From assembly GCF_001194135.2 (NCBI RefSeq), contig NC_068989.1:41257421-41321420 (forward strand): a stretch of DNA of 64,000 nucleotides, in the 5' to 3' direction. This document shows positions 1-64,000 of this stretch, piece by piece (the first letter of the stretch is position 1; every line of letters begins with the position of its first letter). Source of the stretch: Octopus bimaculoides (Eukaryota). The translations under genes and the position numbers were made by a program. The notes under the pieces were generated by a model. That model made no database searches and was not told the DNA's origin. It worked only from the letters and a program-made list of their open reading frames with translations.

Positions 1-294
1 TTTTTAAGGAAATGAATAGTTTTCAAGGTTGAAAGTTAAGAAAAATCAAGAACATAATATAAATAATATAATAATGATTTCAAATTTTGGCTCAAAGACA
101 GAGATTTTGAGGAAGGGAGATAGTCAATTACATCAATCCCAGTGTCCAGCTGGTATTTGTTTTATCAACCCCAAAAAGAATGATAGGTAAAGTTGAACTC
201 GGCAGAATTTGAACTCAGGACAACACAAAATGCTACTAAGCATTTTGCCCCACATGCTAACGATTCTGTCAGCTCACCACCTAATTATAAAGCA

Positions 295-347
<53 letters not shown>

Positions 348-361
348 ACACACTATCACAA

Positions 362-392
<31 letters not shown>

Positions 393-797
393 CATATACA
401 TGAACACACACATACACACAACAAACAGATGTATATAGTTGGTCAAACAAGCTTGACTACCTGAATTTTATTCATATGCTTTAGATTTACACATTTTAAA
501 CACAAGAGTGTTTTATATATATGTATATTTATATATATGCAAATATTATATACACTCACACATATGTGTATACATATTAGATTTTTATTTCCTGTTTTAT
601 TTTATTAGCATTCAGAGAGTGAAAGAGAGAGAAAGTGACATCCATTATTTTGTAGAAAGGAACATACATAAGAGTAATGTACTAAGTAAACTTCACCAAA
701 ACAGAACAAAACTGAACAAAAATTTAACAAACATGTAATGGGAAGGCAAGTTGGTATGTTTTGAGGCTAAGTCAAATAGTTCAACATTTCCAATAGG

Positions 798-844
<47 letters not shown>

Positions 845-864
845 TATATGATAAGATTGCTTAA

Positions 865-1295
865 NNNNNNNNNNNNNNNNNNNNNNNNNNNNNNNNNNNN
901 NNNNNNNNNNNNNNNNNNNNNNNNNNNNNNNNNNNNNNNNNNNNNNNNNNNNNNNNNNNNNNNNNNNNNNNNNNNNNNNNNNNNNNNNNNNNNNNNNNNN
1001 NNNNNNNNNNNNNNNNNNNNNNNNNNNNNNNNNNNNNNNNNNNNNNNNNNNNNNNNNNNNNNNNNNNNNNNNNNNNNNNNNNNNNNNNNNNNNNNNNNNN
1101 NNNNNNNNNNNNNNNNNNNNNNNNNNNNNNNNNNNNNNNNNNNNNNNNNNNNNNNNNNNNNNNNNNNNNNNNNNNNNNNNNNNNNNNNNNNNNNNNNNNN
1201 NNNNNNNNNNNNNNNNNNNNNNNNNNNNNNNNNNNNNNNNNNNNNNNNNNNNNNNNNNNNNNNNNNNNNNNNNNNNNNNNNNNNNNNNNNNNNNN
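865..1295. other. Assembly gap; others 4801-4818, 19955-20054, 20958-20990, 28680-28689, 28926-28936, 43041-43354, 52098-52706, 61464-61550
   Basis: N runs, mostly next to (TA)n or young repeats. Confidence 1.
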
Positions 1296-2150
1296 TATAA
1301 GGGAGTGGACAAATGAAAGAAGGGCACTCAACACATTTATTGAGAGTTAATTGTATCAAAATAATTTGATTCAAATTCATTCCATGGTACTTAAAGATTC
1401 AAAGCATAAGATGCTTACCCTCAGCCATTGATTTCCAATGGCTGAAGATAAGCATCTTATGCTTTGAAACTTTAAGTACCACAGAATTTGAATCAAACTG
1501 TTTTGATGCATATACATACAAAAGGCTTCTTTTAATTTCCATCTACCAAATTCTCTCACAAGGCTTTGGTCAGCCTTAGGCTATAGTAGAAGATATTTGC
1601 CCAAAGTGTCACACAGTGGAACTGAATCCAGAACTATGTGGTTGGGAAGCAAACTTCTTACCACACAGCCATCCCTGTTCCTCTGTGTGTGTGTGTGTGT
1701 GTGTGTGAACTTTAGGTGAGTTGAGATATGTTTGTGACATATTTCAACTTCTAAAGACAAATTCACTGTAGTTACCATGGAGGAAAAATTCTCTTGTATA
1801 GAAAAGGTGTGAAAACATCATGGCAGGAAGTAGAAGCTAGAGATTTATAACAGAGAAGGCAACAGGGAGTTTCTATAACACAAACTACAGGCTGTTTCAA
1901 ACTACATCTGTGGTTGTTGCAAGTTTCCAGCTAGCCAGACTGGTTCTATAGACAGAGCTATAAAGTCTTTATCTAAATAACTATTCTGGAAAGATTAGAA
2001 GGTGACAGCTGAGAACATTATCAAGTAACTAGAAGAGAAATGAGACATAGTTTGTCAAATAAACAACAGTGTTTCCAATATCAAAACAGCATATTTTAAG
2101 GTTAGCAATGTTAAGATCATTTCTGCTGAGAAACCTGAATTTCTCAGCTA

Positions 2151-2190
<40 letters not shown>

Positions 2191-2739
2191 GGGGAATGGC
2201 TGAGTTGGCATCTATACATTAGTATGTATATGTTATTTAACTTGGTTCAGTCATTGGACTGCAGCCATGCTACTAAGGCATTACCTTAGAAGGTTTTTCT
2301 TTTTTTAACTTCAACAGATTGACCCCCAGAACTTTTTTTAAGTCTGGTACTTATATTATCAGTTCCTTTTGCTGAACAGCTAAATCATGGGGACATAAAC
2401 AACCAACACTGCGTATGAATTCAAAGTGTGCCATGGTAAGCAGGCACAACATGAAGAACTGTAGCAAAAAAAAAAACCCACCAATATATGATCATGTGAT
2501 CACTAGTGTCACTTCATAATCTTAGAATTTCTCATTTTCTGTACTTCTTTTTGGCAAGATTAAAAGGATAATAATAATAATAATAATAATAATGGTTTCA
2601 AATTTTGGCATAAGGCCAGCAATTTTAGGGAGGGGTTAAGTCAATTATATTGACCCCAGTGTTCAACTGGTATTTATTTTATTGAATTGAAATCGTGATT
2701 GAACCAATTTCGATGACTGGCACCTGTGCCAGTGGAGCG

Positions 2740-3152
2740 CTAAGAGCACCATCCGAGCTGCCAGAACAGTTGTCTGGCTTCCATGCTAGTGGCACGTAAA
2801 TAGCACCATTTGAGCGTGATCATTACCAGCATCGCCTTACTGGCACGTGAAAAAAACATTCGAGCAAGGTCATTGCCAGTGCCGCTGAACTGGCTCCTGT
2901 GCAGGTGGCACGTAAAGAACACCATTTTGAGTGTAGCCGTTGCCAGTACCAGCTGACTGGCCCTTGTGCCGGTGGCACGTAAAAGCACCCACTACACTCT
3001 TGGAGTGGTTGGCGTTAGGAAGGACATCCAGCTGTAGAAACTCTGCCAGATCAGATTGGAGCCTGGTGCAGCCATCTGGTTTGCCAGTCTTCAGTCAAAT
3101 CGTCCAACCCATGCTAGCATGGAAGGCAGACGTTAAACGATGATGATGATGA
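2740..3152 (+). mobile_element. RTE 3'-tail repeat family; copies also 5545-5905(+), 39890-40085(+), 55765-56192(+), 59555-59745(+), 28545-28805(-), 41800-42045(-)
   Basis: Shared ..GCATCCAGCTGTAGAAACTCTGCC..CCAACCCATGCTAGCATGG..ACGTTAAACGATGATG; matches the tail of the RTE at 51875. Confidence 0.85.
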
Positions 3153-3159
3153 CTCTGAA

Positions 3160-3820
3160 GGGATGAAAGGTAAAGTTGACTTTGACAGAATTTCAACTCA
3201 GAATGTAAAGATGGACAAAATGCTGCTAAGCATTTTACCTGGTGTGCTAACGATTCTGCCTTAATAGTAATAATCTTTTCAACTAAAGGCACAAGGCTAG
3301 AAATTTGTGGGGAACGAGAAAGTGAATTACATTGACCCCAGAACTCTACTGGTACTTATTTTATCAATCCCAAAAGGATGAAAGGCAAAGTCAACCTCAG
3401 TGGGATTTGAACTCAGTATGTAAAGATGGACAAAATTCTGCTAAGCATTTTGCCCAGTGTGCTAACGATTCTGCCAGTTCACTGCTTTAATAATAATCCT
3501 TTCTGCCAAAGGCACAAGGCCTGAAATTTGGGGTAAAGGGACTAGTCGATTACATTGACCCCAGTGTTTCACTGGTACTTAATTTATCAACCCCTAAAGG
3601 ATGAACAGTAAAAAGTCAACCTTGGCAGAATTTGAACTCAGAACCTGAAGACACATGAAATATCACTAAGTATTTTGCCCGGCATGCTAACAATTGTGCC
3701 AGCTCCCTGTCTTAATAATAATAATAATAATAATAACTCTTTGTACTATAGGCACAAAGCATGAAATTTGACGGGGGAGTCGAGACAATTGCATCAACTC
3801 CAGTGTTTAACTGGTACAGG
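3160..3820 (-). mobile_element. Stack of four tRNA-derived SINEs (family A, (ATT)n tail)
   Basis: Repeated ..GCTGGCAGAATCGTTAGCA..AAATGCTTAGC..TTCTGAGTTCAAATT..GTACCAG..GGGGTCAATG..TGTGCC units. Confidence 0.85.
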
Positions 3821-4299
3821 AATCCCTCACTTTACAGAAGTAATGCATTCCTGAAAATCTGGCTATAACACAAAATTCCATAATGCAAAATAATTTTCTT
3901 ATTGATTTGCGTTTCCCTATCAATTTTCATATTACCAAGTGAGCTTGCATTCCTATAGACATTTCCAGAAAAAAAGTAGCACAAGAAAACAAGAAACAAG
4001 GAGAATGATCGCTCATGTACATGAAAATAGCAATTTCTAAACACACAGTGCAGCATAGATACATAAAAACACAAAAACATTTCTTTCAAGAGGAATTAGT
4101 TGGGGAATTATTATTAATCATTGTAATATCATAAGAGTACAATCTTACCACAAAAGATGTTGACTACTGTATGAGGGGAGGTGGTAGAATGAGTGTTACT
4201 AGGAAGATGAGGGAAAATCACTTTTGGAGGTGAAGAACTTTGTTGTTTGTTATTTATGAAGCATCATTTCTTTGTACAGCTCCGTATAGGAACTGAATT

Positions 4300-6260
4300 T
4301 ATTGCAAACTCGTCATGTAATTTTTATGTTACATTCATGATTAAGATCATTATCAGCAAAAACCTGCAGACCTTCTGCTATAACTGCTAACCCATTAGCA
4401 ATATTTTTTGTAGTGAATTTAAGTGGTTTAGAAGGAACTTCCATTGTCTCATCTATATTCTCAGTTAGTTCTTTTTCTAACAGCTTAAGCTCCGCTAAGG
4501 ATAAACTTTCTGTCTGGGACATTAACAGCTCAATCACATAATCCTCTACGATTTCTTCAAATCCTACGTTCGTTGTAAGTGTCACGATATTGTTCCGAAT
4601 TTGGAGACTTTCTGCTTGAAGAACTTGTACTATGAACAGATACAGACTGGTCATATTTATTCTTTCCCAAGTACTTTTCAAAGTTGAAGGTTTTGCTTCA
4701 TCTAAGACTCAGTTATATTATCTACAGCATAGGTTCTCAAAGTGGTTGCTACCGCCTCCTGGTGGGCATTCCAATGGTCCAAGTGGGCGCTGGTGCCTAA
4801 NNNNNNNNNNNNNNNNNNGGGGGTTAGAGAAAAAGGAGGCATTGGGAGGAAGGCAGTGGATTGGGGGATGCTATGAATTTATTATGATATTATTATAGTA
4901 TTGAATACAAATTATAAAGTATTATATTGAATATCAAATGATTCAAAGTATATATAAATTAGTAAAATATAAAATATTTATTCATACATAAAAAAATAGA
5001 GATAGGGGTACTGAGGGTATTATGTGGCCATGAGGTGGACGGTGGCTCATAAAGTTTGAGAACTTCTGATATACAGCGTCCATTATGTTGAATTTCTTCC
5101 AGAAATTTCTAATTGTAGGTTTATCCACCCTGTCAATTACTTTCAGATGTTGTTTGAAAATTCTTCTCATATAATATACCCTGTGATTAGCTATCACAAC
5201 TTGATATATTGGCTAGTACAAAGAAGATGAATTCTTGGGGATATATTCTACTCTCATATTATTAGAAAGGTCATCTAAGTTTGCTGAGTGGCTCAGTACA
5301 TTGTCGAAATGAAGCAGCGCTTTGCTGGAAATACTGTCTGACATTGTACCTTTCTACTGCAGGATGGAAAAACGTTTGTAAACCACTTTTTGAAAAGGCT
5401 CTTAGTCAGCCATGCCTTCTTATTTGAACAACAAATCAGAGGTAGATTAAATTTTGTGTAACCCTTAAAAGTCCTGAGACTTTCAGAGTGATACATGATT
5501 AGGGACCTTTAATTTCATATCACCAGCAATATTTCCTTCCAAAAGAAGTTTCAGATGATTGGCCGTCGCCAGTACCACCTGACTGGCCTTCGTAGGATTT
5601 TCGAGCGAGATCGTTGCCAGTGCCCCTGGACTGGCTCTTGTGCGGGTGGCACATAAAATACACCATTTTGAGCATGGCCATTGCCAGTACTGCCTGACTG
5701 GCCTTTGTGTGGGTGATACGTAAAAGCACCCACTACACTCTCTGAGTGGTTGGCGTTAGGAAGGGCATCCAGCTGTAGAAACTCAGCCAAATCAGATTGG
5801 AGCCTGATGTTGCCATCCGGTTTCACCAGTCCTCAGTCAAATCGTCCAACCCATGCTAGCACGGAAAACGGACGTTAAACGATGATGATGATGATGATGA
5901 TGATGTTGATTAAACTCTGGTGTTGATTTTTCTTCTCAAGAAATAAAAGTTCTAGCGGGCATGCACTTCCAGAAAAGTGAAGTCTCATTACATTGTATAT
6001 TTGCTCTGCTGTATAGTCCCCTTAAGCAATCATTTTCATCAACTGCTCAGATTTATTAGTAGCAGCCTCTGTGTCAACATTCACAGTTTCACCAGTCATT
6101 TTTATGTTCTGCAAATTTATGCACTCCTTACACCTTTCAATCCAGCCTTTACCAGCCAAAAAGGGATTTTCATTAGAAGTTTCACCTTCTTTTTTCAGCA
6201 AATCATCATATGAACTTTTGGCTCTGTTTTGAATTACCATCATATTTATCGGTACATTAT
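4300..6260 (-). mobile_element. Fragmented Tigger/pogo transposase remnant, interrupted by an RTE tail (5545-5905) and a hAT-like MITE (~4723-4980)
   Basis: CENP-B HTH (FLAGKGWIER..LQNIKMTGE), YHSE…SNKKAWLT..LF..WF, IANHRVYYMRR…FWKKFNI segments in colinear order. Confidence 0.8.
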
Positions 6261-6779
6261 ACCAATTCTGATCCCCAATTCATACACACAAGAGTTGTTC
6301 CATTTTAAGCATTACATTAGATCTATGAAAAAATAGGGTCCAGACAGTTAATAGAGTAGCTTCTTGCAGCTGTCATGTGTTGTTCTCACTGTGGACATTG
6401 CAAGATTTAATGTTTTGGCAAATTTAGTTTTACTTCCACATCAAAACTTTTTAAAATAGCAAGTTTAATATACAGTGTAATCCCTTTATGGTTTCTTTAC
6501 ATACCACTGCCTTCAGGTTGATTTGATAACTTCTTTCCAAAAGCTGTGCAATTAATTATCTACAACAAATATGTATTTAAAAAAAATTGGCTTAGGAAAG
6601 ATCTAATTTGTGAAAGCAGAAAATTGTCTTTTTCCTAAGGATGCAGTAATGAAAATGAGATGAAAAAGTGAAGGAGTGAGGAAGAGAAAGTACTATATGA
6701 TTACAGTTAGCTGAAGGGGAACTTCCGATTTAATACTTTTGTTACCAAACTGGCTCTGGCTCTGAATACAAATATCTTA

Positions 6780-7195
6780 CTCTTACTCTCTTTTACTTGG
6801 TTCAGTCATTTGACTGTGGCCATGCTGAAGCACCGCCTTTTAGTCAAGCAAATCGACCCCAGGACTTATTCTTTGTAAGCCTAGTATTTATTCTATCAGT
6901 CTCTTTTACCGAACTGCTAAGTTACGGGGACGTAAACGCACCAGCATCAGTTGTCAAGCGATGTTGGGGGGACAAACACAGACACACAAACACACACACA
7001 TATATATATATACATATACATATACATATATACGACGGGCTTCTTTCAGTTTCCATCTACCAAATCTACTCACAGGGCTTTGGTCGGCCCGAGGCTATAG
7101 TGGAAAACACTTGCCCAAGGTGCTACGCAGTAGGACTGAACCCAGAACCCTGTGGTTGGTAAGCAAGCTACTTACCACACAGCCACTCCTGCGCT
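6780..7195 (-). mobile_element. tRNA-head CORE-like SINE (family B); copies 1525-1680, 2240-2410, 25530-25885, 28370-29035, 51352-51752(-), 36400-36778, 46490-46640, 53325-53645(+)
   Basis: Head GCGCAGGAGTGGCTGTGTGGTAAG..GGTTCAGTCC, CORE-like CCTTGGGCAAGTG, internal (TA/CA)n. Confidence 0.85.
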
Positions 7196-7773
7196 TGTCT
7201 TGTTTTCATAAGTTTTGAATTAAAATCTTCCGCCAAACCTTAGCCACAATTTATGTTCCTAACACTACCCGAATGATAACTAAGTTATTTTATTAAATTC
7301 TTTGTTATATTTAAAATAATTGAAAGAAACACCGAGCATCTCAAAATATATACAGTAACGAAAGGGTTAAGACATAAATACACAGACACACTCATACATA
7401 CACACAGACACACTCATACATACACACAGACACACTCATACATACACACAGACAAACACACTCGTTCACACATGTGTTGGTGTACATGCTGATATCTATT
7501 GTAGCCAGTTGGATTCAAAAGTTGGTGGATTGATAGTGGAGATGATGTGGTTTACATTGGTTAAGACATTAGTGATGGTGGGTGGATAATGTTGGTGTTG
7601 TGGTGGTTATATTGTTCTTGCTAACTGGATTGTTATGGCTGTTTAGTCTCAAGTCAATCCTTATACCTAAGATGAAAAACATTTCATTCAACTTTTAAAA
7701 TACACTAGGATACCACATTATATGTTGTTATTTGAAATGGCTTTGCTTTTCTATCTCATACAATATATTATTG

Positions 7774-9028
7774 TATGAGGTAGTGTGGGCTGAAAAGTTT
7801 ATAAGATGACTATAAAGGAGTGATGCTAGAGCTGTGCAATTGTGCATGCATTAATTTCAGCTCTTCTTATTAATGACTGCATCATTTATTTCCAGCCAAA
7901 CTGACATCTGACTGTTCAAAGAAGACTTCAAAAGTAACTAGTAATGACTTCACTTGAAAATCAACAAAATTTGGCATCATGGTGTTACGAAGTACCTCCA
8001 AAGATATTCATGCTGATATGGTAGCTATATTAGGGGATGATGCTCCAGTTTTATTATCGGTGGAAAAGTGGGCAACTAAATTTAGGAGGGGAAGGGGGAG
8101 TCTTGAAGATGACCCAAATTCTGGACATCTTGCAACTGCCACCACCAAGGAAAACATTTATTGTGTTCACCACATGGTGATGGGTGACAGGTGATTAACT
8201 ATTATTCAAATAACCAATGTAATAAGCATATCCTGTGAGAGAGTTGAGAATATTCTGCACAATCAACATGGCATGACAAACGTTTCTGTTCAGTGGGTGC
8301 CACATCTTCTGACATCTGATCAAAAGTATGCCAGGCTGATCACATCACAGAAAAATCTGATATTGTTTGAGACAGATCCATCAGGTTTCCTTAAATGTTT
8401 CCTAACCTAGAGTGAGTGTTGGGTTCATCACTTTGTGCCAGAGACAAAGAGACAGTCCATGCAGCGGAAACACCCTTTCTCCCCTGCTCCAAAGATGACC
8501 GTGGTCATTTCATCTGCAGAGAAGGTGATGGTCATGGTTTTTTGAGATGCAAAAGACATTGTGTTTATAGACTATCTTCAAAAGAATCACACCATCAACA
8601 GAAAGTACTATGCCAACTTGCTGAGGCAGTTATGAAAGGATATCAAGACCAAATACCGAGGAAAACTGATGAAAGAGATCTTGTTTCATCGGGACAATGC
8701 TCCAGCACACAAGTCTTTGGATTTGAACTGGTTGATCCCCCTTCCTGTTATCCCGACTTGGCATCCTTCCGACTATCATCTGTTCCCCAACATGAAAAAA
8801 ACTTGGCTGGGAAACAGTATCACAGAGATGATGACATCATATCTGTTGCTGATGACTTTCTTGTCAAACAAGATGAAAGCTTCTTGACCAATGGGATCCA
8901 AGCACTGCAGCACCAATGTAAGAATTGTGTGGACCACAAGGGGCATTATGTGGAAAAATAAATGTCATTTGGTCACACTCCTTGACAGTATGTTGGTCAG
9001 CTTATGAGCTTTTCAACCAACCCTCATA
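7774..9028 (+). mobile_element. Full-length degraded mariner transposon
   Basis: TA-flanked ~33-bp imperfect TIRs (TATGAGG..TGAAAAG); transposase remnants with HTH, WVPH, DNAPAH and PDLA/PSDYHLFP motifs, with stops and frameshifts. Confidence 0.9.
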
Positions 9029-9031
9029 CAT

Positions 9032-9083
<52 letters not shown>

Positions 9084-9344
9084 CTTATATACTCACATCA
9101 TGTACATATCTAAAATGCATGTGTGCAACATGGGGATAGATTTTCAAATCATTAACTATATATTTTGATCTTAACTAAAACACAAATGACCACTGAAGAA
9201 GAAAGTGTACTTTTAAAATGTTAACAATATGAGTTTCCATAAGAGCAAAATTACAGACCATATCCCAGAATTAAAGGTCACACTTTACAATTTCTGTAAG
9301 CACAAAATCCTATAACCTGAGATAGCTGTATTGCAAGAGGATGC

Positions 9345-11512
9345 CTTTATTTATCTTATCAGCCCTGAAATGAAGAAATGCAAAGTTAACCTCAGCAGAA
9401 TTTGTACTTAGAATATGAATTTGAACTCAGAATCATTAGCACACTGGACAAAATGCTTAGCAGCATTTTGTCCAGTATGCTAACAATTCTACCAGCTCAC
9501 CACCTTAATAATAATAATAAATGTTTCAGATTTCGGCATAAGGTCTGCAATTTTTAGTGGAAAGGGGTAAGTCAGTTAGATTGACTTCCCTGCTCAACTA
9601 ATACTTATTTTATCAATCCCAAAAGGATGAAAGACAAAGTCAGCCTTGGCAGAATTTGAACTCAGAACATAAAGAGTTAAAAGAAATGCCACCTAGCATT
9701 TTGTCAAACATGCTAACAATTCTGCCAACTCAATCATTATCATCATCATCATTTTGATTGATAAAAATAATAATTTCTGATTTAGGCTCACGGCCAGCAA
9801 TTTTGAGAGATGGGGTTGGTTGAAACTATTTATGGTATCAACCCTGGAAGGATGGAAGACAAACTTGACCCTGGCAGGATTTGAACTCAGAATGCAAAGT
9901 ACTGGAACAAATAGCACAAGTGTATTTTGTTCAAAGTTCCAATGATTATGTCATAATAATGCTTTCAAATTTTGACACAAGGCCAGCAGGTTCGAGGGAG
10001 GGGTTAAATCGGTTACATCAACCCCAGTGTTCAACTGGTACTTATTTCACTGACCCTGAAAACATGGAAGGCAAAATCGACTACGGTGGAATTTGAACTC
10101 TCAACATAAAGACAGATGAAATGCTGCTAAGCATTTTGCCCAACACAGTAACAATTTTGCCACCTTGTCACCTTATGTTTATGCCATAATAATAATAATA
10201 ATAGTAGTAATCAACAGTTCATTAAGCTAGAGATTTATTCTTTTATTAAATTCAGTTATTGGACTGTAACTGTAGGAACATACCACTTGCAATCCAAAAC
10301 TGAATCTTCAGTAATATGGCAGTTAACCATGTGTTGAAAAGAATTCTTTGGGGTTTGAATAATTCACCTCTGGAAACATGGATGTTTCATTCATCATCCT
10401 TAAACAAACCTTATTCAGGGACGTTTTGAGCGGGATGGGCTACTCAACCTGAAGAAAATTCTGAGTCCCACCTGCAAGGTCATGTGTACATTATCTTGAT
10501 TTGAGATCACCATGTCATGCATATAGTTGTGATGTCTGGTGTACCCTTATCAGACAGGTAGTCATGATGGGTATACTGGGCTTTATATATTCTACCCAGT
10601 GTCACTTTCATGACATGCACTGCTTTCTCATTCAATAATAATAATAATAATAATAAAAATAATTGCTGATTTAGGCACAAAGCCAGCAATTTTGAAAGGA
10701 GTGGAGTTAGCTAATTATATCAACCCAAGAACTTGACTGGATGGGGTAGACTTTGGTAGGATTTGAACTCAGAACATAAAGAGCTGTAATAAATACTACA
10801 AAGCATTTACTGGCATTTATTTATTTTAATGCACAGAAAATTCTGTCAATATCCTGCCCTAACAATAATAATGTTTCTAAATAAAAATAATAATAACAAT
10901 AATAACATAATAATAATTACATATTAATAATAATTTTAATAATAATTACAATAATCCTTTCTACTATAGGCACAAGGCCTGGGGTTTTGTGGGGAAAGGG
11001 ACAATCAATCACATCAACCTCAGTACTTAACTGATACTTAATTTATGAACCTTGAAAGGATGATAGGCAAAGTTGACCTCAGCAGTATTTGAACTCAAAA
11101 CGCAACAACCGGTGAAATACCGCTAAACATTTCATCCAGCCTGCTAACAGTTCTCCCAGCTCATTGACCTTTTCTTTTTTAAACCACACCCATATTCATA
11201 GGCCTGAATATTCAATATTTGGTTAAGGTACCAAATATGCACCTAAAGCCTAAGACCACTCGGCCATATTGAGAGCATGGCATAATAATAATATTAATAA
11301 CCATTTTTACTGGAGGTACAAGTCTTTGAAATTTTGTAGGGGAGGGGACTAGTTGATTATGTTAACCCCAGTGTTTCACTGGTACTATCAAATCCAAAAG
11401 GATGAAAGACAAAGTTGACCTCGGCAGTATTTGAACTCAGAATGTAGCGACAGACAAAATGCAGCTAAGCATTTCGCTTGGCTTGCTAACAATTCAGCCA
11501 GCTTGCCACCTT
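9345..11512 (-). mobile_element. Cluster of ~7 family-A SINEs, all same orientation, with an (AAT)n-tailed repeat (10270-10650) in between
   Basis: Same family motifs separated by (AAT)n tracts. Confidence 0.85.
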
Positions 11513-11545
11513 AATAAATAAATAAATAAGTAAATAAATAAATAA

Positions 11546-11650
11546 ATAGAAGAAGAAGAAGAAGAAGAAGAAGAAGAAGAAGAAGAAGGAGAAGGAGAAG
11601 AAGAAGAAGGAGAAGGAGAAGAAGAAGAAGAAGAAGAAGAAGAAAAAGAA
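11546..11650. repeat. (GAA)n/(GGA) microsatellite
   Basis: Visible directly. Confidence 0.95.
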
Positions 11651-11659
11651 GAATATAGC

Positions 11660-11830
11660 ACACATATGGTTGTGATGCATGTGCCTGGTGTACCATTATC
11701 AGACAGATAGTCGTGATGGGTATATTGGGCTTCGTATATTTTAACCCAGTGTCACTTTCATGGCATGCACTGCTCTCTCACTCAACAACAACAACAACAA
11801 TAATAATAGTAATAATAATAATAATAATAA
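11660..11830 (+). repeat. Interspersed repeat ending in (AAC/AAT)n; same family as 10270-10650; inverted related piece 13190-13350
   Basis: Shared GGTGTACC.TTATCAGACAG.TAGTC.TGATGGGTATA..CCCAGTGTCACTTTCATG. Confidence 0.75.
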
Positions 11831-12207
11831 AAATAATAGAGGAAGAAATAAAGAAACAGGGAAGAAAATAGCAAGTACAGGTGGAATAAAAGATCCTCCC
11901 TTCTTCCCCATCATTACAGCCACCACTGGTTGGCATTAATAGCAGTGCCCAACACCTTTTGACTAGAATGGAGTAAATGTGACTGTGTTGCATTTATACA
12001 CTCTTGAAAGATATTAGAAATTATACATGGAATGAAACAGATACTAGAGTGAATTGAAAACTGGTCATAGAATCAGCTCACTTAGAGATCTTCCTGCTAC
12101 TTTTAGGTGCTCACTGCACACCAATCACTAGTGTAATTAATTAAATTTCAACATATTAGAATAGGAAATATTATAAAATCATGGGAGATCATGCTTTGCT
12201 GCTTCTT

Positions 12208-12619
12208 GGAAGGGTCATTGCAACAATTATAAAAACGCACACTGGTTCAATGTCACGCTTTTTTATACATTGTGAATTGGTAACCTATTTAACCAACTAA
12301 GTAGTCGATCATCTTATTAATCATTTGGTTATTCAATCAGCCAGCTGTGTTTGCCAAAGTCCTTTTGTTGTCATCACAACCTCTTCAATGACATGTCCTT
12401 CTCCAGGTTAGCTTCAGGGCATTGTCATTGAAGAATTCACAAACAGTGACAAAAGGACTTTGGCAGACACAAGTGATTGCTTGATTAACCAAATAATTAA
12501 TAAAATATTCAAATAAACAATTAGTTAATTGATTAAATAGTTAACCAATTGATGAATAAATAATAAATAAATGAAACAGAACCAATGCATGTGTTTATTA
12601 TTGGCATAATGACCCTCCT
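12208..12619. repeat. Large imperfect fold-back (MITE-like), ~200-bp arms
   Basis: GCCAAAGTCCTTTTGT/ACAAAAGGACTTTGGC, TCTTCAATGACA/TGTCATTGAAGA, AGGGTCATT/AATGACCCT. Confidence 0.8.
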
Positions 12620-14403
12620 GAAATACAACAAAGTCCATTTCAACACATGAATTCAGGTCAAGAATTTTGTTGCAAATCAAAACCAGAAACAAAAATCATA
12701 CTGGTTTCCAAGAAACATTTCTTGAATAGAATATAAAATATATAATGGATATAACCTGATGTGTAGGGGGTTAATAGCTTGAAATTTTGTGATCAAGTAT
12801 ATCTAATAATGGGTAATCAGGCTACTTTCCATAACAGTGTTTCAGTCATGCATGCTTTCATTTAACGTCTGTTTTCCCATGTTAGCATTGCTTGGATAAG
12901 AATTACATTTGAGACAGGAATTTCACAGCTGAATGCTCTTCCTGTCACCAACCCTCACCTAGTTTTCAAGGAAGGGATTTTCTACATTCCATAGGTCTTT
13001 GAAAGCACAGAAAAACTGGTCATAATATTAACAAAAAATGTTACCCAACACATGAAACATCAACATTCATGCACATACACACATATTACCTTGTTTAACA
13101 CATTTTTTGTCCTTAGGTAGCAACTGTTATTTCCTATTTGCTTACTCCTAGAAAGTATGAAAAATGGCTTATATTTCCTTCAAAATTTGTGCTGGTTACA
13201 ATATTTATTCAAACCCCAAAGAATCCCTTTCAACACATGGCTATGATACTCCCCAACTACTCCTACTCATGATCAGTGATGCACATATTTTCAAGTAGTT
13301 AAGGTCAAGCAACTAACAAGCAAATCTGTAGTATTGAGCAGAATATTTTCTATAACGATATTCTTCTTCAGCAACCCAGCACTGAATCTGTCTGAAATGT
13401 ATTGGTAAGTTTCAAAATATTAATATCCAGGTCACAAAAGCAAAGTTTGAAGGGAATAGTGGTTATTTTGTTTGAGTTTTAGAGAGAAGCAAATAGGAAA
13501 CAACACTCAGTGACCAAAGACAAAAAAAATAGTTTCCATCTACCAAATTTATTCACAAAGCATTGCTCAGCCCAGGGGGACAGTGTAGTGGTACCAAACA
13601 CTAAACCACAAGGTCACAAAGCAAACTTCCCAATCACAAAGCAAACTTCCCAATCACAAAGCCACAACTGCATCTATATGTTAAAGACTGATTACATAGT
13701 TAGTTTTGACCAATAGTTGAGTTTATTTAAAGCATAACACTTGAACGTGTTTCATTATATTAAGCATTTTGACTATGTTTCAATTTAGGTCCATAGGCAA
13801 GGTTGTTGAAAGACACAAACATATTGGGACAAACAGAATGATTTTATGTATAGTTTTACCATTGTTTGGTTGTTCACAGGAATACTAACAGAAATAATTT
13901 TAGTTTATTTTATAACTTGTCAATTCATTTTATGACTTTTCAGTTCATTTTATAAATTAGATAATGTATAAAACTGTTAGATTGAAATTTTAGCATTTCA
14001 TTTAATTATTTCTTTTTACAAAATATTAAACAAAAGAAAAGTAAACCAAGTCACAAACATGGAGAAAATGTAAAGAATTATTTGAAAAATAAGTTGTGAT
14101 TGAATAAAGTTTGTACAGTAAATAGATTAATATGGAATGTAGATTAAAGAGAAAAACTGAAGGAATACATAATTTAAAACATAATATTAACAGGAGAGAA
14201 AAACTGAGATTGAATTTTAGCAAAAATTCATAAAATCAGATCAGTGTTGTGCATGTGCCTCTGTGTGTGTGTGTATATGTTTGTGTATGTGTGAGGGGGA
14301 AGAATGTGTTTGTAAGAAGGGGAGAGAGTGTATGTATGTGTGAATGAAGGTTTGTGTGTGTGTGTGTACATGTTTTCTTTTTCTTTGGGATTATATATAG
14401 TAT

Positions 14404-14474
14404 TTAAGACAACATATCTAATATTCGATCAAAAACCAGCCTGATATCCATTGCAAGTCTTAGTTGACCAGAAA
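14404..14474 (-). CDS. Candidate terminal coding exon (SGQLRLAMDIRLVFDRILDMLS*), phase 1 start
   Basis: Strong acceptor tattgtttttcctag, amphipathic helix then TAA; link to upstream exon unresolved. Confidence 0.4.
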
Positions 14475-14704
14475 CTAGGAAAAACAATATTCCAATAACT
14501 ATGCTACATTTGCAGTTTCTGCTTATACACATGCACACATTCTTTTCTGATCCTATTCTAAGGATAGGACTCTCACAACACAAGCTACTTTCAACACAAG
14601 CTACCTTTAGCATTCAAACCAGCCATATCCAGCCAAAATATTCTACCTGTTTCATGTTCAAACCAGCCAAACCTGGCCTCTCACACTTATCCTACAATGT
14701 CACT

Positions 14705-14933
14705 TTAACCCTTTCATTACTGTATTTATTTTGAGATGCTTTGTGTTTCTATCATTTATTTTAGATATAACAAAGAATTTAGTAAAATAACTTAGTTATC
14801 ATTAAGCTAGTGTTAGGAACATTAATTGTGACTAAGGTTTGGTGGAAGATTTTAATTCAAAATTTATGAAAACAAGACATTTGTACTACAGAGCCAGAGC
14901 CAGTTTCAGCTGGGTTGGTAACGAAAGGGTTAA
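14705..14933. mobile_element. Second piggyBac-type MITE nested at a TTAA inside the first family; truncated copy 7196-7370
   Basis: TTAACCCTTTCATTAC / GTAACGAAAGGGTTAA; the host MITE resumes after it. Confidence 0.8.
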
Positions 14934-15672
14934 AAATAGACAACCATAACTTCGAAATCTTGAAGCTACAAGATAATGCATGATTAATTCAAAACAATGC
15001 ATAAATAAGTATTATTTTTGGCAGAGTACTCTGAATGCTAAAGGTTAAACCTCAAATAAAAGAAAACTGTAAGAAGCCTGCTCGAGTATAAATATTTCTA
15101 TATTAGGACATTTGCAAAAGTCTTCAACATCAGGCTAGACTCTTTCACAACTCCTTCATCTTGACAAATCAACATTCATCATCACCATCATGTTTACCTT
15201 TTTAATGTCCATTTATCATTTATCCAGGATTGCATGAGTCAAATGGTATCCAATAAAGCAGATTTTCTATGGATCCCTTTCCTGTCAACAACATTCACTT
15301 GTTTCCTCCAAGCAACATAACATTTCCCCATACCTAGCTTTTGTCTTGCATGGAAAATTGGAAACGAATGACACTGCCTGTATGATGGTGACACTTGTTT
15401 ACAACACTATGATGTCATTATTGTTCAGTTCTTCAGTCTTTCTAAACAAAGTTAAATGTAGGTAAGACTGAAGAAGACTTATTTCAACATGTTCCGATAA
15501 ATTAACAATGCTCACTCCATATAATTAGAGTCTTAGAAACTACTTCTATCAGTCACCTACAAATGTAAGCGAAATATTACATATTTCCTTCAGAACAAAT
15601 GATCATTCATGTCTAAGAGCCTATGTTAAGAAAAGAATTTTTTAATTATTTACATTAAGAAACTATATTTAC

Positions 15673-15728
15673 CAGTTCGTATGCTGTACGGTAGTTTCTC
15701 AAATTAACAAGAGAGATGACGCTGACAT
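15673..15728 (-). CDS. Candidate exon (VSVISLVNLRNYRTAYEL), phase 1->0
   Basis: Acceptor ttctgtttagtatag, donor CTG|GTAAAT; only one open frame. Confidence 0.55.
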
Positions 15729-17796
15729 CTATACTAAACAGAATACCAATAGCAACAGTCATTCTAAGATAGGGGAATATATCTTCAGTTACACTAATGT
15801 ATTCTTGTGGAAAATCTTACCTAAGTCACATTAGCACACCAGAGATCTAATGAGCACATCTTCTATATTCTACTTTTACAACCATAATATTTATTGATAA
15901 ACCTAAGGGACACAACATTAGTGTATGTAGCTATGAGTTGCTGCCCTTGGATTTCAGATTTATAGACTTTTGTGTGAATCCAGGGGAAATAATTTAGGTC
16001 TCTGTTAATCTGGGCCACTGTTTTATAACATTTATATTTACTCATAGATGCCTCATTTTCTCTCATACATTATTGTAAGTTATTACGTCGCATGCAACAA
16101 GGCAACCTGATAATTGAAATAAATAAAGAGGTTCTAATTTTACAACAAATTAAACCAGATATTTTTGCACATGAAACTTGAGTTGCTGTTCAATACAACT
16201 AAGTTATAGTGTATATAAAAGAAATAATTCATGATTCCAAAATATATCAACTACTTTCAATTGTGGGACTTATCTAGAAGCAAACAGAATATATGTATGC
16301 GCGTGTTTGTGTAGAGTATATATATATATATATCGTGTGTACAGTTAGATGTATGACTGCTAATATTGAGTTTAGAGCTCCGTGTAGATTATCCTCATCC
16401 AGTCTGCTTCTGATACAGTAGTTCAGTTACTACTGTATTTAGTAGTATTACATACAGATCAAGTGTTGGAGAAATTATGATAAATGCAAGTCTATATCAT
16501 TTGGTCCTACATACATTTCCACATTGTGGATGTTTGGAACTCTGTTTCAAGTGCAATTAGATGCTTAACCATAACAAATCAACAGGGAACACTTTTTTGC
16601 ATTATGTTGCAGAGATCCAATGCCTCAACAGTAAAACATATTTAGAAACAAATGATAAAACTTTTTATTGTAATATCCCATATATATATGATAAATATAA
16701 TGGCTAAAGCAGCTGTGCTGCTTCACTTGGCTTCACAGCTGATGGCAAATGATTAGATTTTATTGATGGAAGGGATTTTAACTGATGGTCTTCATTGGTG
16801 AGAGATAAATACAAGAAAAGGATGCTTATATGATAAAACATTAGAATGTTTTAAGTTATAAATTGTTCTAGTTTTAGCTACATGGTGTAGGATAGTATAA
16901 ATCACCAAATCTTGTCAATTTCTCCACAAATAGCAGAACTTCTTGATATACCTCTGCATGTTACTCCACCCAAGATGTGGACTTTGCAAGTCCCACTGCA
17001 GTCAAAAAGGGCAGTAACTTCAAATAAGAACTGATTTTGAATAAAGGCAACCTTTTAGTCCCCCTCACATGGGACAATCTCTCTAGTGCTGGTAGCATGA
17101 TAAGATGCAGTGGTATGCCCTGTAAAGAGGTTGGTGGTAGGAAGGTAACACAGCTAAAAAAAAGTCATGCTACAAGCAAGATTGACATTCTCAAGCCATA
17201 TCACAGGCTACCTGCCTAAGAGAGCAGAATCTACAAATGAAAGCTGGCATAGGGTAGATGTGATAATAGCCCTCCTTGAATGGCACAACCATCTCTAGTG
17301 TCAGTGCTACAATAATGTGCATTTAAGATATGCATAACACCAAAATTAGTCAATTTCCTTAGGCACTTTGTCTGTGAGACGACAAAAATCTAGATTACTA
17401 AGAGAACTTATACCAGCATGGTAACAAAAAAAAAAACAGGTGTAGAAAAGGGACGTGTGAATCGTGAGCTTCTTGCCACACCAACAGTGGAATGTTGTAG
17501 TCTACTATGACTACATTAAATAAACAATTGTTGTAAATTTAAACTTCATTTGTCAGTTTTTATTATAGCTCTGCCACACCATGAGTTCACCTACTTATCA
17601 CATCATTGGTAAATAATTGGAATTGAAAATTACCCAACAGAGTTATCCAGTTCTGTATAACATATATCTTTGACACTGGATTTTTTTTTACTGTCTGCTC
17701 TGTATGATTCTTCTAGCCATCTTGTGGCATTTTACATGTTGATATGCTGATTAATCATGAATCCTTTATATATATATATATATATCATCAAGCAGT

Positions 17797-18178
17797 GGAG
17801 GCGCAATGGCCCAGTGGTTAGGGCAGCGGACTCGCGGTCATAGGATCGCGGTTTCGATTCCCAGACCGGGCGTTGTCAGTGTTTATTGAGCGAAAACACC
17901 TAAAAGCTCCACAAAGCTCCGGCAGGGGATGGTGGCAAACCCCGCTGTACTCTTTCACCACAACTTTCTCTCAATCTTACTTCCTGTTTCTGTTGTGCCT
18001 GTAATTCAAAGGGTCAGCCTTGTCACACTGTGTCACGCTGAATGTCCCAGAGAACTACGTTAAGGGTACACGTGTCTGTGGAGTGCTCAGCCACTTGCAC
18101 GTTAATTTCATGAGCAGGCTGTTCCGTTGATCGGATCAACTGGAAACCTCGACGTCGTAAGCGACGGAGTGCCAACAT
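17797..18178 (+). mobile_element. Full-length tRNA-derived SINE (family D); partial inverted copy 44715-44900
   Basis: A box TGGCCCAGTGG, B box GGTTTCGATTCC; 11-bp TSD CATCAAGCAGT/CATCAAACAGT. Confidence 0.85.
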
Positions 18179-18459
18179 CATCAAACAGTATATTACTGGT
18201 TATGGCATATAACTGGTCAGAAAGTAAACATCAGTTTTGCAACGATTATTGCACTTATCAATATTAATGTCTTTTCATATATGATGACTGGAAGTGCATA
18301 GCATTCTTGATGTTGGAGGTATATTCAGAACCTGACTAGCTCAGTGTTGATAAAAAGAATCATAACAAAACAAAACTTATAACGTATTCCAAGAATGATA
18401 GAAGAGTTATTTCCCATAGATTGATATCAGCTGCTATTGAATCATGTCAATTGAGTGTG

Positions 18460-19240
18460 TGTACATGTACGTCATTCTCTAGTTTGAAAATGGAGACAAT
18501 CATTTTGCCAAAACTAATTTTCACCCATGAAAGCAGCAACTGAATATTTCACTTTTTGAGTTCAGTAAAGCACCCAGATTGTGTGAATATTCCAACAATT
18601 TTCAGTTGATTTTTGTATAACACTGCTTCCTCTTTTAAACCCCATATATAGCTGGTTAACATTGGAATATTGTACCTCTCTTGGATTCTAAAGAAGATTT
18701 GCAACTGTTCAGCCAGGCGTTAATGGAGTCCTCTGTTATCTCAACATATTTCTGTATGCCTATAACTCCATTGTTGTTAGATGACACCACCTCTGCTTCG
18801 TAGACCATGGCTTCTGTGTTGCACCAACCACTCACTGAGACTCTTTGTAAAACCTTCATGAACATTCTACTTCTGTCCAGAGCCTTGGGATACTTGTGCA
18901 CAGCTGAATGAGACCCTATTGAATATCTGATACTTATGACTTTATGTAAAATGCTTATCCAGTGACCTAATCCCATGCAAGCTTCACACTAAGTAGCAAT
19001 GGTGGAGATGGGAGGAAGTAAACAAGATGTCTTTTTGATGGGGCTTTCTCTTTTGGGTCTTAGGGCTGAGCATATAAGCAATGCTTCTTTAAACTCACTG
19101 GCTTCATCAAAAACTTCTGTATTTGAGAACCGATTCAAAATTCTCCCACTGACTGCCTTTACAAGGTTTTTAGAAACTGAAGATGAATGGTGGAAGACTG
19201 GATTGATATACAACAGCCTATGCACACACATTTTAATGAG
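18460..19240 (-). mobile_element. Degraded DNA-transposase remnant, probably Chapaev3-like
   Basis: KNLVKAV, SEFKEALLI and ERYNIPMLTSYIWGLKE resemble KNFVKAM, KIKEGVF and RYQG..MLADYCW.L motifs (recalled, not searched). Confidence 0.4.
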
Positions 19241-19647
19241 CTTCTTCCAGTCTCCATCAACCAAATTTCACTTAAGGACACTGGTCAAGCAACAGTGAAA
19301 GTAGAAATCACTAGCTGATAGTGTAGTCTGCACATTGAGAATGAACCTTCAACCATGTGATTTTGAAGCAAACTTCTTAACCACACAGCCATGTACATGT
19401 ACGTGCATGTTTGTGTCTGTCTGTCCTTATATACGAGTAGGAGTGCAAATATATGTGTGTGAAGGTGTCAACTTGAGTATGTATGTGTGACAGTGGTCTA
19501 AAATAAGAACCAACCGATCAAAACAAAATATATTTCTGAAAAAAATCATAAAAGAATTAAAATGAAATATGAAGCAATGATCTATATTTGTGTGTCAATA
19601 CAGTGACTAATGCACAGGCAAAGCAATAGAGGCGAGAGAAAGTGGAC

Positions 19648-19693
19648 CAATCTTAACAAGAGACTGCTGTTTCCTTAAATCCACCTGTTCTTG
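19648..19693 (-). CDS. Candidate exon (QEQVDLRKQQSLVKI), phase 0->1
   Basis: Good acceptor tttttctttcatgacatttcag, phase fit, but weak donor G|GTCCAC. Confidence 0.45.
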
Positions 19694-19909
19694 CTGAAAT
19701 GTCATGAAAGAAAAACTAAGAAAACGGAGAAAAAAAAGAGCTAAAAATATAAACAAGGAAAATAAACATCTGAAAAGTAAATAACTTATTTAATTGAATT
19801 TCAGTTTTAAAAATTTATTTATATTTTAAAGATTGATGTCAATCAAGTAGAATGTGATTCAGTTTGGACCAAGTGCAGATGTAGAGAGGTGCGTGTGTAC
19901 GTATCATTT

Positions 19910-19954
<45 letters not shown>

Positions 19955-20149
19955 NNNNNNNNNNNNNNNNNNNNNNNNNNNNNNNNNNNNNNNNNNNNNN
20001 NNNNNNNNNNNNNNNNNNNNNNNNNNNNNNNNNNNNNNNNNNNNNNNNNNNNNNACATATATATATATATATATTTGTTTTGCAAGATTTTTTATGTATA
20101 TATACATATATATACATAATATCTAGGTTGAAGAAGTCCTTAAGGAAAT

Positions 20150-21480
20150 ACATAAAGATATGCGAATGTATGCCACAGGGAAACCCTGTTTCAAATAAAA
20201 CCAACTGTAAACCACACGGCTCTTCATTCCCTCGGATTATGCCTAAATGTGGGAATGAGATAAGTGGAATGGTTGATAAGAATAAATTTCTGAGGGCGGT
20301 TAATAATGTTGGAAATGACTTTAAGGGTGGCCGTAAAAAATTATGTAATTGTAGGGGCCCTTCTTTATGTCCTCTCGGCGGACTTTGTTTGTCCACAAAC
20401 GTAGTGTATAAATTTGTAGTTAGAGAAGACGACAAACAAAATAAGTTTTACATTGGAAGTTCAGTGAATTTTAAAGCCAGGTACAGGGCGCACATGAGTT
20501 CCTTTTCTAATGAGAAATATAATTCCACAACACTCGCCTCTTACCTACATGACCTCAAGAGGAGGAATAAGTAGTACTATCTCGAATGGTCAATCTTATC
20601 TAGAACCCCCCAATTTAGGGCTAATATTAGCAAGTGCTAATTATGCATTAGGGAATCCCTTTCCATTCTTAGGTCTTTTGGGCCGAAAACCTTGAATAAG
20701 TTTATCGAGGTAATCCCTTTTTGCAATCTTCCTAAAACTATATAAAAATAAGAATAAGAACAAAAATAATAGTGTTAGTAGTGGTAATAATGGTAGTAAT
20801 GGTGATAGTAATGGTAATGATAGAAGTAAATAAATAGACAAAAATAATTGATATTAAAATAATAATAAAAATATGGATACAATGGTAGTATTTATTTTTT
20901 CATGGTTTACATTGGATTTGAAACCTAATAGTTTTAGTTACCAAACCTGCCTGACTANNNNNNNNNNNNNNNNNNNNNNNNNNNNNNNNNTTGTGCTCTA
21001 TTGTGCATTAAATACGGTGATATACCCCCGAAATGGCCATAGGTGTTCTGTGTTTGTGTTCCACCTATACTCGTAATCCACTATAAATGATGTTTATGGT
21101 TTGACTTTACTGATGTTACCTGCGGAATGGTGAAACTTGGATTTTACTTTGCCACACTTAGGATGTTCTGTTGTTGTTTTGTCCCGTGCACTTCGGTATT
21201 CCTGTTTATGAAATTGAATTTTACCTACTAAATTTGCTGTCATGAGGGAGGTAGTTGAACTTTCGTACTACTTGTCTTGAATTTTTTTTATTGGCCTCAG
21301 CGAATGAACAGTTGTGCTACGTCTCGCTATGTATTATTTTTTTTTATATATATTTTTTCTGTATATATATATATATATACTTTTATTCTACTGTATTTGT
21401 ACCAGTCTCTAATATTTTTGATCAATTTTTAATCGCTGTTTATTTATTTATTTATATTATTCTATTGTATTTTTAATCGA
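20150..21480 (+). mobile_element. Penelope-like element 3' part with GIY-YIG endonuclease remnant
   Basis: CNCRGPSLCPLGGLCLSTNVVYK…FYIGSS..FKARYRAHMSSF…LASYLHDLK*…WSIL…C*LC; in-frame stops. Confidence 0.85.
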
Positions 21481-21685
21481 TTTTTATTCTTATGTATAAA
21501 AATTTTGACCTCCCTTTACTAATTTGGTTTTTGTGGTCTATGTTGTACTTCTTATATGTGGTCAATGTTGGGCTACGGCTTTTCGAGTCGATGACCTAAC
21601 GGTTTCATTCTGCAATTAACTTTATACATATATATATATATATACATATATAATATATACATATATATACATATATAATATATAC

Positions 21686-21716
<31 letters not shown>

Positions 21717-21948
21717 CATATATATACATATATATATATATACATATATATACATATATTATACATATATATATATACATATATATATATATACTTATAT
21801 ATATACATATATTATACATATATATATATATATACATATATATGTACATAAATATAATTCATAGATGAGATCGAGATGTTCTCTATATAGAATACACTTA
21901 GTAGTGCTCAAAATATTCACACTTGAGCAAGTATAGAAGCAAATATGA

Positions 21949-22247
21949 GGATAAGTGAACTAGACAGATCAATATATAATGTATATTAAATACATGGAAT
22001 ACAAAATATGTATATATGTATACATATAAAATGACCCAACTTACACAGAGTACAAATGATATAGAAAATTAAATTAAATTAAATTTTTTTATATCATTTA
22101 ATTTTCTATATCATTAATTTTCTTTAGTTTTGTATACCGTTTGTACTCTGTGTAAGTTGGACCTTTTTATATGCATACATACATACATATTTTGTATTTC
22201 ATGTATTTAATATACTTTATATATTGACCTGTCTAATTTGCTTACTC
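21949..22247. repeat. Fold-back with ~110-bp arms and nested 20-bp inverted repeat
   Basis: CCAACTTACACAGAGTACAAA / TTTGTACTCTGTGTAAGTTGG; inner 22055-22074 vs 22096-22115. Confidence 0.85.
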
Positions 22248-22248
22248 C

Positions 22249-22292
<44 letters not shown>

Positions 22293-22463
22293 CTGGCAAT
22301 ATGAGTGATAATTCCATGAATGTGTATCAAGACATCAGCTAGGAGTTGTGGGTTTGTTTCCCATTGGATACTCAATGTTAGAAGTCTCTTTCATATAAAC
22401 CACTGTAATGAACAAACTGTTACTTAAGCTTCATTCATGCATTTGGTACCCCTTATGAATGCT

Positions 22464-22499
<36 letters not shown>

Positions 22500-23072
22500 T
22501 TAACAGCAGCAGCAGCAATAATTGTTTCTTTAATTTACCACAAAGGTGACAAATGGGGCGACATCACAAAGAGGAAAGACAAAAGGGTAGTTACAAATAA
22601 TGATAATAATAATGATGATGATGATGATAATAATAATAATAATGTTCAAACAAAGAGCTGCAAAAATAAAAAGAATAAAATAAATCAACCAAAAAGAGTT
22701 TGTAAAAAGGAAACACAGAACTGATCAACAAGATGTATTTGTTAATAAGGAAGTTAAAAAAAAAAACAAGAAAATATGTATTTTAAGAATAAACAAAGAA
22801 AGAAAATGTAAAGGAAACATTCATTATAATAATGTCGTTACCTGGTGGCATATTTATCATTTGGTAATTAAATATAAATTGATGTAATCACATGAAATAA
22901 TGTATCAGTAATTATTAATTAAGAAACTGTGTTCACTTTTAATTAGTTCTATCTCAATTATTTCAATTAACCCACTGTACATTTTGCTGAGGCATACTTC
23001 AAGGAAAAGGTCTGAGGTTGTTCTTATAAATAACTGCATAATAGAGAATATAGAAATACTGAACTCACTCAC

Positions 23073-23118
23073 CCTTGATTTCAATTCACTGGTCTGGTTT
23101 TTGAGATTTTTACTTTCA
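23073..23118 (-). CDS. Coding exon (ESKNLKNQTSELKSR), phase 2->0, probable coiled coil
   Basis: Acceptor tttgtttattttcag, donor AGG|GTGAGT. Confidence 0.75.
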
Positions 23119-23367
23119 CTGAAAATAAACAAATTAATTAATTAATTAATTAATACATGCATAATTGATAGCAGTAGTATAAAAATGTCTCTGGGCAGTT
23201 TGCTACAAATCTTACTAAGATTAACATTTTATATATATCATCATCATCATCTTCTAATACCAGTTTTCCAGACTTTGTTGAAGCAGATTTTCTATGGCTG
23301 GATGTCCTTTCCTATTGCTAAACCTTATCTGTAGATATTTAACATTATTACTGGAATAATGTGAAGA

Positions 23368-23705
23368 TGCATGACTCAGTGGTTAGAGCATTGGACTCAC
23401 AATCATGAGATAGTGAGTTCAATTCTCAGACTAGGCTTTGTGTTGTATTCTTGAGCAAGACACTTTTATTTCACATTGCTCCAGTTCACTCAAATGTAGA
23501 AATGAGTTGTAATGTCACTAATGCCAAGCTGTTTCGGCCATTGCTTTTGCTTTGGATAACACCAGTGGTGTGGAGAGGGGAAGTTGGTATGCATGGGAGA
23601 CTGCTGGTCTTTCATAAACAACTTTGCTTGGACTTGTGCCTCAAAGGTTAACTTTCTAGGTGCAATACCATAGTCATTCATGACAGAAGGGGATCTTTAC
23701 CCATT
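23368..23705 (+). mobile_element. tRNA-derived SINE (family E); copies 29510-29822(+), 42185-42520(-), related 34485-34625, 45350-45490, 48290-48555(-), 59955-60115(+)
   Basis: TGACTCAGTGGTTAGA A box, GAGTTCAATT B box, TTGAGCAAGACAC..GCTCCAGTTCACTC body. Confidence 0.8.
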
Positions 23706-23916
23706 ACTAAAATAACCATGAAATTTAATTTTGCAGTTAAAGGGTTAAGGATAAAAGATGGCATTTTATGCCTTTACATAGACTAATTATAGTTTATGTT
23801 GTTATAAAGGCACAAGTCCTTTCACTACTCTGGTGGTTGGCCATGTTTGCTATATCACTCCCCTACTACAGAGATTGGCTTTGCTCTTAATGGAAAGGAG
23901 TAAATTATTTACTTAC

Positions 23917-24066
23917 TGAAGGAAGCCAGCAGACTGAGGTTCATAAACTTCAGCTTCACTAGGAATTTCACTGCGTACCACAACCATCCTTAACCAGTCA
24001 CAGTTCTTTGTTGCTTGTTTCAAGTCGTTTTCATTGCATATGTATACACCATTTACTTCGAGTATC
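23917..24066 (-). CDS. Coding exon, second half of PDZ (RILEVNGVYICNENDLKQATKNCDWLRMVVVR…), symmetric phase 2->2, 150 nt
   Basis: GDRILEVNG…LRMVVVR PDZ motifs; donor CA|GTAAGT; not in the ORF track. Confidence 0.9.
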
Positions 24067-24476
24067 CTTCATGTTTTGGAATCCAGACATCACAGCAAAT
24101 TTAAGTAAATTAAAAAAATAAACAGAAAAAGGCAAGATAGTTATTGGAAAACTAACAACAATAAAAATACAACAATTGGATTCTTCTGTTTTTAATTTCT
24201 TTTTTTTTTTCTCTTTTTTTCTTCCTTCAAAATATATTTCCAACATAAAAAAAATACTATTAACTATTCAGCTCAACAAGGTTTCCAGAAATCAAAAGAA
24301 AATTTACTTCAAACATAAAATAGGAAAATTAAAAGAAAAAGAAAAAGGTAAAGCAAGAAAACATGATAAGAAACAATATAGAAATCTCTTTTACAGACCG
24401 TCATGCGAACTTTACAGTAAATATGCAACAAATGTTTTAAGATAGAAAGAACCAGTTAAATGGAGATTGAGTCTAC

Positions 24477-24655
24477 CTGTCTCCTGGATTGATTTCAAGG
24501 CCTCGAGCCTCATTAATCAGCACATGTCCCTGCTCAGTGGTTTCCACATTAAACTCAAAGTGTGAGTTTTCTGGTCGGCTCACGTCGATGCAGCACACTT
24601 CTTTTCTCTTCTCAAGGCTGAGGAGTTCATACAGTGACACCTGGCGAGCCACGCA
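24477..24655 (-). CDS. Coding exon, first half of PDZ domain (…IDVSRPENSHFEFNVETTEQGHVLINEARGLEINPGD), phase 0->2
   Basis: Open 179 nt; donor AG|GTAGAC; acceptor at 24655 or in-frame alternative 24640; joins next exon as GD-R-ILEVNG (PDZ hallmark). Confidence 0.85.
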
Positions 24656-26662
24656 CTGTTTTGTGGTGGTAGGGGAACACAACCATCAAAATCTGTCTGC
24701 ACTTTTACATACTAATTAGCACACAAAAGTAATTTTTATCGTTATTATTATCATTATTATGATTAGCTTCTTCATGATAGTTTTTTTTTAATGCTTTTTT
24801 TTTCTTCCTCTTTGTTATGATTATCGTTATTTATTCGAAACAGAAACAATAGAGAAATTAAAGAAAGTAGCAAAAAAAAAACCCATCTAATTAGCAACAC
24901 AAAGAATTCCGGAGAGAATAATAAAAGCGCGTTACAATAAGTTTGGTAACTTTTTTCTATTTTTCTTTTCTCAATAAAGAGAGGTTTTTAAATGGCACCA
25001 AATCAAATTAAAAATACTCTAACAATATAAGTTCAAGCAAAGAAGAATATTTTGCTTCGTATTATGCATAAAAACCAAATCTACATACAAACGATTGAAG
25101 TGAAAAGAAGCTTAGAAAAGCAAACTGAAGTTAAATTATATCAATTTAAAAAATTATTTACAGTTAACTGATCAAATAAGCCTGGTAAAAAAATTTATTT
25201 GGAAAAAAAAAATTAAATTTCATGGTTTTGAAGGTATTCTGTTCATAATTAATGTTGTTAATTTGTAAATCTGAATTGTTTTGTTTTTTTTGTATTTTTA
25301 GTGTTAATTTTGGTCCATGTTCTTAATTAGATATAAGCTGTCATGCATGAATGACACACAGTTTGATCAAAGAATTTTGAGATTTTTATAAGCTAAGTCA
25401 TCAATTCATGTAGAATCTGGAAATATTCCTCCAGTTAATTTAGTATTAATGCTCTTGAAGCAATCCATTCTTGGTGCAATCCATTACTGATTCTAATGAG
25501 AATTAATATTTACAGCTTTTATCATTTTTTACTTGTTTCAGTCATTAGACTGTGGCCATGCTGGGCACCACCTTGAAGAATTTTTAGTTGAATGAATTGA
25601 CCTCAGTACTTTCTCTATCGGTTTCATTTAGCGAACTGCTAAGTTACAGGGATGCAAACACACCAACATCAGTTGTCAAGCAGTAGGAGACAAACTGAGA
25701 TACAAAGACACACACATAGATATAAATATATATATATGATTGACTTCTTTCAATTTCCGTCTACCAAATCCAATTAGAAGGCTGTGGTCACCTTGAGGTT
25801 ATAATAGAAGACACTTGCCCAAGGTACCACACAATGAGACTGAACCCAGAACCATGTGGTTGGGAAGCAAGCTTCTTATCACACAGAGCTACTCCTTTAA
25901 AATCCCTTTTACTTTTCAGCAAGAGAATAGTTTTGTTCTAAATACTGGACATTGAATATATTAATGACTTTGATCCATTATTGATTTCTAATACTGGCAC
26001 AAGTCCAAAAGTTTCCTCATCATCTTTCAATGGCCATAACCATTTCATTACACCCGGAATTGCTGACCCCTTTCAGTTTCAGCTGGTCCTTGATTTTATG
26101 TAAGTTTCTGATACTAACATCAGTAAAGTTAAATAGTCTTCTACTAGGATATGGAAGTCTCAAAAATATAACATCTAGTATTCAGCATGATAACAGTGGC
26201 CAGCAAAACTACCCTGCATTGAGCAGTAATGGGAGCAATGGACAGCATGTGCCCATAAATTATTTCTTTGGTCTTGTGCTCATTCCACGAGAAATTTTGA
26301 ATCCACATGAGAAACCTGAAAGACATACCATCAGGGCAGGCTTGAAACTAGTGAAACCCTAGAATTCCCTAGTGATGTATTCAGAGTCCAAATTTTGGCT
26401 CCAGGAAAAGAAGAATGCTCCCTACAAGAATGCTCCCTACACATGCCCTTAAGAAGGCAAGCCTTGTTGACTCTATGATTATATGATTGCCAGATGTTGT
26501 GAAGCTTGTTACAGGCACTCCAGGTTCATACCTTGCATGCCAAGAAGTCTTTCTTACTATCATCAATATAGGACTAAAAGTTATAGGAAGGGCACAGTTG
26601 AGTAAATCAACCCCAGTACTAGACATGGACTATATTTTATCAATTCACCCCACCACTACCAG

Positions 26663-27153
26663 AAAGATAAAAAGCCAAATTGACCTCAACAGGATTTGAA
26701 CCCAGAATGCAAAAAGCTTTTATACATTAATAATTTGATATTCAATTAAATTGTAGTCATACACAAAGAATAATAAAATACTATTATTTTTTGTGTATGA
26801 CTACAATTTTATACCTTTACATAGACTAATTATAGTTTATGCTGTTATAAAGGCACAAGTCCTTTCACTACTCTGGTGGTTGGCCATGTTTGCTATATCA
26901 CTCCCCTACTACAGAGATTGGCTTTGTTCTTAATGGAAAGGAGTAAATTATTTACTTACTGAAGGAAGCCAGCAGACTGAGGTTCATAAACTTCAGCTTC
27001 ACTAGGAATTTCACTGCGTTTCACAAGAATAATAATATATTATTATTCTTTCTGTATGACTACAATTTAATTGAATATCAAATTATTAATGTATAAAAGC
27101 TTTTTGCATTCTGGGTTCAAATCCTGTTGAGGTCAATTTGGCTTTTTATCTTT
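26663..27153. repeat. 113-bp inverted arms flanking a 213-bp duplicate of 23764-23976
   Basis: Direct sequence comparison; see findings. Confidence 0.95.
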
Positions 27154-27233
27154 AAGAATTTATTTAGACACACTTTCTTGAATTCTATGGAGTGCGAACA
27201 ATGTGATTTACGTTACCTGCTTGAAGATTATAA

Positions 27234-27280
<47 letters not shown>

Positions 27281-27328
27281 TGTGTGTGTGTGTGCTGGTG
27301 TAAGTGAATGGCTATGCATGTAACTTAC

Positions 27329-27383
27329 CCGCGAGACTTCACTACTACCCCAGTCATTAGCAAATGAAGACATAGAGCAAGAC
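27329..27383 (-). CDS. Coding exon (SCSMSSFANDWGSSEVSR), phase 2->0
   Basis: Acceptor ctttttttatttacttatgcag, donor CGG|GTAAGT; phases match both neighbours. Confidence 0.8.
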
Positions 27384-28072
27384 CTGCATAAGTAAATAAA
27401 AAAAGACAATGTTGTTATAACAGTATACCCAGTGATGTCTTCACAATATTATTTGTGACATATTTGGTAATCTTTATTAATAGTCTATCAAGAAAATATC
27501 AATAATTATATTCACTGGTGCATAAGATGCACTTCTGTATTTGAAAATAAATAAAAAAATTACATTGTCTAATGCAGTCATATTATGGATAGGAGACTAA
27601 GAATCGTAGCTTAAGGAGATGAATGAGCCTAAGTCTACTAGGCCCAAAAATTGTTACTTATAATAAAATATTGGTTTCAAATTTTGGCACAAGGCCAGCA
27701 ATTTTAGGGGAGGGGTCAATTGATTACATCGATTCCAGTGTTCAAATAGTACTTATTTTATTGGCCATGACAGGATAAAAGGTAAAGTCGACCCCGATGG
27801 AATTTGAACTCAGAATGTAAAGACAGATGAAATACCACTAAGCATTTTGCCCAGTATGCTATACTTATAATGAAATATTGAAAACAAATCAAAATATCAC
27901 AGTCTGTTACCACAAACTTGGAAAAGATTGCTTAAGGTTATGTCAGCAATTTTGTGGAGAGGTCACATTGTTTCAATATACCTCCTCTCTCAGCATACAT
28001 AATCTACACCTGGTATGTGTTTTAATTAATTTAATGACTGGGTTACAATTAAGAAACAGTTATTATCTAAAT

Positions 28073-28337
28073 CAGTGGTTGTTAACCAGGGTCCAGAGGG
28101 CTCTTGGGTGTGAACAGGGAGTCCATATTTTGTCGATAAAATTTATGTGCAATAAATCAGTTATACTCCTACAGTCACCATCACCATCGTTTAACATCTG
28201 TCTTCCATGCATGAGTAGGATGGTTGACAGGAGCCAGCCAGGTAGAAGACTACCTCAGGTTACCGTGTCTGTTTTGGCAGGGTTTTTACAGCTGGATGCC
28301 CTTCCTAATACCAACCACCCTGCAGTGTAGACTCAAT

Positions 28338-28377
<40 letters not shown>

Positions 28378-29194
28378 TCTTTTACTTGTTTCAGTCATTT
28401 GACTGCGGCCATTCAGGAGCACCGCCTTTAGTCAAAGAAATTGACCCCAGGACTTATTCTTTGTAAGCATAGTACTTATTCTATCGGTTTCTTTTGCCAA
28501 ACTGCTAAGTGATGGGGATGTGAACACACATACATATATATATATATATATCATCATCATCATTTAACGTTCCATGCTAGCATGGGTTGGACGATTTGAC
28601 TGAGGACTGGTGAACCAGATGGCTACACCAGGCTCCAATCTGATTTGGCAGAGTTTCTACAGCTGGATGCCCTTCCTAANNNNNNNNNNTGATTTGGCAG
28701 AGTTTCTACAGCTGGATGCCCTTCCTAACACCAACCACTCTGAGAGTGTAGTGGGTGCTTTTACGTGCCACCGGCATGAAGGCCAGTCAGGCAGTACTGG
28801 CAACATATACATATATACGTCGGGCTTCTTTCAGTTTCCGTCTACCCAATCCACTCACAAGGCTTTGGTCAGCCCGAAGCTATAGTAGAAGACATTTGCC
28901 CAAGGTGCCACGCAGTGGGACTGAANNNNNNNNNNATAGTAGAAGACATTTGCCCAAGGTGCCACGCAGTGGGACTGAACACAGAACCATGTGGTTGGAA
29001 AGCAAGCTACTTACCACACAGCCACTCCTGCGCCTATATAAAATATTAAATTTTTTTTTAATACAATTCCTAATAATATTTAATTATAGAAATACAGTAG
29101 GATGGTTTGTGTTTTTTCAAATGGTTATGTAGGTCCAAAGGACTAAAATAGGAAGCAAAGGGGTGTATAGGCAAAAAATAGTTGAGAACCACAG
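28073..29194. mobile_element. hAT-type MITE with nested SINE/RTE-tail insertions
   Basis: CAGTGGTTGTTAAC / GTTGAGAACCACAG ends; exact 8-bp TSD ATCTAAAT at 28065-28072 and 29195-29202. Confidence 0.8.
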
Positions 29195-30664
29195 ATCTAA
29201 ATGAAAAAGTCTCCTAGAAAGACAAAAGACATGTTAAAAAACTTTCATACACTTGACAGCTATTTTCAGTGACTGAATGAGAACAAAACTATAGTGATGA
29301 TGGACCATCCTCATGATGGGTCACATTTATACAAAACTTTACAGCAAGAAATAAGTTTCACACCTGCACGGCAATTCTTTTAACCAAAATATAAATAACC
29401 ATACAATTGAACTGAAACAAGAGAAAGCTAAGATATGGTAGTCCCATCATACGGCTTTTTTTTAAGATAAATTTATGGTTTCCTACTTTATACCTGTATA
29501 TATAATTATCATGACTCAGTGGTTAGAACATTGGACTTAGAATTGTGAGGTCATGAGTTCAATTGCCAGATCTGGTTGTGTGTTGTGTTCTTAAGCAAGA
29601 CACTTTATTTCATGTTGCTCCAGTTCACTCAGCTATAGAAATGAGTTGTGAAGTCACTGGTGCCAAGCTGTATCGGCTTTTGCCTTTCCCTTGGACAACA
29701 ATGGTAGCATGGAGAGGGGAGACTGCTATGCATGGGCAACTGCTAGCCTTCCACAAACAACCTCACCCAGGATTGTGCCTTGGAGGTGCAAACCCATGGT
29801 CATTCATGACCAAAGGGATCTTAATATATCGCAATATTGTTGTTACATGCACAAAATCAGACAGTCTTCCCCACAAAACCATGTCAAAATATCTTCCAAT
29901 ATGTAAATGAAACATACTAAATTTGCTTCTTTCCACAAAATACCCTTCTAAAATAGGAGTACATCTTTTGCAAGAATGCATCTTGTGCTGTACATCAGCA
30001 TATGCAGTAATTAAGACAAAGATTAGTACACATTTCAGTCACACAAAATCATTTATTAGTCATGAAGTTTCAACAAAAACTGGAGCCCTGAGGTCACTTG
30101 CACCTCATTCTTCACAATAACATCAATTAACTCAAATGCAGGGCCTTCCTTTAATTCTACTTAAATTTCAGTGGATGACAACTGGATGTTAGATGAAGTA
30201 TTATAATTTCTTTTTTTTTTTTGCTATATGTCAGACTTTATAGATCTTGCAAGTGAGAGGTATAAATAGTTTCAACCAAACTTTTCTTTATTTTGTTTTA
30301 TTTAATCAATTTTCAAACCTTTTTCTTTTCCCATAGTTCAGTAAGAAGTACACTTCTTCTATTTCAATTAACTTTCAATAGAACTTTGTCATTATTAACC
30401 CTTTAGCATTTAAACTGGCCATATCTGACCCAAATATTCTTGTTCTATGGTCAACCAGCCATATCTGGCTTCTCACACCTACCTTACAATGTCATTCTAA
30501 AAAGAAACAATCACGTCATCAAAATCTCAAAGCTATGAGTTAAAGCATGATTAATTTAAAACAATGTGAATAAGTATTACAGTTGACAATAAAATCTGAA
30601 TGCTAAAGGTTTAAAATGCTGTTTGGAACATAAATTAACATGAAATTTGATGGAAGGTTAAAAA

Positions 30665-30960
30665 TTTATTATCCAACCATCTCATTCTCGGTCTACTCCT
30701 AGGCCTCCTACCAGGTGGCTTGGTTTGAAGGATTCATCTTGTCATTTTATCCTTCAACATTCTATTTACATGACCATAGTACCAGGGCTGTGACTTCTCA
30801 ATGCAGAAAAGTAGCAGACACTTTGGAGAGACACTTTGATCTCCAAGCTATGCACCTTGTTGAATAACATTACACCAGAGATGGTTGGATAATATCCATA
30901 GTCTCAGTTGGGTATTCTTAGGAATCCATCCAGGAAGTTTAATAACAGTTGCTTCTGATA
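30665..30960 (-). mobile_element. Degraded RTE 3' ORF fragment
   Basis: IEKSQPWYYGHVNRM..KPPGRRPRSRPRMRWLD. Confidence 0.7.
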
Positions 30961-31724
30961 GGACCATTAGAGGAGTTACCTGAGGACTCTACTCTAAAAA
31001 CCTATCCAGAAATAGTTGGAGAAGACAGATAAATGGGTGGATGGATGGATGGACAGACAGACAGATAAATGAATGGATGCATGGATGGATGGATGGTTGG
31101 TTGGTCAGTCATAAATTTAGGTCACTTTAAACAATAAGCCAGTATCATACAACCTGGACTTGGTATCAAAACGGTTGAAATAGTGCAATTAGTGCTAATT
31201 AGGAAAATGGAATCTCAACCAACAAAGATGAAGTAAGGACATAAAGAACTGGATAAGATCGACTCTGGTGTAATATAAGTCTGCAACATGGGACCACAGT
31301 GGCATGAGGGGTGAGATCTCAGACTATGCCTATCGTGCAGGACAGTCATTCGTTCATATTTGGGTAACTTCTTGTACTACTGCCACTGCTACTTCTGCCA
31401 CTTGTTAGTACTACAACTATTCCTTCTACTACTATAACTACTACCACCACCACCACTGCCACCTCTACTGATAGTCACACTACTACTGCAACGCACCAAA
31501 GAAGACATGGGTGAAACAAACTGAAGAAGACCTGAAGTCATAGCGCCTTGACGTCAAGCATGAATAAGGCCAACACCATGGATCGGAAAGCAGGGAATAA
31601 CATCATTACCAGAGTCCATCAATCAGCAGCACCCATAGCAGTGTATTAGTTGAGGGGACAGCCTCCACCCTTGGTCACCAGCTTGGGATTTTACTAACTT
31701 ACTTACTACTGCATCAGCTATTAC

Positions 31725-32110
31725 AACTGGCAATACTACTGCCACTTGTTACTACAACTACTGCAGGTGCTACTACAGCTTCTACTATTACTGCTGCTTA
31801 CTACTACTACTACTACTACTACTAGTACTACTACTACTACTACTACTGCTACTACTACTACTAATACTACTACTACTACTATTGGTGGTGGTGTATCTAA
31901 TATGAGTGTTTTTGTATCAAATACAAGTGTGGATTGATAGAGTGACACAAACAATAGCATCTGCTACCACCTTCACTACTCCTGCTGCCATCACATCTAC
32001 CACCACCACCACTATCACCACCACCACCACTATCACCACCACCACCACCATCATCCTCATAACAACTACTACTACTGCTACTACTACTGCTACTACTACT
32101 ACTACTACTA
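31725..32110. repeat. Compound (TAC)n/(CAC)n trinucleotide array
   Basis: Visible directly. Confidence 0.95.
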
Positions 32111-33449
32111 CTTGAATTGCTTGCCAAGTCTTTTATGATTATTTTGGCGATTGTCCAGATAAACTTAACCAAGTCAACACCTCAGTTTCAATTTCCAACT
32201 TTAGCAACTTCCTCATCACACGTACCCACACCTCACATATTCCCACCCAGCCACACCCATTCAACCCCACCACCAACTTTGTGATTCATCTATGAATCTC
32301 AGAACTGTCTTTTTTTTCTACAGAGATGGCAAAAAACCTGTATATCACCTCTTCTTGTCATTTCGATAACATCAATTAAAGTGACAAGCAGGCAGAATCA
32401 TTAGCACGCCAAGCTAAATGCTTAGCGGCATTTTATCTGTCATTATGTTCTGAGTTCAAATTCCACCAAGGTCAACTATGCTTTTTATTCTTTCAGGGAT
32501 GATAAAATGAGTACAAGATGAGCACTGAGGTTGAAGTAATCAACTTAAATCCTCACCTCATCTTACTGGTCTTGTGTGGCCTTGTACAGCCATTATTATG
32601 ACAGCAATTAAAGTGGCAAGATGGCAGAATCATTAGCACATTGGACAAAATGCTTAGCAGCATTTTGTCAGTCTTTATGTTCTGAGTTCAAATTCTACTG
32701 AGGTTGACTTCGCCTTTCACCCTTTCAGAGTCGATAAAATAAATATCAGTTGAGCATTGGGCTCAATGTAATCAACTAGCTCCCTCCTCTGAACCTCTGG
32801 CTTTATACCAAAAGTAGAAGCTATTATTATAACATCAATTATATTCACAACAAGAACATCAGTTGCTGCAGCAGAATGACAGAAACAGCTGAAGCACCAC
32901 ACTAAATGCTTCACTGTATTTAGTCCTTTCCTTTTATAATCTCAGCTCAAATTTCATCAAAGGTGACTTTACTATTCAAATAAATAAAGTGAACAGGGAT
33001 CTTCATGAGATTCAACAATGAGGATTCAGTTGCTTGATCTTCTAGATTACCTGCTCTTGAATTAGCACATAAGTGGTGGAATATTCCACAGACATGTGTA
33101 CCATTAATGTAACCCTCAAGTATAATCACTGTGACACAGTGTGCAACTGACAAGGATGTACGTTTGAATTACGGGTACAATTCATCTGACAGGCTTCTGC
33201 ACAGTTTCCATCAACCCAATTTCACTCAAGAAGCTTGAGTCAACCTGTAGTAAAGATGAAAGGTCTGAAGTAAATCTCAAGGTGCCATGCAGTGGGACTG
33301 AACCTGAGACCTTATGCAGTGAACTTCATAAATATTCAATCAGGCTGCATGCAAATCAAGATTCTAAAACACATAAAATGCCATCAGTCTTGTACGAGAG
33401 TTAATAAAGATCTGGACCAGCTCATAGATTAGTTGCCATATGAAGATCC

Positions 33450-33870
33450 TATTGTACCAGAGCATTGACCTGTCAACAGTAGTCTATGCAGGAGAAACTT
33501 GAAAATGACTACATTCCATCAATGGTGTTTATGCAGAATACACTTGATCACCTACAGGGATATAATTGCAAACACTGAAGTCCTGAGAAGAGCCAATCAG
33601 CACAGCTTGCAGGAGATTGTGGCAAAAAAAAAAAAGAGACTTGCAAGTCATGTTTTCCAACTACCAGAAGAATGAATACTGAAGACAGTTACACAATGGA
33701 TGAAGAAAGAGAGGAAGACATGGCTCGCTATCTTCAAAGAAGATCTGAAGCAACTTAGTATCACCTAGGAAGATGCAAGCAGCTATACTCAAAGTGAGAT
33801 TATTGGAGATGTCTAGCTGACCAATGTACAAGCCAACTATAAGAGAGGATCTAAGACTAAGAGTAAGACA
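33450..33870 (+). mobile_element. Degraded RTE 3' end
   Basis: FHQWCLCRI..NTEVLRRA..KTW..FKEDLK; ends in TAAGAC-type repeats. Confidence 0.7.
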
Positions 33871-35902
33871 TACTGAAGTTGATTCAAATTTCTCTTGCTA
33901 CTACTAAAATGATTAACTTTGAGTTGATATTAAGAATTTATGTACTGATTTACTCCTATTTTGGCATCTATTAGGTTCAAATTGGTTGGAAGTCAGCAAA
34001 GAAAAGATCTGTATTACAGTTCTAGATACAGGGTAGAATTTAAAAGAGAAATTCTGGGAAAGACATCATTGAGTATTACAAAAATAGCTTCTCTTCCTCT
34101 GAAGAATAACTTCTATGTTGGCCCAACTAACATCAGCTAGTAGTTCTTCCACATAACCCCTAACTCAGACTCCATATTAACCACTTTTCCCAATTATTCT
34201 TAACTAAAACATTAAGCAAATTGAAATCCCACTTCACCCTGTTTTTACTGCCTAAAAATGTCCAGACTGAACCATAATGATCTCAGAAGTCTTGGAGAAC
34301 CTGAAAATGTCATGGCCACAGGCCTTTCCTTCTGACTGAACAATTTTGACTTGGATCTATCATGAGCCCAAGGACTTATAAGACTTATAAGCTTAACCTG
34401 CTTTCCAGGGTATATGAGTGTCCAAGATTAGAACATTTCTCCCACCATTGAATGGAATGTCAATCTGTCATGGAGTTACCTTCTCAGTTATTGCTCATTT
34501 ACAGTTGAATGAACTGGAACAATGTGAAATGAAGTGTTCTGCTCAAGAAAACAATGCACTACCCAGTCCAGGAATCGAAATCATAATCATATAATTATGA
34601 ATGCAACACTCTAACCGCTGAACTATTAAACAAAAAAAAAAAAAGAATCTATATCATTGAATTCTTTTGTTCTACCTTACACCTTAAATTAGAATAAGGA
34701 TCCTTTGTTCATTGAGCCCCACCAACTGACCAATCAGCCAACCAACCAGAATCTGATGCAAAAAAAAAGGGGCAATTCAATGGATATTAGTTATCAGCAG
34801 GAAAAATTTAGGCAAAGTGTGAATGACAGCAGGTTATTATTCTGGGTGCAGAGAATTAGAAAAAGTGGTTAATCAAAGGCCAGGATAAGGTGTAATAGAA
34901 AAAGGGATGAGATACATCAGAGGTGAGACACAGCCTAATCAGGGGCCAGCATAAGGTGAGTTAGAGCAGTGTGTGAGACACAGTAGAGGTGAGACACAGC
35001 CAGAGTGAGACACAGTAAGGGTGTGATACAACAGGAATGTGTCAGGAGTACCTGAGAAGAGCTGGTATGTTTACTTCTAAGGCTTATCTTTCATAAGCTA
35101 GAAAGACACCCACTTGGAGGGGAATACTCTGTGCATTCCCATTTTAATGTGGAATACACTAACTAATCATAGAACAACAACATTCCTCACAGAAACACAG
35201 TATTCAGACCCAGAACCTGGATACAACATTAAGACAGAAGATCAGGGTAACTGGTAAATTGTAATGAAACTGACCATTCTCAAACCAATCTGGTACCTAC
35301 TCCTCCACAGCTAGGCAGACTGCAGTAATGTAGGCTAAAACGTCCCTTCTAAATTTGCACTGAAATATCAGTAAAAGATTTGAACACTAGACCTCTGAGC
35401 AAGTAGAACAAAACCTTTATCTACACACAGAACACATGACTAATTAAAGACAAGGCTCTCATGCTGAGAGCTAAATCGTACACCCACATATACACAAACA
35501 CACTATGGGCTTCCACACAGCATCTGTCAACCGACTTCCAATCACAAGACTTTAATCAATCCAAGGCTATTGTAGAAGACATTTGCCTATGGTGTCATGC
35601 AGTAGAATTGAACCTAGAATCAATACAATAAAGTAGTAGCAAGTAGATACAAACAGCAGGTGACACTCCAACTACCCTAACTTATATGAGCAGAGTTTAG
35701 TGTCTTGCTCAAGAACACTGTACTATGTCAGACACTGGATAGAAATACTTCAGTACTGTAAGTGCTTGAGGACTAAAGTCTCCCCTGTGAACATAAGAAG
35801 TATAATGCTATGATATTAATGCCTTTCTCCAAGGAGATGAGAAAGTTAGCAGCAATGTCATTAAGACCAGAAAGAAACAGAAGAGAAATGACAATGACTT
35901 AC

Positions 35903-36245
35903 TCTGTAGTAACTTCTCTTTCGTCGAGTGAGATATGGCTTTGATGCATGCAACTGGTATCATTGTCGTGGTTAGGCCAGTCAAGATGCCTGTTGAAGGG
36001 TGATGAACATGATGAAGATGTCGACATTGCTGATGGCGCATTGGGAGAAGTGGCTTCCACCAAATGCAAGTGTGTGTCCTTTGATTGTGCCACATGTACA
36101 GCAGCTAGGTACTTCTCCCTCTCTGCATTTGAGGTAAATCTCTTCAAATCATCCTCCTTCACTTGTATCGAGTTGGGGTTCAGCAGTTCATAAATAGAGG
36201 ATAACAATAATTCTCGATCTTCAAGAGCTATTTCCTTTAAAGTAT
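35903..36245 (-). CDS. Coding exon, SAM C-terminal helix plus Ser-rich linker, phase 1->2
   Basis: Acceptor ttgaattttcttctacag, donor GA|GTAAGT; 343 nt open; DRELLLSSIYELL fits SAM helix 5. Confidence 0.85.
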
Positions 36246-37677
36246 CTGTAGAAGAAAATTCAAAGAAAGAATTAAGGCTAAAAATGGACATTTAAGAATG
36301 AGGTTTAAGTCAAGTCTAAATATGATAAACAGATTAATGGTACAGTCTTTTGCTTCTTCTTTGATATTCTATTTTCACATGCACACCAAATTCTTCCTGC
36401 ACTAAGAAGTTTGCTTCCCAACCACATGGTTCTAGGTTCAGTCCCACTGTGTGGCACTTTGGGCAATTATCTTCTCCTATAGCCATGAGTTGACCAAAAC
36501 CTTGTGAGCAAATTTGGTAGATAGAAACTGAAAGAAGCCCATCATATATATGTGTATGTGTGTCTTTCTTTGTATATGTGTTCATTCCCCCATCACTGCT
36601 TGACAAACAGCATGGGTGTGTTTACGTATGTCCCCATAACTTGGCAGTTTGGCAAAAGAGACCAACAAAATAAGTACCAGGCCTTACAGAAAATAATAAG
36701 TACAGAAGTTGATAAGTTTGACTAAAATTCTTCAAAACGGTGCCCCATCATGGTTGCACTCTAATGACTGAAACAAGTATACAATACTATCTTCAGACAG
36801 CCTGAATCTTCAATTTTCCAAACACATTCAGTTGATTCTGTCAGGATTACAGTATTTGCACTTACATTAACACTCATCCAAACTCTTTTCATACCAAACT
36901 CTTTCGAAACTTTTCCTAGTACTATGATATATTATGTTCGAACCTTTTTGCGTTCAGATTACTCGATCAAATCTAAGGCTTATTTATTCACATTGTTTTG
37001 AATTAATCATGCATTATCTCATAGCTTTGAAATTTTGATGAAGTTAACGTTTATTTTTAGACTGATATTAGAGGGTAGGTGTGAAAGACCAAATCTAGCT
37101 GTTTTGAACACAAAACAGATAGAATATTTGGGCCAGATGTGACTGGTTTAAATCCTAAAGAGTTAAAAGGATCTAAATTAAAACCTTCCATCAAAATTTC
37201 ATGTCAAATTCCCAAACCAGCTTAATAACAACAAAGTTATTTTGCTAGTGGTGTCACTTATTAGAAGTATGGTAATGATAGGGTAAGCAAACTGGTTACT
37301 GTTTTCAAAGGTAATTGTCCAAAAATATACAAACAAACTTTCCAGGCTCTTTCAATTGTTAAGCACCTTTTTATATGCATGAGGCAGAAAAACTGGCAGA
37401 ATCATAAGAGTGCCAGATAGAATGTCTTGTAGTATTTACTCTCGTTCTCTGTACTCTGGGTTCAAATATCACTCAAGGCAACTTTGCCTCAATGGGAAGC
37501 ATGGAAAAGTGGACTTTAAAGAATGATGATGATGACACACACACACACACAGAAATATATAAAGAAGAAGAAGAAGAAGAAGAAGAAGAAGAAGAAGAAG
37601 AAGAAGGAGGAGGAGGAGGAGGAGGAGGAGGAAGAGAAGAAGAAGAAGAAGAAGAAGAAGAAGAAGAAGAAGAAGAT

Positions 37678-39640
37678 TTCGGCCCATTATTCTCAGTATC
37701 TCTCTACACGGTGGGCCTGCAACAGCTGGACGTATTGCCTTGCAACCGGGCTCATGCCACTTCTGTGGTCTGATACACTTTCACAAACCTCCTGGTAATC
37801 CAAGCACTACCCTCAACTGCTTTCTCCCCACATTCCTTGATGATCCTCCTCACAGCAGATACACTAGCCACCTTCAGAAACCTTCTGAGAGAAGCTGCTG
37901 GGAAATCCCTGCAGCCAACCTTGAACGCAACCAGCTCACAGATGTAACCCTTCATCCGAATCTCAGCTATCAGCTCTTCATAGCCCAACAGCTTCTACTC
38001 ATGGGCCTCAGCAATGCTCTCCTCCCATAGCATTGTCAGCTCCCCAAGTACCACATGTCTCTGACCCTCATCTACTAAAACAAGGTCAGGCTGGAGTACT
38101 GACACCACGATGCTTTCAGGCAATGGCTTGTCCACAAAAACCTCCCATTTTCTGTCTTTGGCCTGCCGAGGTTCCAGTCTCTTTGGCATCACACCTTGCT
38201 GCACAAATGCTGTCATGCACAATCTTAGTTCAGGCACTCGACTCTCTCTTGCAGCTGAAGCAACAACATGTAGCACTAAATTATGACTAAATGTATACCA
38301 CCCTGACTGGAGTGCTTTTGGGCAAGCTGACAGGATGTGTTTGAGGCTGCCATACTTCCCACACAAGTGGTACTGGGGACTCTCTTGGATACCTTATTTT
38401 TTTAGATTCGCTGGAGACGGATGCACATCATAAGCAGTCTGGATCAGAGCTTTCAAATGCCCTGCACTCAACCGCCACCAATCAGACCACTTCAACTCCA
38501 GCTTTTCGACATCATCCCAATTCAGCCACCGACCCTACTGTGCTTGTTGCACTGCATGACCCAGACGTCTCTCATCTTCCAGCTGCCTTACTTGTTGTTC
38601 ACATAGCTTCTGCTGTTCTTGTTTACTTAACTCAGATCAAAACCACTCTCTCTTGACAAGCCCCACACCAGTCCTGCTGTCTATAATCACTCCACACACT
38701 CCAGCATGCTGGGTCATCTCATCAAGCTACTGCATCACCTGTGACCTTCCACTTCCTACCAGTTTTAAAATCTGGTGGATTGCCCTGGATCACAGTGTCC
38801 CTTGACTCAGACAGCATCAATCACAGACGCACCTTGGAGACCTTGTACTCCTCCACTAGTGACGTCAGGGGCAACTGGAGCATACCCTGGTTGCCATAAA
38901 GGGCAACAGATGAAAGGCACTTCGAAAGGGCAAGCCACTTCCTTACCTTCTTATTGATCTTACGTTCAACTGTTTCAATCCTTGTTAGAGAAACTTCATA
39001 CACAGTTATGTACCACAGCAGTCTTGGGAGCAACCCAAAATGCATGTACCACACCTTGAACTTCCCTGGCAAACTTGCTTGATCAATGCTCTTTAGCCCT
39101 GTCTCTGCCTGCTTCTGCAGTTCAACACCACGATGCTTATCTGTGAGGGGAAAACTGACTTTTGACACTTTGCTCACGAACAGTTGGTATTTGCTCTCCA
39201 CTGATGCTGAAAACCAAATTTACAAGCGATCCACCCTTCAGTGAAAGGTCTAAATGCTATCCGACTCCAGCTGATCAGTTCAGACAGTCTATTCACCATG
39301 TCTCTGGCAACGTTGATATTCTCCTGCGCAATGGTGAGATCATCCATGAACACTCTCAGTTTTACTTCTCCTCGGTTGAACCTGTGCTCAGGCATTAAGC
39401 CCCTCAGTATAATCTCCATGACCATCACAAAAAGGGTTGGTGAGATGGCACAGCCCATTGCAATCCCCTTTTGTAGATCAATGTATTCAGTGGTGTACTT
39501 TGCAATAGAGAACCGAAACATGAACTGGTCAAAGTATATGGATAGAATGCTTTGGAGTTTCTGGGGCACATAGAAGAACTCCAGGGCTACCTGTATCATG
39601 TTATGAGGCACAGAACCATATGCATTTGCTAGGTGCAGTC
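37678..39640 (-). mobile_element. 5'-truncated HERO-like (R2 superfamily, RLE-type) non-LTR retrotransposon with (TTC)n tail
   Basis: LANAYGSVPH, QKGIAMGCAISP, FMDD RT motifs; C-x2-C..H..S-x-C zinc knuckle; PDLVL..E RLE; tail 37560-37677. Confidence 0.9.
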
Positions 39641-40466
39641 ATACAACATGCAGCTCCTTATACAATGCTTTCTTCTCTATATGTATGTATACACACACAC
39701 ATGCACACATATATATGTATGTATACATATAAATACATGAACTCACACATATGCATACACAATGAGCTCTCATACACTTTCTGTTTATCAAATTTCCCTC
39801 ACATTGTATTATTAAACTCCAAGATGCGTTGGGGAATTCAAGAAGACCTGTCCACCACAACAGAATTGAGGTTCCACATAAAAAGCACTGGTGCTGATGT
39901 CATGTAAAAAGCGCCAAGTACACTCCATAAAGTGATTGGCATCATGAAGGGTATCCAGCTGTAAAAACCAAGCCAAAACAGACACTGGAACCTGGTGTGG
40001 TCCCTGACCTAGCCAGTTCCTGTCAAGCTGCCCAACCCATGCCAGCATGGAAAACGGATATGAAATGATGATGATGATGACGATGGTAGCAGACATTTAC
40101 TTAAGGTGCCACAGTATAATTTAACCCACAGCCATGTGGTTGCAAAGCAAAAATCTTAACTACACAGATTTGCCTGCACACACTGTTAGACTTTGGCACA
40201 GAAAGACTGACATATGTCTCAGAACCACTTCCAAGACATACTACAACGACAGCTAATAGAATGAAATGAAGAACACCTTGGTTTATAAAACAGGTATTAA
40301 AGACAGAAGAGGAAATGGTTGGCAGAGACAGCCTATATCGACATCCAGAGTTTTATCAATTTTATTTAAGTAAATCAGTGATGTGTGCAAAGTATAGAGA
40401 TAGTGGGTTAGAGCAGAGTTGTATATTTGTATGACTGAGACATATGTATGTGAGTGTGTAGATATG

Positions 40467-40514
<48 letters not shown>

Positions 40515-40685
40515 TGATGTGCAAATGTAGATGTCTGTGCATGTGTGTATGTACACAAGTAGTAACTATGTGTATAAAATTAATGAGTATGTAAACAGAA
40601 TCAGTGAATGTGTATTTATATACACTGCGGTTGTGGGATTGTGGGTATGAGTGTGAGTGTATGCAAATATAGAAAAGGTGTGTGT

Positions 40686-40716
<31 letters not shown>

Positions 40717-40792
40717 CACACTAGTAGTGAGTATGTATGTGTAAAAGAAATGAGTATGTATGCATAATGAGTTAGTGAATACGTATGTACTC

Positions 40793-40833
<41 letters not shown>

Positions 40834-43410
40834 ATGTACATGTTGAAGTAGTGAGTTTGTAGAGGTAATGTGTATGTATGAATAATGGAATGGGATACAG
40901 ACACATACACACATATACATATATTATCATCATAATCATCATCACCAATATTTAATGGCAATGTTCCATATAGGTACAGGTTAAATGGTTCAGTTGCATT
41001 CAAAGGAACTAAAGGACTGCATCATGCTCCAATGTCTACTTTGACATGGTTTCTATGGCTGAATAACCTTGATAATGCCAACCACTTTACAGTGTGCACT
41101 AGGTGCTTCTTTTTTTTTTTTTCTTTTTTTTTTTGTACTACCATCACTAATGAAGTTGCCATACAGCTTGCAAGACTACAAATCCTGAGAGAGGCAGCTT
41201 TATGCAAGAAGATAAGTGTTAAAGCATGAGAGAAGAGGTCAGAGAAGAACAGGCATCTTGTTGTAGACGGGTTACATGACTGCTCACATTTTAGAAGAGA
41301 GAGTAATCAGTGTGGAGTAGAGAGGAGATAAAATTAGTGTTGTGGTTTCTGGGTGGACCCTCAAAGTATAAAGTGAGTAGAAGTGAATGGTGGGATGAGG
41401 AGCAGAAGAGCTGGGCATCTGGATGGGTAAAGGTTGCAATAATGTATGAAAGAGAGATGGGGAAGCGGGAGAGGGAGTCAATATTATGAATAAGTTAAGG
41501 CAGTGAGCTGGCAGAACTGTTAGCATGCTCGGCAAAATGCTTAGGGGCGTTCTGTCTTTCTTTACATTCTGAGTTCAAATTCTGCCAAGGCTGACTTTAC
41601 CTTTCATTGTTTTGGGGTTGATAAAATAAGTACCAGCTGAGCATTGGTGTCGATGTAATCAACTTAACCACCCTCCTGGAATTGCTGGCCTTGTGCCAAA
41701 GTTTGAAATCAATATTTTTCATGCAGTGAAGGCAGCAAGCTGGCAAAATCATTAGCACACCAGGCAAAATGCTTAGTGGCAGTTCATCTGTTTTTACATT
41801 CATCATCATCGTTTAACATCCGCTTTCCATGCTAGCATGGGTTGGACGATTTGACTGAAGAATGGTGAACCAGGTGGTTATACCAGGCTCCAATCTGATT
41901 TGGCAGAGTTTCTACAGCTGGATGCCCTTCCTAACGCCAACCACTCCGAGTGTGTAGTAGGTGCTTTTACGTGCCACCAGCACGAAGGCCAGTCAGGCAG
42001 AACTGGCAATGGCCACGCTCAAAATGGTGTATTTTACATGCCACCCACATTCTGAATTCAAATTCTGCCAACATTGACTCTACCTTTCATCCTTTCAGGA
42101 TCGATAAAATAAGTACCGGGTGTAATCAACTTATTCTCTCCCACAAACTTGCTGGCCTTGTGCCAAAATTTGAAGCCAAAGGTAAAAAGGGTAAGGACCC
42201 CCTTCAGTCATGAATGACCATGGGATGCATCTAGAAAGTTCCCCTCCACGGCACAAGTCAAGCAAGGTAATTCGGGGAAGACTGGCAATCACCCATGCAT
42301 ACCAGCCTCTCCTCTCCACACCATCAATATTATCCAAAGGAAAGGCAAAGGCCAATGCAGCTTGGTACCAGTGCCGTTGCAACTCATTTCTACAGCTGAG
42401 TGAACTGGAGCAACGTGAAGTAAAGTGTCTTGCTTAAGAACACAACACACAGCCCAAACCAAGACTCAAGCTCACTACCACATGAATGTGAGCCTGGTGC
42501 TCTAACCACTGAGCCATGTGAAGGAAAATAGAGTGACAACTGTAGTGATTGAGATGGGTGCAGGGGCAGAAGTAGTGAAGGGGTGGGGTGGGACTGGTGA
42601 CCAATGATGCATAGGGGTGAAGAATAGCAGAACAGTAATGATATACAGCAGACAAGGATGAAAGAGATGACAAGTAGTTAGGTAGGGTACAAGAATGTTG
42701 GGGAGGGGAGAGAGGTAGGCATAGTGCATGGGGGAGAGTAAGAGACTGTATAGTGATGAGGGAGAGAGATAATTTGGAGAGAGATACATAGATATACATA
42801 CATATATATACATATATATATATAATAATATTATTAGGGACAAAATCCAAAATTACAGGTAAAAAACTCAATTAAAATCAATTTATAAAAAATTAAATTG
42901 AGCCTTATAGATAAAGTATATATAAAATATATATAGTTTTAGGGAAAATAACCAATTTTCAAGAACTCATCGATGAAAATCCACTATCACATATAGAAAA
43001 ATTAATAATTAAAAGCACAATAAATGAGTATAATATAAAGNNNNNNNNNNNNNNNNNNNNNNNNNNNNNNNNNNNNNNNNNNNNNNNNNNNNNNNNNNNN
43101 NNNNNNNNNNNNNNNNNNNNNNNNNNNNNNNNNNNNNNNNNNNNNNNNNNNNNNNNNNNNNNNNNNNNNNNNNNNNNNNNNNNNNNNNNNNNNNNNNNNN
43201 NNNNNNNNNNNNNNNNNNNNNNNNNNNNNNNNNNNNNNNNNNNNNNNNNNNNNNNNNNNNNNNNNNNNNNNNNNNNNNNNNNNNNNNNNNNNNNNNNNNN
43301 NNNNNNNNNNNNNNNNNNNNNNNNNNNNNNNNNNNNNNNNNNNNNNNNNNNNNNATACATACATATATATACATATATATACATACACATATATATACAT
43401 ATATTTCATA

Positions 43411-43575
43411 CATAAATATATAGGGATTGACAGTAACCTGCTTCTCCAACATACTGAGAATTCAGAAATAGCAGTCAAAGAACTACTGATTTTAAAACTA
43501 CAAATTATTACTCCATATTTCTGAATTCTCAGTATGTTGGAGAAGCAGGTTACTGTCAATCCCTATATATTTATG
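43411..43575. repeat. Perfect 60-bp inverted repeat, 45-bp spacer
   Basis: 43411-43470 is the exact reverse complement of 43516-43575. Confidence 0.95.
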
Positions 43576-43883
43576 ATTATAAATGTTTTTTACCGAAAAG
43601 GTTTTCATACTGAGCTACCCGGCAAAATTGTTAATTATTAATTTTATTACTAATTGACGATTCCCTGCCCTGCATATCTATATTTCATACATATATATTT
43701 ACATATATATATATATATATATATATACATACATACATACATATACATATATATATACATATATGCATACATACATATATACATTTATTCTACTTAATGT
43801 ACATACACTGTTGACAGGTAAGATGCTGTAATTTTCATCCAAGATAAAAATTTTTTATAGATGTGTTGTTTTAAAAACACATG

Positions 43884-44097
43884 TATGAGGGGGTGCTGAA
43901 AAGTTTCTGGCTTTAAGGGTATCGTGAAAGGCCTGCCTGGAGGCCTGACCTTCCAAGTTCTTTTACAGGGCTTAGAAAAACTGAAGGATTTTAAGAGTGT
44001 GGATCTGAGAGGGAAATATGCTGAATAAAATCATAATTAACTGATCCTCCTGTATTTTCTTTTACACAGAACCAGGAATTTTTCAGCACCCCTTGTA
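43884..44097. mobile_element. Mariner-type MITE
   Basis: TA-flanked TIRs TATGAGGGGGTGCTGAAAAGTTTCTGG / CCAGGAATTTTTCAGCACCCCTTGTA. Confidence 0.85.
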
Positions 44098-44298
44098 TAT
44101 TGGAGGGAGATATAAAATTATCAGGGCAGAGGCTAGCAAGAACACCAGACACATTTCAGTCTTGCCCGTCAATGTGTGTATACACTTAGTATGAAACATA
44201 GATGTACATGTGCATGTTTAGAAGGAAGGTGTATCAAAACAGCAATAAACTATATCAATTATTCAATAAGGAAATAGTATTCTTGTGGAATACTAGAC

Positions 44299-44455
44299 AC
44301 AGATGTTCAACAGATACTTAACAGATGTTCAACAGATACCTAACAGATGTTCAACAGATACTTAACAGATGTTCAACAGATACCTAACAGATGTTCAACA
44401 GATACTTAACAGATGTTCAACAGATACTTAACAGATGTTCAACAGATATTCAACA
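44299..44455. repeat. 22-bp minisatellite (ACAGATGTTCAACAGATACYTA) x~7
   Basis: Tandem units visible directly. Confidence 0.95.
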
Positions 44456-44485
44456 AACTATAGAGAGAATACTGAAGGCAGATTT

Positions 44486-44714
44486 TTAACCCTTTAGCAT
44501 TTAAACTGACTATATCAGTCCCATATATTCTACCTGTTTTATGCTCAAACAGGACAGATCTGGCCTCTCATACCTACCCTACAATATCATTCTAAAACAT
44601 AAACAATCATATCATTGAAATCTTGAAGCTACAAGGTAATTCATGATTAATTCAAAACATTGTGAATAAATAAGCATTACATTTGACAGAATAATCTGAA
44701 TGCTAATGGGTTAA
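44486..44714. mobile_element. piggyBac-type MITE (TTAA-CCCTTTAGCATT TIR); further copies 30395-30614, 36941-37167, 14603-15047
   Basis: TTAA at both ends, TIR CCCTTTAGCATT/AATGCTAATGGG, shared internal sequence between copies. Confidence 0.8.
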
Positions 44715-47099
44715 CTGGCACTCCATCAGTTATGACAAGAGTTCCAGTTGATCCGATCAACAGAACAGCCTGCTCGTAAAATTGATGTGCAAGTGGCTGA
44801 GCACTCCACAGACATGCTTATCCTGAACATAGGTCTCAGGGAGATTCAGTATGATACAGAATGCGACAAGGTTAGCCCTTTCAAATACAGGCACTACTGA
44901 GTATACTCACAGATAAGTCATACAAGCAGATATGCTACAGCCTTAGTTTGGAGTAGTCAAAGTAAGTATTTGCAGCTGACTCGTAGGTAGGTTGCACTAT
45001 AATCGGAGGAGTTACATGGCCCTTTTTTAACGTAGATATAACTAATATTCATTAAATATTATCAAATATTCACCTTTATTTCAAAACTTGGCTTACAAAT
45101 TTTAGAGCATTTTAGCGGAATTGACTTTATGAAAGTTGTCTAACTGATAAATCAGCTGAGCGAAAAAAAATTGATAAGTATCAACTTGACAAGAAAAATG
45201 TCTAGAATTACAAACAGAACAGAAAAGATGTTACATAAGGCTACTGATACACTGCGGTCTACTTCAGATCACCGTGATGTCAAGTAGATAGGTCACATCC
45301 CTGATTTGTATTGAAATTTCTGGTAAAAGAAATGTGCAACCTATCCTTGAGTATATATGGTGCTCATTTTTGTCAGTTGAATGGACTGGTACTAAGTGAA
45401 AAAAATTGTCTTGTTCAAGGATACAACATGCCACCAAGAATCAAACTCACAACCTTATATTTGTGAACCAAATACTCTAACCACAAAACGATGGGCCTTT
45501 ACGAAGACTAAACGGAGGTTGACTAAAATGCGTGGTTGTTAACAGATGTTTTCAATAAACTATCTGGAATACAAATTACAGATGTTTAACAGATATAAAA
45601 TAAATTGTGAGGTTGTTAACAGATGTCCAAAAACTATGAGGAATAGTAAAGACTGATGTTTTTAACAGATGCTAAACTGTGATTGTTAACATGTTTAAAC
45701 AGTGTCCCTGTTAACAGATGTTATGTAAACATAAATACAAGAGACAGATATTAATAGAATTATAAATAAATTGTATAGAATATCACAGACACGGCTATAA
45801 ACATAGTAAAGTATCATTCTATGCTATAAACAACTACAAAATAAAATTTTGAATTCAAAAAGTTCAGTAATGAACATAAATAAAAACAAAAATATGTAAA
45901 ATATATTACCAAGAAAATGTAAGTTTCCTTCCACCAAAGTGGTCCCTGTAACTTGGTTCTCTGAAACATAAAAGATAACTCTTTATAATAATGATAGCTG
46001 ATAGAAATAGTTATTGGTTGATTGGTTGGTTGATTGATTGAATTCATCAATCATGTATTACAACATATACAAAGAAGGGGAGAGAGAGTAAGGGAGAGAT
46101 ACAGTGAGAGAGTAACACAAGAGGTGCAGGACAAGTGGACATATTAGGCTTGGTGGTAGGTAATGAGTAAAAGAACACTACACTCACACACAAAGTGAGA
46201 GAGAAAGAACTGTAAACAGAGGAGGGGAAGGAGAGGAGATAAAGGAGGTGACAGGAGGAGGAGGAAGAAATAGCAGAGTAATTATGGTAAGAGTTATACA
46301 AATGAGAAATTTGTTTTATTTAATATTAGTAATAAATATTTTTTTCTTTCGAAAATTGGTATTCATTTCATCATTTTGTATGAGCACCAAGAAATTTGCT
46401 AAAAGTTAGATCGTAATTATTGTATATGTCCCACATTTTCTGATAATATCCATGACGGCAAAAGTATACTTCCAAAGTTACCCACAATATGTGTTTACAT
46501 ACCTGCAACTTAGTGGTTCAGCAAAAGAAGTTTAAAGAACCAAACTTTAAAAAATAAGCACTGGAGTTGATTTGTTCAACTAAAATTGCTCAATGCTGTG
46601 CCCTAGTATGGCTACAGTCTAATAACTGAAACAGGTAAAAGAACTATATGTAAAATATTTTTGCAGATATTTCAATAACTTTGAACTATAGTAAAATAGT
46701 TTTCTTTGTGGGTGGGTGGATGTTGGAACCCCTCAATACCATTTGTTTTATATGTGACAATAAAAATATCTTTAAGGAATTACACCCTTGAATACTTAAT
46801 CATAGATTCTTATTTCATTCCAATCAGATAAGCAGATAGATAGAAAGACAGATAGACAAGGAGAGGGCGAGAGAGAGAGAGATCCTTACACCCACAAGGT
46901 AAACTACAATGCATCTGAGCTAGACAATTGTTTTAAGAAAATTTGAGAATGATTTTCTACAAATTATATCTGCAGAGAAGAGGCAAATGCAAGAAGAAAG
47001 TTGTAACTAATATATATATGACCGTGCTCCAGTATGACAACACAACGATCTCTGTCTGAAATAAGTGATTGTAACAAATATATGTGTGGTTGTGGTGAA

Positions 47100-47271
47100 G
47101 AAGGGAGGGACAGATAGACAGACATATTGACAGACAGATAGGGAGATAGGTAGACATGCAGACAACTAGGTGGGACAGACAGATAGATAGGTAGAAAGAT
47201 AAAGAGAAAGAGATACATACATAGACAGATAAGATTGATATGCAAATAGGTAGAAAGACAGATAGACAAGG

Positions 47272-47353
<82 letters not shown>

Positions 47354-47700
47354 GCAGACAGACAGTTAAATGAACAGACAGAAAGATTGACAGACAGTGA
47401 CCAACAGACAAACAGATGGACAGGCTGACAGACAGACAAACAGATTGATTGATAGGCAGACACACAGACAGATTGATAGGCAGGGCAGATAGGCAGATAG
47501 ACAGACAGATTAACAGACAGATAGATAGACAGACAGACAAATAGGCAAACAGCCAGATAGGTAGGTATAGATAGACAGAGAGATAGGTAGAAAGATAAAC
47601 AGGTAAATAGAGATATAAGTAGAAAGATAAATAGACAAACAGATAGATAAATAGACAGACAGACAGACAGACAAACAAACAGAAAGATAGATAGACAGAG
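47100..47700. repeat. Degenerate (GATA/GACA)n tetranucleotide array
   Basis: Visible directly; source of spurious LSVC-rich ORFs. Confidence 0.95.
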
Positions 47701-48589
47701 AGAATACCTCTGGAAAGCATTCTGTATATGAAACTGATTACAGCAACTTCGCCAATGTTGGGTAGTCAAGGAGATTGTTGCTTCATAAGTGAACAATGCT
47801 TAATATCTATCACAAAATGTAATAGGACTTTACTTCGGTTCAGATGACTAATGAAACATGTCAGTTATATAATGATACAGTTGAGAACAGCAATGAACTG
47901 TATTGCTCTGTGGTATGTATCTACATCTAGCTAAATGGGATTGACGCAGTGAGAGGAAAGTGTTTTTAACGCAGGACATAATGAGTCAATAGACACAGGT
48001 GACAAACCATCAGGCTTTTGACTGACAGATTGACATCATAATATCTTAGTACTTGTGACTCGCTAAATTATTAATTATGGTAGAGGTGTGACCACGACTG
48101 CTCCTCTACTGTAATTGTAATATGAAGACTGCTTTGCAAATATGTGGTTTCAGGGCCAGTTTTACACGGCAACAACTTAAGCAAGTGGTCTGTACTATAT
48201 AGCCACAGGCTGACCAATGGCTTGGGAGTGAACATGATGGATGGGAACTGTGCAGAACATTGTGTGTGTGCTTGTGTTTGTACACATACATACGTATGTA
48301 AAGGTTAAAAAAGGTAAATTTACCTTTTTGAGTGATGCTAACTCATAAGGGACAGTTTCCCGGCTTCCACGGCGTATAAATTTCTTACCTGGACAGGACA
48401 CCTGTCTATCGCAGGATTACTCATTTTTGCCAGCTAAGTGGACTGGAGCGACATGAAATGAAGTGTTTTGCTCAAGAACACAACTCATTGCCCAGTCCAG
48501 GAATCAAAACCATGCTCTTACGATCATGAGCCCAATGCCCTCACTATCAAGCCATATGCCTCTACTATATATGTGTGCATTCCAAGTAT

Positions 48590-48850
48590 ATAATGTGTGT
48601 GCAAGGCTTGCAAATCAATTTTAGGACTGAAGATACATTTGGCAGTTCAGAGGAATTATATCTCACAGAATGATCCAATCAATCCAGTGAAAGTCAAAAC
48701 TTCCGTCTGTTGCCTGTGTTTCAAACTATGCCTATCTGCAGCTGGACTGAATAGTCATCTGGAATGCCATAGATGGAATGTCTACAATGCCACTGACAAC
48801 AATGAAGCTCAGAGAGACAGCAATCATCTGTGAAGACGAAACAATCACCA
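48590..48850 (+). mobile_element. RTE-type C-terminal zinc-finger remnant
   Basis: CKACKSILGLKIH and CCLCFKLCLSAAGLNSHLECH. Confidence 0.55.
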
Positions 48851-48991
48851 TATATTTAGGTGCAAGCATGGCTGCATGGTAAGAAATTTGCTTCCAAACT
48901 ACATGGTACTGGGTTAACCTTGGATATGTGTCTCCTACTAAATCCAACCAAAGCCTTGTAAGGAGATTTGTGTGTGCATGCATGTGTGCAT

Positions 48992-49104
<113 letters not shown>

Positions 49105-51785
49105 ATATTTCACTCGTCATCATTTGAGCAAAATAGTAGTGATGTTTATACATCCTTTGTTGACATTAAGCTCAGTCACTCTGCCGAAATCTAAGAGCTA
49201 AAAAAATAAAACCCTTACCTGAAAAGCAGGCAAGGATTGGTGACAGGAAGAGCATCCAACAGAGAAAATCCTGCCTCAAAATTAATTTCCATTCAAACCA
49301 TTCAAGCATGGAGGAACGGACGTTAACCCAATGAATGAATAGTCAAATGAAAGTCTCGTCTCTCGCCGTCTCCAGTAGTAACAGAGTTATCTACCTTTAC
49401 TAAAATCAAAGTAACAGACACTTGGCGATGACCAATAACAATCAGATGGAATGTTAGTTTAAATACCATCGAAGGATTTGGTCTTTATACAAGGTAGAAA
49501 GAGGGTTTGTGTGTGGCTGCTTAAACAGCTAGAAATAGCAGTCAAATTTCTTTCAAATCAGAACCAAATGATTTGAAAAGGAAAGATATATTAGATCATA
49601 GAGTGATGTAGTGCTTGATATATAACAATAATCATAAAATTATTGCGTATAGTGCTCAGGTGCTACAACTCATCAAAGGTACATATACAGTACATAGTAT
49701 TATGTACAAAAGACAGGAAAGTGAACAGTATATGAGTCATGATATACATGTGTGCATGCTTGAGAGCCGAACAGGATCGTCACATTTGGAACAGCTTTGA
49801 TCATAGGACTGCTCAGTCAGTACTATCCAGGTTTGCACAACAACAAGCAAGTAAATAGGTTTAAGACATTCATTCTATGCACATGATAACAATTCTAATC
49901 TATCTATCTATCGAGCTAGCTAGCTAGCTAGCTATCTATCTTTCTCTCCCCCTCTCTCTTTATCTAATTCTCTCTCCCTTCTCTCTTTCTCTAATTCTCT
50001 CTCCCTCTCTCTCTCTTTCACAAATATTGGTAGATTTTGTTCAACCTATTTTGTTATAGAGTTACATAGATACTCTCAGTGACACTGTCTCCTCCATTTT
50101 AAAAGAGGTCATATTCAATTGATTACATGGTCTACTGTGTGATGTCTCCTACTCAAGTGGATATCTCACTGGAGTGTGAGTCCCGGAAGACTCAGCAGCT
50201 TCATAAGAACCAGATTGGATATCAAATAAACAGGGATCAGTAGTCACTGACACTTTTACCAGCACTGTACTGAGTATAAATCTCAAAGGCTCAGTCTACC
50301 TAACTGTAAATAGGTGCCACAATGTGGTATAGCTCAGTATATTGTGTCCATGACTAAGTCATTTAACTGCCAAAGGCTTAGTTTGCATGGTGGTAAATAG
50401 GTATCACAATGTGGTATGGTCTACCAAAGGAAGTGGGAACTGGAGTATAAAATGAATAATTTGCTTTGATATCCAGCCATTCAAATTCACCTGCAAATAC
50501 ACTTTGAAAGGAAATAGTTTCAACCATGCTTACCAACCTCTAAATATACAAAACATGAGGTTGACGTCTTCTGCTAAGTCCCTATGGGACTATGGCCATA
50601 TGCTGACACTACTATGACTCAAAATAGTATATGGCTATTAGGAAATGAAACACATTGCATGTGAAAGATAAGATATTGTTAGCACAGCAACATTTGTGTG
50701 TTAATAACTACCAGAGAAAGAGTGGGGAGAGATACGGAGAGGAAAAGTAGGATAGGTGTGAGTGAGATAGAGAGAGTGAGGGTGAGACAAGAAAGAAATT
50801 CAAAGGTTTTTTTTTAAATATCTTCCTAGTGTAACAGCTGTAATCTTGAAATTATATTTATCTTCTTGTCCACTGGATTATATGCATGCGTGTCTGTATG
50901 TATGTATGGTTTGTACTTCATAGATATATGCATGCATGTGTATGTATATGTGTGTGTGAGTGTGTGTCTGTATGTGTCACCATTATCATCATCATCATCA
51001 TCATCACTAAATTACATCCACTTTCCAAGGTGATATAAGCTGGACAGTTCTTCACAATCTGCACCAGTTCCTAATAAACGTTACTGCATTCTTAAAGTGG
51101 TCAGGTGAACATATCTTGCTAGTATATTTTTATTTTTAGATGGTTTCTACAGCTCTTCCCACCACCAACCACAACCTATCATGCAGTATGTGCAAGTGTG
51201 CGTTGTATGTGTGCGAGTGTTAGTGTGTGAATATGATTGCTTAATAGTTAGCACTACAATCATATTGATCCCTGGCCCAAAGCATCACATTGTGAAGTAT
51301 TTTATAAAAAACATTATGAAACTCTACAGTGATATTTTTTGTATGAAATACTACACTCTCTTTTACTCTTTTACTTGTTTCAGTCATTTGACTGTGGCCA
51401 TGCTGGAGCACCGCCTTTAGTCGAACAAATCAACCCCAGGTCTTATTCTTTGTAAGCCTAGTACTTATTCTATTGGTCTCTTTTGCCGAACCACTAAGTT
51501 ACGGGTACGTAAACTCACCAGCATCGGTTGTCAAGCGATGGTGGGGGGACAAACACAGACACACAAACATATATATATATATACATATATACGATGGGCT
51601 TCTTTCAGTTTCCGTCTACCAAATCCACTCACAAGGCTTTGGTCGGCCTGAGGCTATAGTATAAGACACTTGCCCAAGGTGCCACGCAGTGGGACTGAAC
51701 CCGGAACCATGTGGTTGGTAAGCAAGCTACTTACCACACAGCCACTCCTGCACGAGAATTATTCTACTTTGACTGAACTAATACC

Positions 51786-51819
<34 letters not shown>

Positions 51820-51874
51820 TCATCATCATGTACATATATATCATATACATCACATTATCATATATCATCATCAT

Positions 51875-53085
51875 CATCATCATCGTTTAACGTCCGCTTT
51901 CCATGCTAGCATGGGTTGGACGATTTGACTGAGGACTGGTGAAACCGGATGGCAACACCAGGCTCCAGTCTGATTTGGCAGAGTTTCTACAGCTGGATGC
52001 CCTTCCTAACGCCAACCACTCAGAGAGTGTAGTGGGTGCTTTTACGTGTCACCCGCACGAAAACGGCCACGCTCGAAATGGTGTCTTTTATGTGCCANNN
52101 NNNNNNNNNNNNNNNNNNNNNNNNNNNNNNNNNNNNNNNNNNNNNNNNNNNNNNNNNNNNNNNNNNNNNNNNNNNNNNNNNNNNNNNNNNNNNNNNNNNN
52201 NNNNNNNNNNNNNNNNNNNNNNNNNNNNNNNNNNNNNNNNNNNNNNNNNNNNNNNNNNNNNNNNNNNNNNNNNNNNNNNNNNNNNNNNNNNNNNNNNNNN
52301 NNNNNNNNNNNNNNNNNNNNNNNNNNNNNNNNNNNNNNNNNNNNNNNNNNNNNNNNNNNNNNNNNNNNNNNNNNNNNNNNNNNNNNNNNNNNNNNNNNNN
52401 NNNNNNNNNNNNNNNNNNNNNNNNNNNNNNNNNNNNNNNNNNNNNNNNNNNNNNNNNNNNNNNNNNNNNNNNNNNNNNNNNNNNNNNNNNNNNNNNNNNN
52501 NNNNNNNNNNNNNNNNNNNNNNNNNNNNNNNNNNNNNNNNNNNNNNNNNNNNNNNNNNNNNNNNNNNNNNNNNNNNNNNNNNNNNNNNNNNNNNNNNNNN
52601 NNNNNNNNNNNNNNNNNNNNNNNNNNNNNNNNNNNNNNNNNNNNNNNNNNNNNNNNNNNNNNNNNNNNNNNNNNNNNNNNNNNNNNNNNNNNNNNNNNNN
52701 NNNNNNTTTTACTCTGAGTGAGAGTCCCTTTGTCGCCAGCAGAGGTAAGAGCTCTCTAAACTTTGCCCAGGCTATTCTTATTCTAGCAGCTACACTTTCA
52801 GCGCACCCACCCCCACTACTAACTTGGTCGCCCAGATAGCGGAAGCTATCGACTACCTCTAGTTTTTCACCCTGGAATGAGATAGAAGTTGTTTCCTGTT
52901 TGTTTGCAGTCTTTATTGCACCTGAACATCTGCCACAAACAAAAACTAACTTGCTAGTTAACCTGCCTTTGATGTTGCTGCACCTCTTATGTGTCCATAG
53001 CTTGCACCGGGTACATCTTATAGAGTTACTACCTACTCCTTTTCTACATACTGAGCAGGGCCATCTACCCCTACAAATTATAGAT
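51875..53085 (-). mobile_element. Young 5'-truncated RTE LINE: ORF2 fragment (52707-53085), gap, 3' tail ending (TGA)n
   Basis: WPCSVCRKGVG..C..C..H.RC insertion, FRYLGD, RIRIAWAKFRELLP; no stops in the sequenced part. Confidence 0.9.
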
Positions 53086-53394
53086 CCCTTACAGATCATA
53101 ATACCAATCAGTTTTGCACTGCATGGTAAGATCAGCAGATATATATAAAGAAAGACAGAAGATGATGAATGGAAAGGTTGGTCATTTCCCTAAAATTCTG
53201 CATAAATACTTAAATAAATTTCCTTCTGTATATAAGCTTCTTATACAATCATGATTTTTCATGAACTTAAAATAATTATAAATTTATTTTACTACCTATT
53301 TTGATTACTTTCAATAGCCTCAGGAAGACCAAAGCTTTGTGAGTGGATTTGGTAGATGGAAACTAAAAGAAGCTTGTCATATATATATTTAACA

Positions 53395-53448
<54 letters not shown>

Positions 53449-54192
53449 TGTCGCCCCACTGTCGCTTGACAACCGGTGTTGGTGTGTTTACATCCCCATA
53501 ACTGAACAGCTCAGCAGAAGAAAGCAGTAGAATAAATCCTAGACTTAAACAGAATAAATCCTGGGGGGTCAATTTCTTTGACTGAAACTCTTCAAGGCAG
53601 TACCCCAGTACGGCAACAGTAAAATGACTGAAACAAGTAAAAGAATAAAAGAAAACGTGCACACAAATATATACATACTTGGGTGTGCTTGTGTATATGT
53701 GTATGTGTGTGTGTAACTTAAAAGTATATCTTCCTTAAATTTCTGACAGTTTCAGCCAACATAGCCATTTTCTCTTACATTTCCCTCATTGTCACCCTTC
53801 CCTATTACATTCACATCATTAAATTTTTTTGTGTAATATTTCTCATACAGCTGACAGCACTTGATTGTCACATCAATCATATTTCTTTAACTTAAGTGCT
53901 ACATGAAGATTTGTTTCTTTATGCCTCAAGAAGTTTGCTGATGTAAATCCAACGTTAAGAATAGTGTTAAAATAGAGGATTTAGAAACTATTATAGTTTC
54001 CATGGCAACAGATGCGACCAAGCTGTATAAAACCTATTCACCCTGTTACAAGTCTTCTTGTCTAACATACATCATCTTCAGTACTGACACATCAAAAATA
54101 ATAATCACACACACACACACACACATGCACACAACATATATATAAATTGATTAAAGAATACAGTATTATAGATTCACTTCAGCTGATCTTAC

Positions 54193-54206
54193 CAATCAGT
54201 TTTGCA
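54193..54206 (-). CDS. Candidate 14-nt microexon (xAKLI), phase 2->1
   Basis: ctag|TGCAAAACTGATTG|GTAAGA; joined to exon 36245 reads AKLIDTLKEIALEDRELLLSSIYELL. Confidence 0.45.
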
Positions 54207-54699
54207 CTAGGTATTAATTAACCAGATATTAGATAATACTGTTACGTAACACCATGTGCTCTTCAGAGATGACAGGTGTGGAAAAAAAATATTTTTTCCA
54301 CATTTGCCAAAAAATATTTTTTGCTGTTATCTAATATCAAGTTACTTAATACCCAGTGAAAAACCAACTGGTAAGATAAGCTGAAATGGATTTAAATTCT
54401 GATTACTAAACCCACTCAGCTGACAAATATATGAGTATCCAAAATATATCAAAGAACAGAGTCTGCTGCACAATTTTACAAGACAATGAGGAATGATGGA
54501 ATAAATGATGTTTTGCAATGTGTTTAAGTGTATCAAATCAGCTAAAAAATGGAAAGTAAGTCAACTGATTATACCAATATCTTAGAGAATATAGAGAGAA
54601 ATAAAGTTCTGTTATCATGCCAGGTAACAAAGCTTTCTCTCTCATATGTCACTATATGTTACACTAAATCTTTGAGATAACAACAGGAACAACAATGTC

Positions 54700-55040
54700 A
54701 TTCACCAACGGGCTCTTGTTTTAGAGAAGTTTGATGAAAACAGTTTTCTTGTTCTAGATATCAGCAAACCTACGACCATGTCTGGCATTCAAATCTCCTA
54801 TGGGCTCTACCCATTTCCCATCTATTGGATTACTAGCTTTCTATCAAACCACTCTACTAAAGTATGTGTTCATGAAGTTCTTTCTGTCCTGCTTTTAACC
54901 AACTCTAGAGTGTCCCAAGGTTTGGTTCTGTTCTCAATTCTTTTCTTTCAATGCTTTGATGACCTACTTGCAACCACATCCAACAACACCTACCTACACT
55001 CATGACCCTTCATTCCTCTCCAACTTTCCACAACCATGCA
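54700..55040 (+). mobile_element. Degraded CR1/L2/Jockey-type RT fragment
   Basis: LDISK.., WITSFLSN, SRVSQGLVLFSILF..DDL match RT domains 3-5. Confidence 0.7.
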
Positions 55041-55674
55041 TCACCCCTGCTCAACCTACACACCACATGCCAAGCTTGCACTGATTTTATAAATGGAGAC
55101 CTTGAGAACATCCTTCATTGGGGCCATATCATTGTTGTTCGACCATGAAGATTCAGCTTAATAACTGAATTCACATACTCCTGAATAAAGGTGTAAGTGG
55201 CTAACATTTCACCAAGATGCCATACAGTGAGATCAAACCCAGGAACTCATAGTTGCAAAGCTAACTTCTTGACCATACTGCACCTACTCTTAGTCTTATA
55301 GTTGACTAGCTTAAAAGCCAATTTCCATGTGGACAGCAATAATAATAAAGCATTTATTGGTATCCTACCAATATGATATTACTTTAAAATCAGTTTAAAT
55401 GAAAAACCTGTAAGGTCACAAATTTTTGGAGTTCTTTTAACGTTTGAATTTTCAATTGTTGGCATATAACAAATCCTCATCCAGACCTGATCCCAATGCT
55501 GGATGTTCAAGAACCAAATGAAGGGCAGATTTTCAATCCAGGGATCATCCTGAATCCCAAAACATAATATGCATATGTGAAGCAAATTTAGACTGAGATA
55601 CAGGAGTCTTGGATAGATGGACAGACAGAATTTCACATTTATTATTATAGAAGATTAAAACTATATATTATCAT

Positions 55675-55765
55675 ACCAGTAAATCAGCACCAGTACCAGT
55701 AAATCAGCACCAGTACCAGTAAATCAGCACCAGTACCAGTAAATCAGCACCAGTACCAGTAAATC
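55675..55765. repeat. 20-bp tandem repeat (AAATCAGCACCAGTACCAGT) x4+ abutting an RTE tail
   Basis: Four exact units. Confidence 0.95.
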
Positions 55766-56605
55766 ACTAAGAGCACCGTCCGAGTGTGATCGTTGCCAGA
55801 GCACCAGCTGTCTAGCTTTCGTGCCGGTGGCACATAAATAGCACCATTTGAACGTGACCGTTACCAACGTCGCCTTCCTGGCACTTGTGCCAGTGGCACG
55901 TGAAAAGACATTCGAGCGAGTTCGTTGCTAGTACCACTGGACTGGCTCCTGTGCAGGTGGCATGTAAAATACACCATTTCGAGCATGGCCGTTGCCAGTA
56001 CCTCCTGACTGGCCTTCGTGCCGGTGGCATGTAAAAGCACCCACTACACTCTCAGAGTGGTTGGCGTTACGAAGGGCATCCAGCTGTAGAAACTCTGCCA
56101 AATCACATTGGAGCCTGGTTCAGCCATCTGGTTCACCAGTCCTCAGTCAAATCGTCCAACCCATGCTAGCATGAACAGCGGACGTTAAACGAACGATTCA
56201 GATCTTGTTAAAGCAATTGTGTTGTTGTGTGGAAAAAAGTATTTAACATACTACATTCTCTAAGTTTTCTGGTTGAACAAAAATTAGGCTCCATTTGTTA
56301 CTGCATGGTTAAGAAGTTAGCAATAAAAATGTAAAATTTATTGCTTTCACAAGTAAACTATCCCACACATTGAATAATGAATGGATAACTGCAAAATGAA
56401 ACAGTACCACATATTTGACAATGAATGGATGGCTGCAAAAATTAAACTGTCCCATATATTGAGCAATGGAGGGATAAGATGAATGGTAGGATGGTGATAA
56501 AATTTAATCTAAGCAAAAAATAGAATGGAAGACACAAGTATTGTGAGTTTATTGAGTGAGAGTGAGAAACTGACAGATGCATGGCCAACAATATCAAACT
56601 ATTAC

Positions 56606-56648
56606 TCCTTTAATATGTTAATGTTCATATTGACAAGGACTGTTCTAT
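56606..56648 (-). CDS. Alternative candidate exon bridging the SAM middle (DRTVLVNMNINILK), phase 1->2
   Basis: Acceptor tattttttcacatcactatacag, donor GA|GTAATA; LxxMxxxxLK register resembles SAM helix 3-4. Confidence 0.3.
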
Positions 56649-56994
56649 CTGTATAGTGATGTGAAAAAATACACTGCTGTAAAACTATGAAATAAGCAAA
56701 GGTGAAGAAAAACATACACACACATTCGTGCTCACACAGCAGATTGGCAGAGTTGTTGGGGTTTTGGATGAAATGACTTGCAATATTTGTTCCAACTCTC
56801 TATGTTCTGTGTTCAATTCTCACCATATTCACTCTGCCTTTCATTCTTTTAGAGTTAATAAAACAAAATATGCCAACCCAGGGTGGTGAATTGGTATATT
56901 GTCAGGACATACACTGTGGTATATGTCCTGAGATTTTGCATCCTGCGTTCAATTCATCTCAAGGCTTACTTATTACTTTACTTAACGCTAACAC

Positions 56995-57110
56995 CTAGCA
57001 CTTTGGGTATCTTTGGAAGAGACTACTCTGTTGCAAGCATTCAGACTAGGTCTCTGTTTTGAAAATACGTTCTTCATTCTCTCCCAACAGTCTTCAAAGT
57101 GCCTTCCTTC
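56995..57110 (-). CDS. Candidate exon (EGRHFEDCWERMKNVFSKQRPSLNACNRVVSSKDTQSA), phase 0->2
   Basis: Strong acceptor ctttttttattcctcttttagtcag, open 116 nt, weaker donor AG|GTGTTA. Confidence 0.45.
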
Positions 57111-57281
57111 CTGACTAAAAGAGGAATAAAAAAAAGTCTTACACAGACATATCCACATAAAGAAAAGAACATCCACCACACACACATACAAAAAACACAC
57201 AAAAATACACCATACACATGTACACACACATACACACACATAAACGCACACACACACACACACATCAACATTTTAACATAC

Positions 57282-57313
57282 ACTTCTTCTCTCATGAAGA
57301 TTCATGTGCGTTT
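57282..57313 (-). CDS. Candidate 32-nt exon (ETHMNLHERRS), phase 1->0; would need a 36-nt upstream intron
   Basis: Acceptor ctttactgcttctag, donor GTATGT, phase-compatible, but the intron is implausibly short. Confidence 0.3.
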
Positions 57314-57349
57314 CTAGAAGCAGTAAAGATGAAACAATAAAGAACTAAC

Positions 57350-57431
57350 CATTAAATATCACAGCAAACTGTTTTGCCAAGCCCTGTTGGTCTAGCCATC
57401 GAACTACATCAGCTGTGCTCCATTTTTTTAA
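57350..57431 (-). CDS. Coding exon, N-terminal half of SAM domain (LKKWSTADVVRWLDQQGLAKQFAVIFN), phase 0->1
   Basis: Acceptor gtttttgtgtattttcag, donor G|GTTAGT; W-S-x-x-D-V-x-x-W-L...G-L..F pattern of SAM helices 1-2. Confidence 0.85.
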
Positions 57432-57864
57432 CTGAAAATACACAAAAACAATCAAAGGAAAAAATTAAGGGTAAGTATTTATTTGATCACAAAACTTTCT
57501 ATAAATATATCTTGTAAGTATTTGAAGATATTCAAAAATTGTTAGTAATGATTAACAAAACATTATTATTATTTTGAGATACAATCATGTAGCTACAGTG
57601 TGCACTGCCTATGGTGGCCCTTCACTTTGCTGCCCCTGGACTCCTACAAAAAATACATATTGTACAGTAATTATATGGATTGTTGCATTTAACACTGAGT
57701 AGCGTCTGTGTCCTGACAATAAAACCACTATTATCTGATTTCAATACAGCTTATACAGGCTTATAGCCTACAACAGACTGAAAAGTGGTGCCACTCTCAT
57801 AAAAGTGTCACCCGGTGTGGACCTCCTCCTCTGTGCCCCTCTAGCTATGCTAATGAATACAATA

Positions 57865-58070
57865 TGGCGGCAAGCTGGCAGAATTGTTAGCATGCCAGCC
57901 AAAATGCTTGACACATTTGATCTGTTTTTATGTTCTGAGTTCAAATTTTGCCAAGGTCGACTTTGCCTTTCATCCTTTTAGGGTTGATAAGATTAGTAAC
58001 TGTGGCTGATGTAACTCACTTACTCCCTGACCCGAAATTACTGGCCTTGTGCCAAAATTTGAAACCATTG
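57865..58070 (+). mobile_element. Family-A SINE; other copies 70-285(-), 26565-26715(-), 27670-27860(-), 32385-32820(+), 37385-37485(+), 41503-41790(+), 42050-42180(+), 56745-56880(+), 63610-63706(-)
   Basis: GGCGGCAAGCTGGCAGAATTGTTAGC head, B-box-like GAGTTCAAATT. Confidence 0.85.
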
Positions 58071-58141
58071 GTTTGAGATGCAATAGAGTAACAAAAACAC
58101 AATTTGATCTTTGATGGGCTATGATAGGTACATTGCTATTT

Positions 58142-58516
58142 CAGGGATTCTCAATCATTTTTTTGCCTATGGACCCCTTCAATTACTATTTTATTCTGGT
58201 GGACCCCCATAGCCATTCTATGTTTAATAGCTAGTTTTATAAATACTTCTTTCAAAATTCCTTAATTTTTTCCGCAATAGCCACCACTGTCTGAGAGAAC
58301 AGGTTTCAGTGGACAGATACATGTTGAATTATGTAAAACGTTACAGAAAGAAACCTAACTGGTTCTTGCAATACATAGATACGTCTAACACAAAATCTTT
58401 TCATGGATGCTTAAAATATTACTTCAGAGCCCCAATTTACTATTTTGCTTGTGTGGACTGCCAAAAATCTTATGCAGACCCCCAGGGATCATACAGATCC
58501 CTGTTGAGAATCATTG
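58142..58516. mobile_element. hAT-type MITE
   Basis: CAGGGATTCTCAA / TTGAGAATCATTG ends; 8-bp TSD TGCTATTT/TGTTATTT. Confidence 0.75.
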
Positions 58517-58519
58517 TGT

Positions 58520-59390
58520 TATTTGATTCTAAACAAATATGCAAGAATTCACAATTGTTCTGGGTACTTGGTAGCCTTCAGCAGTGCTTCTCAGAAGAGG
58601 AGTTTTGTGAAAAACAAATAAGAGAGGCCTCAATGATGAGTGTTTGTGTGGGGAACAAATCACTTGGTTTGGACAGTCTTCTCTACAAACCTTATTGAAA
58701 AATGCCAGAATTCTTTGCCCATCTTTTTGACAAGTGTCTATTACAACTGTGAACATGTCCTGCTGTACAAGCTGGGGAATGGTAGCGCTGAGAAAGATGT
58801 AAGCAAATGGGACATCATTGCCAGTTTCTGGTCTATAACTCTTCTGATCACAGACTTCAAAGTTTGGAGCTGAGGTACTCTTTAAGAAGTTAGTGCTTAT
58901 TGTTAGTGTCATCAGTAATATAGTCAATCTAACCATGAGTACCTCCACCTTATATGATATCTCATAGATGGGTGGATGATAAACCTGATTTTGGTGAGGC
59001 TCACATCCATTTGGAACCATTCAAAGCTTTCAGTAAGAGAGACTGTTAGTCTGTCTTATTGATGGCAGTCCTAAATGGAATAGATTTCAGTCCAGTTTGT
59101 AGACGCTGGACTGATACAGATTACTGCAGTATCAGCACAGTGATCAGTCTAAATAAACCCAATCAAAATCATTTCAAATCATTTGCTTGGTCTATCAAGG
59201 ATGTCCTCTCACACTGCTCTTCTATAAATGTGTTGCTGAATTGCTGCCATAGAAGCAAAAGTTACTGAGGGACATTTTGTTCAAACTTGAATGCAGAACA
59301 GCCATTCTGACATACATGTATGGTATCACAGTCATAGACTCGATAGTTCTGGATAATAGATACAGTATATTTCAACCAAAGATATAATGG
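58520..59390 (-). mobile_element. Highly degraded RTE-like RT remnant
   Basis: Weak colinear RT-like motifs across frames (DYITDD; FAYIFLSATI; RILAFFNK). Confidence 0.35.
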
Positions 59391-60540
59391 TCAGAATGAA
59401 AATGCTTTTTGAGAACAGATCTGTTGGGTCAGAGCTGACCTAGGGTTAAACAGCAACAACAACAACAACAACAATGGCAATATGTCGTGCTTGAGTAGAA
59501 GACTCATCAAGCCAAGTGGAACCGTAGTAGTGGCAGATATCGGTGTCACACAACTGGTACCCATGCCAGTGGCATGTAAAAGCACTCATTACACTCTCAG
59601 AGTGGTTGGCATTAGGAAAGGCATCCAGCCACAGAAACTATGTCAAATCAGCCCTCAGCTTACCAGTCCTGGTTAAACCATCCAACCCAAGCCAGTATGG
59701 ACAACAGACATTAAGTGATGATGATGATGATGATGATGATGATGACAATGAACAACAACACTTCTTCAACCAATTATCTTATGTAATAGAGGCAGTAGAT
59801 TTCACTAGGTGAAGAGAAATAATAGATCTGAGGATAATGAGAAAATTGGTTTTCAAAAAAAATCCCAATTGAGCAAATATACCATTGAAGGCATTTTAAC
59901 TGTAACCATTCCAGCTTTTTTATAGAGATATTTCTACAACACCATTACTATAAAGGCATGTGGAGTGGTGGTTACGGTGTTGGGCTCATGAATATAATAA
60001 GGTCATAGGTTCAAATCCTGGATCAGGCAGTACTCTTTGTCATTGAACAAGACACATCATTTCACACTGATCCAGTTAGTTCAGCTGAAAATGAGTACCA
60101 ACTGAATGCTGGTGTAGCCCTCTCTCGCTCCAGCTTTCACATCATGGATATTCCATTGGGTCAAGGGTAAGAGAACCAAGCTAATATCTGTGTATACGCA
60201 TAACTACATAAGCATTCAAAACAATTAGTGAAAGCATGATACAAAACTACTAAGTCACATTCACTTGCACATGCTACATTATCCAGTGTTTAAGATAGTA
60301 AAATATGATTTATGGGGGCTTTGGCTGCTATTAGGATCATTCATTACTGTTGGCATGAAGGGATGGATGGCTACCTCTCAGATTTACTTTTTTAAAGTGT
60401 TATTCTTTTGATCATTTTTGTAAAATTTTAATAAATCTTTCTAGCATTATGGTTCTAAATATTTAATGTATTTTTTTTTAATGACAAAATTTCATTTTTA
60501 TTTAAAAAAAAAAGAAGAATGAGATATGAGGAATGATTAC

Positions 60541-60596
60541 CTCTTGTGGTAAACTTTTATAATTTTCATTTAAGAATTGAACAGGTACATCGGAAG
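60541..60596 (-). CDS. Coding exon, phase 1->0 (SDVPVQFLNENYKSLPQE)
   Basis: Acceptor gtttttgtgttctttcag, donor GAG|GTAATC; joins in frame to give ...LPQE-LKKWSTADVV, a typical SAM lead-in. Confidence 0.8.
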
Positions 60597-60874
60597 CTGA
60601 AAGAACACAAAAACATATATCAATATATACATACACATAGAAGGAAAGAACTTTAACCCTTTTAATTATAACACATCTAAGAAATATAAGAAAAAAGTAT
60701 ATATCTCCCTATACTTTTTACTTATATTTCATATTTTTTATATATTTTTTTACATATTTATAGAGATATTGTTTTATTGCTCATATATTTTTTACACATA
60801 TCTTTTCTACTTTCCACCCTGCATTTTTCCTGTGTGTATATAAACGTGTATATGGAATCTTCATTGTGATTAAA

Positions 60875-61457
60875 ATGGCACCAAAAGGAAAAGAATTGTC
60901 TGAAGATTTGAAGAAAATTATTTTTAATTTGCACAAGAATCGTTTAGAATACAAGTTAATTTTAAAACGAATACATATTAGTGTAAACATAGTTGCCAAA
61001 GTAATTCAGAAGTACAAAGCTACTGGACAGCTAAGCAATAAATATCTGCGTGGTGTTTTGAAAAGGAACATTGAGGAGAAAAAGCCCCGCAATGTAACAC
61101 AGTTGAAAGACATCATTCAGGATGAATGGAGTTTGATTTCATTGATTATATATGGAAATTTAGTGAACTCTATGCCCAGAAGACTTAATGCAGTCATTGA
61201 AAGCAAGGACTGTCACACCAAATACTGAATATAGCAAATAATCCTTTGGGGTGTATATATTTTTGTATCATTTGAAAATTAATATTTTGTGCATATCTTT
61301 GAAAATGTTTATTGCTTTGTGTTCCAAATTTGTATAACAATTGCGTGTATATATTTTATTCAGTATAAATTTCATTTGATTTCCTTTGATATTATCAGAG
61401 TTATGGCAATTTTACTAAAACTTTTTAGGGATATACATACTTCTGTGAGATACTGTA
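60875..61457 (+). mobile_element. Internally deleted Tc1-like element; 117-aa in-frame N-term/C-term fusion ORF 60875-61228
   Basis: MAPKGKELSEDLK.. HTH joined to ..NLVNSMPRRLNAVIESK..TKY*; right TIR revcomp TACAGTATCTCACAGAAG; left TIR not recognised. Confidence 0.85.
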
Positions 61458-61728
61458 TATATANNNNNNNNNNNNNNNNNNNNNNNNNNNNNNNNNNNNN
61501 NNNNNNNNNNNNNNNNNNNNNNNNNNNNNNNNNNNNNNNNNNNNNNNNNNATATATATAGATGAGAGACAGATAGAATATAGAATACACTTCATAGTGCT
61601 CAAGGGATTTAAACTTGAGCAGGTAACTCCTATACATATAGTTCAAATTTACAGAAAAACAAAAGACAGACAGGTGAAGGAACTATAACCAGGAGTATTA
61701 GTTTAAGGCTCAGGAAGAATGGAAAAAT

Positions 61729-61764
61729 CTTTGATATTTTGAGCCTACACTCTTTGACAGAAAG
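61729..61764 (-). ncRNA. Decayed minimal hammerhead ribozyme remnant (Penelope-type), likely inactive
   Basis: CTTT-CTGTCAA-A-GAGT-GTAG-GCTC-AAAA-T-ATC-AAAG: stems I and II retained, core mutated. Confidence 0.45.
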
Positions 61765-61825
61765 GATTGAGAGGAAAAAATGGAGAGAAAAAATATGCAG
61801 GGATTAACAGTTCAACATGATATAT

Positions 61826-61936
<111 letters not shown>

Positions 61937-62811
61937 TGCAGAGAGAAGGAGAGAGTGAGAGACAGCTAAGATATGACATGATTTATTTCATCATTACATA
62001 TCTTTCAAGACCACACAGTTGCAAGGTAAACTTCTTAACCACACACCATGCTTTGGCTGTGTTCTACTGTTGCCACAAATGCACACACACTCACTACATG
62101 CACAAATATTACTTTCTCCATTAACACATCCCCTATCATTTATTAATATGTATCACTCACTCTTACCATTACCCAGCTCTATTGCTATCCATTTCTCTCT
62201 CTTCACACATTAATCTTTTTTATATCCCCCTTTCCCCTTTCCCCCTCTCTCTCTTTTTCTCTTTTCCCATCATGGTGCCACTTGTACTGTTTTTATTCAA
62301 TATCATTACCAACAATCCTCATGTAGTAGTTTCCCATTTTCTTTCCTTCATTACTCTCAATCCTCCCAGCTAGAGAAGATAAAACTCTCCGGAGCTGGTG
62401 AACAAACAAATGTATGGAGGTAATGTAGGGTAGTGAGGACTCTTCAGTTTTGCTGGGGACATAATTTTACCGTGATGCACCTCAATAAAATGTGGCTAGT
62501 GCACTCTTATACACTCTGTAAAATGATTAACAATAGGGAAGACGTCCAGCCACAGAAACTATGTTGATAATGGAACATACAAGTGAGACATGGAATTTGA
62601 TCCATCTAGTAGAACAGCAAATCTGAAAGAGAACTGACTTGACCTGTGATGAATCATCCAACCCATCCCAGCATGAAAAGGCAAATGTAAAACAATGATG
62701 ATCACACACACAAGTACACACACACACACACGTGTGCACATGCACACACATACAACAGGTCTCTGTACAGTTTCCATCGATCCAAACAAGACACTGGCCA
62801 ATGCATGGTGC

Positions 62812-62886
<75 letters not shown>

Positions 62887-63144
62887 ATGTATAAAATAAA
62901 ATTATAGGATCACAAGATGAACTTTTTAACCACTTGGTTATGGCTATAGCTCTGCTATTGATGAATGAATGAATGAATGAATGGATGGATGGATGGATGA
63001 ATGGATGGACACATGGATGGATGGATGGACGGACAAATAGATGGATAGTTAGATGAACAGCTGGATAGATGGACAGAGGAGTGGATAGTTGGATAAACAG
63101 ATGAATAAATGGATGGACAGTTAAATGGATGTGTGTGAGTGTGT

Positions 63145-63190
<46 letters not shown>

Positions 63191-63253
63191 TGTGTGTGTG
63201 TAAAAACAAATGTTTTCTATATACTTAACTAACAAAAATAGTAAGAAACGTAC

Positions 63254-63417
63254 CAGTAGATGGATGGGCAAAAGACTGGCTTCCATAGTTAGAGGGTTCA
63301 TCCAGTACACTGGAGACTGTTTTCAGGGTTAGCTTCTTTTTGGGTGTGTATCCTTGTTGTTCCCATCGTTGCATCGGGGTAAACAACTGCTTACTCACAA
63401 AGACAGGGGCCAATATA
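63254..63417 (-). CDS. Internal coding exon (most 5' exon in window) of a SAM-PDZ protein gene; phase 2->1
   Basis: Acceptor cttctttttgtcttccag, donor G|GTACGT; 164 nt open (ILAPVFVSKQ...SFAHPST); phase matches exon 60596-60541. Confidence 0.75.
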
Positions 63418-63571
63418 CTGGAAGACAAAAAGAAGACATGTAAACATCTCAAGGTTACTTCAAACGAGATTATAAGTATTTCTAACAAGTAGATAGAAAG
63501 ATAGTCTATACTAAAATATAAAATTAATAAAAAAGGTAATAATAATGCTAAGGAAAAAAAAATTAAATAAA

Positions 63572-63610
<39 letters not shown>

Positions 63611-63707
63611 CCTTTCTACTAAAGGCACAAGGCCTGAAATGTCAGGGGTGGGGACTAGTCAATTACACTGATCTCAGTGTTAATGATGCTGCCAGCTCAC
63701 CACCTTG

Positions 63708-63763
<56 letters not shown>

Positions 63764-63764
63764 G

Positions 63765-64000
63765 GATGACCTAAAATTATACGCTAAAAATGACAAAGAG
63801 CTGGAAACACTACTACAGACAGTACATGGCTTTACCAAGGAAATAGATATGAAATTCGGATTAGAAAAATGTGCCAGAGCAACCCTGAAAAGAGGAAAAT
63901 TAGTTAAAAGTAGCAACATCACACTAGATAAAGCCAATGAAATAAGAGAATTAGACGAAAGCCAGCCATACAAATATTTAGGAGTCAATGAACTAGATAG
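63765..64000 (+). mobile_element. 5'-truncated R4/Dong-like LINE RT fragment in an (AAT)n tract; runs off window
   Basis: DDLKLYAKNDKELETLL…MKFGLEKC…RGK…YKYLG; Dong elements are known TAA-repeat targeters. Confidence 0.85.

What the first reader, a model, noticed from the sequence alone, without database searches (positions are those of the whole stretch)
26663..27153. Exon fragment captured inside a fold-back: template-switch scar that creates a potential poison exon
Seen: 26807-27019 duplicates 23764-23976 (213 bp, ~3 mismatches, same orientation, ATTTT microhomology at the left junction). It holds the last 60 nt of the PDZ exon and its GTAAGT donor. It is flanked by 113-bp inverted arms (26663-26775 / 27041-27153, 1 mismatch), a 27-bp-stem hairpin (26749-26808) and a perfect 26-bp palindrome (27025-27050). 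On the minus strand the new junction gives ..ttcttgtgaaacgcAG|TGAAAT…CTTCA|GTAAGT, a 54-nt pseudo-exon (27013-26960) in a phase-0 intron whose first codon is TGA. Inference: snap-back synthesis plus template switching (MMBIR/Pol-theta-like). Inclusion would truncate the protein before the PDZ (NMD/poison exon), and pairing of the arms could loop it out or make an ADAR substrate.
Basis: partly seen in the sequence, partly recalled or inferred. Interest (0 to 1): 0.75.

Follow-up and report, generated by a model that had tools for sequence, protein, structure and literature searches.

The report
Intronic fold-back scar with copied exon end
An intron of an uncharacterized octopus SAM/PDZ gene carries a young, local DNA-repair or replication scar: an inverted copy of neighbouring sequence plus a 213-bp copy of a downstream exon end. 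This is a real-looking but ordinary kind of rearrangement, and nothing shows that it acts as a poison exon.

Summary
A 214-221 nt direct copy of 23763-23983 lies at 26806-27026. It is enclosed by 129-nt inverted arms (97% complementary), with a short hairpin and a perfect 26-bp palindrome. It contains an AG...GTAAGT-bounded 54-nt pseudo-exon whose first codon is TGA, in a phase-0 intron.

New evidence favours the template-switch reading over a transposon. The left arm lies inside an old tRNA-derived SINE copy that continues 78 nt beyond the arm boundary. The right arm stops abruptly inside SINE sequence, next to unrelated DNA. So the right arm is a derived inverted copy of local sequence, with no target-site duplication. 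The insert junctions have 4-5 nt microhomologies. Divergence of 1-2.6% suggests an age of roughly 1.4-3.6 My, younger than the split from O. vulgaris.

The poison-exon idea is untested and somewhat disfavoured. All six annotated O. bimaculoides protein models skip the pseudo-exon, and its acceptor region is predicted to be buried in the long stem. An assembly artefact could not be excluded, because no reads or second assembly were reachable.

This is an ordinary member of a known class of rearrangement.

The parts
23763..23983 (-). Source (donor) segment. It holds the last 60 nt of exon 8 (23976-23917, ...RSEIPSEAEVYEPQSAGFL), the real GTAAGT donor (23916-23911) and about 150 nt of intron 8.
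   Evidence: The reading frame and the rest of exon 8 (24066-23917) continue only at this copy. There is an exact spliced match to RefSeq protein P0012. Duplication shown.
26585..26716 (-). Old, 5'-truncated tRNA-derived SINE copy (consensus positions about 72-187). The outer third of the left arm (26663-26716) is part of it.
   Evidence: Alignment to a consensus built from 12 window copies. The flank 26570-26662 scores 42 against a shuffle mean of 14.3 +/- 2.3, 0 of 500 shuffles reaching it.
26663..26791 (.). Left arm, the parental sequence: a SINE part (26663-26716) plus unique AT-rich intron (26717-26791, including an imperfect palindromic centre at 26766-26791).
26782..26809 (.). Short snap-back copy, the reverse complement of 26748-26775. 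With the 6-nt loop 26776-26781 it forms the 27-31 bp hairpin. It ends in the ATTT microhomology (26806-26809) shared with the donor.
   Evidence: and sequence. It carries G at 26793, complementary to C at 26764 in the left arm, where the long right arm carries a mismatch.
26806..27026 (-). Inserted copy of 23763-23983, in the same orientation as the source and 3043 bp away from it.
   Evidence: 221 nt at 98% identity. Mismatches at 26813, 26842, 26927 and 27020-21. It carries GGC (Gly), the O. bimaculoides state, at the one residue where O. sinensis and O. vulgaris have Ser.
26960..27013 (-). 54-nt pseudo-exon. A fortuitous CAG acceptor was created from exon-internal sequence; the donor is a copied authentic one. 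Read in phase 0 it has TGA as first codon and four more stops.
   Evidence: tblastn hit of residues 320-351 at 27039-26944.
27025..27050 (.). Perfect 26-bp palindrome, the turn-around point of the long inverted copy.
27025..27153 (.). Right arm, a derived inverted copy of 26663-26791. It ends abruptly inside SINE sequence.
   Evidence: 129 nt, 97% complementary. The right flank has no SINE similarity. No TSD (sequence).
27154..27165 (.). Right flank start, AAGAAT+TTATTT. The hexamer AAGAAT also opens both centre copies (26766 and 27025). This may be a short templated insert or a remnant of the ancestral centre.
Evidence: Per-position frequency of AAGAAT is 0.0008.
27329..27383 (-). Exon 6 (...SCSMSSFANDWGSSEVSR), upstream neighbour of the intron that holds the structure.
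24477..24655 (-). Exon 7 (CVARQ...GLEINPGDR), first half of the PDZ-like domain and downstream neighbour of the intron.

Best explanation
This is a real, young germline scar of error-prone DNA synthesis at a break or stalled fork in intron 6 of Octopus bimaculoides LOC106871175. It is most likely selectively neutral.

Ancestral state (inferred). The intron ran from an old SINE copy through unique AT-rich DNA to about 26789, and then into what is now 27154 or 27166 onward.

The event (inferred). During repair or replication a 3' end was extended on a series of wrong templates.
1. It snapped back on itself through the short inverted repeat AATAATA/TATTATT and copied about 20 nt of its own strand (26790-26809).
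2. It switched at the 4-nt microhomology ATTT to the same strand 3 kb away and copied 214-221 nt, spanning the exon-8/intron-8 boundary.
3. It switched back at CACAA/AA to the break region, turned around with no spacer, and copied 116-129 nt of the left side in inverted orientation.
4. It was joined to the other end with no microhomology, or with a 6-nt templated filler (AAGAAT).

A two-step history fits about equally well and belongs to the same mechanism class: a palindrome formed first, then a centre break was repaired with filler DNA.

What is shown: the anatomy, which arm is parental, the microhomologies, the absence of transposon hallmarks, and the low divergence. What is inferred: the order of steps, the polarity and the enzymes.

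Consequence for the gene (inferred). The pre-mRNA gains a stem of about 130-140 bp that encloses a decoy exon. The stem probably hides the decoy's acceptor, so normal 6-to-7 splicing continues, as all annotated isoforms show.
For: Which arm is parental
- The left arm's outer 54 nt align to SINE consensus positions 72-121, and the same SINE copy continues to 26585 (consensus 187). The right arm has only positions 72-121, followed by unrelated sequence.
- Shuffle tests: left flank score 42 against 14.3 +/- 2.3, 0 of 500 reaching it. Right flank score 14 against 14.8, 357 of 500 reaching it.

Source of the insert
- The insert comes from 3043 bp away on the same strand. Only the source copy is continuous with the rest of exon 8.

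Junctions (sequence)
- Left junction: ATTT overlap at 26806-26809.
- Right junction: CACAA at 27022-27026, preceded by two adjacent substitutions.
- Outer junction: blunt.
- No TSD.
- The short snap-back copy carries G at 26793, complementary to C at 26764 in the left arm, where the long right arm carries a mismatch. This fits copying of the left arm.

Argument against a trivial assembly collapse
- The copies are not identical: 3 of 214 and 1 of 103 differences.
- The nearest N gaps are at 20990 and 28680.
- It is the only recent non-TE duplication in the window.

Age
- Jukes-Cantor distances are 0.010-0.026. With the octopus calibration in PMC13282606 (JC 0.065 corresponds to about 18 My) this gives about 1.4-3.6 My, against an O. 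bimaculoides / O. vulgaris split of 13.3-33.5 My.
- The copy carries the O. bimaculoides-specific Gly codon.
- There is no counterpart in the orthologous Argonauta hians intron.

Precedent
- Snap-back and loop-out synthesis with templated insertions at breaks, and FoSTeS/MMBIR, are described in PMC2943611, PMC5728401 and PMC3759722.
Against: - No reads, second assembly or close-species ortholog could be obtained, so neither the reality of the structure nor its absence elsewhere is shown.
- The orientation of the 233-bp loop between near-identical arms is exactly what short-read assemblies can get wrong.
- The two copies of the 47-nt centre differ by 11%, far more than the other duplicated parts. 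A single clean event does not predict this. It needs either error-prone synthesis, or the left centre being ancestral non-palindromic sequence.
- The 214- and 129-nt synthesis tracts are much longer than the 3-30 nt inserts typical of Pol-theta or SD-MMEJ junctions (own knowledge).
- The recurrence of AAGAAT at 27154 is unexplained.
Confidence: 0.7

Rival explanations
1. Assembly artefact. On this reading the fold-back and the misplaced 213-bp copy were created by gap closure or a chimeric library molecule in a short-read scaffold assembly, or the loop orientation is wrong.
For: The window has 9 N gaps of varied size, which is typical of a scaffolded short-read assembly. The arms share 103 identical nt, and the insert shares 84- and 92-nt identical runs with its source. 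These are hard for short reads to span. No independent assembly could be reached.
Against: The copies differ at scattered positions (3 of 214, 1 of 103, plus the centre), whereas a chimera would normally be identical to its templates. The structure lies inside one 7.7-kb gap-free stretch, at least 1.5 kb from any gap. The junctions show microhomology and a coherent layout. No other such duplication is in the window.
Confidence: 0.12
2. Transposon-mediated capture. On this reading a foldback or MITE-like element with long terminal inverted repeats picked up a gene fragment (as Pack-MULE or FB-type transduplication does) and inserted here.
For: Long inverted arms enclose a captured gene fragment. 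Octopus genomes are repeat-rich and contain MITEs (PMC13282606). Other inverted repeats exist in the window.
Against: There is no TSD of 2 bp or more at 26662/27154. The left arm boundary falls in the middle of a SINE copy that continues outside the arm, so the arm ends are not element ends. The non-SINE arm sequence has no other copy in 64 kb. The source of the captured fragment is only 3 kb away in the same gene and orientation.
Confidence: 0.07
3. The structure is a functional regulatory module. It could be an NMD-coupled poison exon, or an exon whose use is gated by the dsRNA stem or by ADAR editing of the stem. It could also drive back-splicing of the enclosed pseudo-exon.
For: The structure has an authentic copied donor, a CAG acceptor, an in-frame TGA and a length divisible by 3. 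The predicted stem has -235 kcal/mol and z = -21.5. Inverted-repeat stems are known to modulate exon use in human, where inverted Alu pairs cause loop-out skipping (PMC13019027, PMC2533698).
Against: All five RefSeq isoforms and the older model skip it. The acceptor pyrimidine tract is weak, and the region is predicted to be paired (P 0.85). The structure looks only about 1.4-3.6 My old and is not conserved in Argonauta. The exact 236-residue protein that inclusion would produce is not in the protein collection; this is a weak test.
Confidence: 0.05
4. RNA-templated variant. On this reading the 214-nt insert was copied from unspliced pre-mRNA of the same gene during break repair, not from DNA.
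For: The insert is in gene-sense orientation, comes from the same transcription unit and spans an unspliced exon-intron boundary. Nascent pre-mRNA of this gene would be present at the locus.
Against: Nothing distinguishes it from DNA templating. There is no poly(A), no splicing and no editing-type A>G excess: the three differences are G>A, T>C and C>T on the plus strand. DNA-templated switching over 3 kb is the simpler explanation.
Confidence: 0.04

Closest known systems
Replicative template-switch rearrangements (FoSTeS/MMBIR): complex inverted duplications with templated insertions
   Same: Several breakpoints in one small region. An inverted copy of adjacent sequence. An inserted segment templated from a few kb away. 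4-5 nt microhomology at the switches. Base changes next to a junction (27020-21).
   Different: The scale is tiny (129 + 214 + about 20 nt) compared with the kb-to-Mb events for which the models were proposed. It is an evolutionary fixed or polymorphic variant in an octopus intron, not a disease or cancer allele. The enzymology cannot be tested here.
Synthesis-dependent MMEJ / Pol-theta end joining with snap-back and loop-out templated inserts (PMC2943611, PMC5728401)
   Same: The first step looks like a textbook snap-back: a 7-bp inverted repeat primes synthesis of about 20 nt of self-complementary DNA. A microhomology join (ATTT) follows. There may also be a 6-nt templated filler (AAGAAT) at the outer junction.
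   Different: The 214-nt and 129-nt tracts are an order of magnitude longer than typical SD-MMEJ/TMEJ inserts (own knowledge). One template lies 3 kb away rather than within tens of bases of the break.
Foldback / MITE / Pack-type transposons carrying captured gene fragments
   Same: Long inverted arms flank a fragment of a host gene.
   Different: There is no TSD. The arm termini are not element termini, because the SINE continues past the left arm. The arm is part SINE and part unique intron. No family of copies was seen in the window.
Inverted intronic Alu pairs in primates (loop-out exon skipping, ADAR hyper-editing, circRNA promotion; PMC13019027, PMC2533698, PMC11263572)
   Same: A long, near-perfect intramolecular dsRNA in an intron encloses an exon-like unit. 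The expected consequences are the same: masking of splice signals, editing, possibly back-splicing.
   Different: Here the two arms are not two independent SINE insertions but one local sequence and its inverted copy. The enclosed 'exon' is a decoy made from a duplicated exon end. No expression or editing data are available.

Membership tests
Template-switch / microhomology-mediated complex rearrangement (FoSTeS/MMBIR, SD-MMEJ class) | Inserted DNA is templated from identifiable nearby sequence | tested here: met
   The insert matches 23763-23983 at 98%, 3043 bp away on the same strand. The right arm is the reverse complement of 26663-26791. The short hairpin arm is the reverse complement of 26748-26775.
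Template-switch / microhomology-mediated complex rearrangement (FoSTeS/MMBIR, SD-MMEJ class) | Microhomology (about 2-6 nt) at the switch points | tested here: met
   ATTT at 26806-26809 and CACAA (or AA) at 27022-27026. The outer junction 27153|27154 has none.
Template-switch / microhomology-mediated complex rearrangement (FoSTeS/MMBIR, SD-MMEJ class) | The derived copy can be told from the parental one, and the breakpoints are unrelated to mobile-element ends | tested here: met
   The SINE continues past the left arm only (42 against 14.3 +/- 2.3). The right flank is unrelated.
Template-switch / microhomology-mediated complex rearrangement (FoSTeS/MMBIR, SD-MMEJ class) | Excess point mutations near junctions (mutagenic synthesis) | tested here: inconclusive
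   AC>TT lies immediately before the right junction, and there are 5 differences in the 47-nt duplicated centre. There is no outgroup to polarise them.
Template-switch / microhomology-mediated complex rearrangement (FoSTeS/MMBIR, SD-MMEJ class) | Dependence on Pol theta, or on Pol delta/Pif1 | not testable with these tools
   This needs genetics.
TIR transposon / MITE / foldback element with captured fragment | Target-site duplication flanking the inverted termini | tested here: not met
   The left flank is ...CTACCAG and the right flank is AAGAATT... They share no direct repeat of 2 bp or more.
TIR transposon / MITE / foldback element with captured fragment | Inverted termini are the ends of a repeated element family | tested here: not met
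   The left terminus lies inside a continuing SINE copy. Only the SINE part of the arm has relatives in the window. A genome-wide copy number could not be measured.
Poison (NMD-coupled) cassette exon | Usable 3' and 5' splice sites and an in-frame premature stop | tested here: met
   The sites are cag|TGAAAT ... CCTTCA|gtaagt. The unit is 54 nt in a phase-0 intron, with TGA as first codon. The acceptor tract has 9 of 17 pyrimidines, at the weak end of the gene's own range of 8-13 of 17.
Poison (NMD-coupled) cassette exon | Inclusion in some transcripts, with those transcripts stabilised when NMD is blocked | not testable with these tools
   No RNA data were available. Indirectly, all annotated isoforms skip it, and the exact truncated product is absent from the protein collection.
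Poison (NMD-coupled) cassette exon | Evolutionary conservation of the cassette | tested here: inconclusive
   It is absent from the orthologous Argonauta hians intron, but that lineage is very distant. The O. sinensis and O. vulgaris loci could not be fetched because the gene ranges exceed 100 kb.
Long intronic dsRNA (ADAR-substrate type) | Near-perfect intramolecular duplex of 100 bp or more in the transcript | tested here: met
   The minimum free energy is -235.2 kcal/mol against -96.9 +/- 6.4 for shuffles, z = -21.5. The stem is continuous over the arms.
Long intronic dsRNA (ADAR-substrate type) | A-to-I editing observed in the arms | not testable with these tools
   This needs matched RNA and DNA reads.
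PDZ domain (the label given to the exon) | Significant match to PDZ profiles or structures | tested here: inconclusive
   Pfam PDZ gives E 0.004-0.04, below the gathering score. All 16 PDB hits of the ortholog profile at positions 260-336 are PDZ domains, with best E 2.7e-4. A mussel homologue is named 'PDZ domain-containing protein' by its source.

The most novel reading that the evidence does not exclude
The decoy exon and its enclosing stem of about 130 bp could form a newly born, species-specific splicing switch in a neural-type scaffold gene of octopus. When the stem forms, the decoy is hidden. When ADAR editing or helicases weaken it, the TGA-first exon is included and the SAM/PDZ protein is shut off by NMD. 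Alternatively the inverted arms could drive a small circular RNA. That would be a documented case of a repair scar creating an editing-gated poison exon in a cephalopod.
Probability: 0.04. Interest if true: 0.6.

Novelty: new member of a known kind. Interest (0 to 1): 0.25.

Why it matters
If real, this is a clean and fully readable natural example of multi-step template switching in a cephalopod germ line. Each of the three derived pieces (the short snap-back copy, the 214-nt insert and the 129-nt inverted arm) can be traced to its template. The parental and derived arms can be told apart thanks to a SINE landmark. It also shows how such a scar can, in one stroke, place a ready-made donor site and a stop-containing decoy exon inside a hairpin in a coding gene's intron. 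That is raw material for new exons, circular RNAs or editing substrates. On present evidence it is one neutral-looking event in one uncharacterized gene. It matters mainly as a documented specimen and as a check on the assembly.

Tried and rejected
Searches that found nothing or could not run
- A protein search with the 105-aa PDZ exons found nothing through the word index. The exhaustive representative search then found the RefSeq protein.
- I looked for independent assemblies through window ORFs. An exact look-up of the 81-aa ORF failed. A homologue search with ORFs spanning the left and outer junctions found no candidate. Exact look-ups of 8 window ORFs and 2 predicted truncated products all failed.
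- Fetching the orthologous loci failed for O. sinensis, O. vulgaris and O. bimaculoides, because the gene ranges of 124-172 kb are too long to return DNA. Isoforms that are not the longest product of their gene were not on record.
- Only Argonauta hians was obtained. It is too distant for intron alignment. Exons and a few intron islands align, and nothing matches 26663-27153.

Ideas considered and rejected
- Rfam: only sub-threshold miRNA-like hits on the hairpin (E 0.08-0.13 against gathering scores of 57-100 bits), which I treat as chance.
- The right flank as a second, diverged SINE in the opposite orientation, which would have made the arms a homogenised SINE pair. It has no similarity above shuffles.
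- The inner arm as the SINE 5' half: not significant (score 18 against 15.1 +/- 2.2).

Not attempted
- Metagenome, viral or prokaryote collection scans, because those collections do not hold octopus DNA.

Full report
**Observation**

- A self-comparison of 23000-28000 finds a 221-nt direct repeat, 23763-23983 / 26806-27026, at 98% identity.
- It finds a 129-nt inverted repeat, 26663-26791 / 27025-27153, 97% complementary with 233 nt between the arms.
- It finds a small hairpin, 26745-26775 / 26782-26812.
- Base-by-base alignments and BLAST (E 2e-106 and 4e-58) confirm these, as well as the perfect 26-bp palindrome at 27025-27050.
- The mismatches are at 26813, 26842 and 26927 (all transitions) plus the adjacent pair 27020-21 in the insert, and at one position (26764/27052) in the outer 103 nt of the arms.
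- No assembly gap lies between 20991 and 28679.
- This is the only recent non-transposon duplication in the 64-kb window.

**The gene**

An exhaustive protein search with the two PDZ-like exons found a 100% match to a 539-aa protein. Its source names it "uncharacterized protein LOC106871175 isoform X5" of Octopus bimaculoides, on a 96.9-Mb record of GCA_001194135.2.

Matching the longest isoform (P0012, 618 aa) exactly to the minus strand gives nine exons in the window, with GT-AG introns.
- Exon 6 ends at 27329 (...SSEVSR).
- Exon 7 is 24655-24477 (CVARQ...GDR).
- Exon 8 is 24066-23917 (ILEVNG...SAGFL, donor CCTTCA|GTAAGT).
- The intron that holds the structure is 2673 nt and phase 0.

The protein has weak SAM, PDZ and FIP-like matches, all below Pfam thresholds. 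A profile of six orthologs hits only PDZ domains in the PDB over positions 260-336, with best E 2.7e-4. The PDZ label is therefore reasonable but not strong.

**What the fold-back is**

The outer part of both arms resembles a dispersed repeat in the window. I built a 236-nt consensus from 12 window copies. It is a tRNA-derived SINE; the arm carries its ...GTTCAAATCC... T-arm-like core.

The left arm and its flank align to consensus positions 72-187, that is window 26716-26585 on the minus strand. The arm boundary at 26663 therefore falls in the middle of a SINE copy that simply continues.
- The left flank scores 42, against 14.3 +/- 2.3 for shuffles, with 0 of 500 reaching it.
- The right arm contains only positions 72-121 and is followed by sequence with no SINE similarity (score 14 against 14.8).
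- The inner 75 nt of the arm are not SINE and have no other copy in the window.
- There is no target-site duplication.

Hence the right arm is an inverted segmental copy of local sequence, made after the SINE had inserted and diverged. It is not one end of a MITE or foldback transposon.

**Junctions and a model**

Reading the plus strand from left to right:
1. Parental sequence runs to about 26789.
2. 26790-26809 is the reverse complement of 26765-26748. This could have been primed by AATAATA (26769-75) pairing with TATTATT (26782-88).
3. ATTT (26806-26809) is shared with the donor, and 214 nt of donor copy follow.
4. After two substituted bases, CACAA (27022-26) is shared between the donor and the break region.
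5. The sequence then turns around at a perfect palindrome and copies the left side back to 26663.
6. It joins AAGAATTTATTT... with no overlap.

The short snap-back copy carries G at 26793, complementary to C at 26764 in the left arm, where the long right arm carries a mismatch. This fits the idea that the left arm served as its template.

This is the pattern described for snap-back and loop-out synthesis at breaks, and for FoSTeS/MMBIR template switching (PMC2943611, PMC5728401, PMC3759722). The 214- and 129-nt tracts are much longer than the short inserts typical of such junctions (own knowledge).

The order of steps, the strand polarity and the enzymes are inference. A two-step history (palindrome first, then a centre break repaired with filler DNA) is not excluded.

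Two details remain unexplained.
- The two copies of the 47-nt centre differ by 11%.
- The hexamer AAGAAT opens both centres and also the right flank, although its per-position frequency is only 0.0008.

**Age**

Jukes-Cantor distances between the copies are 0.010-0.026. With the octopus calibration in PMC13282606 (JC 0.065 corresponds to about 18 My), this is about 1.4-3.6 My. The same paper cites 13.3-33.5 My for the O. bimaculoides / O. vulgaris split.

The intronic copy carries the Gly codon that distinguishes O. bimaculoides from O. sinensis and O. vulgaris (Ser) in this exon.

The orthologous Argonauta hians intron (L001 13831-16967) has no second copy of the exon end and nothing like the arms. 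That lineage is too distant to be informative.

**Function**

As RNA, the gene strand of 26650-27165 folds into one long stem (-235 kcal/mol; shuffles -96.9 +/- 6.4; z = -21.5). In that fold the pseudo-acceptor from -45 to the AG pairs with 26756-26806, with mean pairing probability 0.85. Its pyrimidine tract is 9 of 17, against 8-13 of 17 for the gene's eight real acceptors in the window.

All five RefSeq isoforms, the older O. bimaculoides model and the O. sinensis and O. vulgaris proteins join EVSR directly to CVARQ.

So the decoy exon is most likely silent. This would match the loop-out effect known for inverted Alu pairs (PMC13019027, PMC2533698). That reading is inference, because no transcript data were reachable. 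The poison-exon, ADAR-substrate and circular-RNA ideas remain possible but unsupported.

**Limits**

I could not obtain reads, a second O. bimaculoides assembly or the O. sinensis and O. vulgaris introns. An assembly artefact, or a wrongly oriented loop between near-identical arms, therefore stays open. I put this at about 0.1. The scattered differences between the copies and the distance from gaps argue against it.

**Verdict**

The template-switch interpretation is supported, and strengthened by the SINE landmark. The functional interpretation is unproven and mildly disfavoured. This is an ordinary new member of a known class of rearrangement, of modest interest.

Noticed in passing
window 27235-27296 (minus strand, gene sense (CA)n); L001 13880-13945: A (CA)n microsatellite starts about 33 nt downstream of the exon-6 donor (27329). 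In the Argonauta hians ortholog a (CT)n(CA)n tract lies about 50 nt downstream of the orthologous donor. So a CA-rich repeat next to this 5' splice site is positionally conserved across very distant octopods. Intronic CA repeats are known splicing-regulator binding sites (own knowledge).
   Followed up: partly
window 43411-43470 / 43516-43575: A perfect 60-nt inverted repeat with a 45-nt spacer lies 57 nt from the assembly gap 43041-43354. It could be another fold-back or MITE-like structure, or an artefact near a gap.
   Followed up: no
window 21952-22082 / 22114-22244: An older 131-nt inverted repeat (87% complementary, 31-nt spacer) sits in AT-rich intron sequence. Long hairpin-forming repeats are therefore not rare in this region.
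   Followed up: no
window 27154-27165, 26766-26771, 27025-27030: The hexamer AAGAAT opens both copies of the palindromic centre and is also the first six bases after the right arm (background 0.0008 per position). The right flank AAGAAT+TTATTT looks like the left centre with 12 nt removed. It may be a short templated filler or an ancestral remnant.
   Followed up: partly
whole window; e.g. 3250-3722, 9500-10160, 10940-11520, 27660-27880, 32370-32800, 41485-41720, 57850-58080: At least 20 copies or fragments of one tRNA-derived SINE family lie in 64 kb. There are also transposon-like ORFs that I did not search against any family library: one resembling a mariner transposase (8416-8961) and ones resembling reverse transcriptase (38821-39611, 52020-53099). 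The gene's introns are largely repeat-derived.
   Followed up: partly
proteins P0007, P0021, P0008 (orthologs): The O. vulgaris and Argonauta hians orthologs are named 'X-box-binding protein 1' by their sources. The protein has SAM-, PDZ- and FIP-like matches and no bZIP match at E <= 0.1 in the Pfam scan. The name looks like an annotation-transfer error.
   Followed up: partly
window 26745-26812: The small hairpin gets sub-threshold Rfam miRNA-precursor hits (mir-142 and MIR6149, E 0.08-0.13, far below gathering scores). I take these as chance matches to an AT-rich hairpin.
   Followed up: yes
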